64,000 nt of DNA from Moniliella sp. 'wahieum' (GCA_003971905.1 RSEE01000057.1:1-64000), one strand, 5' to 3'; positions 1-64,000 are shown, counted from the first letter of the stretch. Notes: a model not told the origin generated them from the letters alone. Program-made: numbers and translations.

Positions 1-20
1 CCCTAACCTAACCCTAACCC
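1..20. repeat. Telomeric repeat tract (CCCTAA)n, left chromosome end
   Basis: Window starts ccctaa-cctaa-ccctaa-ccc, the C-rich strand of TTAGGG telomeres. Only about 3.5 units are visible. Confidence 0.8.
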
Positions 21-1391
21 AGGGAAAGTGTTGGAAGCTGAAGAAGAGTCTTTACGGTCTACATCAAAGCGGAGCTAAATTTGGTGACTGGCTACGTACC
101 TTTCTCTGTGGTCGACTTGGGTTTACCAGTCTCAAGTCAGAGCCGTGTATCTTCCTTCGTCATACCGATTCCTTGAACCTCATTCTTTTGGCGATCCACA
201 TGACGATTTCCTTGTTGCTTGCCGCTCGGAGGAAATTTACGATTGCTTCCTTGTCGAGCTTCGACGCCATATTGAGATTAAATCCAATGGCCCCTTCGTT
301 TCCACCTCGGATGCCAGTACGACCGCATTAATGGCTGTCTCTATGTGAGCCAGCCAAAATTCATTGCTGAAACGCTTGCTACTCACGACATGACTCACGA
401 CCATCCTCGACGTCTCCCGCTCAGCCATACCCTTCCCTCTTCCCAACGCCCCGAACACGAATCACGTTCGACGCGCGACGACAATCACGTCTACCGCTCT
501 ATGGTTGGGTCCGCTATGTGGTCGGGCGCATGTCACGCCCGGACACATTATTTGCCGCAACCTTTTTGGCTCGTTTCCTGGATGATCCTTCTCGAGCCCA
601 TCGTGACGCTGCCGTTGGCTTGTTGCGATACCTGAAGGGTACTGCTGACCATTCTCTCCGCTTAACACCTGACCGCGCAAGACCCCTCCTTGAACTACAT
701 ACGGATGCTTCTTTTGCTTCGGACAAGCGCTGCTCGCGGTCTGTTTCCGGGTACGTTGTGTTTGTGTATGGTGTGCCTGTCTCGTGGAATACCAAGACAC
801 AGAACCAAGGGGTGAGCAACACAGCCGCTTCCGAATACTTGGCCATGGGTGATGGTTTGCGCGATGCACTCTTTGTGCGCAATATTCTTTTTGAGCTGGG
901 TATTTGTTCTGCTACACACCCAATTCAGCTTTGTGGACAATACTGCAGCCAAGGCTCTTGCCGAGAGCTTGGCAGCCTGGGTAAGATCCGCGAGATCGAT
1001 GTTTGGTACCACGAGGTGCGAGAACGCATCCATTGTGGCGAGCTTGTCGTTCATCATGTCCCGGGCGTGGATCATTTATCTGATTGGTTCACCAAACCTG
1101 TGGTCTTCCCAAACTCCTTTCCACATCTCAACAATTCGATTTGGCTCCCCTTTCTTCTCGTTTGGTTTCATTAACGTGTTTTGGCCTACGAGTTTCCTTT
1201 GGTCCCTTGGCCCGGGGGGGTGTTGAGCCATCAGGTGGCTCGTGCTTTGGCCAATGTCCCTTCAGTTCTCCTCAGGCCTAGGAGTTTCCGTTGTTTTTTC
1301 TCTCCTGTTTTTCCTTGTTCCGCAGCTTAGCCCCTGGTGGCGACTCGCTGCTTGATGTTCCTCTGTACGCGTTGCTGGTTGGCTTACAACA
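21..1391 (+). mobile_element. 5'-truncated Ty1/copia LTR retrotransposon, family A (RT C-terminal half, RNase H, 3' LTR)
   Basis: From nt 23 reads GKCWKLKKSLYGLHQSGA..EPCIF..LLAIH-DDFLV. RNase H motifs LELHTDASFASD..RSVSG..VSW..AASEY..DVWYH..DWFTKP. G-run PPT at about 1214-1220. Several frameshifts. Confidence 0.92.
1221..1391 (+). repeat. 3' LTR of copia family A (about 171 bp)
   Basis: Begins TGTTG right after the G-run PPT and ends CAACA (5-bp terminal inverted repeat). No second copy in the window to confirm the end. Confidence 0.7.
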
Positions 1392-2325
1392 CCACCACCA
1401 CCACTAGTGCGATTGCATCACCTCGAGGACCATCTGGACTTCAGGTCTCATCAAGGTGGAGGTGGTGGAAGTCAGAGCCAGCAGGCAACAACAGGCTTGC
1501 ACACGAAGAGATAGTATATTAGGTAGGATCTTCGTATTAGTGATGCAAGATGCGAGGGTTAGCCAGGTTACACACACGTTGCTCTATCGACCATGTATAC
1601 TGGTAGTTTTGCCAAGGTCAACGGAAGAGATTGGTCATGTATCAACCATCGAAGTGGTTTGGTCTGGCAGATATGAAAAGTTGAAGAGGGTTGGTAAGTC
1701 AAATTCGTGAAAGGAGCCGGTTATCGGGGCTCATTTTTAAGTTCCCCATCCCTTCCGGAAGTATATTTGAGCAGCAGAAGCGTACGTTCTTGTGTAGTAG
1801 GCTGGGAGAGGACATCCCCCACGCCTCAGCCACTTCGAACAACTATTTCGAAACGCGTCAAGAGTTTGACCCCCTCCCCCTATCGGGGCTCATTTTTTTG
1901 TTCATACCCCTGCGAGTGTGGTGTTGAAGAGGATGCACGAGATCAGATGAGGAGCGCAAATAAAATGACCCGAACTCACCAAACTACCGCCCTTACAAGA
2001 CCGACATTAAACAAGGGGAGGTTAACACTTAGACCGCGGGCGAGAAGCGTAGCAAGAGGCAAGATGATAATTCCACCTGGCGTCTGCAGAGCAACAAAAA
2101 ACGATGACACGATCAAAGATAAAGCTGGAAGCTGGAAGTCTGGACCAGTCCCAGTGAAAATTGGATTTGGACAATGACATTGAAAGATGCGTGCGGGAGG
2201 AGGGGGGGAGAGATTGCCAGTGACCAGTTACCGGGTACCGGTTACCGATTCCCGCTCATGAGAAAAGGCTATGCCCAAGCGGGCACAGAACACAAAGAAC
2301 CAAACCGATCGTGTCATGTTGACCC

Positions 2326-3204
2326 TCACAGGAGGGCCGCAGCGGCCATGCCGCCACGCCGGCCAGCGCAGCCGAGACGACACGGACCGAGCCGGCGGAA
2401 GACTTGGAGGAGGTGGGTTGAAGCGGCAGCGGGACTGGCCGACTCCATAGCCGAGGAGCTCTCCGAGTGCACAGCGGGGGAAGAGGCAACGGCAGCGGCG
2501 GAGGAGGACACGACAGCGTGCGTCGGCACAGCAGCGGCGAAGAGCTGGAGCTAGAGCTGGAGCTGGAGCTCGGCTGCTCAGCCGCCGACGAAGGGTGGTG
2601 GTGGTGGTGGTGGGTGGGGGCAGGCGCGGGCGAAGAGTCCGAGTCGGAGCCCGAGTCGGAGCCCGAGCCCGAGCCAGAGTCGGAGCCAGAGCCAGAACCC
2701 GAGTCAGAGCCAGAGCCAGAGTTCGAGCTGGAGTGGTGGGGGTGAGAGTGGGAGTGGGAGTGGGAACCCGAGCCCGAGCCCGAGCTCGGGCTCTGGCCGG
2801 CAATGATGCTGGGCGAACCGCCCGACTGGCCAAGGGCGCCAGTGGCGTCCGTCACATCGAACTGGATGGACTTGCCGGCCAAGTCGGCGGGGGGCTTGTA
2901 GGTGAACGGCGAGGTGGCCGGGGTGACTGTCTTGATCACGCCGGTCTGGGCACCGTTCTGTCAAGGGCCAGGCGAAGTCAGTAGGGGGGCAGGACAACAA
3001 ACAGCATGGCAGAGGCAAGGGCAAGGGGAGAGAGACGGACAGCAAGGTGTTGATGACCAGGGTGAAGGGAGCCTGGCCGCCGGACCACTTGATCTGCATG
3101 GGCACGCCCGTGATGAGGGTGGTGGGGGGGGTGACGACGGAGGGCCCGGCAGCCAGGACGGCGGCGGCGGCGGCGAGAAGGGTGAGGAGGTGGAAGAGCT
3201 GCAT
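2326..3204 (-). CDS. Secreted, predicted GPI-anchored Ser/Gly/His-rich cell-surface protein (Ser-Thr-rich GPI/Kre9-like N-terminal domain)
   Basis: Signal peptide MQLFHLLTLLAAAAAVLA; domain ..QIKWSGGQAPFTLVI..FTYKPPADL..IQFDVTDATG; intron about 2958-3040; SGSG/HSHS linker; C-terminus SSKSSAGSVRVVSAALAGVA-MAAAALL* after frameshift correction. Confidence 0.8.
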
Positions 3205-4916
3205 GGCGGAGGCAAAAGAGAGTGACAAGGGTGGGTTGTAGCAGCCAAAGGAGCGGGCAGGGGGTGGAGGGAGGCGAGAAGGAGTCGGCGGCTGCCGGGT
3301 GGATGGGCGGTGGCCAGCGTTTATAAGCGGTGGGCAGCTGGGGGCAGCCGGGGGCAGCACGGGGGCAGCCGAGCAGCGGCCGAGCAGCCGTGCAGCAGCA
3401 CTGCGCTGGTGCCAGGCACGCGGGCGGGCCGAACAGGGATGCCATGCCGGCCGGATCGCCGCCTCGCACCAGCCCAGTGCCACCGCCCCCTCACGGCGCT
3501 GCACAGAGGCAGCCACGCGCCTCGCAGGAACACCCACGTCCACACTGGCGGTGTGCGTCTTCCCACCGCGCCGATCACACAGCCCGCGTGCGGCGCACCA
3601 AGCAGTGCAGCGGTTTAGTTTTAAAGGGCAACCCACCCCAAACACTGCCAGCAGCGCCCAGACTCAGCGCAGACGCGCTCAGGCCTCAGGGTTTTCTTGC
3701 GCCCACCAACAAACGACACTGGCGCGCTCTCCCATATCACAGAAGCGCCGCGGCTCCATCCAGGCTCTCGCAGATCGGCAGGTGATCTAGGGATCCACCT
3801 CCAAACGTCTTTGCAGCTCACCGCCGGCGACCGGCATGCCATCCTCCACTCCCTCCCAGAGAACTCTAGCGCCAATAGTATCTCAGTATCGGGCTGCTCT
3901 TCACAGAGCCCTCTGTGACCGACCCAACCCATCCATGTGCATTCGTGGCAAGCGAATCGCCAGTGGGTAGAGTGACTCATCACAGTGACCGCAGTGACTA
4001 GTGGCTAGCGACTAGTGACGAGCTGACTACCCAGTCGCTGAGATCTGACCTGTGGCTAGCCACAAGCAGGCCACAGCAGGCCGCAGCCCGGCCATCTGCC
4101 GAGTGGCCGCATGGCTATTACGTGCCTGTAAAGTGCACACCCACATGGGCTACATCCTTGCCTCCCCTTCGTTGCGCGTTACGCGATACGCACACGGTAC
4201 GCGTTACATGTTATTGCGCCTTGCGCGTTACGCCCACCGACAGCAACTAGGATACCCGTCCCTGCTGCCAGGCACTGCTGCCGCCCATCCGAAGCAGACT
4301 GACGCTCTGGCATTCGAATTTCTCATGTCCAGCCCACCGCCGCCACACCCACCCACCGCACTCGCATACAGGAACCGTCAGAACAACGCGCAGGAACGAA
4401 AACTGCACGCGATTGGCCAAACCATTATCCTTGTGCGAGGCGGCCCCGTTCCGCCTCTGCCCCCCCCCTTCCTGTTGCGCCTCGGGCTGCCTTCCCCTGA
4501 TTGTATCCACACCACCTCCTTTGCCTTGATCGCCTGCCACTGCCACAATCCTACTCGGGTGTCCCCCCTTGATGCTTGTAGCTTGAAGCTTGAAGCTTGA
4601 TTGATGGTCGATCAATGATCGATGATCAGCCTCTGCCTCAGCCTCAGCCTCAGCCTCAATCGCGTAGCAGCTCCCCGCCCAGTGACATGCTAGTGACATG
4701 CCATGTGACATGTGACATGCACCCGCAATCCCACTTTGCAATATCAAGCGCCCCCGTCCAAGGCGGAACCCCCCTCCGGCGGGCGGAATGGAAGCGGCAA
4801 TGTTCATTTAATTTTTTCGTTAGCTGCGGCGCCTGGCATGCCCGCTGCCCGCTGCCAACACCACATTCCCTCCGCCCCACTCTAACTCGAGCCTGTCCGC
4901 TCTGCCCTCTGCTCCT

Positions 4917-5668
4917 ATGGTCCGCGCTTGGCCCAACATTGTCGTCACCGGCACGCCCGGCACGGGAAAGTCCACGCTTGCCTCGCTCTTGGCCGAGGGG
5001 GACGGGGAGCGCGCTGTCGGGTGCCGTGTCGCCTCACTTGACCCACATCAACGTCTCGTCCCTCGTACGAGCGCGCAAGGACTTGCAAGTCAGCTACGAT
5101 GCCGAGTGGGACGCATACGAGCCGGACGAGGATACATTGTTGGATGAGTTGGAGCCCCAAAGCGGAGGCTCGGCCCCCGACGTGTCTGACCACGCCCCGC
5201 TGACGCACAGGGCGGCGGACTGGTCTTGGACTGGCACACCAACGAGGTCTGGCCCGAACGATGGGTGGATTTGGTGGTGGTGTTGCGCACCGAGCACGGC
5301 CGGTGTGTGGGAACGGCTGGAAGAAACGGTACGTAGGAGGTTCTGGTTCGGAGACGGTGGCAGGGCGAGGAGTAGGGAACGTGCAAGGGAACTCCACTGA
5401 ACTCAATTGACCTTTTCTTCCATCCCTCTTGGTGGTGCCAATGACGTTTGGCTGGCACAGCGGCTACGCACCCAACAAGATCCAAGAAAACAACGAGGCT
5501 GAGATTCTGCAGACGGTGCTGGAAGAGGCTCGGGCTGCATATCCAGCCGAAGCGATTGTCGAGTTGCCCAGCGACACGTCCGAACAGCTGGAAGAAAATG
5601 CGGATCGGATCTTGCAGTGGATCGTACAGTGGCGCCGCCAACGTGGCTTCCCCGAACTACAAGAGTAA
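4917..5668 (+). CDS. FAP7: Adenylate kinase isoenzyme 6 homolog (Fap7/AK6, 40S maturation)
   Basis: PNIVVTGTPGTGKST P-loop, YDAEWD..DEDTLLDELE, WPERWVDLVVVLRT, GYAPNKIQENNEAEILQ. Intron 5329-5460. Frameshifted in this assembly. Confidence 0.9.
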
Positions 5669-6770
5669 CTCCTACCTTGCAATGATACAATCAATCTGGC
5701 GAGATATACTTTTCGCGGTACTTCCCTCCATTTCCCCCCATCTGTCTCTTCCAGCCCAAACAGTGGAATGATTGTAGGCCAGAATTGGTCGCGATGCGGC
5801 TCTCGGGATGGAACTGTTTACCGGCACAAGGTAGCGTCTGCATGTCGATGCTCTTGAAGCGCCTTCATAGCTGCATGTTGGGCAGCGACTGGGACGGCAT
5901 CGGTTGCGTCTACTATGCGCAGGAGGTGGAGGAACAGTGGGCAGCAGCGGTCACCTTTTTTATTGGTCCTGGCTGGAATGACGGTTGTTGGACCAGAAGG
6001 GATTCTATTAGTTGCTTGATTTGTTCATACGAAGTGCGGTGCCCGACACAACTAGCAACTCCTTATGCGAGCGGCTGTAGTCAAAGCCATCATTCGCGAG
6101 GGAACACCATCGTTTCTGCTGCCATAGCTGCCGCTAGTATACCCACCGTAGTAGGGCCGCGGGATCGGCCACACACACTACCTCCAACCCTGGTCTAGTA
6201 CCGCCCTCATCCCTTTCTAGTACCCGATTTTGCACCAGTCGTGCTACTAGGGGCATGCCGCGGCCAAGCGAGAGGTAAAAGTGGGGGGGGAAACATGTGT
6301 TGATTATTCCTAAGACTACTGAGATACTACACTAATGCAGCCTACCGCGCGCAGCAGCACCGACACATCGACGTATCGAGGGGGGCAAAGAAAACAGTGC
6401 ATAGAACACATGGATTTTGGCAAGAACCAGTGCACGCCCACCACACCAAAAGCGGGGAGCGCCCCGACCAAGCCACATTACAGACTGAACAAGACACCCA
6501 GTCCTTTTTGGCATGAGGGGAAGAGGGGGAAGAGAGGGAGGGAAAGGAAAACGAAATCCCCCAGCAAGACCACCCGATGCAAGCCGGATCGATGTGTGGG
6601 ATGCCGTTCTATGCGTGTGATTGGGATTGTTGTCCAAAGACAGCCCACCCGCCTTGACTGCCATTGCACGCTCCCCCCTCCTATCCCAGGCCCAATCCTA
6701 CGCTCCGATCCCAAGCCGACGCTCACGCCCAGGCCCAGGCGACCAAGGAATGAGCACAGGGACGAGACGG

Positions 6771-7289
6771 TTAATAGAACGTCTTGGGCCGGTTCGCAGC
6801 AAAGACACCCTTGGCCGACGACTGGTGGGGCAGGGGGAACTTGAGGTGGGCTGGGCTGGATGAGCTTGATGTACGGGCGACGCACGTCGGCCGCCTTCTC
6901 AATCTCGGCAATCTTCAGAATGTGGATCGAGGCAAAGCGAGCACGATGACGAGCAGCCATGTCCTGGTACATGTTCTCCACCGCCTCGGCACGGGAGAGA
7001 GAACGGTACTCCTTGTACATGTTGTGGGTGCCGGAGCGCGAGTTGTACCGCAGCCACACACCAAAGTTCTTCACCTGAGCGGCTTGGCCTCGGCAATCGC
7101 ATGCACCGCCACAATCTCGCCGGTCGACTTCTTCATCTTACGCAGTGACGAAACGAGAAGTACCAGAAGCGCGACTTGGCCACCACCGAGTTGGGCGCAA
7201 AGATGCGCATGCGGTACAGCTTGGGCGTAGGCTCCTTCTCGGTCGGAAGGTGGCGGCACGACCACGAGGTACTCAGTGAAGCGGGACAT
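6771..7289 (-). CDS. RPL20: 60S ribosomal protein L20 (eL20/L18a)
   Basis: [95 protein letters not shown]. Confidence 0.96.
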
Positions 7290-7731
7290 GGGGGAAATCT
7301 GTAGCCGCCAGCACGCCGCCACACAGCGAAGCATCCAGCGTCAGTGCCCCGGCCTGCGGGCCCGTCTGGGACGGGGAGGGGAGAGGGAGGGACCAGACTC
7401 ACACGAAAGGACCACACGGGCGTTGGAAGCGGTGGGGGACAGCGTCGCCGATCTGCTGTGGGCCGACTGATGGGCGGGGGCCGCATGGGCCGGGCAGGCG
7501 GGCGGGGGGATGACATACCTAGGGTTGCGTGCTGCACAGGCGCCGTGCGCTGGCTGGGGATTTATTGCGCCGCAGCTGGCCCTCTGGCGCGGCGGGGGCA
7601 CTGAACATTGAAACGATGGCGGGCTGCGTGTTGAAATTGCACTGCTGCCGGCCGGGGGGACGAAGCGCCGCCACCACTACTTGGCTGCCGAGACGCTGCC
7701 TGCCGTGTCTGCCCCGCCCGCTGCGCCCGCC

Positions 7732-8165
7732 ATGCCCGCGACGCCGCGTTTGCCACCGCCGCCTCCCACCGGCGTACCGCACGTCGGCCCCACGTGCGAG
7801 GCGCACCCCAAGCAGGCCGCCGCGCTGTGGCAGGCGTACTGCGACCTGACCTACGCTGCCTCCTGGTCCGACCTTGCGCCGCTGGAGACCGCGTGCCCCT
7901 GGGCGCTTGTTGGCCGGCACGCCTCCCCCTCCACTCGTCGGCGCGCCCGCCACGTCGTCTGCGTCTCCTTCCTCCTCCTCCTCTAAGCCCACTGCCATCT
8001 TCCCCGTCGACATGGCTGCTGTCCTTTCGCCCAGGGACTTGAGCAGTGTGTTTGCCGCGCTCCGGACACAGTCGAGTCCGACACGATCTTGCTAGCTGTC
8101 GTATCGAACGACAGTACGGTGGTCTACTACAAGCTGGCCCGAGGCTTGTCAAGCCGGTCAACTAG
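7732..8165 (+). CDS. SEN15: tRNA-splicing endonuclease subunit Sen15-like
   Basis: LWQAYCDLTYAASWSDL N-terminal motif, IFPVDM..LSPRDLSSVF, and the C-terminal Sen15 signature LAVVSNDSTVVYYKL..GL. Needs frameshift correction. Confidence 0.75.
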
Positions 8166-8874
8166 TCTCTCTTCCTCTGCCGCTGGTTTCTCGAGTCTCC
8201 CGCGTCGTCGCATGCGCACTGCACTTCTTTCGAGCAATATAACCCCCCACAACTCCTTGTCTGGTCGGGCGGCATGGATGTGTGCGATTGATCTAATGTA
8301 GAGAGCGGAGGGGCGTGTGAGCCGATGCGGGCGGTCTATACCGAAATAGCCCCACAGCTGCCCCAGTCACTAGTCACCGACGACGAAGACGGAGGAATGC
8401 GGTCGCGGTTTCTCCTCAGCCTGAGGGCTGATCGATGATCCCTGATCGGGATGGATGATCCACTGGGCCAACGGCCTGCTCCCACCAGGGGAGTGGGCGC
8501 CGGGGTGTAGGTGGCCGTAGGGCAGAAGTATGTACCAGAGGTGGACCAGAGCCCAGATCCAGGAGCTAGAGAGGTCGTGGTCGGCCGGCGCGGGGGCGGC
8601 CTGGTGTGTCGGCAGGGGGTTCTTCCTGGTGGACCTATTCCAGTGCCCCCGCCGCGAGATCTACGCCAACGAGCCACAGTGCGCCTGCGCCCCGCCCCTC
8701 CTGCTCGGCACCCGCCCAGTGTGTGTGGCGCCTGGCGGGGCGAGCAAGTGTATCCTATAAAGAGGAGGCGTAGGGGCGTTGATGCGGGCAGAGAGACACC
8801 CACGTTTGCTGCTCTTCAGTCCCCCACCTTTACCACACCCCCACCTTCCTTTGCCCCCTTCGCTTGCTACCCTG

Positions 8875-10426
8875 ATGCTCCTCCGCACGCCGTCGTGGTT
8901 GGCGGTGGCCTGGCCGGCCTGGCCGCTTCGCTCTCGCTCCTGGACAATGGCGCCAACGTCCTCCTCTTGGAAAAGTACACCTGGGGCGGCAACTCAGAGA
9001 AGGCCACCTCGGGCCTCAACGCTGCTCCCACCCAACTGCAGGCCCAGCTGGGCGTCAACGATTCGGCGGCTCTCTTCTACAACGACACGTACGCTTCTGC
9101 CGGCTCGCTGGCCAATGGCCCGCTGATTCACACCCTCACCTACCAGTCGGCCGAAACCATCGACTGGCTCGAGTCCAGCTTCAATGTTACCTTTGACAAG
9201 CTCAGCATCATGGGAGGCCAGAGCGTCGCACGCACCCACCGTGGCGATGGTGCGCCGGGTGCCACCATCCTGACGGCCTGTTGGACAAGGCACAAAACAT
9301 CTCCAAGGAACACCCCAACCGGCTCCAACTTCTTACACAAGCAAACGTTACTCGGTAGGTTCGGTGACGGGATGGACATATCTGTCCCTCAATCGTTTCT
9401 TTTGTATACCTTAACCCCTCCACCCGGACTAACCTCCTTTTTCTTTTCAGCATTCTCACTCAGGACGACAAGGTTACCGGCGTTGAATACACCCATGGTG
9501 GTCATTCCAAGATTGCCAAGGGACCCGTGATTATCGCCACTGGAGGGTACGCTGCTGACTTTACCAAGGAATCGCTTTTGAAGGAATACCGCCCTGATCT
9601 GATCAACTTGCCTACGACGAATGGAAATGGGAGCGAAGGGTACGGTCATCGGATGGTGCGCGAGATTGGGGGTGCCCTGACGGAGCTAAAGGAGATTCAA
9701 GTGCACCCAACGGCGCTGGTCAATCAGTCGGATCCTAATGCCAAGACCAAGTTTTTGGCGGCCGAGGCCATGCGGGGCACGGGCGCCGTCATGTTTGACA
9801 GCACCGGCAAACGCTTTGTGGATGAGCTGCAGAAACGGTCCGTGGTCAGTGACACAATGTTCAAGCACAACAAGTTCCCCTACTGGCAGATTCTCAATGG
9901 CGATGCAGGCAAGCAATTGTCCTTTTACACGGGCTTTTACCAGAGCATGGGGCTCATGTTCAATGCGTCCACCATTGCGGGCACAGCCAAGTTGATGAAC
10001 GTGAGCGAAAGCACGCTCAAGTCCCAATTCAAAAAGTACGTCAACATTGCCGAGGGTCATGCCAAGGACCCGTATGGCCGCACCGACTTTGTCAACTACA
10101 ACCTGCTCAAAGGACCGTGGTACGTTGCGCAGGTCACTCCGGCCTTGCACTACACCATGGGCGGCATCAAGATCGACGAGAAGAGCCGTGTGCTGAGTGA
10201 CGACGGAGAGGACGGGGAGGTGATTCCCGGGTTGTTCGCAGCGGGCGAGGCGGCCGGTGGGGTGCACGGTGTCAACCGCTTGGGTGGCTCGGGACTGTTG
10301 ACTTGCCTTGTCTTTGGCCGCCAGGCCGCTACCAGCACAGCCGCCTACCTCTTGGAACAACTGTCGTCCAACCCGATTTCCTCCTTGGGCTCGCACCGTC
10401 GCGCTCTTGGTCCTGCGCGGCTCTAA
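8875..10426 (+). CDS. Soluble FAD-dependent fumarate reductase (Osm1/Frd1, FAD_binding_2 family)
   Basis: VVVGGGLAGL..LLEK..GGNSEKATSGLN, GGQSVARTHR, IIATGGY, IQVHPT, AAEAMRG.G, RFVDEL..R, LHYTMGGI, PGLFAAGEAAGGVHGVNRLGGSGL. Intron 9355-9450; TATAAAA at about 8756. Start codon uncertain (8782 or 8875). Confidence 0.9.
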
Positions 10427-12110
10427 TGGCCATATGGGGACCAGGTGACATCGGAACCTGCGTGCCAGTGTCTCCCATTTGTTTTTCTTCTCTGGCCTTC
10501 CCACCCTTTTTGTGTACCCGTTCGTTTCCTCCTTGACGACCCTTACGACCTTTGATTGATTTTTTGCACGACCCACCCGACACCTGCCCGGCCGAATCGT
10601 CGGCATGTGCTGTAACACGACGAGTCCACTTCTCCGCGAGAGCCAGGTCTTTCCACATATAGGTGTACTATAGCAATATAGTAGTCATCGACCTGCATAA
10701 TGCAGCCCTCGCGCCTGTGGTATCTCCTGTGCATCTTGTCATCCCCATTGTAGGTATTTTGTCAATCGCGAGAGCTTTGGCCGATTATTGGGATAGGTCA
10801 GAACAAGGGTCATTGCCAGTCTCCATTATCTCTTCTTCCTCTGTTCCACACTCTCGAAGAGGAAGGTACAAAAGGGGAAGCTTGGACCTTGGACCGGCTC
10901 CCGTTCTCCTTGTTGGTCCGGTGGAATCCCCGCACGTTCGAATGGGTCGCTGCTGTATACTTGCCTTTTGGATCGTTTGCAATCATCCGCCTCTTCGTTC
11001 AACTGCCAAGAGACAGGATCATCCCGATCAAACTGTCTTGTTGTGCTGACGGAGCGGGGGCAACGGGTAACTGGTAATGCATAACGGTCCATTACTGGCT
11101 CTGTTTGTCAGGCCAGGACGATGGTGGCCTACTCAACAGCCGACTTGCAAATCCCCTGTCTCGGACAGGCCCTTGATGGCCTCCTCGTCTAGCCCCGACT
11201 GCTTTACAGCGCCACATCACAGGATGATCGATTCGATGATTGATGATATCTTCGCTTGAGGCGACGCGCCACGTGATGGGACAGGCCGAGGCGCTCGGTA
11301 GGATTGCGTAATCTTTGTTCCCACGTGGCTGCGGTTGGCTCGCATGCCACATGTCACATGTCATATGCACACTCCCATCGCGTGAGGCCACCGAGCGGGG
11401 GCGGCCACATCCAGGGCGTGCGCTGGTAGCTTTCAAGGAGCGGCGGCCACGGCGCGTGGGGTATCGGAGGGTATGGGATGGGAGGGGGTGGCACTCGCAG
11501 ACGGATCTGCCAGGACCCAGGGCGCACAGGGAACAGGGTAGAACAGTGCTCGATTGGTGGAGGAGAGATGGTCGATGGGGTGCTGATGGTGATCATGCAT
11601 CATGCATCCTCTGATTGTTGTCTGTGTTTGCCGGACGCTGCTCCGGAGATTGTTAATGATTGTTGCAGCGTGCGAGTCAAACTGCGTCTCAGGAGCACGG
11701 GATGGATGATCGATGAGATTGAGACTCAGTCGGAGTACTCCGACTGCGTTGCCATGGCGCGTTCCGAGCGCTGATCGGGCTGGCCAGTGACTAGTGATGG
11801 GTAAATATTAAATCGAGAATTATCCGATGGCCATGCTGGTTAATTGATTGGCGATTGGCGATTCGATTACTCGATTATCGCGGCTATCGCCGCCCCAGCA
11901 GGGTAGGGTTGCTCAAGTGGGGCAAGCCAGAGCCGCCTGGTGGCAAAGTGGTCAAGGGCGGCAGGGGGGCAGTGTTGCGCGCGACCCTTCTGCCGGGCCC
12001 ATCGGGCCGGAGGAACTTTTTTTGGTTGGGTGTCCGCCGCCACCGTCCCGTCATCCCAGCCGACGCCTCTCGACGGCAGCCCAAGCAGGCCGCAACTCGC
12101 ATCGCCCACC

Positions 12111-13468
12111 ATGTCTTCTGTCCCCTCCTCTGTACGTCCCCACTGCCCCCGTCGTCCCCATCCTCCCCATCCTCCCATCCTCCCATCCGCCCCGTCTCTC
12201 CACATCGCCTGCACGCTGCTGCGCACGAGGCTCACCGGCCGTGGCTGGCCCGGCCGCCGCCTTTCCCCTGCAGGGGAGCGTGTGGACGCCCGCATCGGCC
12301 TGGCGCACCCTCGCTCACACCCGCCCTCTGTCTCCCCCTCCAGTCCGCCACTCCGTCGCTGCGTGCGTACCCCGACCGGACCCGGCGTTGCCTGTGCCGC
12401 CACCGCGCTCGGTTGCCTCCAGCCGCCGCGACAGCGTTGGCAGTGCGCGCCGTCGATCGGCCGCCTCCCTCGCTGCCAGTGCCGCTGGCCCCGCACGCTG
12501 GGGCCGAAGACCCTCTTGGACTCCAGCTGGAACAGAGCAGATTAGTCGCTCTCTCAGTGCCTTGGCCCACCAGCTGGCCCCCGCCAACAGCCATGACGGC
12601 GGCGGCGGCGACTGATGTTGAACGTCCGCGCCTGCTTCTCCGTCCGTTGAGGGCCATACGCACTTTGGTGCCGAGTGCGTTCCTTCGTCGTTGGATTCTC
12701 GACTGGTGGATGTACCGCCTTCGGCGGCCGCCTTGGCGCAGCTGCGCACACAGGCGGAAGCACCCGATGATGCGCCTCGCTCCGTTCCCCGATCCACGCC
12801 TAGCAAGGACAGCAAGGAAGGGACGCTGCACCAATGCGAAGCGTGTGGCAAGGTGTATCGTCATCCTTCCTGTCTGATCAAACACCGTTGGGTACGTCCC
12901 CCCCCCTTGCCCTCTCTGTGCGACATGCTGACGCTTGCCACAGGAACACACGGTCTACTGGAAAGAGGCATCCAAGTTCCTTTGTCAAAGCACCAGCAGG
13001 TCCAGTTATTGGAGGCCGCTGCTATCTTGGTTGGTATGGACACTCATGCCACCAGTCTGCCTGAAGAAAAGGCGTTGTGGCCAGCAGCCGTTTCTCCGCC
13101 TCGCTCCGGCCTGCTCGGCAGCGACACGTTCAACTTTGATCGTTTGAGGGCGCACGTGCCCGTCGACCCTCTGCCTCTGCCAATCTACCTCGTTTGCTTC
13201 TCCCACTGGCGGTGGTACGGGGCCGTTGCGGACACCACCCTGCCAGGACGGTGCCCGAGTGGCGATTCCCTCGCTACGATTGTCGGCTGCCCGGGAGGAC
13301 AAGGAGGATGAGGATGAGGTGCTGCCTGATGCCCCGGACGACATGTGTTGGCGACCTAGTCATGGACGAGTAGGTCCCCTCATGGCCTTCCTGGAACAAA
13401 ATAATGCATACCTGTACAGTACCTCGGCTTCGGCCGAGGCCAGGACTACCAAAGGCGCCAGTGAGTAG
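12111..13468 (+). CDS. Fungal C2H2 zinc-finger protein
   Basis: HQCEACGKVYRHPSCLIKHRW|EHTVYWKEASKF.LSKHQQVQLLEAAAIL across intron 12892-12943; probable first intron from 12132. Both ends approximate. Confidence 0.75.
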
Positions 13469-13725
13469 CAAAGAGATACGAATCCAACCCTGGCGGCATA
13501 TCCATTGGGGTCTACTGTTCATACAAGATCAGGTAGGAGAGGGATGAAAGATGAGGCTTGGTGCGGAGAAGGATTCAAAGAGGATGGTGAATGGGGAACG
13601 TCAGAGTCGAGCCCGTGACGCAGTCACCGGGATCACCGGGGCCATCGCGAGCAAAGTAACAGGGCGGTTCAACGTGGACGCTACAATTTCCGACTCGTGC
13701 CACATGAAACTGACCAAGGTCTGCG

Positions 13726-16700
13726 TCAAACCTCACCCGAATCGGAGGAGGGGGGAGTGGAACGAGACAGGGCCGCCTTGCGAGTTTGAGAAGTGGTGGT
13801 GGAAGACAAGTCAGGCGCCATGGGCTTGCCGGTTCTGATCAACCCCTTCGTGCCGAGTGCGGTGGTGTTTCGTCCCTCCGAAACGGATGGTTGCGGATTG
13901 GAGGGAGCGGTAGAGCCATCAGGTTCCAAGCCCCTCAGCGTTGCTAAGCCAGAAACTTCATCCCAAGAAGTTTCGATTGGAAGGAGAGAGGTTTGAGACG
14001 GGCGCCGCTGGCTCCATTCGTCTTCGACCGTGAAACGTACCGCTTCTGCCTCCTTGTGATCGGAAGAAGTCTGCTTCGAGGCCATTGGAGCGACAGGGGG
14101 TAGACCGTTATCCGAATCGGCCTGTAAGAGGGATTGACGAGGTAAGAAGCTAGGTTCTTCGTGGATCACCGTGAGAGGCAAGACACTGGACTGGGGATAC
14201 GCTTCTGAGTCTTCACTGCTAATTTCAGAGGCGTTTGGAAGTTGGAGTAGCACCCTCTCTCCTGTCCCTTGTCCTCCTGGACAACGGTAAAGGTTTGACG
14301 TTTTCATCTGGGAAGGTGCAGGTTTGGAGGCAGCCTCAGGCTGGGTAGGGGGAACCGCTTGAGGCACTGCCAAGGGTTGAGAATATACAACGCGGTGTGG
14401 GCGTATCCATATGGACAGACGGGGTTGTAGAAACGAATTGGCCATCTGTTCTGGGGAGAAAGTGGGATTGTGACGTCAACTAGAGCATTGTCAGAAACGG
14501 CTCTTGTCACGGACCCGGCTCCCAACAGGGCACTCTGGTCCAAGGATGAAACGAGGTCGGATCGGGGATGCAGGGGTCCTCCGTATCCGAATACCAGGTA
14601 CTCACTCGCTGACAACGAGGGGGAGGAGGACGACTGAGATGCGAGTTCTAACTCTGGTGGTGCACTTGCTCGGGTTCCAACTCAACCTCGACGGATTTCG
14701 ACTGGTTATCCTCCGAGGTCTTGGGCAACGGAGAGGCGACTTCCAACTCGGCGGCGCACATCTCCGGTTTCCAATTCGACTTCGACGATTCCGTCCTCTC
14801 CTTTCATCGTGTCCCGCTGCTTGTTGTAGGAAGTTGACGAGGAAGAGGAGGGTTGTGGTAGGGTGGGGCGCGGGCGCGGTGACCCTGGGGTGAAAATTGC
14901 TTTGGCAGCAAGCCCTGCGCTTGCCACTCCCGCCCCCCGATGGCCAGCAGAGCAGCAGGAAGGGGTAGACGCGGTGGCGCTGGCGTCTCGTAGTAGTACA
15001 CTGTCCAGTACACCGCCCCAAGAGTGAAGTGCATAATGGAGGTAGCTTGGGCAGGGGGCTGGATAAAGCCGGCCCAGCGATCGCATGCCAATGCCGGGAA
15101 CCAGCGTGTTGCAAAGGGCATTGGATAGCAGGCCAGACAACTCGCGCGCCGATCGAGATCCTTCCGAAGGACTCGTAACTTGGGCCGCATGGAGCGTAGC
15201 GAGTAGCACCTCCGACGTGCAATCGTAGTCGTACACCTGCGGCCACACTAGTACGGGCTGCGCTTGCCGCGTGGGAATAGCCGGTTGGCAATCGTCCCTG
15301 ACCGTGCCAGGCGTGCCATGACTGCCTGTCACTGTGACCAAGTCATGAGAAAAGGGTCAGCGATGTGTGGCCCATAGGTGGGGCAGCAGCAGAAAGAAAC
15401 ACGTACCGCTGGAGCATACACTGTTCGCTTCCTGTTCCTTTGTCCCTTGGTCGAACGAAGTAGAAGTCGGCTTCTCTGCATCTACATGCACCGCTTCCAC
15501 CGTCTTGGAACTTGAACCCACCAAACCAGGACGTTCAGTTCGGTGAGCAGAAACCATCTCCACGTACGATTGGCCGGATTTGACAGAAATCGTCTCGGCA
15601 GAAGTGTCCCTGCCGGCAGGGACATATCCGCCGAGTTTCCAAGGAGAGCTTGAGGCGTGGGAGTTGGGATAGTTTGCCGAGGTGACTTTGGGGGTGCTGA
15701 ACACGTCAGTCCCGGCTTGGAGGCCTCTACAAGCGTAGTGATCGAATCCGACCCTGTCATTTTGTGGGTCGTCACCGTCGGAGAGACATGAGCGCGTTCC
15801 TCCTGCGACTTCAAAATCGAGTGCAAATGCATTTCCTCCATCGCCGGAGGTGCAGGAAACGATCGAGGTGGATGCATTGGAGACGGGTGTATTGCAGGTG
15901 TCATAGCTTCCTTCTCCGGCTCCCTTGACATCTGTCGTTGTGACGACTCTGAAGGCTCCCCGTCCCCGTATGCCGCGCTTGCTGCGTTGCTCCAGTGGCT
16001 TGGGCGCTTGCAGAGTATTGGTAGGCCCCGTCGATCCCTCTGGCAATTCTTTCGCCTCCAAAAGCTCACCCGCCTTCGGTAGTACCACCATCTGTGCAAT
16101 CTCTTGCACATGCGTCTCTGTCGCCGGGTCGTGTCCCTTCTCGAGAGGAGGAAAGGGCGTGGACTCTGAGGGTCCTTCTGACGGTCCCTCTAACGGTCGG
16201 GGGACTTGCAACTCGGAGGTTGACAACGCTGGACAGGCTCAATCGGATGGAGGGGCGTGACAGCTGCTCGTGTCTCCTGTTGCATAAGCCACTTTTGTGG
16301 CTCCCCTGCTTCTGGGGGTTCGGAACGCGCCTGGGGCTCCTCCGAGAGTCCCAGACGGTTCGAAGGTTGCAGAACGTGAGGGGATCCAAGTGGTGGGGTT
16401 GATTCGGCTGGTCCCATGAGTACCTCTCGCGCCTCCGGTTCTTCTCCTTCTGAAGGAGGAGTCAGACCCCGTGACTCAATTGACACCGTTTGTTGCGACC
16501 TTGGTGTCTCGGTGGGTTGAGAAGGCTGCATAGGCTCGGAGGTTGGAGTGGCTTGACTGCCTCGGCTCTTTCCTGTGGCATCTCATGCTCATATAGCTCC
16601 GATGCCTTCAATGACTCCCATCCCAAGTTGGGTTCGACATGTGGGGAAATGTCGAGTGCCTTTGCCGGTTCGGCGGCTGGTTCGGCGGTGGTCCCCGCAA

Positions 16701-19700
16701 CTTCTGTCGCAGCTTCAGGCACTGGTTCAAGCACTGGCTCAAGCACTGGTTCAGGCACTGGTTCAAGCACTGGTTCAGGCACTGGTTCAGGCACTGGTTC
16801 AGGTACTGGTTCTGTGGATTCATCGGGCATGTCCTGCTGATTTGGCTCAGAAGGTTCCGCCGGCTGCGATTGAGCAGACGGATCGGGAGGGACGGCTTCT
16901 TCAGCTCGCTCTTCTGGCTCGCTCGACCCCTCAAGAAGCTCCCATTCCTCTGGCTCCGAAGGCTGTCGGGGGGAGATGATTGCTCCGGCTGCGATGCTCG
17001 CGGGGACTTGCATGCTTGTCCGACTGCTCGCCCCCCTGTTCTGGATCTCTCTCGTCTCCAAGGACGCTGTGGTGTCTCGTGGTCTGCAGAGGAAGTCGAA
17101 TTCGCTGGCTGCTCGGGTTCCTGCACATCTGGGACGTGGAGTGTCTTAGCAGGGAATCGAGCGTGACGGGGTGCCCCAGCGCACAATATTTTTTTAGCGA
17201 CCATCTTGCCTCTCTCTAAAAGCGGCAGTACAGAGGTTAGAATTTGGTCTGCAGCAACGTTGGGCCAATCGACCATCAAAGATCCAGAACGAGAAATGTC
17301 AAATGATTGAAGACGTACCTTCTAAAGAGGAACTGCTTCCTCTTTCCGTCAGAGACGGTGGACTTGGGTCCAACTCTGGCGGCGTCTGTGTACACGCCAG
17401 ACCCTGCTGGGAAGCCGCCACGACCGCAACGGTGGTGGTCGAACTTGTCACCTTCTGGGTCACCACCGTCTGGGTGTCACGAGTATTTTTCTCCTGCGAC
17501 ACCGAGACGGAGGCCACAAGGTTGTCCTCACCCGCCGTAGTAGGAAACGGAGGGGAACGATCTAGCGGAGGCGGGGATGGTTCGGTGTGATCATTTGCTC
17601 GGCCCCTGGCAAAGAAACGACGTCGCCACTTTCCCTAAAGCGGATGATTCCGACGACCCTATTGCTTCCAATGGCTCGATGTCTGTTGTTTCCAATGGCT
17701 GTGCAGGTTCGGGTGATCGAGATAGCATGGTAGGCTCGGTTAGTTCCGTTGGCACCTCCACCTCTGGCTCTGGTGCCTCCGCTTTCGCGTCGTCTGGCAC
17801 TGCTGGTACATCAGACCCTAGTGATTGCACGGGCAAAGACAGCACCTTCGGCACCGCAGGCTCAGAAGGCAGTGTGAATTCAGGCGATTGAGGTAGCTTC
17901 AATGGCCCTTGTCCGCCTTTGGAATCTTGGGTTCCTCTAGCTCCTCCGGCTCTTTGGGTGCCCCACCTCGGGCGGCAAGCAATCCAAACGGTGGAGTAGG
18001 TTCGGCGACTTGGCTTGGAACGGCGCGCGTGATCAGTTCCTCCGACTTCTCCACCACCAGCGCATCCGTACCTGGCTTGAGTTCATCCTGCGAAACCGTA
18101 AGGACGGAAGGTACCCGCACGGGCGTGAGCGGAGCTGGCCCCTCTGCCGCTACCTTAGAAGGCAGGAGAGGTTCGGTCGCGTGGGACGGTCCAATGGCTT
18201 TACCGCCACACTTTGAATCTCCACCTGCCCAGAGATCACTGGCACAAGGCCCAATCCATCCGTTCCACGTACGGCCTGGGTTGCTGCCTGTGATTCTGAT
18301 GCCTTCGGCGCGGACGGGAGGGCGTCGACACCGTGGGCCTCCTCTTGTTTCTGCTCCTGCTCCTGCGTCTGCTCTGTCGGGGGCGCGCGTTTGAAAAGGC
18401 CGATGGAGGAGGTTGCGGGCGCGCCACTGGACCCGGGAGGAACGTCCATCGAATACGGCGAGGGAGGGCCCAAGTCCAGCCCGATCGATGGCATTGGCGC
18501 CTGCGCTTCGTGCCCTGCATCGCTTTGTCTCCGACCCTACCGTCGATCCTTCCCGTGACGAAGGGGGAAGATGCGGGACGGCAGGCGACACAGCGTTCAA
18601 AACCGAGTACGGTCCCTCCGCTGTCGATCCATCATGAGCAGCATCAAACTGACCTGCTGCGTCGCCGCTCAGACCGTGGGAGACGACGGGCTGGGCCAAG
18701 CTCGGGCGGTGCCGGCTAAGAGACAGAAACGACTTCATGGACTTGGGGTGGAGTCCTGGGCTCGCAGGGCTCAGGCGGGAGCGCAATAAACTGGGTGGGG
18801 ATTTGAGGCTAAGTGATTTGTGGCTGGGAGAGTGGGTGGGGGAGGAGATAGGTGGAGTTCGGCCAGGGCCCAAGTGCCTCCTTTGACTCCCTTGACGATA
18901 CCAGTCGAGGAGGCGCTCGGGGTGGAGCAGCAGGAGATGTGGAACGATGAGGAAGAGCTGAGATACAGAGGAAGAGGGTTCTTGTTCTTCCGAACGCGGG
19001 ACTGGGACCTGGGACATAGTTGTCGCAGAAGAGACAACTTGGTCTTGAGCACTGTCTCCTTCTCTATCTTCTTCTCCATTGGCTGCATCGCCATTGTCGG
19101 AGCAGTTGCTGACAGCGACGGTCCGGCGTTGGAAGCAGACGGGGGCGGAGGGCGGAGGGGGACGCGGGATGAACCAGGCTGTGATAGCGAGGTGAGGAGA
19201 AGCCTGAAGCTGGATCGTGTACCTGCCCTTATCAGGAGGTGAAGACGGCGTTAACGGCGGTAAGGAATCCATGTGGGATAAATCGCCCCCCTGGGTCTCG
19301 CGCCGTCGTAGACCAAAGTTCCATTGGCCCGTCAAGTGGAGCACATTGGTTTGCTGCACCAACGTTTGTTGCAGCGCCATGAGCACTTTGCCATCAGGTT
19401 CATGGGCTTGCATGGCATTGCGTACACTCCGCTGGGCCGCTAGCAACATGGACGCGGGCGCCTTCAACTCCTGGTCTGGTCCACCTGAAGAGACCTCTCC
19501 TAGTCCTGAGCCAAGTGGGGAGACAGATTCGGTCTTCTCGTGACTTTGTGTAGGGGTTAGGAGGGTTCTGCAAGCGAAGCGTGGGGCGCGCGTCCCTCCC
19601 GCTGCATCCAGCACTTCTGGAGCCGGAGTGGATGGCGCGGGAGTAGAAAGACGGAAACCCTCCACTACGTCCTCAGATTCTCCTTGATCGGCGGAGCGAC

Positions 19701-21318
19701 CCTCAGGAGGGAGAGAAAGACCGCGATCGGGTGGCCTTGCAGAGTAAAGAGAGAGAGTAGATTGCATGGCTGGGACCAAGGCGGCAAAGCGAATGTGCCA
19801 TTGCCTCGCGGCGCGTACAGTTCCTTAGACGCGGGGAGTAGAGCCGATAAGACATTTTGAGCCACACGTTGTTGTTCGAAAGGAACCGGGTCCCCTGATC
19901 CGAGAGAAGAGTCATCTCAGCCAGGGTGGCTGAACCTTGCAGGAAGAGGGGCATGTGCACCTCCCTTATCATGGCGACGGGTCGGCCTTCTTCGACAGCG
20001 TACTCGGTTGACCCGCTCAACTGGGTTACATCGGGGTCTGCTGGCAAGATTTCCGTCCGTTGACTGCTCCCAGAGCCAGGAGGAAGCGAGTCGATGCCAT
20101 CCGACATATCTGGCAAGGCGAGCATCATGTCAGGGGCACGGGCCCAAGCGCTAGCGGCGGCGCCAGACCAGGTGCACAGGAGAGAGGAGAGGTGATGCAG
20201 CCACTGGCTGTGATGGGCAGACGAAGTGAGAGAAAGGCTGTGGACGCTCCACTCGAACCATTAAGGGAAAATATGACGAAAGCATTCGCATCCGGCGGGG
20301 GTTGTGATGGGCGTGCCCGACTTGGCAACATGGACAAACCATTCTCCCCGTCTAGGACCGCGGCCAAGGTACGCGACAATTTGGATTGAGGAGAAGGAGG
20401 TCGGGCGAGGAGGTCGGGCGAGGAGGGAGGTCTACGTTTGCAAACCAACGTGAGATGGCGGGAAATGGTCAATACAACTTTCTGCGCCGCAACGTCGAGC
20501 AAGCCAGCGGCATGCACACAGGCGCCGGTCGGGGGGTCATTCCAGAGCATGCTTGCTGATGTCAATCGCTGGCAACGAGAGCTGACGTGGTAAATCGTAA
20601 CACGCAGTATGCCCAGGGAAAGAGGAGATCGTAGACGGACTGGCCTCGTTGGGGACCGGGGCATAGTCCTGGACGAGGGAAACGACGAACCCCCACCTTG
20701 GACGCCTTGGTCTTGGGGGAAAGAGAAGGTCTCTTGAAGCTGCGCTGCGATCGCGTCGGCGGCCACGGCATAGGAGGGGGGTGAGCGGCAAGCAACGTTG
20801 TAACCACTTGGGATACCTGGGCAACCTGCTCAGGGGACATGTCCCCACCGTCTACGTGATTTGCGAGGGGAGTGGAGTGGCGCGCTGCGGGTCGAGGATG
20901 ATGCGGTTGCACCAGAGGGTGTAGAAAACATCACCCTGCTTTGCCTTGAGGAAGGTATGGGCATCTGGGGAGAGGGGGGCAGATGGGGTCAGGCGGATGC
21001 GGGAGACTAGCATTAGCATTGAGGGGGTGGGGTGAGAGAAGCACATACCTTGGGCAACGAGCACCGAGTACGAAGTGCCGATAACGCAGCTCCAGTGGGG
21101 ATGGAGGGCGTCGTCGAGCTGCTGGACAATGGCTGCGGGAGGAGGGGGTGTGCGGGGCAGGGGCAGGGGTGGGGGGGTCTGGAGGGGCGCGGAGAGGATG
21201 GCGAGGACAGTGTCTGGGTGGCGGGAGGCATGTCTGAGCTGAGCACATCGAGCGCGGGGGGGGGGGGGGGGGGGCGAGGGCAGCAGCGCGGTGTGGCAGG
21301 GGCGGGCATGGCGGGCAT
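13726..21318 (-). CDS. Large hypothetical Pro/Ser/Glu-rich protein (possibly more than one gene)
   Basis: Chain of long abutting minus-strand ORFs (20125-20766, 19703-20128, 17899-19779, 16462-17061, 15357-16226, 13726-14445) with similar composition and an intron near 20936-21048. No family recognised. Confidence 0.45.
16714..16809. repeat. 12-bp coding minisatellite, 8 copies (encodes PVPE/PVLE on the minus strand)
   Basis: Units ttcaggcactgg / ttcaagcactgg read directly. Confidence 0.9.
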
Positions 21319-21692
21319 GGCGGCGGGGGCGGCGGAGTGGTGGGGGTGGGCGAGGCGGGCGAGGCGGCGAGGCGGCAGGGAGGGGCGCCTGCGACTGGGA
21401 CGGCGGCTGGATGCGCCCACGGATGTGGGCGGCGGGGGCCCGGCGGGGGCGATGCAGGACAAAGCTTGGTGGGGGTGCGCATCACGTGCAGCGCCGCAGC
21501 CGCCACACGCGGGCCTGATACGTCCGTCGTGGCGGTGGGCGGGCAAGAGCAGGTGTCGTGGGCTGGCCAGCGCACGCTCTCCTCGCCCGGCTACTTGGTC
21601 TACGTCGGCGTCTACTCGATGGTGAATGGGCGCAGCCCATATCCAATCGAAATCACTATCGCACGCCCATGCGCATCACGTGCACGCGCGAC

Positions 21693-22775
21693 TCACAGCG
21701 CCAACACCTCGAGCGACGGCAGCCCCGTCCAGCCACGCTTCTCGTAGTCTGCCAGCGCCACCGCCTCCGCATCCACCTGCGCCTGCACCGACAGCGGCTT
21801 GATGCCCAGCAAGCGCGACTTGCTCCCGTCCAGCCGCCGCTGCACCACCCGCGCCCCGCGCCCGTCTGCCCCGCCGGCACACGCGCCTTGACAGCCGCCG
21901 GCACCACCGCCGACGCATGCAGTGCATCCACATAGTCCTGCCACACCCACGTCCCCGTCGCCGCCGGCAGCCGCCCCACCGCCCCCTCCGTCGACAGCGC
22001 GCCCACATGGATCGCCGCCACATCCCGCACGTCCACGTACCCCCCCTTGAGCGTCAGGTAGTCGTCTGGGCTGATCTTGCCCTGGAACAGCTGGTACTGC
22101 CCACAGAACTGTCGCGTTGAGCGTGCTCGGCGTCTGGTGCAGCCACGGCCCAAACACGAACGTTGGGTTGACCGCCGTCAAGTCCCACTGGGGCCGTGCC
22201 TTTTCCCACAACTCCCATGCTGCACGCTCGGCCAGCGTCTTGGATGCACGATACGCCGGCGACCCAGCGTACTTGACTGGGTCCGACTGCACCAAGTCGG
22301 GATCAACCGTGTTTCCAGTCCGTGTCCACGTTGAACACCGTGTCCGGATCCGCGTTGACATTGGCCACGGCCGCATTCGACGACGTCACGACTACACGCC
22401 GCACCTGGGTGCCGTGGCTAAGCACCGAGTTCAACACCGACGTTACCCCATTGATCGCAGGGTTGATCAGCGTCTCGTATGGGTCCTTGCTTGTGTCAAA
22501 GTCACAGGCGAGCCGGTATGGATCACCGCTGACACGCCCTGCACCACCTGATCAAAGGCACCCTTGACTTGCATGTCCGGCACCACCACATACTCCACCG
22601 AGCCGGCACCGTGCTTGCGCTCAAACGTGTCTTGCAAGTACTTGCCCTTTTCCGCCGAGCGAACGGTGGTGCGGACCTTGTATCCGGCGCGCAGCGCGTG
22701 CTCGATGATCCAGGCTCCAATGAAACCAGAGCCGCTGGTGATCAGAATCAGGTCACCCTTGGGAACAGAAGGCAT
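21693..22775 (-). CDS. NAD(P)-dependent epimerase/dehydratase family, dihydroflavonol-4-reductase/Gre2-like reductase
   Basis: ILITSGSGFIGAWI..GYKVRTTVRS, VIHTGSPV, LINPAINGV, RRVVVTSS, catalytic AYRASKTLAERAAW, VNPTFVFGP, YVDVRDVAAIHV. TATA-like motif near 22865. Confidence 0.9.
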
Positions 22776-23147
22776 GCTGGGAGATTGCAAACAAGTGGGT
22801 GAAGAAGGAAAGACGGCGACGTGGGGGTGCAAGCAGAACACGTTTTGCATAATCCATTTGAGAGTTTTATACGCGGCAGGCCATGGCCCGTGCGGCAACT
22901 GGCTCGGCTCGTCGCATTTGTGATCGAATTGCGGGAGATAGCCGCACTTTTAAGCATGGCACACGTCACGCCCTCGTCATCTGCTAGTGTGGCTGGATCA
23001 CGTGCGGCACAGATTTCGCCATTCTTCGGAGGACGGGGACGGTATGCGCAGCTTAGGACAAGCTCGGTACTATGAAACCGGATGTAACATTTAACCCACC
23101 TTGCGCTTCCGCGGCAATGCGCAACGCCCCCCAACTGCGTCTGTTAC

Positions 23148-23307
23148 TGTTGACATCCGTCCTAGGACCGCGCGGACCCTGAGTCACGTGAGTCAGCTTT
23201 CATTCCTTCCGAGCTCGCACCAGTCTTCTGGACGAGTCAGTCGCAGAAGCTTCTTAGTCCAATACGACGTTCAGTGCTCACATTCTGTGGTAGTAGCGAG
23301 GCCGACA
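23148..23307 (+). repeat. 5' LTR of copia family B
   Basis: Identical by eye to 28047-28206; TG..CA ends. Confidence 0.97.
23180..23195 (+). promoter_or_regulatory. Tandem TGAGTCA (Gcn4/Cpc1/AP-1-type) sites overlapping a CACGTG E-box in the LTR
   Basis: TGAGTCAcgTGAGTCA, also present in the 3' LTR. Function inferred from consensus only. Confidence 0.45.
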
Positions 23308-23361
23308 GAGTTACATCCTTATCTGCTCATCCCTGAGCTGGCCAAAACTACACCCACAACC

Positions 23362-24609
23362 ATGGGCGCCAACGCTAACACCGATCTCTCGGTCAGCGAC
23401 ACCACAATGGTGAACAAGCGCGATTACTGGACACCAACCGGTCGCGATCCGCCACCGATTGGCACCGACAACGAGGAACTCATGATGCTTTGCGCCGAAG
23501 CGCACCTGTGGTTCAAGAAGACGAACGACATCGATGTCGTTAAAGAGAAGATCAACAGAGCTATACACGACAGAGCCGAGTGGCTTGGATGGAAGGACGA
23601 ACCTACGTCTATCACGACAAACTGGGTTCGACGGGCTACGAATTTTGTGGTGCAAAACATCCACCAAATGGAAACTCAACCCAACGCAACTTTGGGGGCA
23701 CCTACAGGCGCAGCCTCGCGACCCGAGTACGACCTTTACAGATCACTACGCGAGTCTCCCACCAAGAATATCAAGTGGCCTGATCTGAACAAAGACCCGT
23801 CCGCCTACAGCGCTTGGGAAGACGAATTTCTCTTCGCGATAACAGATGCCCACCCCCACGCAAGCGACGTCGTCCAGAATGGTCGCAGCTCCCGCTACTT
23901 CACCGAGGACCTCGACAGACGCTTGCACAACCTTCTTAGGGAAGCCATGCCGTCAACCCTCTTCCGGACGATCCGCACCCACCACGAAATATCATGCACC
24001 CAGGACACGCTGAACATGCTGCGTCAGCGGTATGGATATACGCCTACCGCAAACAGAGGGCCTCTACTCATTCGCTACTTTTCGGCCGACCAAGGAAACC
24101 GATCGGGTCGAGACTACCTCGACTACATGGAAGAGATCAGTGCAAGCCTGACGCGAGCGGGCATCCCACTTACGGAAGAGCAGGAACGCACTGGGATCCT
24201 ACTCGGCTTACGCGACATGAGCATTCGCCAGCGTGAAGAGCGCTCGAGTCTAGACAAGTTACGGCAGGCCGTGATGGACATACCAGCCGCCACGTATCCC
24301 GGTGGAGAAAGGAAGAGAAACGGAGGCAAGCCGGTCAACGGAGGAACGCCTTGGACTCGACCCGACAGCGGGGGACGACCCACCAGCGGGGGAAAAAACT
24401 CCAGCGGGGGCAAAGCCGGCGACGACAACCTCGCGGACACAAAGACCAAGGGGCAAGACCGCACCAACCAACCCTGGCGCAGCGCGACGTCTAATAAACC
24501 TGTTGTCCCTCCGCGCAACCCAGGCCGAGCCAACGCTCACGTCGCTCAGAGAGCGAGCTCTCCCGAGTCTGAAGTGATTGACGTTGATGCGGGCACAGCT
24601 GACTACTAG
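23362..24609 (+). CDS. gag: Gag of copia family B
   Basis: ATG 23362, open to TAG 24607-24609; ..YSAWEDEF..LRQRYG..DYLDYMEEISASLTRAG..ILLGL. No CCHC knuckle. Confidence 0.85.
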   Translation: MGANANTDLSVSDTTMVNKRDYWTPTGRDPPPIGTDNEELMMLCAEAHLWFKKTNDIDVVKEKINRAIHDRAEWLGWKDEPTSITTNWVRRATNFVVQNIHQMETQPNATLGAPTGAASRPEYDLYRSLRESPTKNIKWPDLNKDPSAYSAWEDEFLFAITDAHPHASDVVQNGRSSRYFTEDLDRRLHNLLREAMPSTLFRTIRTHHEISCTQDTLNMLRQRYGYTPTANRGPLLIRYFSADQGNRSGRDYLDYMEEISASLTRAGIPLTEEQERTGILLGLRDMSIRQREERSSLDKLRQAVMDIPAATYPGGERKRNGGKPVNGGTPWTRPDSGGRPTSGGKNSSGGKAGDDNLADTKTKGQDRTNQPWRSATSNKPVVPPRNPGRANAHVAQRASSPESEVIDVDAGTADY

Positions 24610-27600
24610 GAACTCGGGGGCGAAATGCGAATCATCCGGGCATTATATGACAGTGGGGCATTCCCATCCATTTGGAAAGACAAATCCGTCTTCACATCCA
24701 TGACCCCTTGCGACGACGAGATAGAGGTTGCTAACGGGACACATGTAAAGGCGGAAGGACGAGGCACGGCCACAATCCGTATCCGATGCTTAGGAGGACA
24801 CCAAATGGAGATAAAACTCCCCAACAGCCTATACATGCCCCGTTTCAGCCGAAATCTCGTCAGTGTAGCACACCTGTCGAACACCGGAATCGCATCATAC
24901 TTCGCCCCACACCAGAAGGGTATCTGGCTTGGTAACCCAGGATCCACCCTACGAAAAGTAACCGGCAGTGACTATCAATTCACGATCTTACACAACCCGC
25001 GAACGCCACCCACACCCCTGCGGGCCATGGCGACCAAACCGATCAAACCGGCCGACCCACCCTCAACCCCAAACTCCCTCGCAGCATCCCTGGCCCTGGA
25101 CCACGTCTCTAAAGCCCACAAACGCTGGAACCACGCAGCCATCGACCTCCTCCCCTGGCTTACACGATCGGAAACCGCAGGCCTCCGCGTCACAGCCAAG
25201 CATATCTCCCTCTGTCGTTCAGAGTGGGATTGCCCAACATGCGCGGTGGCACTAGCGACAGCATCGCCCCATCCGAGCCGGGACCGCCTCCGATCCAAAA
25301 GACCTTTCGAGGTCCTCCACGTCGACGTAGTAGACCTCCCCCGGGTAACCGGCATGGGGCACGGATACGCCCTCGTCGCCGTTGATGACTTCACGCGGTA
25401 CGTCTTCACCACAGCGATCCCGACAAAGGGCGCTGCAACGAAGGAACTGCGGAACCTCATATTGCGGGAGCAACGCTACGGCCCGGACAGACTGCTGCGG
25501 ACTTTGCGCACGGACAACGCCCCCGAATTGACAAGCGCACTGCAACCTTTTCTGGACGAGCAAGGCATCACGTCAGAACGGACAATCCCGGGGCAGAGTG
25601 CTAGCAACGGTGTGGCTGAGCGTGCCATCCGAACCATAACGACTCGTGCAAGGCAGTTGCTCTTGGGTACAGGTCTTCCGACGTCGGACTGGTGGGAACA
25701 CAGCCTCCACGCTGCGTGCTTCACCCAAAACCAAATGCCACTCAAAACATCCGGGGAAGACAACAAATCGCGATTTGAGCGATACAAAGGCCACGCATAC
25801 TCGTTACCGATGCAACCCTTTGGCCGCGTTGCATACCTCCATCTGCCCGAGTCACGCCGCGAGCACAAGCTCAGCGCGCGGGCAGAGGAAGGTATGCTGG
25901 TAGGATACCACCATCAGCGCGGATCAAAGGGATGGCTCTTCGCCACATACCAACCATCCCTGGGTACCTTCACCTACCGCTGGTCGAAACCGTACAAATG
26001 GGGCAACGCCATCTACCCCCATCTCCACCCCGACCACTTCCCACCCGACATCTCCAAATCACCTCAAATTAAAATCGACAGTGAAAAAGACGCTAACCCT
26101 ACTCCGCCAGCCGCGGCAGCACCCATGCCCCGAACCGCCGCCACCCCAGACACCCGCCCCACCACCACCCCCCCTCCGCGCCGCTACCCCCTCCGCCAGC
26201 GCACCACCCGCACCTCCCTCGACCTGCACACACTCCCAATCGCTGACGACCCCACCGACACGACCTACCATGCTCGTGCTGCAGCCGCCACGCCCCACTG
26301 CGCCGCACCAGAGATCGGCATCGCCCGCCCCCTACCTGACACATCCGCCCCCCCGTTTGCCGACACAGTTCAACCTCCCGAATACGCCGCCATGACTGCT
26401 CTCAGCGCACCCATCCACCCGGACACGGTTCAGCTCACCAAGGATGGCGTACCCCTCGCTCCCAAGACGCTCAAGGGTCTCGAGACTCACCCCTCCTTTG
26501 CCATGGTCAAGCAGGCTATGGCCGACGAGGTGGCCACACTCGCGCGATACGGCACCTACGAGGCTACGTACCCACCACCGGGTGCACAAATCCTCATAGG
26601 ACTATGGCGCATCACCACAAAGACGGACGCCGAGGGCCGGTTCCTGCGCCACCGCGCGCGCTTTGTCGCGGGCGGACACCAACAATCGGCCGAGACTTGG
26701 GGCCAGACGTTCGCACCATCGGTGCGCACACCTGCCATCCTGACCCTCGTCGTGCTGGCCGAGAAGTATAAGTTTGGCCTCTTCTCGGCGGACGTCAATG
26801 CAGCGTACCTGAACGCCCCCCTCGAAGAAGCAGTCTACATCCGCCCACCCCCCTACTTCCCCGAAGTCGCGTGGTGGTCGCGTGTGGCGTCAAGAAGAGT
26901 CTATACGGGCTACATCAGAGCGGAGCAAACTGGGCACGATACATCCGGAACCTGCTGCGTGACAAGCTCGGCTTCACGCAAAGCTTGACCGAGCCCTGCT
27001 TGTTCGTGCGCGCTGCACCACCGGGTGAGCAGATCCTCCTGGCGGTCCACACCGACGATCTGCTCCTCGCATGCAAGTCACACCAAAAGTACGAGGAGTT
27101 TATGGCCGAGATAAACACACACATTGATGTTCGTGGTAACGGTCCCCTTCACTACCACCTGGGATGCCAATACGATCGGATCGGTGGGGAGCTGTACCTG
27201 AGCCAACCAAAGTTCATCGAGGAAGTGGTGGCAAAGCACCACATCAAAGCCCCGTGGATCCGGACTCTCCCACATCCCGTACGGATGATACCGCCCCGTG
27301 CCGACCCTGAACCCCCATCCCTCCCAGCCTTGCGCAAGGCATATCAGGGGAAGATCGGATCGGGACTGTGGGCTGCACGAATGGGCCGGCCTGACTCCCT
27401 CTTCGCTATCACGGCCCTCAGCAGAGCCGCTGCCGACCCATCGCAGCAGCATCATCAAGCAGTCGATGACTTCCTTCGCTACCTGTACCATACTCGAGGA
27501 AAGGGCCTGAGGTTGACCCCAACATCAGATGCACCGGCCATTGCGCTGTATACAGATTCCGACTTGGCGGGAGATCCCATCCAGGCACGCTCCACATCTG

Positions 27601-28052
27601 GATGCCTACTGATGGTGTACGGTGTGCCGGTGTCGTGGCGATCCATTCTTCAGCCGAAGAGCGTTACCAGTACCGCCGCCGCCGAATATACGGCAGGATA
27701 TGATGGACTGGTTGACGCCAACTATGTCAAGAACATCATGATCGAGCTTGGGGCCATCGGCGAGGGTACACCCATTCATTGGTATTGCGACAATAAGTCT
27801 GTCGTCGATCTCGCCCACAAATTTGGCAGCACCGGCAAGCTCCGAGAGCTGAAGATCCGGTACCACAATGTACGGCAACACGTGGACTCGGGCGAGGCCA
27901 TACTTGTACACATCCCCGGCGAAAGGAACCCAGCGGACGTCCTCACCAAGCCTCTCGGCCGTCCCGCCCTGACAAGCCATCTTGCTCAACTCCGCGTCGA
28001 GGAGATGGATCCAGTCCACATGACTGGGCCCTCCGGTCAGCGGGGGTGTTGA
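24610..28052 (+). CDS. pol: Pol of copia family B (protease, integrase, RT, RNase H), in frame with gag after a UAG
   Basis: YDSGA protease; H..H..CPTC and LHVD..RTDNAPE..NGVAERAIRT integrase; RARFVAGG..DVNAAYLNA..KKSLYGLHQSG..HTDD RT; YTDSD..NPADVLTK RNase H. One indel near 26870; the stop lies inside the 3' LTR. Confidence 0.95.
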
Positions 28053-28206
28053 CATCCGTCCTAGGACCGCGCGGACCCTGAGTCACGTGAGTCAGCTTTC
28101 ATTCCTTCCGAGCTCGCACCAGTCTTCTGGACGAGTCAGTCGCAGAAGCTTCTTAGTCCAATACGACGTTCAGTGCTCACATTCTGTGGTAGTAGCGAGG
28201 CCGACA
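28047..28206 (+). repeat. 3' LTR of copia family B
   Basis: Follows the short PPT agcggggg; identical to the 5' LTR. Confidence 0.97.
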
Positions 28207-30543
28207 GTTATGTTAAGTGCGGAGCCTCAGCGCTGAGGCTCAGCCACTGAGCCGCTCAGCGCAAAACGCTCGCTCAGGGCTCAGCCTGAACTCGAGAACA
28301 CCGTCCGTGATGTATGCCGTGGGGATGTCCCCCCGCAGCTGCGGCCATCTCTGCTTTGATATGCGAGGTGCACAGAAAGTGTGCAAACCTATGCTCCTCG
28401 ACTGCACGTGACGGGTGGGGGCTGGCTGTGCCAACCATCGGCATATGACATTGGCGCGTCGACGCGTCCCCTCCCATACCTTAAAAGGGGAGCGGTGGTG
28501 CAAAGAGTAACCGTGGCACAAGGCGGAGAGTGGTGGAGCAAAGAGGAGATGAGGAGAGCAATTGAGGGGGGGGACAAGGGGGGGACAAGAAGTGGTGGGG
28601 GGTACAAAGGGGATCAGTGGAACAAGGGAGGGATGGAGTAAGGATGATCGGTGGGCCAGAGGTGGTGAGCTCGATCCATGTAACGGGAATTACGACGACC
28701 CTGTCACAGGCGGGCCTGCCGGGGGGCTCACCCAGGTTGGTGGGGTACAATCCCTTAGGTGAAGGACGACTCACGGTAGTTTCGGGCTTGGGCTATTTGG
28801 TGGATCCGAGCCGAGGAGAAGCCTTTGGGGCGAAGCCGAGGGGGCCGCACGCGTGGCAACAAGGCTGCATATGCGCGGGTTGGGGGTAGCAACGTGTCTA
28901 AAGCCTCCGGGGATTAGGGACGGGTAGATGCAGTGGAGGACAAAAATGCCATGGCTGAAAGCTGGGCCGGGGCGTGTCGACCTAGCTGTGAAAGGAGCCC
29001 ACGCGATATACTGTGATCGGGGGGAATCGACGCGGCTGAAGGAAGGCTCCCGCGATGGGGGATGGAAAGCTGGAGGACGAGGTTGGATGATGAATATGAG
29101 GCAGCTAAGTGGAGACGAGAGGTTGACTGTATCACTCATCAATAATCGGCTGGAGACGGCCAGGAGTTGGACAGGAAAGGCGGGAAGGGGGAGAGAATGG
29201 AAGGTGGGTAAAGGATCCCCAGTGACCGAGGATGCTGATGTTGGCTGACCATTTTTTGGTAACCCCCTCCTGTCTAAGCCCCATCGTGCAGGCATAGATG
29301 TTGACAGAGAGGAGCAGAGGGAAGCAAGTGAAGGCTACAAAGGGTGCAAAGGCCTAAGAATATCATCCGATAGCACTTCCTCGTAATGCATAATGGCCAC
29401 ACGCGTGGATATTTTCGTGCCGTGTCAATCAGCGCCCTTTTGCATTTTCTTCACGCTTCAAAAGCTTCCCCCAACTTAGCCCCTCTCACGTTTACGTATC
29501 CGCAACACATCTGATCCACACGAAGGCTGCGTATTTCGTAGGGATATACCACCTTCTGCCGTTCAGGCCTCAGGCATCAGTCCCAGGCCGCGGACAACAG
29601 TAGCCGTGTGATTAATGATTGTTGCTGGTTGTGATAACCGGTAACGCGGTAACGGGGCGTACAAGGACATATAAGAATTAAAGGAGCAAAACGCTATCCC
29701 CGGGGTTCCTGGACCCCGTTTCTACGCGTGGTGACCGGGGTGACCTGTGCCGGTGTGGCCTTACCTGAGGACCTAATTGTGCTCTGCCTGTGGAGGGACG
29801 GAGTTACCTTACCGCAGGCTGCAGCAGTGTTGCTATCAGCCCTTGTATCGCAGGCGCACCGCACTGGATGACGTCACTTCAAGCTTCAGCCTCTGTCGGA
29901 GGCGATAGACGTAACTAGTGAGTAGCTAGCGACTAGTGACTCCAGTGACTACCCTGGCCATACACGGTATAACACGTGCATGTGACCATAGGCCAAAACA
30001 ACTTTTTCTGACGTAGTGTGTTCCTGATTAACCTTAGAGATGGCTTGGGCTTGCCACCGCCTTCACGATTAGACTTCGGTCGACCACCAGTGAGCTCAGC
30101 TGTCCTGGCCGTTTCAAGAAGAGTTGTAGACAAAGAAAATGCGGGCGAGGGACTACTTGACTTGGGTTTTAGGGTCACATGTAAAGGCAGCACGTGGAGC
30201 AATACTATACACAGGTGGAAAGGATAACAGGAAACAACGTGAGAAAGCAAACATTGCAGGTGCAATACATGGCATAGGGGAATAGGCTGCAAAGCATATG
30301 GAGTCGAGTAGGGTGATGGTGATAGCTTGCCAGGGCATATGCAGAACTGTACCCGGGCAAAAAGGGTGGCAGAAGAAAGATCGCGAGCGGACGGCGGGGG
30401 AAGGATTGAGTTACGACAAACGTGGCATCATGGGGCGAAGAAAGAACGAAACAAGAAAAGACAATGGATAAGCGGTGCGAGTGAAAGAGGCAATGGAAGG
30501 ATACGTGTGACAAGCACGAACCCGTCACCATCTGTCCCACGTT

Positions 30544-31696
30544 TCACCAAGGCATTTCGACCAGCATCTTTTTGTCAATGTTCTCGTTGGGCCCTTCATC
30601 ACGCGGGAGAACAGTGCCAAAGATGCGGTCCCAGATGCGTGTCTGTTTCCCATAGTTGCCCGAGTGCTTCCACCCACGGCGGTGGTGAATGTCATGGTCC
30701 TCAATAGCAATGTCCATGTCAAGCGCTTGCAGCAGGAAGGGAAACGCTTGGAACGCAGTAAAGTACAGTCGCAATCGGCGTGCCCGAAAAGCTCAACGAT
30801 AGTCACCATCGTGTTGCAGAACCACCACTCATAAAAGTTGGGCCGCAGGAACGAGATGGGAGCCATGGTGAGCCATGTGACGAACGGAATGCCAACCATG
30901 TCAAAGAGCTCCTGTTCATCGTCGGCAAAGAGGGTGAGGAGAGTGTTGGGATGGCGAGACAAGTGGTGGGTACGGTGGTAAGGCCAGAGCGAGTCCGACT
31001 CGTGCATGACGCGGTGGTACCAGTAGTAGTAAAAGTCAAGTGTCCAAGCGTAGACGGCCATCTGGATGGGCAGCTGCCAGCGAACCATCGGTTTCGAATC
31101 GGCGTCCCACGTGGTCGCGACCTCCATAAGACACGCTGGGACACAGTGAGCAAGAGACTGGCAGCAACCCGGCCGCTCATAGCGTCGGGCACCTGGTCCC
31201 GCGGCGCTGCCGCGTCAAAGTATCCATACTTGACACCGAGGTTGCGGCATTCCCAAATGACCTGGACGCCCAAAAAGTAGTAGAACAGCATGTAAAAGGG
31301 AATCGCGACCCACTTGTTGATGCCTGCCTGGGAGACTGGCGATGGCTGGTCCTTGTAGAGCACGTCGTTGAATAGGTACGAGATGGCGTATTGGAGGAGG
31401 ACGGGGATCGCGGCGCGAAGGAGAGACCAGCGGAGCAGGGTGAGGGGCGAAAGGTAGGGCACAGGGGCCTTGGGGTCGACGTATTTGGGATGGTCAGCCA
31501 GAGGCCATAGGTCAAGGAGCGTAACGAGTTGGATGCTCCAGCTCTTAGGCGCGTTGGGATTGGCCTTCCATTCGGAACGGAACGAGGAGTTGCCCATGCT
31601 GATCTTGCGCACTTCAGCGATGTTCTCATCAAGGTCGGCGGCGCGCATGTAGGCTGGCGTGCCGTCGGCGGCAGGTGCAGGAGCGGGAGCTGCCAT
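30544..31696 (-). CDS. Fatty acid hydroxylase / sterol desaturase superfamily non-heme diiron membrane enzyme
   Basis: His boxes YYWYHRVMHE, HRTHH, LFGH, DHDIHHRRGWKHSGNYGKQTRIWDRIFGT; hydrophobic segments. Two frameshifts. Confidence 0.9.
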
Positions 31697-33868
31697 GGTG
31701 ACGGCGATGATGATGGGGAGCAGGACGGAGGGCAGGGAGACAAGAGTGTTAAACGTTAATGAGGGGATGGGGCAAGACAGGCCACTCGCGCGAGGGACGC
31801 GGCTGCAGCGTGTGGAACAATCGGCGTGAAAGAGGCCTCAGCCTGAGGCCTGAGCGCCTGAGCGCTCAGCGCTTGGCAGACGTTAGGGTTAGCGCTCAGA
31901 GCGCCCAGACTGTCCATCCGCCTGATCGCCTGATCGATGATCGATGATCGCCACCAGCGTGAAACTTCAAGTCACATGTCGCAGCTACTAGCCACTAGGC
32001 CCCGCACGAAGCCACACGCCGGCTGACGCCACCTGCGCTGCTGCACTTTTTCAGCCGGCGGGCGCTTAAAAACAGTAGTAAAACGTACGAGATCCCGTTG
32101 GTCACGACGAGGCCCGGGGCCCTCCGAGTCCCCGATCGAACGCCACGCCACTAGCCACTAGTCAAGAGTAGTGAACTACCCGGCTGGCTCTCTACTGGCT
32201 GGCTACCTGGGTCCACCTGGGTGGCAACGGCCGCGTGAATCGTGGTTTTTGTTGCGATCAATTCGGCATTTCAATTGTGAATCGCAACGCGTTGTTGCCA
32301 CGTCACCCACCGGTGCCTTGCCTGATTCGTAGATGTGAAAGCTAGACCCTAGAGTTGCTGCGTGCAGGCCAGCAGGCCACGTGTACATTCCTGTCCCACT
32401 GCTTGCTCTGTCCTCTTCGCCACCCACCTTCCTTCCCCTTCCCCTTCTTCTCGCTCACCTCGTTACTTGATTACTACTCGCTGATCGTCTGTGGTTTAGA
32501 GACTAGGTGTCTCCAGGTCAGAGCCTTCACGCGTCGCTACAGCGTACTCGGTACGCGTCATTTGCATTATCATCATCTTGTGACATGTGAGCGGTTCATG
32601 TCAGACCTTCCGTTCGCTGTCGCCAACGCTGCTTAGCTGATATATGAGGCTCGACGGTGTTGAAACCTGTTCAACGTACGCAACGTTGAGTTCAACGTTC
32701 AACGTTCAACGTTCAACCCCTTCGCGCATGTGGGAAAGGAGGGCGTTGTAGAGAAAAGACTTGCCCCGTTCCAGCTCGCCCGTTGATCAAGTTGGCGGCA
32801 GGGTGGTAGCGCGGGGATGCTGGGCGGGAGTAGGGGTGATGTGATGTGTTGCAGGTTTCTGTTCTTGTTGAACTAGCTGCGGTTGTGGCGCTGAGGCCTG
32901 AGGTAAAAAGAAACGGCATAATCAAAGACCTATACTGCCGCTGGCATTGGTTGAGGGTACCTCGGCCTCGGCGTTCTCTCTGTGTAAGGCGGCAAAAACT
33001 TGATTGACTTTCTCCTCCTCAAGGGGGAGCTCAGGCAAGCCAAACTCGGCCAAATAACATCGCCATTGACATCAACGGCAGCTAGTAATTCCTGAAACTC
33101 ATAGAGAGCCTTTAAATAGGCCAGAAGGCGGCGCCTGCTGGGGGAGGTTCCTTCCCCCTCCTCCACTCGGGCTCTTCATCTTCGCCTGGGAATGTCTGGC
33201 ATTGGTGCCTCAAATGTTTTTAGATGTCCTCTGACGGCTCCTTTTTGAACATGTCCCAGACGGAGGGGAGGAACTCCTTGGTGATGACGCCCAATTAACT
33301 AAGGTGATGAGGGATACCATGGCGGAGCGGACGGTTCTTGGACCGCCAAAATGGCCAAGCGCGTCTTCGATATCAAGTTAACCTCGCCATCGTCTTGGAA
33401 CATATGAATCGCTCGGGCAGCTTCAACAAGGTAGCGTGCATCGAGTTCTTCCCGGGTTGTACAGATCCTGGGCAGAGCATAGGTCCTCATACCCCCTGGA
33501 ACCACGGACATGGGTACGATAAGCAGTTGCCAAGTGAAGCGCTCGGTCTACCGAGGGTGGACATGTGCCATACGGCCGATGGTGTTGTGGTGGGGGCACG
33601 CGGGGCTTCCATGCTCAGCGCTGTTGGTTCCAGGAGTAATAGCGGGGCACAATACCAGTGGATGTCAGAGCCGAAATAGGGAGCACACTATCATCCGAGG
33701 TCGGCATGGGTAAGGGGGGGGGGCGTCACCTCGTCCCTCGGCACACATCTGGAAGAACACCATGAGCATGAACAGGCTGGCGGCGATTCAATCACCTTGA
33801 TCAGCGAAGATTGTCCCGCTGGGCGCGGACGAAATGCGGGCTCTCGAGGTGGTCATCAAGCTAGATAT

Positions 33869-34180
33869 TCAATAGCCGAGCCAGCCTGCCCCTGGTGCAT
33901 CCCACGAGAGAGTCTCTTGCGCTCACGCTTAGTCAGTCAATGTACTGCCGAGCGGGTCTGTGCTCTGGCGCTTCGCACAGAGAGAGTCTCCAGGCCCACG
34001 CTGAGTTGGTCAATGTACTGCCGAGCTAGCCTGTGCTCTGGCGCTTCGCACAGAGAGTGTGTCTTGTGCTCACGCGTAGTGAATCAATGTATTGCCGAGC
34101 AGTTTGTCAATGTCCTGCCGAGCCAGCCTGTGCTCTGGGTCTGCCCCGTGTCCCCTTTGGTGCTTCCCTCACAGAGAGAC
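33869..34180. repeat. Degenerate ~73-bp tandem repeat, about 4 copies
   Basis: Anchor tcaatgtactgccgagc (or variants) at 33869, 33937, 34010, 34084 and 34107, mostly followed by cctgtgctctggcgcttcgcacagagag-like sequence. Confidence 0.8.
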
Positions 34181-34679
34181 CAGGATACTGTGCTCGTCCT
34201 TAGTGTTTCGCGAGCAGGCCCCCCCCTGGTGCCTGCCCATGTCGACAGTGGCTGGTGCGGACTGCCCCCTGGTGCCCGGTCATCGATCAGATCTCAGACA
34301 GGCAACTGGAACTCACCGGTCAAAGGTCACGGTCACCATTAGTAGAAGTTGTGGCGCTGCTCTGATGCTCTTCCTCCTCTCCACTCACTTGGGTCTAGCT
34401 TGGTAGTGCTTGACCGAGATACGACGGTCTGTTTGGAACACAGGGGGCGACCTGGCACCTCTCACCTAACGGGCTATCATGCGCTTGTCTGTGCATGTGC
34501 ATGTGCATGCGGATGGATGGAAGTCGAGAACAGGTGACGCGTGACGCGTGACGGGACCTCGCACGCTCGAGCAGCAACGGATCACTCTACTCGAAACAGT
34601 ACCGGTTACCGGTCACCCACGATCGATGGGTTGGCTACAGGGTGTCTGCGGCAGATGATCGAACGTCATGATCCAGGAT

Positions 34680-37600
34680 CTAGGTGACCGGTGACGCAAC
34701 ATGTAATACTACATGAAGCGGTGCATTTGCGGTGCCAGTGTCAGTGGTTGGGCACTTAAGTTTCAGCCTCCGCCAGTGGCCGGGCAGGCTCAAGAGGGAA
34801 AGGGAACAAACGAGCAAAAAGCGCTGCTGAAGCAATTCCGGCGTACTGCGGTAGCCGGGCCGGCGCACCTGCTTCAAACTTCACCACAGGAAGAGATAAC
34901 ACTCGCATCGTCCTTGTTCATGTCCTTGTACTTGGGTGTGGCACAATATTCGTTCATCTCTTGCACCACCTGCATTGCGGTCCAATAGGCTGGAACGCGG
35001 TCCAGAGCACGGGGCACGAAGGACTGGTGCGCCCTGCATAGCCAGTTGGCGCCAAGCACACCGCTTCCCGCACCCTCCCCCTGAGCCAGCTCGATGCACC
35101 ATAGCCTTGACAAACCTCGGCCGTACGCACGGTCCCAGCCCACGGATTGGTAGTGGTGCCCCACATCGACGTCGCGCCATAGGGCTCGGCAGTGCTAAAG
35201 GTGGTGCACCAACGTAAGTTGCCACTCGTATACGCCATCATCGCATCGGCCAACACCATACTTTCCTCCTCGCGGCGTGGTACTCGTTGCCATCGAGTTG
35301 AACAGCGACCGCGCCAGGTCCAAGCCGGTCAACGAGGATGCTGAAGTGGCGGATCCAGGAGCCGCGAATGCGACGTCTGCGCCCACCGCGTTATCCGGCG
35401 GGGGGAGGGGGTGGGATGGATCTCGGTCTCGGTCTTGGTGGTGATTTTGGTCCTGGTCTTGATTTATTTTGATGGTGGGGTTGTCTTGGTGGCGCTGTGG
35501 GCCGGGTCGGTCCGGGTTCGGCTGCGCGGGAGGGACCCGAGAACGCGAATGATCTGTGCTGCGACGGAAGGATCGGGGGGCGACGTGGAAGGGCTGAGCA
35601 AGGCCTGCTGGAAAGCTGCGGGACGCGGTCCACCTGTCCATGGTGCACGTACACCGCCATCAAACTCACTACCTCAGTCCAGGTTGTTGCCCGTGGGCCT
35701 GGGCGCGGCGGTGGTCGTACAGTGCAACAGCCTTATCCCAACTGGTTCTTGTCCACACCCCATGTACCACACTTGGTTGTGGGTGCACACCTTGTCTTCC
35801 CCGTTGACGGGGATATCGTCCCGTCCTCCACCTGCCGCACACAGGGGTAAGTCCTAGGTCAGCTGCGACAGAACAACAAAGGCCCTAACCAAAATAACAC
35901 AGAGGGGGGGACGTACTAAGTGGAGAGACAGAGACCGCAGGACGACCAACGGAAACGGTTGGTCCACATTAGATGCCTCTGCCAGCACAGCTTGTATCGC
36001 TTCGACAGACATGTCGGGCAAAGCGGTACGGATGAGGTCGACGACGGCAGCCTGCATATCCCGACCGGTCCTACAAGTAGACGAAGCCGAGGTGCCGCGC
36101 CACAAATCGTAAATCCGCAATCCGGCCAGCAGATCGGTCCTCCGCACGGCGGCCTGCATGGCTGCGTGCCACTGCGCCGGGGTGAGGTGGTGGCGTTGGT
36201 GCACCACCCGAGTCAAAGTCCTCTCGTCCGTGCCAAACCACGAAAGGAACAGTTCCAATCGCTCGTCCACGTCCACGTCCACTGCGCACGTCGCCACGTA
36301 CTCGGTAACCAGCGCTTCCACCACAGGCAACCAGGCTACCTCAGCCGGCACAACCGCCAAAAATAACCGGTACGTCGAACCGGAGAGAGAAACGTGGTGG
36401 GCCCTAAGACGTTGCCAGTGCAGCACAGCCAAGTCGGCCCGGCCCACACGCAGAAACGCCACAACCATCGTATTCTCCAGGAGGAGGAAGCGGACCGAGC
36501 GCGAAGCTGGCGCAGCTTGGTTCCCAGCGACTGGGATTCGCGCAAGGACCCACAGACCGACTTGGTACAGGAACGCGATCCACCGCGTTCGTACTGCCCC
36601 AGCTTGGGGCCAGGCGGGGACCAGGTCTAGCAGCGCAAGGATCAGCTCAAAGTCCGGTACTGAGCCTCGGCGAACGGTTTCGTCCAGTGCTAGTAGCCGG
36701 TCCTGCAGTGGGCAGGCGGGGTCGGCCAGACGGGTTGTGAGGTGCGACGGGACCAAAGTAGCTGGTTTGCGGGGAAGAAAGTACAGAGCGGCAGGGCAGG
36801 GAAACCCGGTACGGTGACGGTAAAGGAAGTCAAGTCAAATGGGATGTCGGGGTCCTGTTGCAGCACGTGTACCACCGCCGACGTATCGAGCAACAAGGGG
36901 ATTGAGGGGGAGGGCGAAGGTGTGCCTTGTGGCGTACACAGTTTCCTCGTCTGGTACACCACGTACTGGTCAAACAAGGTGCGAGTGATGGATCTCTGAT
37001 CCGATTCGGAAGGGAAGGGAGGCGAGAGGATCCATCGCCAAAAGGACGCAAGAGCAAGTGGAACACGGAACAGGTCGTTAGCACGACGAAAAGTGAACTG
37101 ATGGACGACCTTGTACAGCGAGAGGAACAGTGACTTGAGACTTAGTTCCAACTTGGGCTCGGTGTGTCCCATCAGCCGACTCAGGTGCAGGAACCCAGTC
37201 AAGATGCCCTGCCACGACGCCAACATCTTCGTCCAGCCCATGTCGGGGGACAAAGTTTGTGCCAAGATAGGCTCGAGGAGGGGAAGTTGGGCCCACACCA
37301 CGTTCTGCTCCGCAGCCGAAAGGCTACTCGCGTGGGCAATGATACTTTGGAACACGGCCTGCGGTTGACGGACCGGGTCGCTCTCGGTCGCGTGGGCGGA
37401 TGCCTGAATCACGTTGCACAGCGTAGGAGCCGTGAGAGGTTCATGCTGGATGGTGGTCAGGGCTTGCAACAAGTACTCCACTCGCGAGAGATCTAGACTG
37501 GGCGAACTCGAACTCTTGTGTGTGGAACCCGAGGCCGAGGCCGAGACGCTGGCAGGTGCCGGAGGGAGCAGATGCAGCTGGAACAAGCTCGCAATCACGT

Positions 37601-39903
37601 CTGCTGGCACTTTCCATTCTGCCTCGGTCGCGAGCAGAAGTACAATGTGCTGCAACTGTCTTGCCTTGTCGTCCTCCCCTCTTTCCGGGTAAAACGCCAA
37701 AAAGGTACGCACCACCTCGCACACATCCATCCCCACCTGCTTCACAGATGAGATCTCAATGTCCGTCTCGGGCCAACGCGCATACTGCAACGTCGTCTCC
37801 AGCACGTCTAGCGCGCGCGTCCAGTCCCCATTCAACATCAGCCCACGAAGATACACATTGATCAGCGTGGCGGCGCAGGGAAGAGGTTGGTTGGTGAGGC
37901 GAGACGGTACCCTTGGTGGCACGAACTCGTCTTCCATTAGGTCGTGGGCCATGAACGAGAGGTCGCCTCCGCCGGTGACTAAGTCGGAGGAAAGCGGGGG
38001 CACGTGCGGGATCGGAGCAGCGAAAGTCCTTGGTGCCGACTGGATCGGTCGTAAGATATGTGCCATGGCTTCAGTTGCCGAAGGCAGATCCCCCTGGAGC
38101 AAACAGGTTTCAAGGTGGCGCGTCCAGACGTCAGTTTCTGTCCAGCCGGGCGGGAGCGCCGCGTGCGAGTCAAGGTAAATCGTAAACATTCGACGACGGA
38201 ACACGCTGTGCGCTGGGTCCAGCTTGGCTGGCTAGGAAGCCGACGAAACCACGAGAAGCCTTGGTTGTTCACGAACGTTTCCCGCGTATCGTCCAGCGGA
38301 CGGTAGAGGAGTAAGGTGGCCATGGCGAGGGGAAGTGGTGTGGTGACCGTGCTCAGTTTCATTACGCTTAGTACGCTGCGATCGGCTGAAACGCAGCTGA
38401 GCTGGACGGGGGCGGTGGCGAAGCTGGACAAGATGCTGGCCATGTCGAGCTCGGCACCTGCGTCTGCCGTACCTCCATAGGAAAAAGGGTTCATCATACG
38501 AACCACATCCAAAGCCAAGCCCGGTTCGTGAGCTAGCAGGCACGCTTGGAAGAGTGTATTGTAAGTGGCCGGATCGACTGGCGCTTGGTCCCGGGCACGC
38601 GCGGTCGAAAGAAGAGAGAACGCTTGCAGGACGCCCCGCGGCCTGGGCGGGCGGGAAAATGTCGTCATGCCAAGTCCGTCCGAAGCAAGGTAAGGTGGTG
38701 GGGTAATGCCGGGGATCAGGAGCGTGCCGAGCAACTGTTCCTCGCCTGAATCCACCAGCGCATACAGAGAGAACAGCTCGATAAATAAGCTCAGTGTACT
38801 GGTTTCCATCGTGGCATGGTGCAGAAGCATATGGTAAAAGATGGTCAAAACGTTCAGGATGCCTTGGGCGTGACCTGGAGGCCCCCAGCGCCCTAGGAAC
38901 TGTTGCGATTGGTTCATGATACCGTCCGGAACCGCGTGGCGGCGACGAACAGAGCTCGATGGGCCCTTAGCCTTGTTGTTCACCTGCCGCGCTCCAGGCA
39001 CGGACAAAGAAAGGTCGAACGTCAGCGTCTTCGTCTTGCCTAGGTAGGAGGACATGCGGGGGTACATCGCATGGGGGGAAGTTCCCGCCAAAGTCAAGCT
39101 CAGCACATTCAACATATCGTCGTACACGACTGTGGGCAGCGGCGGCACCGCCTGCGACTGACCACGGGGCGTGTCGGCGTGCTGGAGGAGTGTGCAGAAC
39201 CGCTCGTACAGCCGAGCGGCGCGGTCCGACATCGGGATAAAGGAGGTCCCTTCTTTGGCGGTACGAGCATGGAGCCAGCTCGCGGTCGCACATGCCTCAT
39301 CATGGAACTGATCGATCTCCTGCTGAAGCTGCGGCGTGAGCGGGATGGCTTGTGCCAGTGCGCTCGGGCCCCGGAGCGGACGAGTATGTTGTAGATGTTG
39401 GAACGTGCGAGTGTGCTCTAAGGCTTGCATTCGAAGTTCATGCGAGTCGCGCGTTGTGACTTGCTCGTCGGTCCGGACGGGGCTGAATAGGTCGACAAAG
39501 CGCGGAGGAGACGAAGCGGCGGTGGGCTTGGAAGAGGAAGAGGAAGAGGAAGATGCGGCAGATCCTTGACGATTAGGTCCTATCGAAACACATGTCCGTC
39601 AGCACAGCACGCAGCAGGGCGAATTGCTTTCGCACGGGGGAAGCACACACGCAGGGGGGAGGGCGCATCGGCCTTGGCTGGGAAAAGGAGGAGCGGCGGA
39701 GGTGGCTGTGAGGTGAACGATCGTGGTTGTCGTTTTGGCTCTGCGCATCGCGCGGGACATCGTCATGGCCGCGTCGCCCCCGCAAGACGAGCAAGGGGCG
39801 GATCGTCGTGGCCGTGGCCGTGTCCGCGGCCCGGAGGGCGAAAGGGGCCGCCCGGCGCGGCGGCCGAGGCGAAGGGCGAGCGAAATCGCGGGCTGTAGGG
39901 CAT
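34680..39903 (-). CDS. Large pentatricopeptide-repeat (PPR)-like protein, probably mitochondrial
   Basis: PPR-like motifs DPATYNTLFQACLLAHEPGLALDVVRMM, LINVYLRGLMLNGDWTRALDVLE, ENTMVVAFLRVGRADLAVLHWQRL..STYRLFL, AQWHAAMQAAVRRTDLLAGLRIYDLW in ORFs 37979-39430, 36690-38204 and 35854-36756. Intron 35854-35916. Both ends approximate. Confidence 0.6.
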
Positions 39904-40296
39904 CACAAGCCCATCCGCGTGCACAGGTCGACGAGGACGGGCGGTACATAGGCCCAGACGGTACATGCGCCCACACACCACACCCTACAGACGCAGGCGA
40001 CACCCAACAAGACGAGGAAGAAACGAAAAAGAAGTGGTGACCGGTGAGTGGTGGTGGGTGGTGGTGCGTACCTTCGCGTCGTGCTGGTCTGCTGCTATAC
40101 TGCTACTGCCCCCCCCCCCGTCTTCTTCCGCCTTCATTATTTCACTGTCCGCCGCCCTATCTCACTTCTCACTTCTCACTTCTCACCCGTCGGACCATCG
40201 ATCAAGCGACATGTATTTGTATTCCTCCAGAACCACATCAGACGACAAACGGCAGCCGAACCGGGCGTGTCGACCAGCGCATCCAGCCCGCCCACT

Positions 40297-41496
40297 CTAC
40301 TTCTTCGCCCGCTTCTTCACCTCCTCGTCCTTGACTGCGTGCAGGTACACCGCATTTGGCCCTTGGGCTGCGCCCTGCCATCCGCGTGACCAGTCGTACG
40401 AGACGGCGTACGCCAAGATGGTGCCGGTGCGGTTGAACGTGGCGGCAGAGATGGGACCGCCCTTATTGTCGAACGCCTTGAGTCGGATCTTGTTGTCCTT
40501 GTCCCAACTCGAGATGGTCCCGTCCGAGCCGGCGGTGACAAAGGTGCCCTCGGTCGGGTGGAAGGCCAATGCGTTGACCGCAAAGATCTGTGACGGTTCG
40601 CTCCGGTTCGGCGACTCTTTCCGGTGACACTTGAAGGAAAAGTTGGAGGCTTTGTTCTCCTCTCGGATATGCTGGATCGCAACGCGTCCTTCGACACTTC
40701 CCACACCAAACCCAGGCACATTCCCGCCCTTGAAGCAGGACAGAGCGCGTGTCTGCCATTTGAGCGGGCTCTCTTGACTCTGTTGTTCACTCCTGGTCAG
40801 TTCCCTCCCTTTTTCACCGCAGCTTGCCATTGCAAGACCAGACACGTACAATGAACGCCGCTGCCGGGTTGCGCTGCATATCAAAAATCTCAATCTTGCG
40901 TTCGGCCGTGCCGCATACGAGGAAGTTTTGGAACGTGTCCATGGCATAGCATCGCTCCGACAATTGTGCTGTGGCAATGGGGTTAGCCTGGCGCAGATCC
41001 CAGTACTTGACCGTCTTGTCCCAGCTGCCTGTGGCGAGGATACCGCCATTCATGTCGATCCAGCGCAGACACTTGACCGCTTCGTTGTGAGCCGCCACCT
41101 GGCTCGTCTGGCCCGTGTTGACATCAAACAGCCGTGCCGCCTTGTCCACACCAGCAGAGAGGACCTTGGTGCCGTCTGGGCTCCAAATCACATCGAGCAC
41201 AGGAGCCTCGTGGTTGTACGACGCCTTGCCCGAGGAGGTGCCGTTAGCCTCGACGCCGTAGATGCGCACCGAGTTGTCCCAGCTGGACACGGCTAGGAAG
41301 TCGGCGGCGGGGAGAAGGAGAGGGCAGAGATGCTGTCGGGCGGGGGCTGGGCCAGCGCAATGTCTTCGTTGGCGGCAGGCACGGCGGGGGTTACGATGGA
41401 GGGACGCGCGGCGCCAAACTGGACAGAGGAGGCGGACTGGGTAGTGCCAAAGGCGGGGCGCGCACCAAAGGTGCTGGATCCACCAAAGAGCGACAT
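40297..41496 (-). CDS. RAE1: mRNA export factor Rae1/Gle2 (WD40)
   Basis: PPDSISALSFSP..LAVSSWDNSVRIY..LATGSWDKTVKYWDLR..ERCYAMD..ESPLKWQTR..GSVEGRVAIQ..NFSFKCHR..TAGSDG..AYAVSYDWSRG. Intron about 40780-40849. Confidence 0.95.
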
Positions 41497-41970
41497 GGGA
41501 GGCAGGGACACTGGTGGTGGTGTGGTGGTGGTGGTGGCGCTGGCGAGGGCGAGGGCGAGGGCAGGCGTGTGCTGGCAGCGCGACGAGGGACGAGGGAGCC
41601 TGCCTCGTCAAAACAGCTCGCCTATCCAGCCCATGTGCGGAATGGACATTCCGCCCCGCCACTGTTCACGCATCACCCTTCCTGTGCTGGCCTGGGGACA
41701 TTTTTGGGGGGTCAGATTCAGAGGCTGCTTGCTCTATGCGCAACCCAGCGGACGGGCCATCTATCTAACCCACTAGCCAGTGCAACCACTCTATCCCATC
41801 CCCATCCGTGTGCTCACACTCAGGGCCACTGCACGCCTCGCATGCCATTGTTGCCCCCGGCACACCGCAGCCCCCACGGGCGACGTAGCCCCAGTCCTAG
41901 TACCCGCGCCGGAACCGTCCGGACCCAGCCTGCAGAGCGGCGGCGAAGCTGGGCACAGGGAGATCATCAA

Positions 41971-43236
41971 TCATGTCAGTCCGTCAGTCCTCGTCACGAC
42001 CAAACAAGCAATCCAATCCATCGCACTAGCCCCGGCCGACGTACCCGATATCCTGCCTCCGCCTTCGCGTCCACGCACTGTCGCCGGCGCCGGCGCCTTG
42101 CCCCGGCATGGCACCAAAATCTTGTGACCGCCGCGGGACGCGAGGCTTCCGCCGCGCATCAGTTCCGGGTCCTCGAGGCCCAACGGATCGTCAATGGTCT
42201 TCTTGGACTTTTGCGTTTCTTGTTCGCGCCGTACGTAGCTGCATGGTGGTCCGCTACCGAAGGCGTCTGCATCACCCCGCCTCGCTCCACAAGGTGCGCC
42301 TTGACAAACGCACGCGACCGCGCGTTCTTCTTACTTGCCCGCTCGTCGGCTGCACCTTGGTCCACAGCCAAGCTCTCCGGACCAGACCGGGACACAAGTG
42401 TATCCCCTTGACGTAGCGAACGGACCACCGTCCTGCCATCTTCTAGCCGCCGCATGGGCTGGTTGTCGTACCCGCGCACGATACCTGTGCGGGCATCGCG
42501 CGCCCGCTGTTTCGCCGCCACAGCTTCCTTCAGTCGAAGCATTTTGTCTCGGCGGTCTCGGCGGCGGGCGCTTTGCGCTTGGTCCCTGTCCCGGCCCCGT
42601 CGCCAGTCCGGCAGAGAGGAGGAGGAGCCTCTGCTCGGCTTCGTACAGCGCAGCTTGACGTGCAAATGCTTTCTTGAACAATTCGGGATCCAATCGTGTG
42701 CTGCCCACGTCTTCTTCCTCCGACTCGTCCAGATCCGCATCCTCGTCGTCCTCGTCTTCCTCCTCCTCTCCTCCTCCTCCGACTCGTCCAGATCCGCACT
42801 CATCTTCATCCTCCTCTTCCTCTCCTCCTGCTCCTCCTCCTCATCCAGATCCGCATCCTCATCCTCATCTTCATCTTCCTCCTGCTCTTGCTCTTGCACC
42901 TCATGCGCAGACTGGGCCTGAGCACGAGCAGGGCGAGCCTGAGCCTGAGCACGCTCCTTTTTAGCCTGGGCACGAGCGCGCTGAGCGCGTGCCCTGCGCT
43001 CCTTTTGAGCCTGCACAGCCGCAGCAGCACAGGAGGCACCAGCAGGCGCAGCACCCGTATTGGTTGCCTCTTACGGGGGCATCCGAGTCCGAGTCTGAGT
43101 CCGAGTTCGAGTCCGAGTCCGCGGTCGCGTTGGATTGGGCGCCTGCCTTGGGGCGGATAGGCGCAGGAGGCGCAGATGCAGATGCGGGAGGTGCGGCATG
43201 GGACGGACTCTGGCCGCGGAAGGTGGTTTTGGCCAT
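41971..43236 (-). CDS. Acidic/basic low-complexity protein, possibly nucleolar (loosely Bud21/Utp16-like layout)
   Basis: SDSDSDSDAP followed by a charged helix AQKERRARAQ, an E/D tract, TRLDPELF and a basic C-terminus. Family assignment is weak. Confidence 0.5.
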
Positions 43237-43586
43237 GGCGAAGGGCGGGCGCAGGCGGTGGGCGCTTTGCAGGCGGGTGGGTGCGAACGCAGCGGACAGG
43301 CCAAGGACCAGACAAACCAGCCTCGCCAGCTGCCTGGCACACCTCTGGTCGTAACACCTTGTCGCAGCCCAGGGAAGAAAAAAAAGGGCGGAATCCACCG
43401 GCCTTCCGCTGCACGCGTACTTGTACTTGGGTGCCCATGGGACGGGTCACGTGAGCGCAGGCGACGCGCTTCCCAGCGCTGCCCAGCAAGCAACACAGCC
43501 GCACATCTTCATCTGCATCTGCATCCGCAGCCCACCCCCTCCACCTGCTCTCCCTCCGTCCTTCCTTGCTGGCCGCTGCCACCACC

Positions 43587-45713
43587 ATGGACGTCGACGA
43601 GTCGGGCCTTCTGCAGCTCAACGCTGTCTCCAGGCACGCGGGTACATCACCCGCCCACTCGACTTTGGCGATCTCACTCCGGCCCTGACGCCCGGACGGA
43701 CGACCCCGCGCCGACCTCCGATCCCAATCCCAATCCCAATCCCAGTCCCAACCCTGGTCCCGACGGTGCGGATGCAGGGCGTGCGGGGCGTACTTCGCAC
43801 GCGCGCAAGCGGTCGCCGCGCTCGCGCATCAAGGAGTTTTGCTGATATCATCACGCTCATCTTGGCGGACAGCACGCGGGACCTGGATGCGAAAACGGCG
43901 TTGGCCGCGCGTGTGCGTGTGTTGGAAGCGTCCTTGGCGCGCCAGCAAAAGGCTTTTTGATCCAGGGCGAAGACTTGATGGGGTCCCAAAAGCAAGCCGC
44001 TGCAGCACAAGCTATGGTCGAGTACGTACCCTTCCCCCCCGTCCATCTCCGTTTCCATCTCCACCTCCGTCTCCACCTCCGTCTCCACCTCCGTCTCCAC
44101 CTCCGGCTCCGTTTCATTTCCTACCCCTGCTGCCGGGCTGCTTGACTGACTGAAACGCTGTGTATTTGTCTATGTCTCTGTGTGCGGGGGGGTAGGAACG
44201 TGACGTCTTCCTGGACAGGCGAAAAAGTAGCGCACAAGACGACGGCGGACGAGTTGACCAAGCTCAAGCGGGACTTTGGCAGTGTGCGTCTGTCGGCGTC
44301 GCAGGCCAAGCATGCGGCCGAACGGCGTGCGGAGCTCCTAAAGACCAAGTTGAGCGACGGTGACAATCCAGACCCTCTTGACCAAAGGGTGTGCGGCCGA
44401 CCTGCGCGTGGTAGGCGGCGCATTTGGGTTGCCTGGCTCGCATTCGCCGCGTCGTCTGGGTCGCTAGCGGAGGACCAAGTTGCCGCCTTGGAGGCTGATC
44501 GGTCGGCTCTGGTACGCGAGTTGACGGCTGTCAAGTTATTTGCTACGGAATGCGTCAATGCGCTCCGTACGACCGCTATGCACTTGGCCAAACATGTCCA
44601 GACCCACCAACCTACCGCTCTGGCTTCTGACAAGAACAAGATCAAGCGTTCCCCGCACCTGGATCCGCAACTGCAACTGCAACTGACCTAGCTCTTCTGT
44701 CCCCTTCCACCGCCCTCCCCGCATTTGTCGGCGACCTCTTCCCTGCCCTGGTGCGGTACGTAGATGCGAACGGACAGGACCACCCGGCGTCCAAAGCGCT
44801 CCTCCAAGCCACGGAAGAAGTGGAGCACCAAGCTTCCCAAGTGGCCCTGTTGAGCGCCGAACGAGCCGAGAACGAGCAACGCGCCTTGTTACGCGCCAAG
44901 ACGGAGACCGTCACGTTCGCCGCCCAAGCCCAACTCCAAGCCCAAGTCCAAGCCAAGGCCACGGCCCAACGGGAAGCCAGGGGGGGCAAGGAGGATCAGT
45001 GGTTTCAGCTCCATCCCAGACCGAGGAGGATCTACGCACCTCCTTAGCCTCGACTCAACTGCGCCTGAGCCAACTGGACGGCGCAACAAAAACAAGAGCG
45101 TGACCTGGCCCGGGCACAGGACCAACTCGCTCAGACCACCACCTTGCTCGACATGTACCGTCAACGTGAAGCTGCTGGGTTTGCGCTGGAACCAACTATG
45201 CGCCGCGCAGCCGCACGAACAGAGTGATAGTTTCTCGGTCCACGTTCGTCGCGCACCTACTTCGCTACCTACCTCGGGGCCTACCTCCATGCCTACTTCG
45301 GGGCATACCTCGGGGCCTACGTCGATGCCCGACACGGATGTTGCTCTTGCGCCACAGGAACACGAGGGCGACACGACACCCAAGCAACTGCCTGCCCCAG
45401 CGAGGGGAGCACCACGCCTTCGTAGAAGGTACGGTGATTGATTATGGGTCGGACGCTGAGCCGGACACGCCGCGAGTGCAGCCGCGAGCGCAGGAGCAAG
45501 TCCCGACCAGGTCCCGACCAGGTCCCGACCCAGGCGCAGACCCAGGCGGACGCGGGCAAGAGGAAGAGAAAAGCGGACCAGGTGGGCGGTGTGGGGTGGG
45601 GGGAGGAGCCTACATCGACGCGGCGCGTATCGGCACGCTTGGGACGACGTCAAGCCGCACCCCACGCAGCAGCGGGTGACGAGAGAGAAATGCTGGTGGT
45701 GGGCTGGGTGTGA
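43587..45713 (+). CDS. Coiled-coil protein of the ADIP/SSX2IP/Msd1 (afadin- and alpha-actinin-binding) family
   Basis: MDVDESGLLQLNA.LQARGYITRPLDF..FADIITLILADSTRDLDAKTALAARVRVLEASL then a long coiled coil; intron from 44022. 3' end uncertain. Confidence 0.55.
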
Positions 45714-46073
45714 CTGGTGGTGGGCGTACCCGCGTGGAGGGGCCGGTGGAGTCGACGCCGCTGCCGCACCGGACCAATGCGAGGCGCGAGCCGCGGCTGG
45801 GGCTACGTGCGCCGGATCGTGTGCCGCGGCTCGGAGGGAGGCACGGCTGAGATGTGCGGTGTGGATGTGGATGTGGATTGGATGTATGTTGGCTTGTATA
45901 TGGGTTGGTTAGCTAGCTGTGTCCCTTCGTAGTAGGAGACGCCTCACGTGCGTGTCACGTGCGCTGACGTCACCCGCCTGCTCGTGCGACGTCTGCCTTC
46001 GATGGGCTGGGCTGGGATGTTCGGCCCAGCAGAGACGCCTGAGAAGATTCTGCGCCCCCACCCCCACCCTCCC

Positions 46074-47997
46074 ATGGCCTCCTCTTCACCGCCGCCGCAC
46101 CGTCGAGGTGCGTCTGCACACCGGCCACACCCTCCGGGCACCATCGCCAGCGTCGACCCGTCCAGCAGACCCTCACCGTCGCCACTGCCCACCGCACCTT
46201 CACCTGGCCCAAGACCCACATTGCGTCTCTCACCCTCTGCGACGCTCCCCCGAGCCACAGGCACAGTACACCCACAGGTACACCCACAGGTACACCCACA
46301 GGCACAGCCACAGGTAGAGCGTCCTCTACAGCTGCCCCGCCCACTGGTTCCTCACCCGCCCCAGCGCATTCGGCACCTGTCCAACACACCACTGCCTCGC
46401 CTCGGCGTGACGCTGGCGGACCATTCCCGATCGCAAAAAGACGCGGGGGAAGAAAGTCTCTACGGCCAGTCCTAGGCTGCCGCCAGGCACGCCCACAGGC
46501 ACAGGCAAGCCCACAGGCACAGGCAAGGCCACAGGCACGGGTGTGAGCACGGGTGTGCCGCCGCCCATCCCCGCCCGGGCTTTTCCGACGACTTTGACTT
46601 TGATGCAGCGCTGGGCAAGTTTGATAAGAAAAAGGAGTTTGAGGATTTAAGGTACGGGAGCGTTTAGCGTTTTCCTCTGCCCTCTTCCCTCTTCCCTCTT
46701 CCCTCTTCCCTCTTCCCTCTTCCCTCTTCCCTCTTCCCTCTTCCCTCTTCCCTCTTCCTCCCTCTTCCCCTTCCCTCTTCCCTCTTCCCTCTTCCCTCTT
46801 CCCTCTTCCCTCTTCCTCTTCCCTCTTCCCTCTTCCCTCTTCCCTCTTCCCTCTTCCCTCTTCCCTCTTCCCTCTTCCCTCTTCCCTCTTCCCTCTTCCC
46901 TCTTCCCGCTCTTTCCCTCTTCCCTCTTCCCTCTTCCCTCTTCCCTCTTCCCTCTTCCTCTTCCCTCTTCCCTCTTCCCTCTTCCTTCTTCCCTCTTCTC
47001 TTCCCTGTTCATTTGGCACATACAAGAAACCAAAGGGGGGGGGGGGGGGGGTACCACGCATGTCGACACGAGCGAACTAGCAGCTAACCTACCCATTTGG
47101 TATCTGGTCACTCAGAATGCCGACAAGACCGATCCTGCGCACCTTCTCGTGTCGCACAACAAGGCTGTACCGGGCTTGATCCCGCTCGTGCGCGGACCCA
47201 ATGGCGTTGGCCCAGCACCTCAAAGTCCAGTGCGCGCCAACCGCCCACGCGGCGCTCAGGATAAGTTGGGCATACACGAACCGGTGCTCAGTCCGCCCAG
47301 TTCGGAGTATGCGGTGCCCAGGTCGCCTCGGGCGCCTGCTGCGTCGCTCTCTGCTCGGGCGGCAAGAACGCCAAAGACGCCAACAACAACAAAGACGCCA
47401 AAGGCACGGATACGAGCGCAGCAAAGGAAAGCAAGGACGGGACGCGGAGTACTTCTCGTTCGCAGTCGCACTCGCGCACGCGCGGGGCCGAAGACGAGGA
47501 CGGGGAAAAGCAAGAGTTACGCATACGGGTCGCGTTGCTTGAAGCGTTGGCGGGGCTCCATGTGCAGCCTGCTGCGCCGGCGCCGGCGGAACTGGGCGTA
47601 AGCGAGCGGGCACGGACGTACGATGTGACTATGTTTCCGGGACCATGTCGCACAGAGTTTGGCTGCGACAGACGAGATGTACCCGACGGCCGCGACGGGC
47701 CCGACGCACTTTGAAGGTCAAGTGCAGTTTACTGTCGCCGCCTTGCCGGCTCCCCCTGCGGCAGCGACAAGGCCAAGCACAGCGACAAGCACACCGACAG
47801 CGCCCAAGACAACGGCAGCGGCCAAGACAAGGTTGTTGGAAGTACGCTATTTGGGCGTGAACGATGCAGCTACGGACCCTACGCTCCGCGGCGATGCTAT
47901 GCCGTTCAAGTACTCACGCTCCTTCACCCTCCGCCCGGAAACGGCACCTATCTTCGTTCGTCGCTTGCGAGCGGCCACGTTCCGCGATGCCGAGTAA
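46074..47997 (+). CDS. FDF/DFDF-motif protein (Edc3-like FDF domain) with an atypical C-terminus
   Basis: FSDDFDFDAALGKFDKKKEFEDL (46581-46649), intron 46652-47115, then NADKTDPAHLLVSHNK..QDKLGIHEPVL. No LSm or YjeF_N domain recognised. Confidence 0.6.
46680..47006. repeat. Intronic homopyrimidine 7-bp microsatellite (CCTCTTC)n, about 46 units
   Basis: Read directly; followed by a 17-G run at 47035-47051. Confidence 0.95.
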
Positions 47998-48816
47998 GCA
48001 TCACCACCCTACAGTCTGGTCTCAGGGCGAGTAGAGCGTAAGGGAGGGAAAGAGTGTCAGTCTTCAGTTGAAACCTCTTCTACCTGTCCCACCCTTTGGG
48101 GCGTGTGCGGTCCTCTTCTACCTGTACCGTCCCTTGTCGCGTGTGGGGTCGGTTTGGGGGTTGGACGTTCTCGCCACGGAGTCCCCGCTTGGCCCCGTCT
48201 TGTCTCCAGATCTGTTCGCCTTACCGTTTCACTGTCCCCTATTTTCGGTGGTTTCTTCCCGTTCACCCTCGGGATGGCAACCGGCAAACCGCAAACGTAT
48301 GCTTGTTTCGTCTCTTGTTAGTTGGCATAGTTACGTAGCAAAGGCTTGTTGAGCAGTCGAAGGTGTCCTGCGCGGGGAGTTTGGCCGTGGTGATGCTATG
48401 GGATGCTCTGTCGCCGCGCTGGAGCAGGTAGGAGACGCGTTCAATTGGTAAGGGAGGACATGCAGGAGTGGGAGTGGGCTTACAAAGCAGCCAGCCGAAG
48501 AATAAGAACGAGGGACGAGTACGAACGCTGGGCCGGCGCTCCCGTCCCGGCCGAGGATGGTACGAGGTACCAGTAGGTACTACAAGGGGAAGCGTCTACG
48601 GGCACACAGGGGGACATGCGGGGACAATTAAGTAGCAAACCAAAAATCCAATCGCAACCACAACCGCAGTGAACTGGTGAACTAATGAACACGGGACATG
48701 GCCCACACCCCAAGCGGGCGGCGGGGGGGAGGGGGGGGAGGCAGCAGAGCAGACCTCCCTACTGGCTCCACCGAGTCCGTACGACCATCCAGCCACGGCG
48801 TCTCTCGAGCCTTTTT

Positions 48817-50276
<1,460 letters not shown>

Positions 50277-50544
50277 GGCGGTTGGGAGGAAGAGACGAGG
50301 AAAAGGAGGATGGTGGTGGGGGGCAAGAAAAGCAAAAGAAAGCGGACGCGAGGAGTGAAAGCGGCGCCGTTTTCCTTAGTGGATCGGCCGGCCCGGGGGG
50401 GGTTATGCCGGGTCTGGGCCGGACTAGCCGACGCTCGCACGGCAGGTCACGTGGTGCGCCCTGCTGCCCCACATGGTTTGCCATCCGTCGCTATATCGAC
50501 CATCGACTATCGTCCATCCCATGTCGTCTCGCCCCACCAGCGCA

Positions 50545-53500
50545 CTACCACTCACATGCACAATACATCCATCCATTCAGCCCACACCACCTACGGAGCA
50601 GGCGCCAACGGCCACTTATCCTGCATCGCCACCACCGCCGCCGCGCCTCCAACGGCTGCCACACATAGTCCCCCAGCCCCACCGAGCTGCACGTCACCAC
50701 CGAGGTGCAGCGCGACTCGCGTGTGCGCCGCCCGCCCCATCCCTCGGCCCATCCCTCGGCCCACCCTTCTGCCTGGGCGATAGCCGATCCAGAGACATGG
50801 GCGACCGGGACGAGCGCGGCGAAACGGGTAGCGGCTCGCTCGGGCTCGGTTGGACTGGGGCTTGCACTTGGGCTTGCACTTGGGCTTGCACTTGGGCTGC
50901 ACTTGGGCTCGCACTTGGGCTGGAACTCTGGTTGACGCTCACCGTCACGGGAATCGTGTGATTGGCACCAGTGACGTTGATGGTGGAGGTCCCGTGGCCC
51001 GGGCGGGAGAAAAGGGCAGAAGTAGGAGAAGAAGTAGAAGTAGAAGTAGAAGAATAAGAAGAAAAAGCAGACTTTCCTCCACCCCCTAGGACCTCTTCTA
51101 CCCCTAGGTCCTCTTTCTCTTCCTCCTCCTCCTCCTCTTCCTCTTCCTCCTCCGCCGCCGCCACCGCCCCGCTTGGCTGGGACCTCCAGCACCCACAGAC
51201 GGGACGCAGGACGCGGCCGAAGCAGAAACTGAAGCGCAAGCAGAAGTGGAAGCAGGAACTAGGTAGGCATCGTACACCGATGGGTCGTACGGCTTGCCCT
51301 CTTCCCCTCGGCTTGCCCAGGCGCCACCAAGGGCCCATTCAACGTCGGTGGCGAAGGCGAAGGTACAGCCGAAGGTACAGCCGAACGCGCAGGCACAGGT
51401 AAAGGCGAGGGGGGGGCACAGGGCAAAGTGACCATACTTGAGCGTCGTCGCCGAGCCGGGCCAGGGGAAAGGGGCAAGGGCGGAGACCAAGCCAAGAGGG
51501 AAGAGCGGCGTGTGGGGGGCGAAGCAAAGTGCGGAGCATACTTTAGGCCACATTGAGAAGCAAGTAGCAGCAGCACTAGCAGCACTAGCACCAAGAGGAG
51601 AGAGGAAGAAAGCCAGAGGTACGAAGAAGTAGGTATGGAATGATGCACCACAGTGGGATCCACCACTCCACCTCCACTTCCTCCTCTCTCCCTCGTTTGC
51701 CCCTCCTCCCCCGTACCTCCTTCCTCCTCCTCCTCCTCCTCCTCCTCGGCCGGTCTTTGTCCTGGGTCCTGGTCCTGCTGCCCTGCACCATCAGACCTCA
51801 CCCACACTCCGCCCATCGAGCCTGATCCTGAACCTGATCCTGAACCTGATCCTGAACCTGAACCTGAACCTGAACCTGAGCCTGGGAGCAGCCGCGGTCG
51901 CCGTCGGGGTCATGTTCGGGGCCGTGGCCGTGGCAGACCACCAGGCCGAAGTCAACCTGCCACCCAACACACTCGCTTCCAAATCCAACACCTGCCTTGG
52001 CGACGACGATGCCGGAGCCCAAACTGCTCCTCTTCCCGATGCAAACCAACCGCACTCGCCCCACCCATCCACATCCCACTCCCACTCCCGACCCCGACCC
52101 CGACCCCGGTCCAGAGTCAAGAGGCCCGCCGTAGCGCGCTCCGTGGCCGTAGAGGTAGTGGTCGTGGTCCTGGTAGGAGCGAGGGGACCATAGCACGCCA
52201 CAGACCCACCTGTCGGTCCGTAGGAAGAAAAGGATGTGGAGGTAGTAGGACGAGCAGGTGCAGTGGTTCAGGTCGGTGTCGACGGCGGGGGAACGACGTG
52301 GTTTGCCCAGTACCCGAGGGGGTGCCTGGGGGAATACCTGCGGGGCAGCAAGAGCGACGGAGGGCGATGGCGGAGTACCTTCGCTCCCAACCCGTTACCA
52401 ATACCGGTACCGCGGCCGGGACCAACACCTGTACCAGGATCCAGGCGGGGGTCCAGGGAGGGATCGGTGGAGGTCGTGCGTGGGACGGAGGTGGGTGTGC
52501 GAGGTTGACTCCGGTCGGTTGGGAGGAAAGGTGGGTTGGGTGGGTGGGCTGCTTCAGGTCCGTGGGAGGGAGGTGGGGTTGGCTGGATCGGTGGGCTTGG
52601 GTGCAGAAGGCGAAGCAAGAGGGGAAACGAGGGAAGAAGCGGAAGTGGGGGAAGAGAAGCGAGAGGAGAGAGGAGAAAGAGGGATAGGAAGTGCGGTGGT
52701 CGACCCACCTGCACCACCATAGTGATGATGGACAGCGCCAGCGCCATCGCGCAGGCGTAACGGTAAAGGTAAAGGGAACCGGGACGTTTTGGGCGAGGGG
52801 GAGGGTGCGGCAGGAGGCGTGAGGCACGGGTAAGACATGGTACTTGCGCGCCGTAGAGGGGAGATAAAGATAAAGATAAAGTTAACGAGAGTGAAGATCC
52901 CCAACTGGACCGGGTACGGAGTACCGAGGCGTTACTGTGACCACAACTGTCGTTACGCTCGCTGCTTCCCGACCCAGCTGTGCTCCTCGTGCTTCCAGGC
53001 GACAGCGGCGAGGGGGGAGGGAATAGCGTCGAAGGGCTCAGACTGCTCCCAGTCGGACTGGGTCCAAGCGGGGGGGAACGTAAGTTCCCTGATGGGCTTC
53101 GTGGGTCCAGGGGGATGCCCAGCAGCGCAGCCGCTTTGGGACGCAACTCGATCCGACTGCCAGGGTGACTGACAGGGTGACTGACAGGGTGACTGCCAGG
53201 GTGACTGCCAGGGTGACTGCCAGGGTGACTGCCAGGGTGACTGACAGTGTCCCCCCTGGGCATTGGAGTGGTGGCGGTGGTAGGGTGGGAGGATAGGCCC
53301 GCGGTGTTGGTGGATTGGGAGGATGCGCTTGAGGGTGTGGAAGGGAGAGGTGAAGAGCGGTCGTGGTGGAAGGAGCGAGTGGGATGGAAGCACGGGGCAG
53401 TGCGGGTGCAGAAGAAAAAGGTAAAGAGGGGGGGGAGGGATGCACAGTTTGAGAAGGAAGGGTGAGGGGGAAGGGGTAGGACTGGTAGTAGTGCTAGTAG

Positions 53501-54397
53501 TGGCAGCAAGAGGAAGAGGGAGAGGAAGAGGAAGAGGTGAAGGGGGGGGAAGGGGATGGGACGCCCTGGCAGCAGAAGGATTAAGGGGCAAGCTAGCCTG
53601 TCCAGCGGGGGGGGACGGCGCAGCGTGCTGAGACCGAGGCGCAGACGACGGCCGCTGGGACGACAAGAGGTGGGACGACGAGAGTTGGGACGACGAGAGC
53701 TGGGACGACGAGAGTTGGGACGGCGGGAGCTGGGACGGCGGGAGCTGGGACAAGACCACCTCGGACCAACTCTCCGTTCCCAACAACTTGGTCAGCTTGG
53801 TATACGTTCGTCGTGCTGCGACGTTATGACTGCCAAGCCACCGCACGTCACTGTCCCTTTCGTCCTCGTTCTCGGCTTCGTCCTTGTCCTTGGCCATTTC
53901 CGTCACAATCTCCGTCTCCGTCTCCGTCTCCGGTTCCGTCAGCATCTGCGTTTGCATTTGCGTTTGCGTTTGCGTCTGCATCTGCGTCTGCGTCTGCGTC
54001 TGCGTCTCGTCCGAGGGCAATGGCAAGGGCAACGGCAACGGCAAAGGCGAAGGCGAGGGCAAGGGTGAAGGTGAGGGGAAGACAGGATCATCGTCGTTCC
54101 ACACTGCGTGCGGCCGTCCATCGCCCATGGACGGGGGGAAAGCAGGCACGGGGTTTGTCCCCGACCGACCTGTCCAGACGGCCCCCGGCCCAGCGCTGGG
54201 GGGGGGGACAAGCGACGTAAGCGAGGTAAGGAAGTTAGGGGGGTAAGACAGGTAAGCGGGGTAGGGGTAGGTAGTGCCGAGGTTGAGGTCGGGACGGAGG
54301 GAGGGGCAGGTCCGACGAGCTCCAAGCCCAGGCTAGAGGAAGGTGGGTGGGAAGTGACGGTATCGCGGTCGTGTACGGAAGGTAGGACAGCGTCCAT
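50545..54397 (-). CDS. Hypothetical Pro/Ser-rich low-complexity protein(s)
   Basis: Overlapping long minus-strand ORFs (52953-54149, 52268-53509, 52117-52827, 50694-51338) whose internal repeats have periods of 6, 12 and 15 bp (codon-compatible). No family recognised. Confidence 0.3.
53160..53247. repeat. 12-bp minisatellite cagggtgactg(a/c), about 7 copies
   Basis: Read directly; encodes PGSH/PVSH on the minus strand. Confidence 0.9.
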
Positions 54398-57300
54398 ATT
54401 GTGAGCGCAAGCGATGCGGTGCCGTGGGAGGCTAGGTCCGGGCGCTGCGTGGGGTCCGGGACCAAGGGCGAGTCCGACCGAAAGTCCGATGGTTGGAATA
54501 AAGTGCTCGGATCGGATGGGCTTGCGCTTGTGTCGGCTGCTGCGCCGGAGCGGGGCGACGGGGCACGTGGAAGTGAAGTGGGAAGGGGGTGTGAATGGGT
54601 GTGAATCGGGGTGTGAATGGGCAAGGGGGGGTGAATGGGGAGGAGGAAGGTTGGAGGGGGGGTAATAGAAACAGAAGAGCAAGAAGGGAAGTATAAAGCG
54701 TTGCATCCACCCACGTAGGAGCCAATGCGGACTGGTACGTATCACTTCCGTCGCCATCGTCGTCAGGGGGAACCGACTCGGGTTCGTCAAGCGTCGCATG
54801 GCTAGCACTGGTCGGTAACGACTGGATGCTGCTATTGGTCGTTCTCGATGGGGCCGAGGCGGCACAGAAGATCGGAGGGGGCGCGGAGGTCATCTTGCAG
54901 TGGCGGCCAAGATATAGTAGTGAGGTGAAGGACGAAAAGACTCGGCACTGATGGAGGGGGTGGAGGGAGGGTGCGCAGATCCCAGTCCCGGAGTAAGGCG
55001 AGGGGGGGATTAAGTAGTGGTGTCTAGCAGCCACGGTTTGGCGTCCTGGCGAACCGTGACGCTCCGGTGGGGGCAGTCACTTGTTGGGTCGGGAGGTGGT
55101 TTGGTGCTGGGTTGCTAACCAGAGGAAGAAAATAGGGAATAGATGGCCTGAGGAGATCGTCGGACAACCACCGAACACCGAACACCGAAAAAAAAGACCT
55201 AGAAGAAGAAAAGAAAAGAAACCAAGGAGTACTAGGGTCAGTCGTGGCTGGTCGATCTGACACACACCCACACCCACATCCACATCCACATCCACACACA
55301 CAACTAGAACACAACCCCATCCGACAGAAGGTTCCGTTAGCGTCAGCGTGGGCTCCCACCCGCCCAAGGCGCAGCCCACCGATCATCCATCCGGACAGCC
55401 CCACGCAATGCAAGGGGACAGCGCACACAGGACGGAGAAAGCTAGCTGTAAAGCACAGGCGTGCGCAAATCGCAAGTTGCCTCTCCCATTCAGTATTCAG
55501 TCTGAATATTCAGCCCGCTCGCCCTCCCCGGGGGACTGAGAGTGGGAGTGGGACGCGCGTGGACAGACGGGGCAAGCTGGTACGGTCTGGGCGGGTGTCG
55601 CACGTCGCATGTCAGGGGCGGGGGCAGTGAGACGAGGTGGACGCGCAGCAATCGCCCAGGGGACAGAGCGCGGGAACAAAAAAGGTGGGAGGTGGATGGT
55701 GGACGGTGGACGGTGGAGGGTGTACAGTCATCAAACGACCGAGCAGCGCGGCTGAATATTGCGACGGAGCTTACTTGGGTGTGGCGCCCAAGCCAAAAAG
55801 GAGGGTGTGGAGGGTTGAACGTTGAACGTTTAGTGTTCGGTGTTCAGTCGAGTACGGTGAACGTTGCCGGTGGGAGGCGCAACGCGGGATGAGTCATGGT
55901 GGAGGCGGGGGGAGGGGGGGTGCTGACGCGCTGCGCATCTGGGATGGGGTGTGGAGGAGGGCAAAAAGGGAAGGCAGGAGCAGAGAAACGGATGGGATGG
56001 ATAACTCAGTACTCACAAGAAGAGAGGGCTACGACCTGCACGTGTGGACAGGGCGCTGTGGCGGGAGATGGTGGCGCGGCGAAAGAGGAGGCAAGCGAGA
56101 GGCGGTGGATGGGCTGCTGGTGGTGCTCGTGGCGGTGTGTGCAGGGGAGGGAGTGGTGTCTGTGGGCGGTCTGGAAGCAGAAGACGAAAGGGATGTGCTT
56201 TTGCTGGTCGGCCAGAAAGCGACGATGGGGTTCTGAGCTCGTCCATTGGCCTTGGAGCTTGGTCCTCGTCGCGGGTTCGGTTTGCTCCCGCACTAGCCAG
56301 CTGAGCGTACCGAGTGATCAACGTACCCACCACAACCAGAAAGCAACCATTAACCACCACCAGGTTAGATCTTAGAGGCGGGCAGGACGTACATACACCC
56401 TCTGGCATACGTAGTCCTCGCATGCTCCCCATCATTAATCACGTGTGGGGCACAACACACTGGCCTGGTGCTGGGGTCGGTGGCAGCTGGACAATCGGAG
56501 GGGAAGTGCTCGTGATCATTCGATCATCGGTTAGATCACTCAGTACTCAGCGACCATTGCTGTGTTCACCCATTCACCCATTCACCCCCCATTCCATATT
56601 CCCCGTGTGGCGGCGAGACAATCGGCGCGTCAACCTCTGGCATTCGATCTTTGCACCCGTCTGTCCCGCCACGCCCTGGGCCTATGCTTGCGCCTAGCAC
56701 TAGATCGCTATCCTCGGGCCTCCATCGACCAGCGACCGGCCAGCGCCAGTCTGGTCACCCACTGTTTCAATGTATATACTTGGGCCCATAGATCTCAGAT
56801 CGAGATCTCGCAGCACTCGTGCCCATAGCGCGCCTAGCCCACGCTGGTAGATAGCAGAGACTCTCCAAGATCCCACCATTGAATGTAACATTGACAGCCG
56901 TAATGCATAACATGTTACAGCGGGTTATAATTCGGAGGAAGGACCGGGCCGATCGGGAACCAGAGAAAATCGAGAACTGGTAACCAGGAGGGAGCATGGC
57001 GTATGGAGCTGGCGTTGGCATGCTGGCTACAATCAACAATCAACAAGAATGGGAAACCAATTGCCTCAGCCACACCGCTTCCCATTTGAAGCTTGAGGCT
57101 TGACATGCTAGCTTGACATATTGACAAGGCGCCCGCTTCAGCTTCAGTTCCAGCCCCTCGGCCAGTGTGCGACCTGCAAACACGTGAGAAGGACATTTGA
57201 GTACAGTGTAAAAGCACCTTGAATATTGACAGCGCACGTGATTAATTGTGTCCACACTCCAGTCTCAGTATTTTGGGACCTGTCATTAATGTCGTTCCGC

Positions 57301-57418
57301 GTCACTAGCTTCACTAGTAACTAGTAGTCAGTCACTCGGGCCTAAGTAGAGCTAGTAGCTAGTAACTAGTAGCTAGTAACACATACAATAGCCAAGCCAC
57401 CCGGTGTACCAGGGCGCG

Positions 57419-57483
57419 CTGTACCCCACCTACCACTGTACCCCACCTACCACTGTACCCCACCTACCACTGTACCCCACCTA
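57419..57483. repeat. 17-bp tandem repeat ctgtaccccacctacca, about 3.8 copies
   Basis: Read directly; no spacers between units. Confidence 0.9.
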
Positions 57484-57780
57484 GTACCTATCTATTGGCG
57501 AAGAAACCATAAAGTCTTCCTTATTCTTCTTTTTCAGCAGATCGTTCTTCGTACGCATTACGATTCACATCCGGCGTCAAGCGCTTCACACGTCACGGCA
57601 TGGTCACTTGATGACACGCTACTAGGTAAGGGGTTATCGGGGCATCGGGGGCATCGGGGAGATCTGCCAACCACTGGCAACCAGTACCGAAGCCCAGGCT
57701 TTGGGCTTACTTATGCTCGGATGGACGCTGGGACCGCACCTGTCGGCATGGGCATGGACATAGGCATGATGTGCATGCCG

Positions 57781-58606
57781 TTACCCAAGGGGAGGTACGT
57801 TGGTGCAACTTGCGCGCGCTCGCGACGTGCTCTCGATTGGAATCACGAGCAGAGCTGCGTCCTCGAAACACGTCCCTTCGTCCCGTCCAGCTTTTGCATT
57901 CGCATTCCCAGTTGCAGGGAAAGTAGGACTGGTAGCATTAGTAGTAGTGGTAGTAGTGGAAGTAGTTTCGGCGGTGGCCTGAGCTAAAGGTTGCGCTTCG
58001 TCCAGCCTATCGAGGAGGATGAGGTCGTCGGGGACGCCAGCTTGGGCAAGCGTGAGGTGGGGCAAGTTCAGACGGACGCCGTTGCATGTGAGCCGCTGGT
58101 GCGAGACGGGGATGCCTGTGTCGAGGGCCAGGGCGGCCTGGAATTGGGCCAGGGTGGTGTGCAGCGCAAACTGCACAGAGAAGCAGTCGTTGTCGGGGGT
58201 GATGAGTGTGAGCGTGGGTTTGGGCGCGGGCGTGGAGTGTGAATGTGCGTGTGGGTGGGAGTGGGATTTGCAGTAGTAATAGTAGAAGGAGTAGAAGTAG
58301 TCACAGGAGGAGTAGTGGTAACCGTGGCAGTAGTAGTAGCAGCAGCGGCAGCAGCAGCAGCCTGAGCTGAGGACTCCGCTTCGTCCTCCTTATCGAGAAG
58401 GATGAGGTCGTCGGGCCGACGCCAGCTTGGGAGGGTGAGGGTGGGGGGCAAGTTCAGACGGGTGCCGTTGCATGTGAGCCGCTGGTGCGGGACGGGGATG
58501 CCTGTGTGTCGAGGGCCAGGGCGGCCTGGAACTGGGCGAGGGTGGTGGTGTGCAGCGCAAACTGCACAGAGAAGCAGTCGTTGTCGGGGGTGATGAGCGT
58601 GAGCAT
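57781..58606 (-). CDS. Protein with two tandem Ddi1-type ubiquitin-like domains joined by a Thr/Ala-rich linker
   Basis: Two near-identical copies of LTLITPDNDCFSVQFALHTTLAQFQAALALDTGIPV.HQRLTCNG.RLNLP..TL...GV.DDLILLD (about 58606-58390 and 58214-58005). TATATA about 75 nt upstream. Frameshifts; the stop may be 57781 or 57711. Confidence 0.7.
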
Positions 58607-59023
58607 GGGTATGGGGGTGGGGAGGATGGAGAGATGGACGGATGGACGGATGGACGGATGGACGGATGGACGGGGGCGTATATATCCAAACAGGCACAAC
58701 GGGGTGCGCGTGGGAGGTGGAGCAAGCAGCTGGCCAGCAGACCAACATGTTGGCAGGGGGCGACAGCACCGATGTGGTTTGGTTTTTTCTGGTTTGGGGG
58801 TTCCGTTAAAGTAGGGTCTGCTAGTGCAGGGATCAAGTGATCGATCGGCGGTTAGGGTTGCTACGCGCCTGCTTCTCTCGGGTGTGGCCGGTGTGCATCC
58901 AATATTCAGACAGGCCAAGCGCGCGTGTGCGCACACAGGCGCTGTGCTGGGCCCCGCTGGGCTAACATGCAGCAGCCCTGCGACAGAGCGGGTCAGCTGA
59001 TTTGGGAGTGGCCCAGTTCAGAG

Positions 59024-59077
59024 TCCAGATCCAGATCCAGATCCAGATCCAGATCCAGATCCAGATCCAGATCCAGA
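59024..59077. repeat. (TCCAGA)n microsatellite, 9 copies
   Basis: Read directly. Confidence 0.95.
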
Positions 59078-59117
59078 TGCCACATCTCACTCAGTTCCCA
59101 GCGCTCCGAATCTCAGC

Positions 59118-59328
59118 TGTTGACCACCAGTGGTCTAGAGCCCATCGGCCTTCAGTGACACGTGGCCCGATCCACACAGTGCACCGGGGCAGTGAGTTCC
59201 GACCCTTCCACGGGTTTCCACTGGCCTCCAGGCCAGGAGCCTATCAAGGCCCATAGCTCTAGCTCTCCTTAGCTCTTGAATGCCATCTCCATCGACCATC
59301 GCCAGCATCGCTAGCTAGGCCTGTGACA
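59118..59328 (+). repeat. Putative 5' LTR of copia family C (about 211 bp)
   Basis: Starts TGTTGAC like the family B LTR; ends GACA directly before a PBS-like motif matching family B. Partner LTR not in the window. Confidence 0.7.
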
Positions 59329-59474
59329 GAGCTACAATCTGAAGCACCCCACTGGCGCAAAGGATCAATACTCAGCACCACCATCGGCGCCCACCGTCAC
59401 CACCACCACCCCAACGCCACCATCGGCACCACACACCAACCAATTCAAAAAAAACAAAGGAAAAATCAGCCACC

Positions 59475-60706
59475 ATGCCCCCCGAACTGGAAGAAAACAC
59501 CCCTCCTCCCGAAGTCTCTGTCATCGAAGAGGCGCAGGACATCGACGAACCGACCACCACCCCTGTCTCCGACCCGACCTGGCAACAGGCCCTCACCGAC
59601 GTCAGAGACAACCTCCTCGCAAGCACCCGCGCGTTCAAGCCCACCAGCGCTGACAATCTCCGCTCCACATGCCGCTCGTTCGCTACGGATGCACACACGG
59701 CGGCGTATGGACCGAAGAGCAAGAAAACACCGGGCGGAAAGGAAAATTGGATCTACACGCTCACCCTCGCGTTGGAGAAATATGTATTGGCCGTTGAATT
59801 CACGAAGCCGCAAAACACCCGTGAGGCCCTTGCATCCGCGAGTGAGGACATGGCCGAGCTTCGCCACGCTGAGAAACGCGCGTCAAAAGAGATCGAGCGT
59901 ACCAACGCGACGCGCAAGGACGCCTTCCGCGACCCCACCGAATATGTGCTCTGGGAGCCCTCCATCCTCAACATCCTGGACCGCATCCACCCCGCCGCGA
60001 AGGACATCGTTCGCTCCGGTCCATCGTCACCACACTACGACTCGTCCCTCGATCTACGCCTCCAGAACCTTCTGTGGTCCCACCTCCCGAACGACGTTCA
60101 ATCTGCCATTATTGCACAGGACAACGTTGACACGTCAGCTGACTTGCTCCGTGCCTGCGAAACAAATACGGTACGGTCGACTGCAAGACGTATCATGAAT
60201 TGTCCAGTCGCTTTCACCACTGCTACCAAAACCGGCGCAGCGGGAGCGAGTTCCTATCTGAAATGGGGACGCTCCGCAACCGGATCAGCGCAACCACACC
60301 GATGTCGGACGAGCAATTCCGCCGTATCCTCGTCGGGGCCCTCCGCGACCCTGGTGACCGTCGCCGCCTAGAGCATATGACTCTGGCGGAGACAATGCAA
60401 GACGTGGAGAGAATCCCAGCGGACCCAGAGTACAGAATTCCGTACCGGGGCCGTCACCCCCGGACCGCCAACTCGGGCGCTGGCAAACACGACAGCGCGG
60501 GATCCCAGCAGCATAGCGGGGGTCCTCCTGCCGGTGCATCTCCCCGTAGCGGGGGTGCTCTTGCGAGAAAGCCGTCCGGCCACACCGGGGTTCCTTCGAA
60601 CAACAAATGGCACCGCAACAGCTCCGCGCGAGCGCACATTGCCACCGAAGACGACGTCTCCGAAGGGGAGACCCTGTCTGTGGACCTTGCCCTATCTGAC
60701 AAATAG
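59475..60706 (+). CDS. gag: Gag of copia family C
   Basis: ATG 59475; TEYVLWE..LRNKYG..RSGSEFLSEM..ILVGAL. One missing base near 60154 restores alignment to family B gag. Ends TAG 60704-60706. Confidence 0.8.
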
Positions 60707-63700
60707 GAACTCGCGGGCAACCAGGACATCCAGTCTCGTCACGACTCGGGCGCGGATCCTAGCATCTGGAAGGATCTCAGGGTATTCAAAACCCTCAAGC
60801 CCAGCAACCGCTCAATCGAAATCGCTGATGGAAAACATATTAAAGCCAGTGGACGCGGAACATGTAGCATCGGTATCAAGTGTACCGACGGCAAATGTAT
60901 CCATGTAGACCTACCCGGCAGTCTATACGTCCCCGGCATAGCAAGCAATCTCACGAGCGTAGCGCAAATAAGTGACGCAGGCCACGCATCCTGGTTCGCC
61001 CCCCACCGAAAAGGTATCTGGTTAAATGACAAGCATGGCAAATATCACCAAATCGCGGATTCCTCATACAAGCTGAACATCGTCCCGAAACCGACACCCA
61101 CAAACGAACACGCGGCCAAAGCTGCCGTCGCCACCCAACACACCGCAGCCAACACCATCGAGCACGTCATGTACGTTCACCAACAGTACAACCACGCCGC
61201 GCTAGACCTACTCCCGACACTAACCGCCAACGCGCGAGCGAGCCTCCGCGTCAGCCCTGCCCAAATCCGACGCATCCGCCCCTTCTGGCATTGTCCCACC
61301 TGCACAAAAGCTCTGGCCAAAGCGCCCAGCCACCCTTCGCGCCACGGCCGCCGCATTTCGGAACGTCCTTTCGAAGTACTGCACGCCGACGTAGTCGACC
61401 TCCCTCGCATCACTGGCATGGGACATGGATACGCCCTGGTCGCGGTTGATGACTGGAGCCGTTACACCTTCGCTGTTCCCCTAAAGACGAAAGGACAAGC
61501 CACGGCGGAGCTGAAAAAACTCATCACCCGCGAGCAACGCATCGGAAAGGACCGTCTGCTTCGCATCTTGAAGACAGACAATGCCCCCGAGCTCACCAGC
61601 GCACTCCGTCCGTTCCTTGAATCCGAAGGTATCACGACGGAAACCACCATACCAGGCCAAAGTCAATCAAATGGGGTGGCCGAGCGAGCCATCCAGGCAA
61701 TCACCACACGCGCGCGCCAACTCATCATCGCCTCGGGCCTCCCGACATCAAACTGGTGGCAGGATGCCTTGCTGGCAGGGTGCTGGACGCACAACCTCAT
61801 GCCACCGACATCTCCACGCCAGGGCACACAATCTCGGGCTGAGCTGTACAAGGGGTCACCCCCACCGCTGCCAATGCACGCCTTCGGATCCTTGGCGTAC
61901 CTTCACCTGGCCCAGGACCAACGTGACCATAAGCTCAGTCCGCGGGCTGTCGAAGCCATGCTCGTCGGGTACGACGCAGGTCGAGGTACAAAGGGTTGGC
62001 GCTGGGCTGTGTACGACCCGTCCATGGGCACGTTCCGATCCCAATGGGCAAAACCATACAAGTGGACCCAGCGCCAATACCACGAGGTTTTCCCCGACCG
62101 CTTTCCGCCTGACGTATCTCGCTTCCCCGCTCAACCCCTGCCTGACAGAACTATGACTGACACTGAAACCAAAAAGGGAGAAGAAAAAATGAACAAAATT
62201 GAAGTTGCAAATCCCAACACACCACCGAGAATCAACACTGATACTGACGCGACCATCGCAAGACAAAACGACACCCATCCAACCACCCCCACCACCAGAC
62301 GGTACCCCGCCCGGACCCACCAGCGCCGTTTTGACCTTGACTGGGCACAGCTCCCCGTAGCGGACGACCCTCATGATGGTGACTTCCACGCACACGCTGC
62401 CGCGCTGCCTCCGGTTCCCCTCCCTGACGGTAGTCGTAGTCCTGCGATCGGCCTACGCTTCCCACTGCCCGACACTGCCCTGCCCGCGTACAGCGACGGT
62501 CTCCATCCGCCTGAATACAAGGCGATGATCGCCCTTAGCGAGCCAGGGCCGCACGAGCGCATCCAGCTCACCAAGGACGGAGTACCTGTTGCACCCAAGA
62601 CAATGAAGGGCCTCCAATCACACCCCTCATTCGAACCAGTGCTGGAGGCGATGCGCACGGAAATCGACACCCTAGCCCGCTACGGCACATTCGAAGTCGT
62701 CACGCCCCCTCCAGACGCGCAGCTGCTGATTGGTCTGTGGCGCATCAACACCAAAACGGACGCGGACGGAAATTTCCTACGCTACCGAGCCCGTCTCGTT
62801 GCCGGGGGCCACCAGCAGGATGCTGACACATGGGGACAAACATTCGCCCCTGCCGTGCGCACTCCTGCCATCCTCAGCCTTATCGCCCTTGCTGGAAAGT
62901 TCGGCCTCCACCTCTTCACTGCTGATGTGCACTCTGCCTATTTGAACGCTCCCCTCACGGAAAAAGTGTACCTCCGCCCACCCCCATTCTTTCCCGAGGA
63001 AAAAGGCAAGGTCTGGCGTCTCCGGAAAAGCCTATATGGCCTCCACCAATCCGGCGCAAACTGGGCGGTATTCATCCGTGACTTGCTCCGCGGAGACATG
63101 GGTTTTGTACAATCTCTGGCTGAGCCGTGCTTGTTCATCCGACCCCGTAAAGGCGACACGGTCCTCCTTGCCGTGCACACCGACGATCTTCTCATCGCCT
63201 GCACGTCTCACGCACGCTACGATTCCTTCCTCACTGAGATCAACACCCATATCGAGGTGCGAGGGGCGGGAAACGGCCCCCTACACTACCATCTTGGCTG
63301 CCAGTACGACACCATAAACGGGAAACTGTACCTTAGCCAGCCAAAATTCATTGAGGAATCCATTGCCAAACATGAGGTTCCGCCACCCCTGGTTATGGGC
63401 CTCCCCCACCCCAGCAAGATGATCCCCGCGCGCACCGACCCCGAACCGCCCGCACTGCCCGCCGAGAGACGCGACTACCAAGCCAAAGTAGGATCTGGGC
63501 TGTGGGCTGCCCGCATGTGCCGCCCTGATGCGCTGTTCGGCATCTCAGCTCTAAGCCGAGCAACTGCCGATCCCTCCAAGGCCCACCGCGCTGCGGCAAC
63601 AAACTTCCTCCGCTACCTCTACGGTACCAAGGGCTACGGTCTCCGACTAACACCCGAGCCTGACGCACCCGCTCTCGCGCTATACACGGATGCCGACCTG

Positions 63701-64000
63701 GCTGGAGACCCTGACCAATGGCGTTCCACGTCGGGATGCCTGCTTTTCGTCTACGGGGTTCCAGTGTCCTGGAGGAGCGTGCGTCAACCCAAGAGCGTCA
63801 CCAACACTGCTGCGGCCGAATATACGGCGGGATATGAGGGCCTCATTGATGCGAACTACGTTAAAAACATCTTACTGGAGCTCGGTGCCATCACCTCAGA
63901 CGAGCCCATACACTGGTACTGCGACAACATGGCGGCACTTGCCTTGGCCGAAAAAGTGGGCAGCACGGGCAAACTACGTGAGCTGAACATCCGGTACCAC
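60707..64000 (+). CDS. pol: Pol of copia family C, in frame after the gag UAG and running to the window end
   Basis: ELAGNQDIQSRHDSGADPSIWKD protease; H..H..CPTC and LHADVVD..KTDNAPE..NGVAERAI integrase; RKSLYGLHQSG..HTDD RT; YTDADLAGD RNase H. First and last codons share the same frame. Confidence 0.93.

Follow-up and report, generated by a model that had tools for sequence, protein, structure and literature searches.

How Pol is produced by Ty1/copia elements in which gag ends in an in-frame stop codon has been an open question since Tca2, the one bench-studied copia element of this kind, whose published junction test was negative. In the account used here, a 300-nt junction did not support readthrough in S. 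cerevisiae, leaving the mechanism unresolved (PMC2194720); the junction constructs described contained about 150 nt downstream of the stop. A first-pass annotation of the DNA analysed below had taken Tca2 as an established case of UGA readthrough, whereas what stands in print, as far as this account goes, is an unresolved stop bypass (PMC2194720). Viral readthrough sites with extended structures are better defined. As described in the part of the literature used here, VEEV combines an 8-9 nt spacer with an 11-12 bp stem containing a 1-nt bulge and with a 101-nt loop, an arrangement that has been experimentally tested (PMC3159437). Other virus genera have 7-8 nt spacers followed by stems of at least 12 bp, and the MuLV spacer is 8 nt (PMC3159437).

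The window, that is, the whole 64-kb stretch of DNA that was analysed, is 60% GC and contains 145 stop-to-stop frames of at least 150 aa. Two Ty1/copia elements in it, representing families referred to as B and C, are organized as follows:

23148-28206, plus strand: family B element, whole, Ty1/copia
23148..23307, plus strand: family B 5' LTR, 160 bp, TG...CA, 100% identical to 28047-28206
23362..24606, plus strand: family B gag ORF, 415 codons, frame open from ATG 23362 to the TAG
24607..24609, plus strand: family B gag stop codon TAG, in frame with pol (sequence, translation)
24610..28052, plus strand: family B pol (PR-IN-RT-RH), with a frame break near 26844-26865, in RT
24649..24660, plus strand: family B protease active-site codons DSGA (translation)
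28047..28206, plus strand: family B 3' LTR, 100% identical to the 5' LTR at 23148..23307
~59475 to the window end, plus strand: family C element, whole, Ty1/copia
59475..60703, plus strand: family C gag, candidate ATG 59475, frame break near 60150
60704..60706, plus strand: family C gag stop codon TAG, in frame with pol (sequence, translation)
60707..64000, plus strand: family C pol, open to the window end, 1097 codons
60743..60754, plus strand: family C protease active-site codons DSGA (translation, Pfam)
61169..61171, plus strand: first in-frame ATG of family C pol, past the whole protease

Element B shows the LTR organization of copia, with TG...CA LTRs and a short target-site duplication, the flanking pentamers GTTAC and GTTAT being identical at four of five positions. 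The 100% identity of its two LTRs indicates a recent insertion, and its pol terminates at TGA 28050-28052, within the 3' LTR. The 5' LTR of family C was not located within the window, and this element runs off the window end. Downstream of both TAGs, the Pfam domains Pol_BBD (protease; pol residues 13-93 in B), rve, SH3_retrovirus and RVT_2 follow each other in the Ty1/copia order, with domains and catalytic motifs intact, and the C-terminal RNase H region of pol aligns with copia polyproteins. The gag of B was without a match in the Pfam search and lacks a CCHC knuckle; its feature-based look-alikes in Atlas, namely, Ty1 TYA (0.90) and copia gag (0.88), are leads only, without a sequence homologue. 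Protein identity between B and C is ~26-29% in gag, 53-54% from PR-IN through the first part of RT, as far as the RT break, and ~70% beyond it, with 53% nucleotide identity over the aligned 2.9 kb. The best explanation is that B and C represent two diverged families of a single Ty1/copia lineage. Besides the TAG, each copy carries one frameshift, located in RT in B and in gag in C, so that neither is demonstrably autonomous.

Protein searches with the B junction and the B gag returned 0 matches, and the search with the C junction retrieved only the database protein P0001, which starts past the protease, exactly at the C ATG 61169. A HMMER scan of 1.84 billion representatives yielded P0001 as the one close match (96%), a further C-family copy, with the other 149 among the matches listed all at most 35% identical; in RT, B and C are at most ~35% identical to other database copia among the matches listed. 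The protein scan of bacterial and archaeal genome contigs revealed no relative.

At the gag-pol boundary, element B reads GAC TAC TAG GAA CTC GGG GGC GAA ATG and element C reads GAC AAA TAG GAA CTC GCG GGC AAC, exactly as quoted in the first-pass annotation, with the TAGs at 24607-24609 and 60704-60706. Its statement that pol continues in the gag frame likewise holds, both frames being open across the TAG, which is the sole internal stop in the translations of B 23095-26988 and C 60143-63997. In the alignment, the two TAGs fall in one column, and the DSGA of the protease follows 12-13 codons later. Reassignment of TAG to a sense codon was considered and rejected, given that the ~1200-1300 codons of each element include only one TAG. 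A more mundane explanation, namely, that the TAGs inactivated what are now dead copies, with a context shared by chance or inherited from a dead ancestor, appears highly improbable. It would fit with the presence of a frameshift in each copy, with the sample of two copies only and with the commonness of long open frames in 60% GC DNA, but not with the occurrence of the same codon in the same column despite 26-29% gag identity, nor with pol frames that stay open after the TAG for 1097 codons in C and 752 codons in B with all Pfam domains present. The identical LTRs of B, the further C-family copy that is 96% identical in protein, and the fit of synonymous sites to the stem described below in both elements also speak against decay. 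Since two families that are deeply diverged and under protein constraint have the TAG at homologous positions, it is best regarded as a family feature. As had also been argued earlier, AUG reinitiation cannot supply the protease of C, in which DSGA begins at the 13th codon past the stop and the first ATG is at 61169.

The stop codon is embedded in a conserved block of 23 nt, CTGAC-N-A-N-TAG-GAACTCG-S-GGGC, which spans positions -8 to +15 and is identical between B and C at 20 of 23 positions. Its upstream and downstream parts are:

24599..24603, plus strand: B upstream conserved CTGAC, codons -3/-2, identical to C 60696-60700
24610..24616, plus strand: B spacer GAACTCG, 7 nt, predicted to be unpaired (low pair probabilities)
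60696..60700, plus strand: C upstream conserved CTGAC, identical to B 24599..24603
60707..60714, plus strand: C spacer GAACTCGC, 8 nt, predicted to be unpaired (folding)

The first 7 nt past the stop (GAACTCG) are identical in both elements, and the 15-mer at the stop, singled out in the first-pass annotation as 14/15 identical amid diverged flanks, is indeed so placed, considering the gag and nucleotide identities given above. Exact matches to it within the 64-kb window are limited to these two sites, whereas allowing up to 3 mismatches gives 8 matches versus 3.87 expected, a number reached in 3 of 100 shuffles. A third motif-like site, at 41294, is a chance match antisense to a WD40 gene, and the match of the 23-mer DNA pattern in one actinomycete contig is likewise a chance one, without copia homology. 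Along the alignment of B and C, 22 of the 2899 sliding 15-nt windows reach at least 14/15 identity; 43 of the 2891 windows of 23 nt reach at least 20/23, and only the one at the stop falls outside the integrase and RT cores. The identical residues past the stop (E, L, G) are specified by identical codons in three of three cases, compared to an alignment baseline of 178/447. Calculated from two sequences only, these statistics are suggestive of conservation of the block, not strong. The six bases past the stop are GAACUC in both elements and conform to neither the UAG-CARYYA nor the UGA-CUAG motif, in line with the original reading of this context.

The conserved CTGAC raises the question of splicing, whereby an intron would remove the stop, with the TAG as the 3' splice site or inside the intron, to produce a spliced Gag-Pol mRNA. 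In its favour, B and C share this pentamer 4 nt ahead of the TAG, and its sequence matches CTRAY, the branch consensus of fungi; according to the accounts used, copia in Drosophila and plants usually relies on splicing (PMC2194720; PMC5580714). However, the putative branch A lies just 7 nt from the AG, without a pyrimidine tract, whereas in the one intron seen in the host, which is plausibly a fungus (GTAGGT...CTAAC...CAG, a norm from a single intron), CTAAC is located ~20 nt before CAG, with a T-rich tract. The 600 nt preceding the TAG contain no donor GT[AGT]NG[TC] in any frame, either in B or in C, and a looser donor pattern identifies one poor in-frame candidate, 984 nt upstream in B, and none in C. 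Furthermore, known copia splicing yields a gag-only mRNA, which is unnecessary here because gag already ends in a stop codon. Removal of the stop by splicing thus appears very unlikely.

No signal was detected in 120-nt folds around and past the stop (z from +1.24 to -0.75), and the 160-nt two-sequence alignment fold was weak (-7 kcal/mol). An H-type pseudoknot enumerator, which considers perfect stems only, found none in B and one in C, of 4+4 bp, matched or beaten by 63 of 200 shuffles. A compact, MuLV-like pseudoknot within the 80 nt downstream, where the first-pass annotation had suggested looking for one, did not emerge from any of these three approaches. Against Rfam 15, the whole window gave 0 matches at the gathering score; with the threshold relaxed to E<=1, 24500-25000 and 60600-61100 likewise gave 0. 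Folds of ~300 nt contain a long-range stem in both elements. Its start, at the conserved GGGC, lies 7 nt past the TAG in B and 8 nt past it in C, which bears out the suggestion that a spacer of ~8 nt precedes a structure beginning with GGGC. The predicted stem comprises 25 bp in B and 22 bp in C, with a basal helix of 14 and 12 bp, respectively; its 3' arm lies ~270-290 nt downstream, in homologous codons (ASxFAP), and the enclosed loop is ~220-230 nt. The strands are:

24617..24653, plus strand: B stem 5' strand, helices 24617-30, 24635-39 and 24648-53 (MFE and centroid)
24874..24908, plus strand: B stem 3' strand, 24874-79, 24884-88, 24890-95 and 24901-08, within codons for LSNTGIASYFAP
60715..60742, plus strand: C stem 5' strand, 60715-26 and 60733-42 (MFE and centroid)
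60972..61001, plus strand: C stem 3' strand, 60972-82 (C60978 bulged), 60989-96 and 60998-61001 (C60997 bulged), within codons for SDAGHASWFAP

Robustness of the stem was assessed in five fold windows, from 321 to 1001 nt. In C, 12/12 stem pairs are present in the MFE structure in all five, with a mean pair probability of 0.98-0.99; in B, 14/14 are present in four of the five (mean pair probability 0.98) and just 6/14 in one window size. Against dinucleotide shuffles, the ~300-nt domain has a z of -5.25 in B (0/100 as stable) and -2.76 in C (2/100 as stable).

Over 2.8 kb, 407 pairs in B and 513 in C have p>=0.8, yet a positional homologue in C exists for only 24 of the B pairs, and all but two of them (22 of 24) belong to the long-range stem. 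The best duplex partner of each 5' arm is its own 3' arm, ranking first among 83 loci in B (-34.9 kcal/mol, z -4.4) and among 82 loci in C (-34.1 kcal/mol, z -4.85), whereas cross-pairing is weaker (B5'-C3', -24.1 kcal/mol; C5'-B3', -11.8 kcal/mol). Synonymous recoding of both arms attained the native stability in 0/2000 cases in B and 0/2000 in C, a result that is biased upward because the arms were found post hoc. When the arms were set by homology to the other element alone, which is a partial correction, the native stability was attained in 2/2000 (C) and 5/2000 (B) cases; among control segment pairs with the same spacing, 0/36 reach p<=0.01 in both elements. Four homologous stem pairs are invariant (G-C/C-G), and the remaining helices of the two sequences are in different, lineage-specific registers, so that there is no classical column-by-column covariation. 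The GC-rich background pairs readily, the best partners of arbitrary 32-nt segments within 700 nt averaging -26.6 (B) and -28.1 (C) kcal/mol; in this control, the best partner is positionally conserved in 3/59 cases, one of the three being the 3' arm of the stem itself. In these models, the predicted stem is positionally conserved and dependent on synonymous sites.

We favour, with a probability of roughly 0.6, a scenario in which programmed UAG readthrough is driven by the spacer and an extended 3' stem, in an alphavirus-like manner. Most ribosomes would stop at the UAG, yielding Gag, and a minority would presumably decode the UAG with a near-cognate tRNA, yielding Gag-Pol; in C, readthrough appears to be the only evident route to a translated protease. 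The putative stimulator would consist of the UAG-G context with the conserved 7-nt spacer GAACUCG, the extended imperfect stem of 25 bp (B) or 22 bp (C), and the distant 3' strand, the position of which, ~270-290 nt downstream, implies that the stem would close a domain of ~290 nt, covering ~100 codons of 5' pol and most of the protease-coding region. With the UAG in the A site, the base of the stem, 7-8 nt past the stop, would sit at the mRNA entry channel of the ribosome. Formation of the stem in vivo, stimulation of readthrough by it and the level of readthrough are inferred.

Pol could also be made without readthrough, whether by a non-canonical bypass, from an internal promoter or by initiation downstream of the stop at an IRES or a non-AUG codon, with the stem serving that route. 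In favour of such a route, the accounts used describe a Tca2 junction that did not suffice for UGA readthrough in S. cerevisiae, as well as a minor internal promoter there (PMC2194720; PMC7175516), although the authors' own conclusion was that Tca2 pol derives from gag-pol RNA. Moreover, the in-frame ATG of B at 24625, 5 codons past the stop, could start pol, and a large structured domain might in principle be IRES-like. Nevertheless, C has no AUG before codon 155, beyond the protease, the conserved island takes in the stop codon itself and its 5' neighbours, and a stem base 7-8 nt from the stop corresponds to the geometry of recoding stimulators (PMC3159437), making this alternative unlikely. 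The other possibility, which we consider rather unlikely, is that readthrough is basal or depends on the local context only, and that the stem functions in packaging, dimerisation, stability or slowing of ribosomes in the protease region. Indeed, the linear block from -8 to +15 might suffice, similar to the 6-nt CARYYA or the short UGA-CU (PMC3159437; 10.1101/2022.12.06.519325), and the loop has roughly double the length of those in viral stems that have been tested. However, UAG-G alone is a poor context, which the viral cases described combine with downstream or long-range structure (MuLV UAG-GGA, Tombusviridae UAG-GGR; PMC3159437), and no structure in 2.8 kb is positionally conserved other than the stem, which begins exactly where the conserved spacer ends.

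Under stem-driven readthrough, the preferred reading, the two diverged families provide a concrete, mutable candidate signal, a spacer and a stem with the far arm ~280 nt downstream. The position of this arm would also give a reason for failure of short reporters. If this reading is true, the 'extended 3' stem' class of stimulators, known from RNA viruses, would come to include a cellular retroelement with UAG-G, and in annotation, elements like B and C should not be scored as dead for this stop. A bolder proposal, which is tentative and, on balance, doubtful, would be a separate class of retrotransposon recoding, in which most of the protease-coding region is folded into the ~290-nt closed domain, and the basal stem of this domain, with the spacer GAACUCG and the 5' CUGAC, sets the Gag:Gag-Pol ratio at the UAG. 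In that case, with the 3' arm ~280 nt from the stop, reporters with only ~150 nt downstream, as in the Tca2 constructs, would miss the signal, and the architecture could account for the way in which Tca2 and other two-ORF copia elements bypass their stop codon.

Our literature search found no report of a UAG combined with a long-range stem in a copia element, and the known systems each resemble B and C in part. Tca2 (Ty1/copia, Pseudoviridae) shares with them a single in-frame stop between gag and pol, with an 8-nt spacer and, beyond it, a predicted structure, but the stop is UGA, the spacer is purine-rich and the predicted structure is a local pseudoknot (PMC2194720; PMC7175516). Tj1, Tosmo and Tcry1 of fission yeast are fungal LTR elements that likewise have a conserved short block across an in-frame gag-pol stop; however, they belong to Ty3/gypsy, the stop is TGA and the 8-nt GAA-TGA-CT is a known short readthrough context, with downstream structure not reported in the account used (10.1101/2022.12.06.519325). 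MuLV resembles B and C in that gag and pol share a frame and are separated by UAG-G, shortly before the protease, with a spacer of ~8 nt of conserved sequence and then RNA structure, a predicted one in B and C. In MuLV, this structure is a compact H-type pseudoknot preceded by a purine-rich spacer, whereas in B and C the enumerator found no pseudoknot beyond shuffles and GAACUCG is not purine-rich. The plant RNA viruses of the Tombusviridae/luteovirus type have UAG followed by G, as in B and C, and depend on RNA pairing that reaches well past the local 100 nt, with the distal partner at ~700 nt to kilobases, compared to arms within 300 nt in B and C (PMC3159437).

The geometry of the predicted stem, of at least ~11 bp, 7-9 nt past the stop and with a long loop, is that of the alphavirus-type 3' stems of VEEV, Sindbis, furo-, pomo-, tobra- and pecluviruses and a coltivirus, which, as described, also have a 7-9 nt unpaired spacer (Firth et al. 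2011, PMC3159437). The likeness extends to a stem of at least 11-12 bp with a bulge, a long, partly structured loop inside coding sequence, and arms that are islands of synonymous-site constraint (PMC3159437). The signal had been proposed to be 'distinct'; this holds with respect to CARYYA and CUAG, but it is less distinct than claimed because alphavirus-type sites already show the long-range stem architecture (PMC3159437). By contrast, the alphavirus-type stop is UGA-C(GG/UA), a context not shared by the UAG-G of B and C (UAG-GAA-CUC), and the loop of ~220-230 nt in B and C compares to 101 nt in VEEV and to total spans of 96-138 nt in plant viruses (PMC3159437). Finally, the stem in B and C is prolonged by further helices, is a prediction as opposed to the tested alphavirus-type structures, and resides in an LTR retrotransposon.

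The window consists of eukaryotic DNA with ~60% GC and contains, along with host genes, three copia-type pieces, namely, a truncated family A fragment and two elements, B (family B) and C (family C). B is a complete element, and C begins upstream of 59475 and continues past the window end. The features are as follows.

1-1174, plus strand: family A, RT/RNase H fragment truncated at the window start and without a gag-pol junction
6481-7137, minus strand: ribosomal protein L18A/L20, host gene
8511-10423, plus strand: FAD-binding reductase, host gene containing a single intron (GTAGGT...CTAAC...CAG)
in the window: fatty-acid hydroxylase, host gene
in the window: WD40 protein, host gene
in the window: nitronate monooxygenase fragment, host gene
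23148-23307: 5' LTR of B, 160 bp, TG...CA
23362-24606: gag of B
24607-24609: in-frame TAG of B
from 24610 to a TGA within the 3' LTR: pol of B
28047-28206: 3' LTR of B, 160 bp, TG...CA, 100% identical to the 5' LTR
59475-60703: gag of C, followed by its in-frame TAG (60704-60706)

Downstream of both TAGs, the Pfam domains Pol_BBD (protease), rve, SH3_retrovirus and RVT_2 follow one another in the Ty1/copia order. The shape of the intron in the FAD-binding reductase makes a fungal host plausible. The family A protein is ~37% identical to those of B and C. B is flanked by GTTAC and GTTAT, and the identity of its LTRs indicates recent insertion; its pol overlaps the 3' LTR, with the pol stop TGA (28050-28052) among the first 6 nt. 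Each copy contains one frame break away from the stop, in RT of B (near 26844-26865) and in gag of C (near 60150), so that neither element is demonstrably autonomous. The break in B is a 2-nt length difference relative to C, present despite the identical LTRs; recent mutation, mobilisation in trans and misassembly are candidate explanations. In C, the frame switches relative to B gag at ~60140-60160, the N-terminal part lying in the frame 59343-60371 and the C-terminal part in 60143-60706. A CCHC zinc knuckle is absent from both Gags, whose C-terminal tails are rich in Gly/Ser/Arg/Pro; neither matched a Pfam family or had sequence relatives among 5.8 billion proteins. Elsewhere in the window, a tandem array (46643-47024; 18 overlapping copies, period of ~14 nt) lies within long open frames of both strands, and a 111-nt direct repeat (57922-58032 and 58305-58415; 71% identical) is located ~1 kb upstream of C, whose 5' LTR was not located.

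The codons quoted around the two stops in the first-pass annotation match the sequence exactly, and in B as in C the TAG is the sole internal stop of the reading frame. In the codon alignment, the two TAGs share one column, 12-13 codons ahead of the protease active-site motif DSGA. The elements themselves are highly diverged, with protein identity of 26-29% in gag, 53-54% in pol as far as the RT break and about 70% past it, and nucleotide identity of 53% over the aligned 2.9 kb. With families so diverged, pol open and domains intact, a nonsense codon shared by accident at one column appears unlikely, and that these are dead copies with TAGs as inactivating mutations is the least likely of the explanations considered. 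Use of TAG as a general sense codon was rejected, because each element contains a single TAG in >1200 codons.

A 15-mer conserved across the stop had also been proposed; the block is present, but it extends over 23 nt (CTGAC-N-A-N-TAG-GAACTCG-S-GGGC), 20 of which are identical between B and C. Identity of at least 20/23 is reached in 43 of 2891 sliding windows, all of which, except the stop window, fall within the integrase or RT cores; for 15-nt windows of the B-C alignment, 14/15 is reached by 22 of 2899. Identical residues use the same codon in 178 of 447 cases alignment-wide versus 3/3 after the stop. The CTGAC and TAG of this block resemble a branch point and acceptor, respectively, and could thus mark an intron that is spliced out; however, no consensus donor is found within 600 nt upstream of the TAG in B or C, and the branch would be just 7 nt from the AG, unlike in the single host intron seen, which renders splicing very unlikely.

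Alternatively, pol might be expressed independently or the stop bypassed in a non-canonical manner, as left open for the Candida albicans copia element Tca2 in the available portions of two reports (PMC2194720; PMC7175516). An AUG located 5 codons past the stop in B would allow this, whereas C has no AUG ahead of the protease end, the first in-frame ATG of its pol lying, as previously noted, at 61169, and we consider this explanation unlikely. Among the matches listed, the only close database protein, P0001 (96% identical), begins exactly at 61169. Protein searches recovered neither gag relatives nor relatives spanning the junction. The nearest outgroup polyproteins (P0005, P0006 and P0007; 34-35% identity) come from GC-rich sources, and all three are pol-only models with lengths of 1052-1117 aa, one of which begins 7 residues ahead of its DSG motif; their form hints that gag and pol may be kept apart across a wider clade.

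Near the stop, no structural signal was detected in folds of 120 nt from the stop (z +1.24 and -0.75 in the two elements) or in folds including 40 nt of gag (z +1.23 and +1.20), and the alignment fold of 160 nt yielded -7 kcal/mol. A pseudoknot enumerator found no candidate in B and one in C (4+4 bp), equalled by 63 of 200 shuffles. Given the negative 120-nt folds, alignment fold and enumerator results, a compact MuLV-like pseudoknot is unsupported.

We scanned each element for complements of the post-stop motif and then folded ~300-360 nt. The top complement in B lies 281 nt downstream, the homologous place in C is complementary too, and one architecture is predicted for both elements, in which a spacer (GAACUCG in B, GAACUCGC in C) remains unpaired and is followed by a long-range stem of 25 bp in B and 22 bp in C, composed of the following helices.

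24617-24630 with 24890-95 and 24901-08: B, basal helix, 14 bp
24635-39 with 24884-88: B, second helix
24648-53 with 24874-79: B, third helix
60715-26 with 60989-61001: C, basal helix, 12 bp, one bulged C
60733-42 with 60972-82: C, second helix, 10 bp, one bulged C

In both elements, the stem opens with four homologous, invariant pairs (GGGC with GCCC), which accounts for the inclusion of GGGC in the conserved 15-mer. The 3' arm lies within conserved codons for ...AS(Y/W)FAP, and the 5' arm within the peptide between the stop and DSG, which is poorly conserved, leaving the arm free to track its partner.

Across five windows of 321-1001 nt, all stem pairs are in the minimum free energy structure in 4/5 windows for B, one window retaining just 6 of 14 pairs, and in 5/5 for C, with mean probability of 0.98-0.99. 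The domain is more stable than expected in B (z -5.25; 0/100 shuffles as stable) and C (z -2.76; 2/100). Over the alignable 2.8 kb, B and C have 407 and 513 high-probability pairs, respectively, but only 24 of the 407 have a positional homologue in C, 22 of which belong to the long-range stem. With arms identified post hoc, the best element-wide partner of the 5' arm is its own 3' arm (rank 1/83 in B and 1/82 in C), and synonymous recoding of both arms was as stable as native in 0/2000 cases for each element, or 2/2000 (C) and 5/2000 (B) when homology to the other element alone defined the arms. Own-arm energies are -34.9 (B) and -34.1 (C) kcal/mol versus -24.1 and -11.8 for cross-pairings, in an RNA whose richness in GC favours pairing, the partners found for arbitrary 32-nt segments averaging -26.6 and -28.1 kcal/mol. 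In the homology-based recoding test, control segment pairs with the same spacing never reached p<=0.01 in both elements (0/36). Of 59 arbitrary 32-nt segments, 3 had a positionally conserved best partner, one being the 3' arm of the stem itself. The two sequences display no column-wise covariation beyond the four invariant pairs. The stem may serve a different function while local context by itself determines readthrough, which we regard as unlikely. A second conserved duplex-partner site (25820-25925 in B, 61884-62010 in C; -41.6 and -31.4 kcal/mol), a local hairpin candidate ~1.2 kb into pol and well ahead of the RT domain, is not among the conserved high-probability pairs over the 2.8 kb.

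According to one study (PMC3159437), the Venezuelan equine encephalitis virus (VEEV) signal combines an 8-9 nt spacer with an 11-12 bp stem, which carries a 1-nt bulge, and a loop of 101 nt; spacers of 7-8 nt and stems of at least 12 bp occur in several plant virus genera, the 8-nt spacer of MuLV matters in sequence, and UAG-G sites of Tombusviridae and luteoviruses depend on structure or long-range pairing. The predicted stems of B and C share the geometry of tested readthrough stimulators. Considering this likeness, the gag-pol junction probably represents programmed UAG readthrough (probability of roughly 0.6). Most ribosomes would stop at the UAG, yielding Gag, and a minority would decode it by a near-cognate tRNA, yielding Gag-Pol, with the spacer and stem at the mRNA entry channel stimulating decoding. 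The stop, the open frame, the conserved block and the predicted stem are results of the analysis; that the stem forms in vivo, that it stimulates readthrough and how much readthrough takes place are what we infer. In yeast, the residue incorporated at UAG is Gln, Tyr or Lys.

Rfam searches matched no family, and no copia element with a UAG and a long-range stem was described in the literature consulted. In-frame gag-pol stops are known from MuLV and Tca2 (UGA), and, in the accessible text of the respective sources, from Tj1 and Tosmo, gypsy elements of fission yeast (GAA-TGA-CT; 10.1101/2022.12.06.519325), with two-ORF copia groups recorded in plants and diatoms and no mechanism given in those portions (PMC6317226, PMC2806351). 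Of the sequence that follows the Tca2 stop, the reporters contained about 150 nt (PMC7175516), too little to accommodate a stem like that predicted for B and C.
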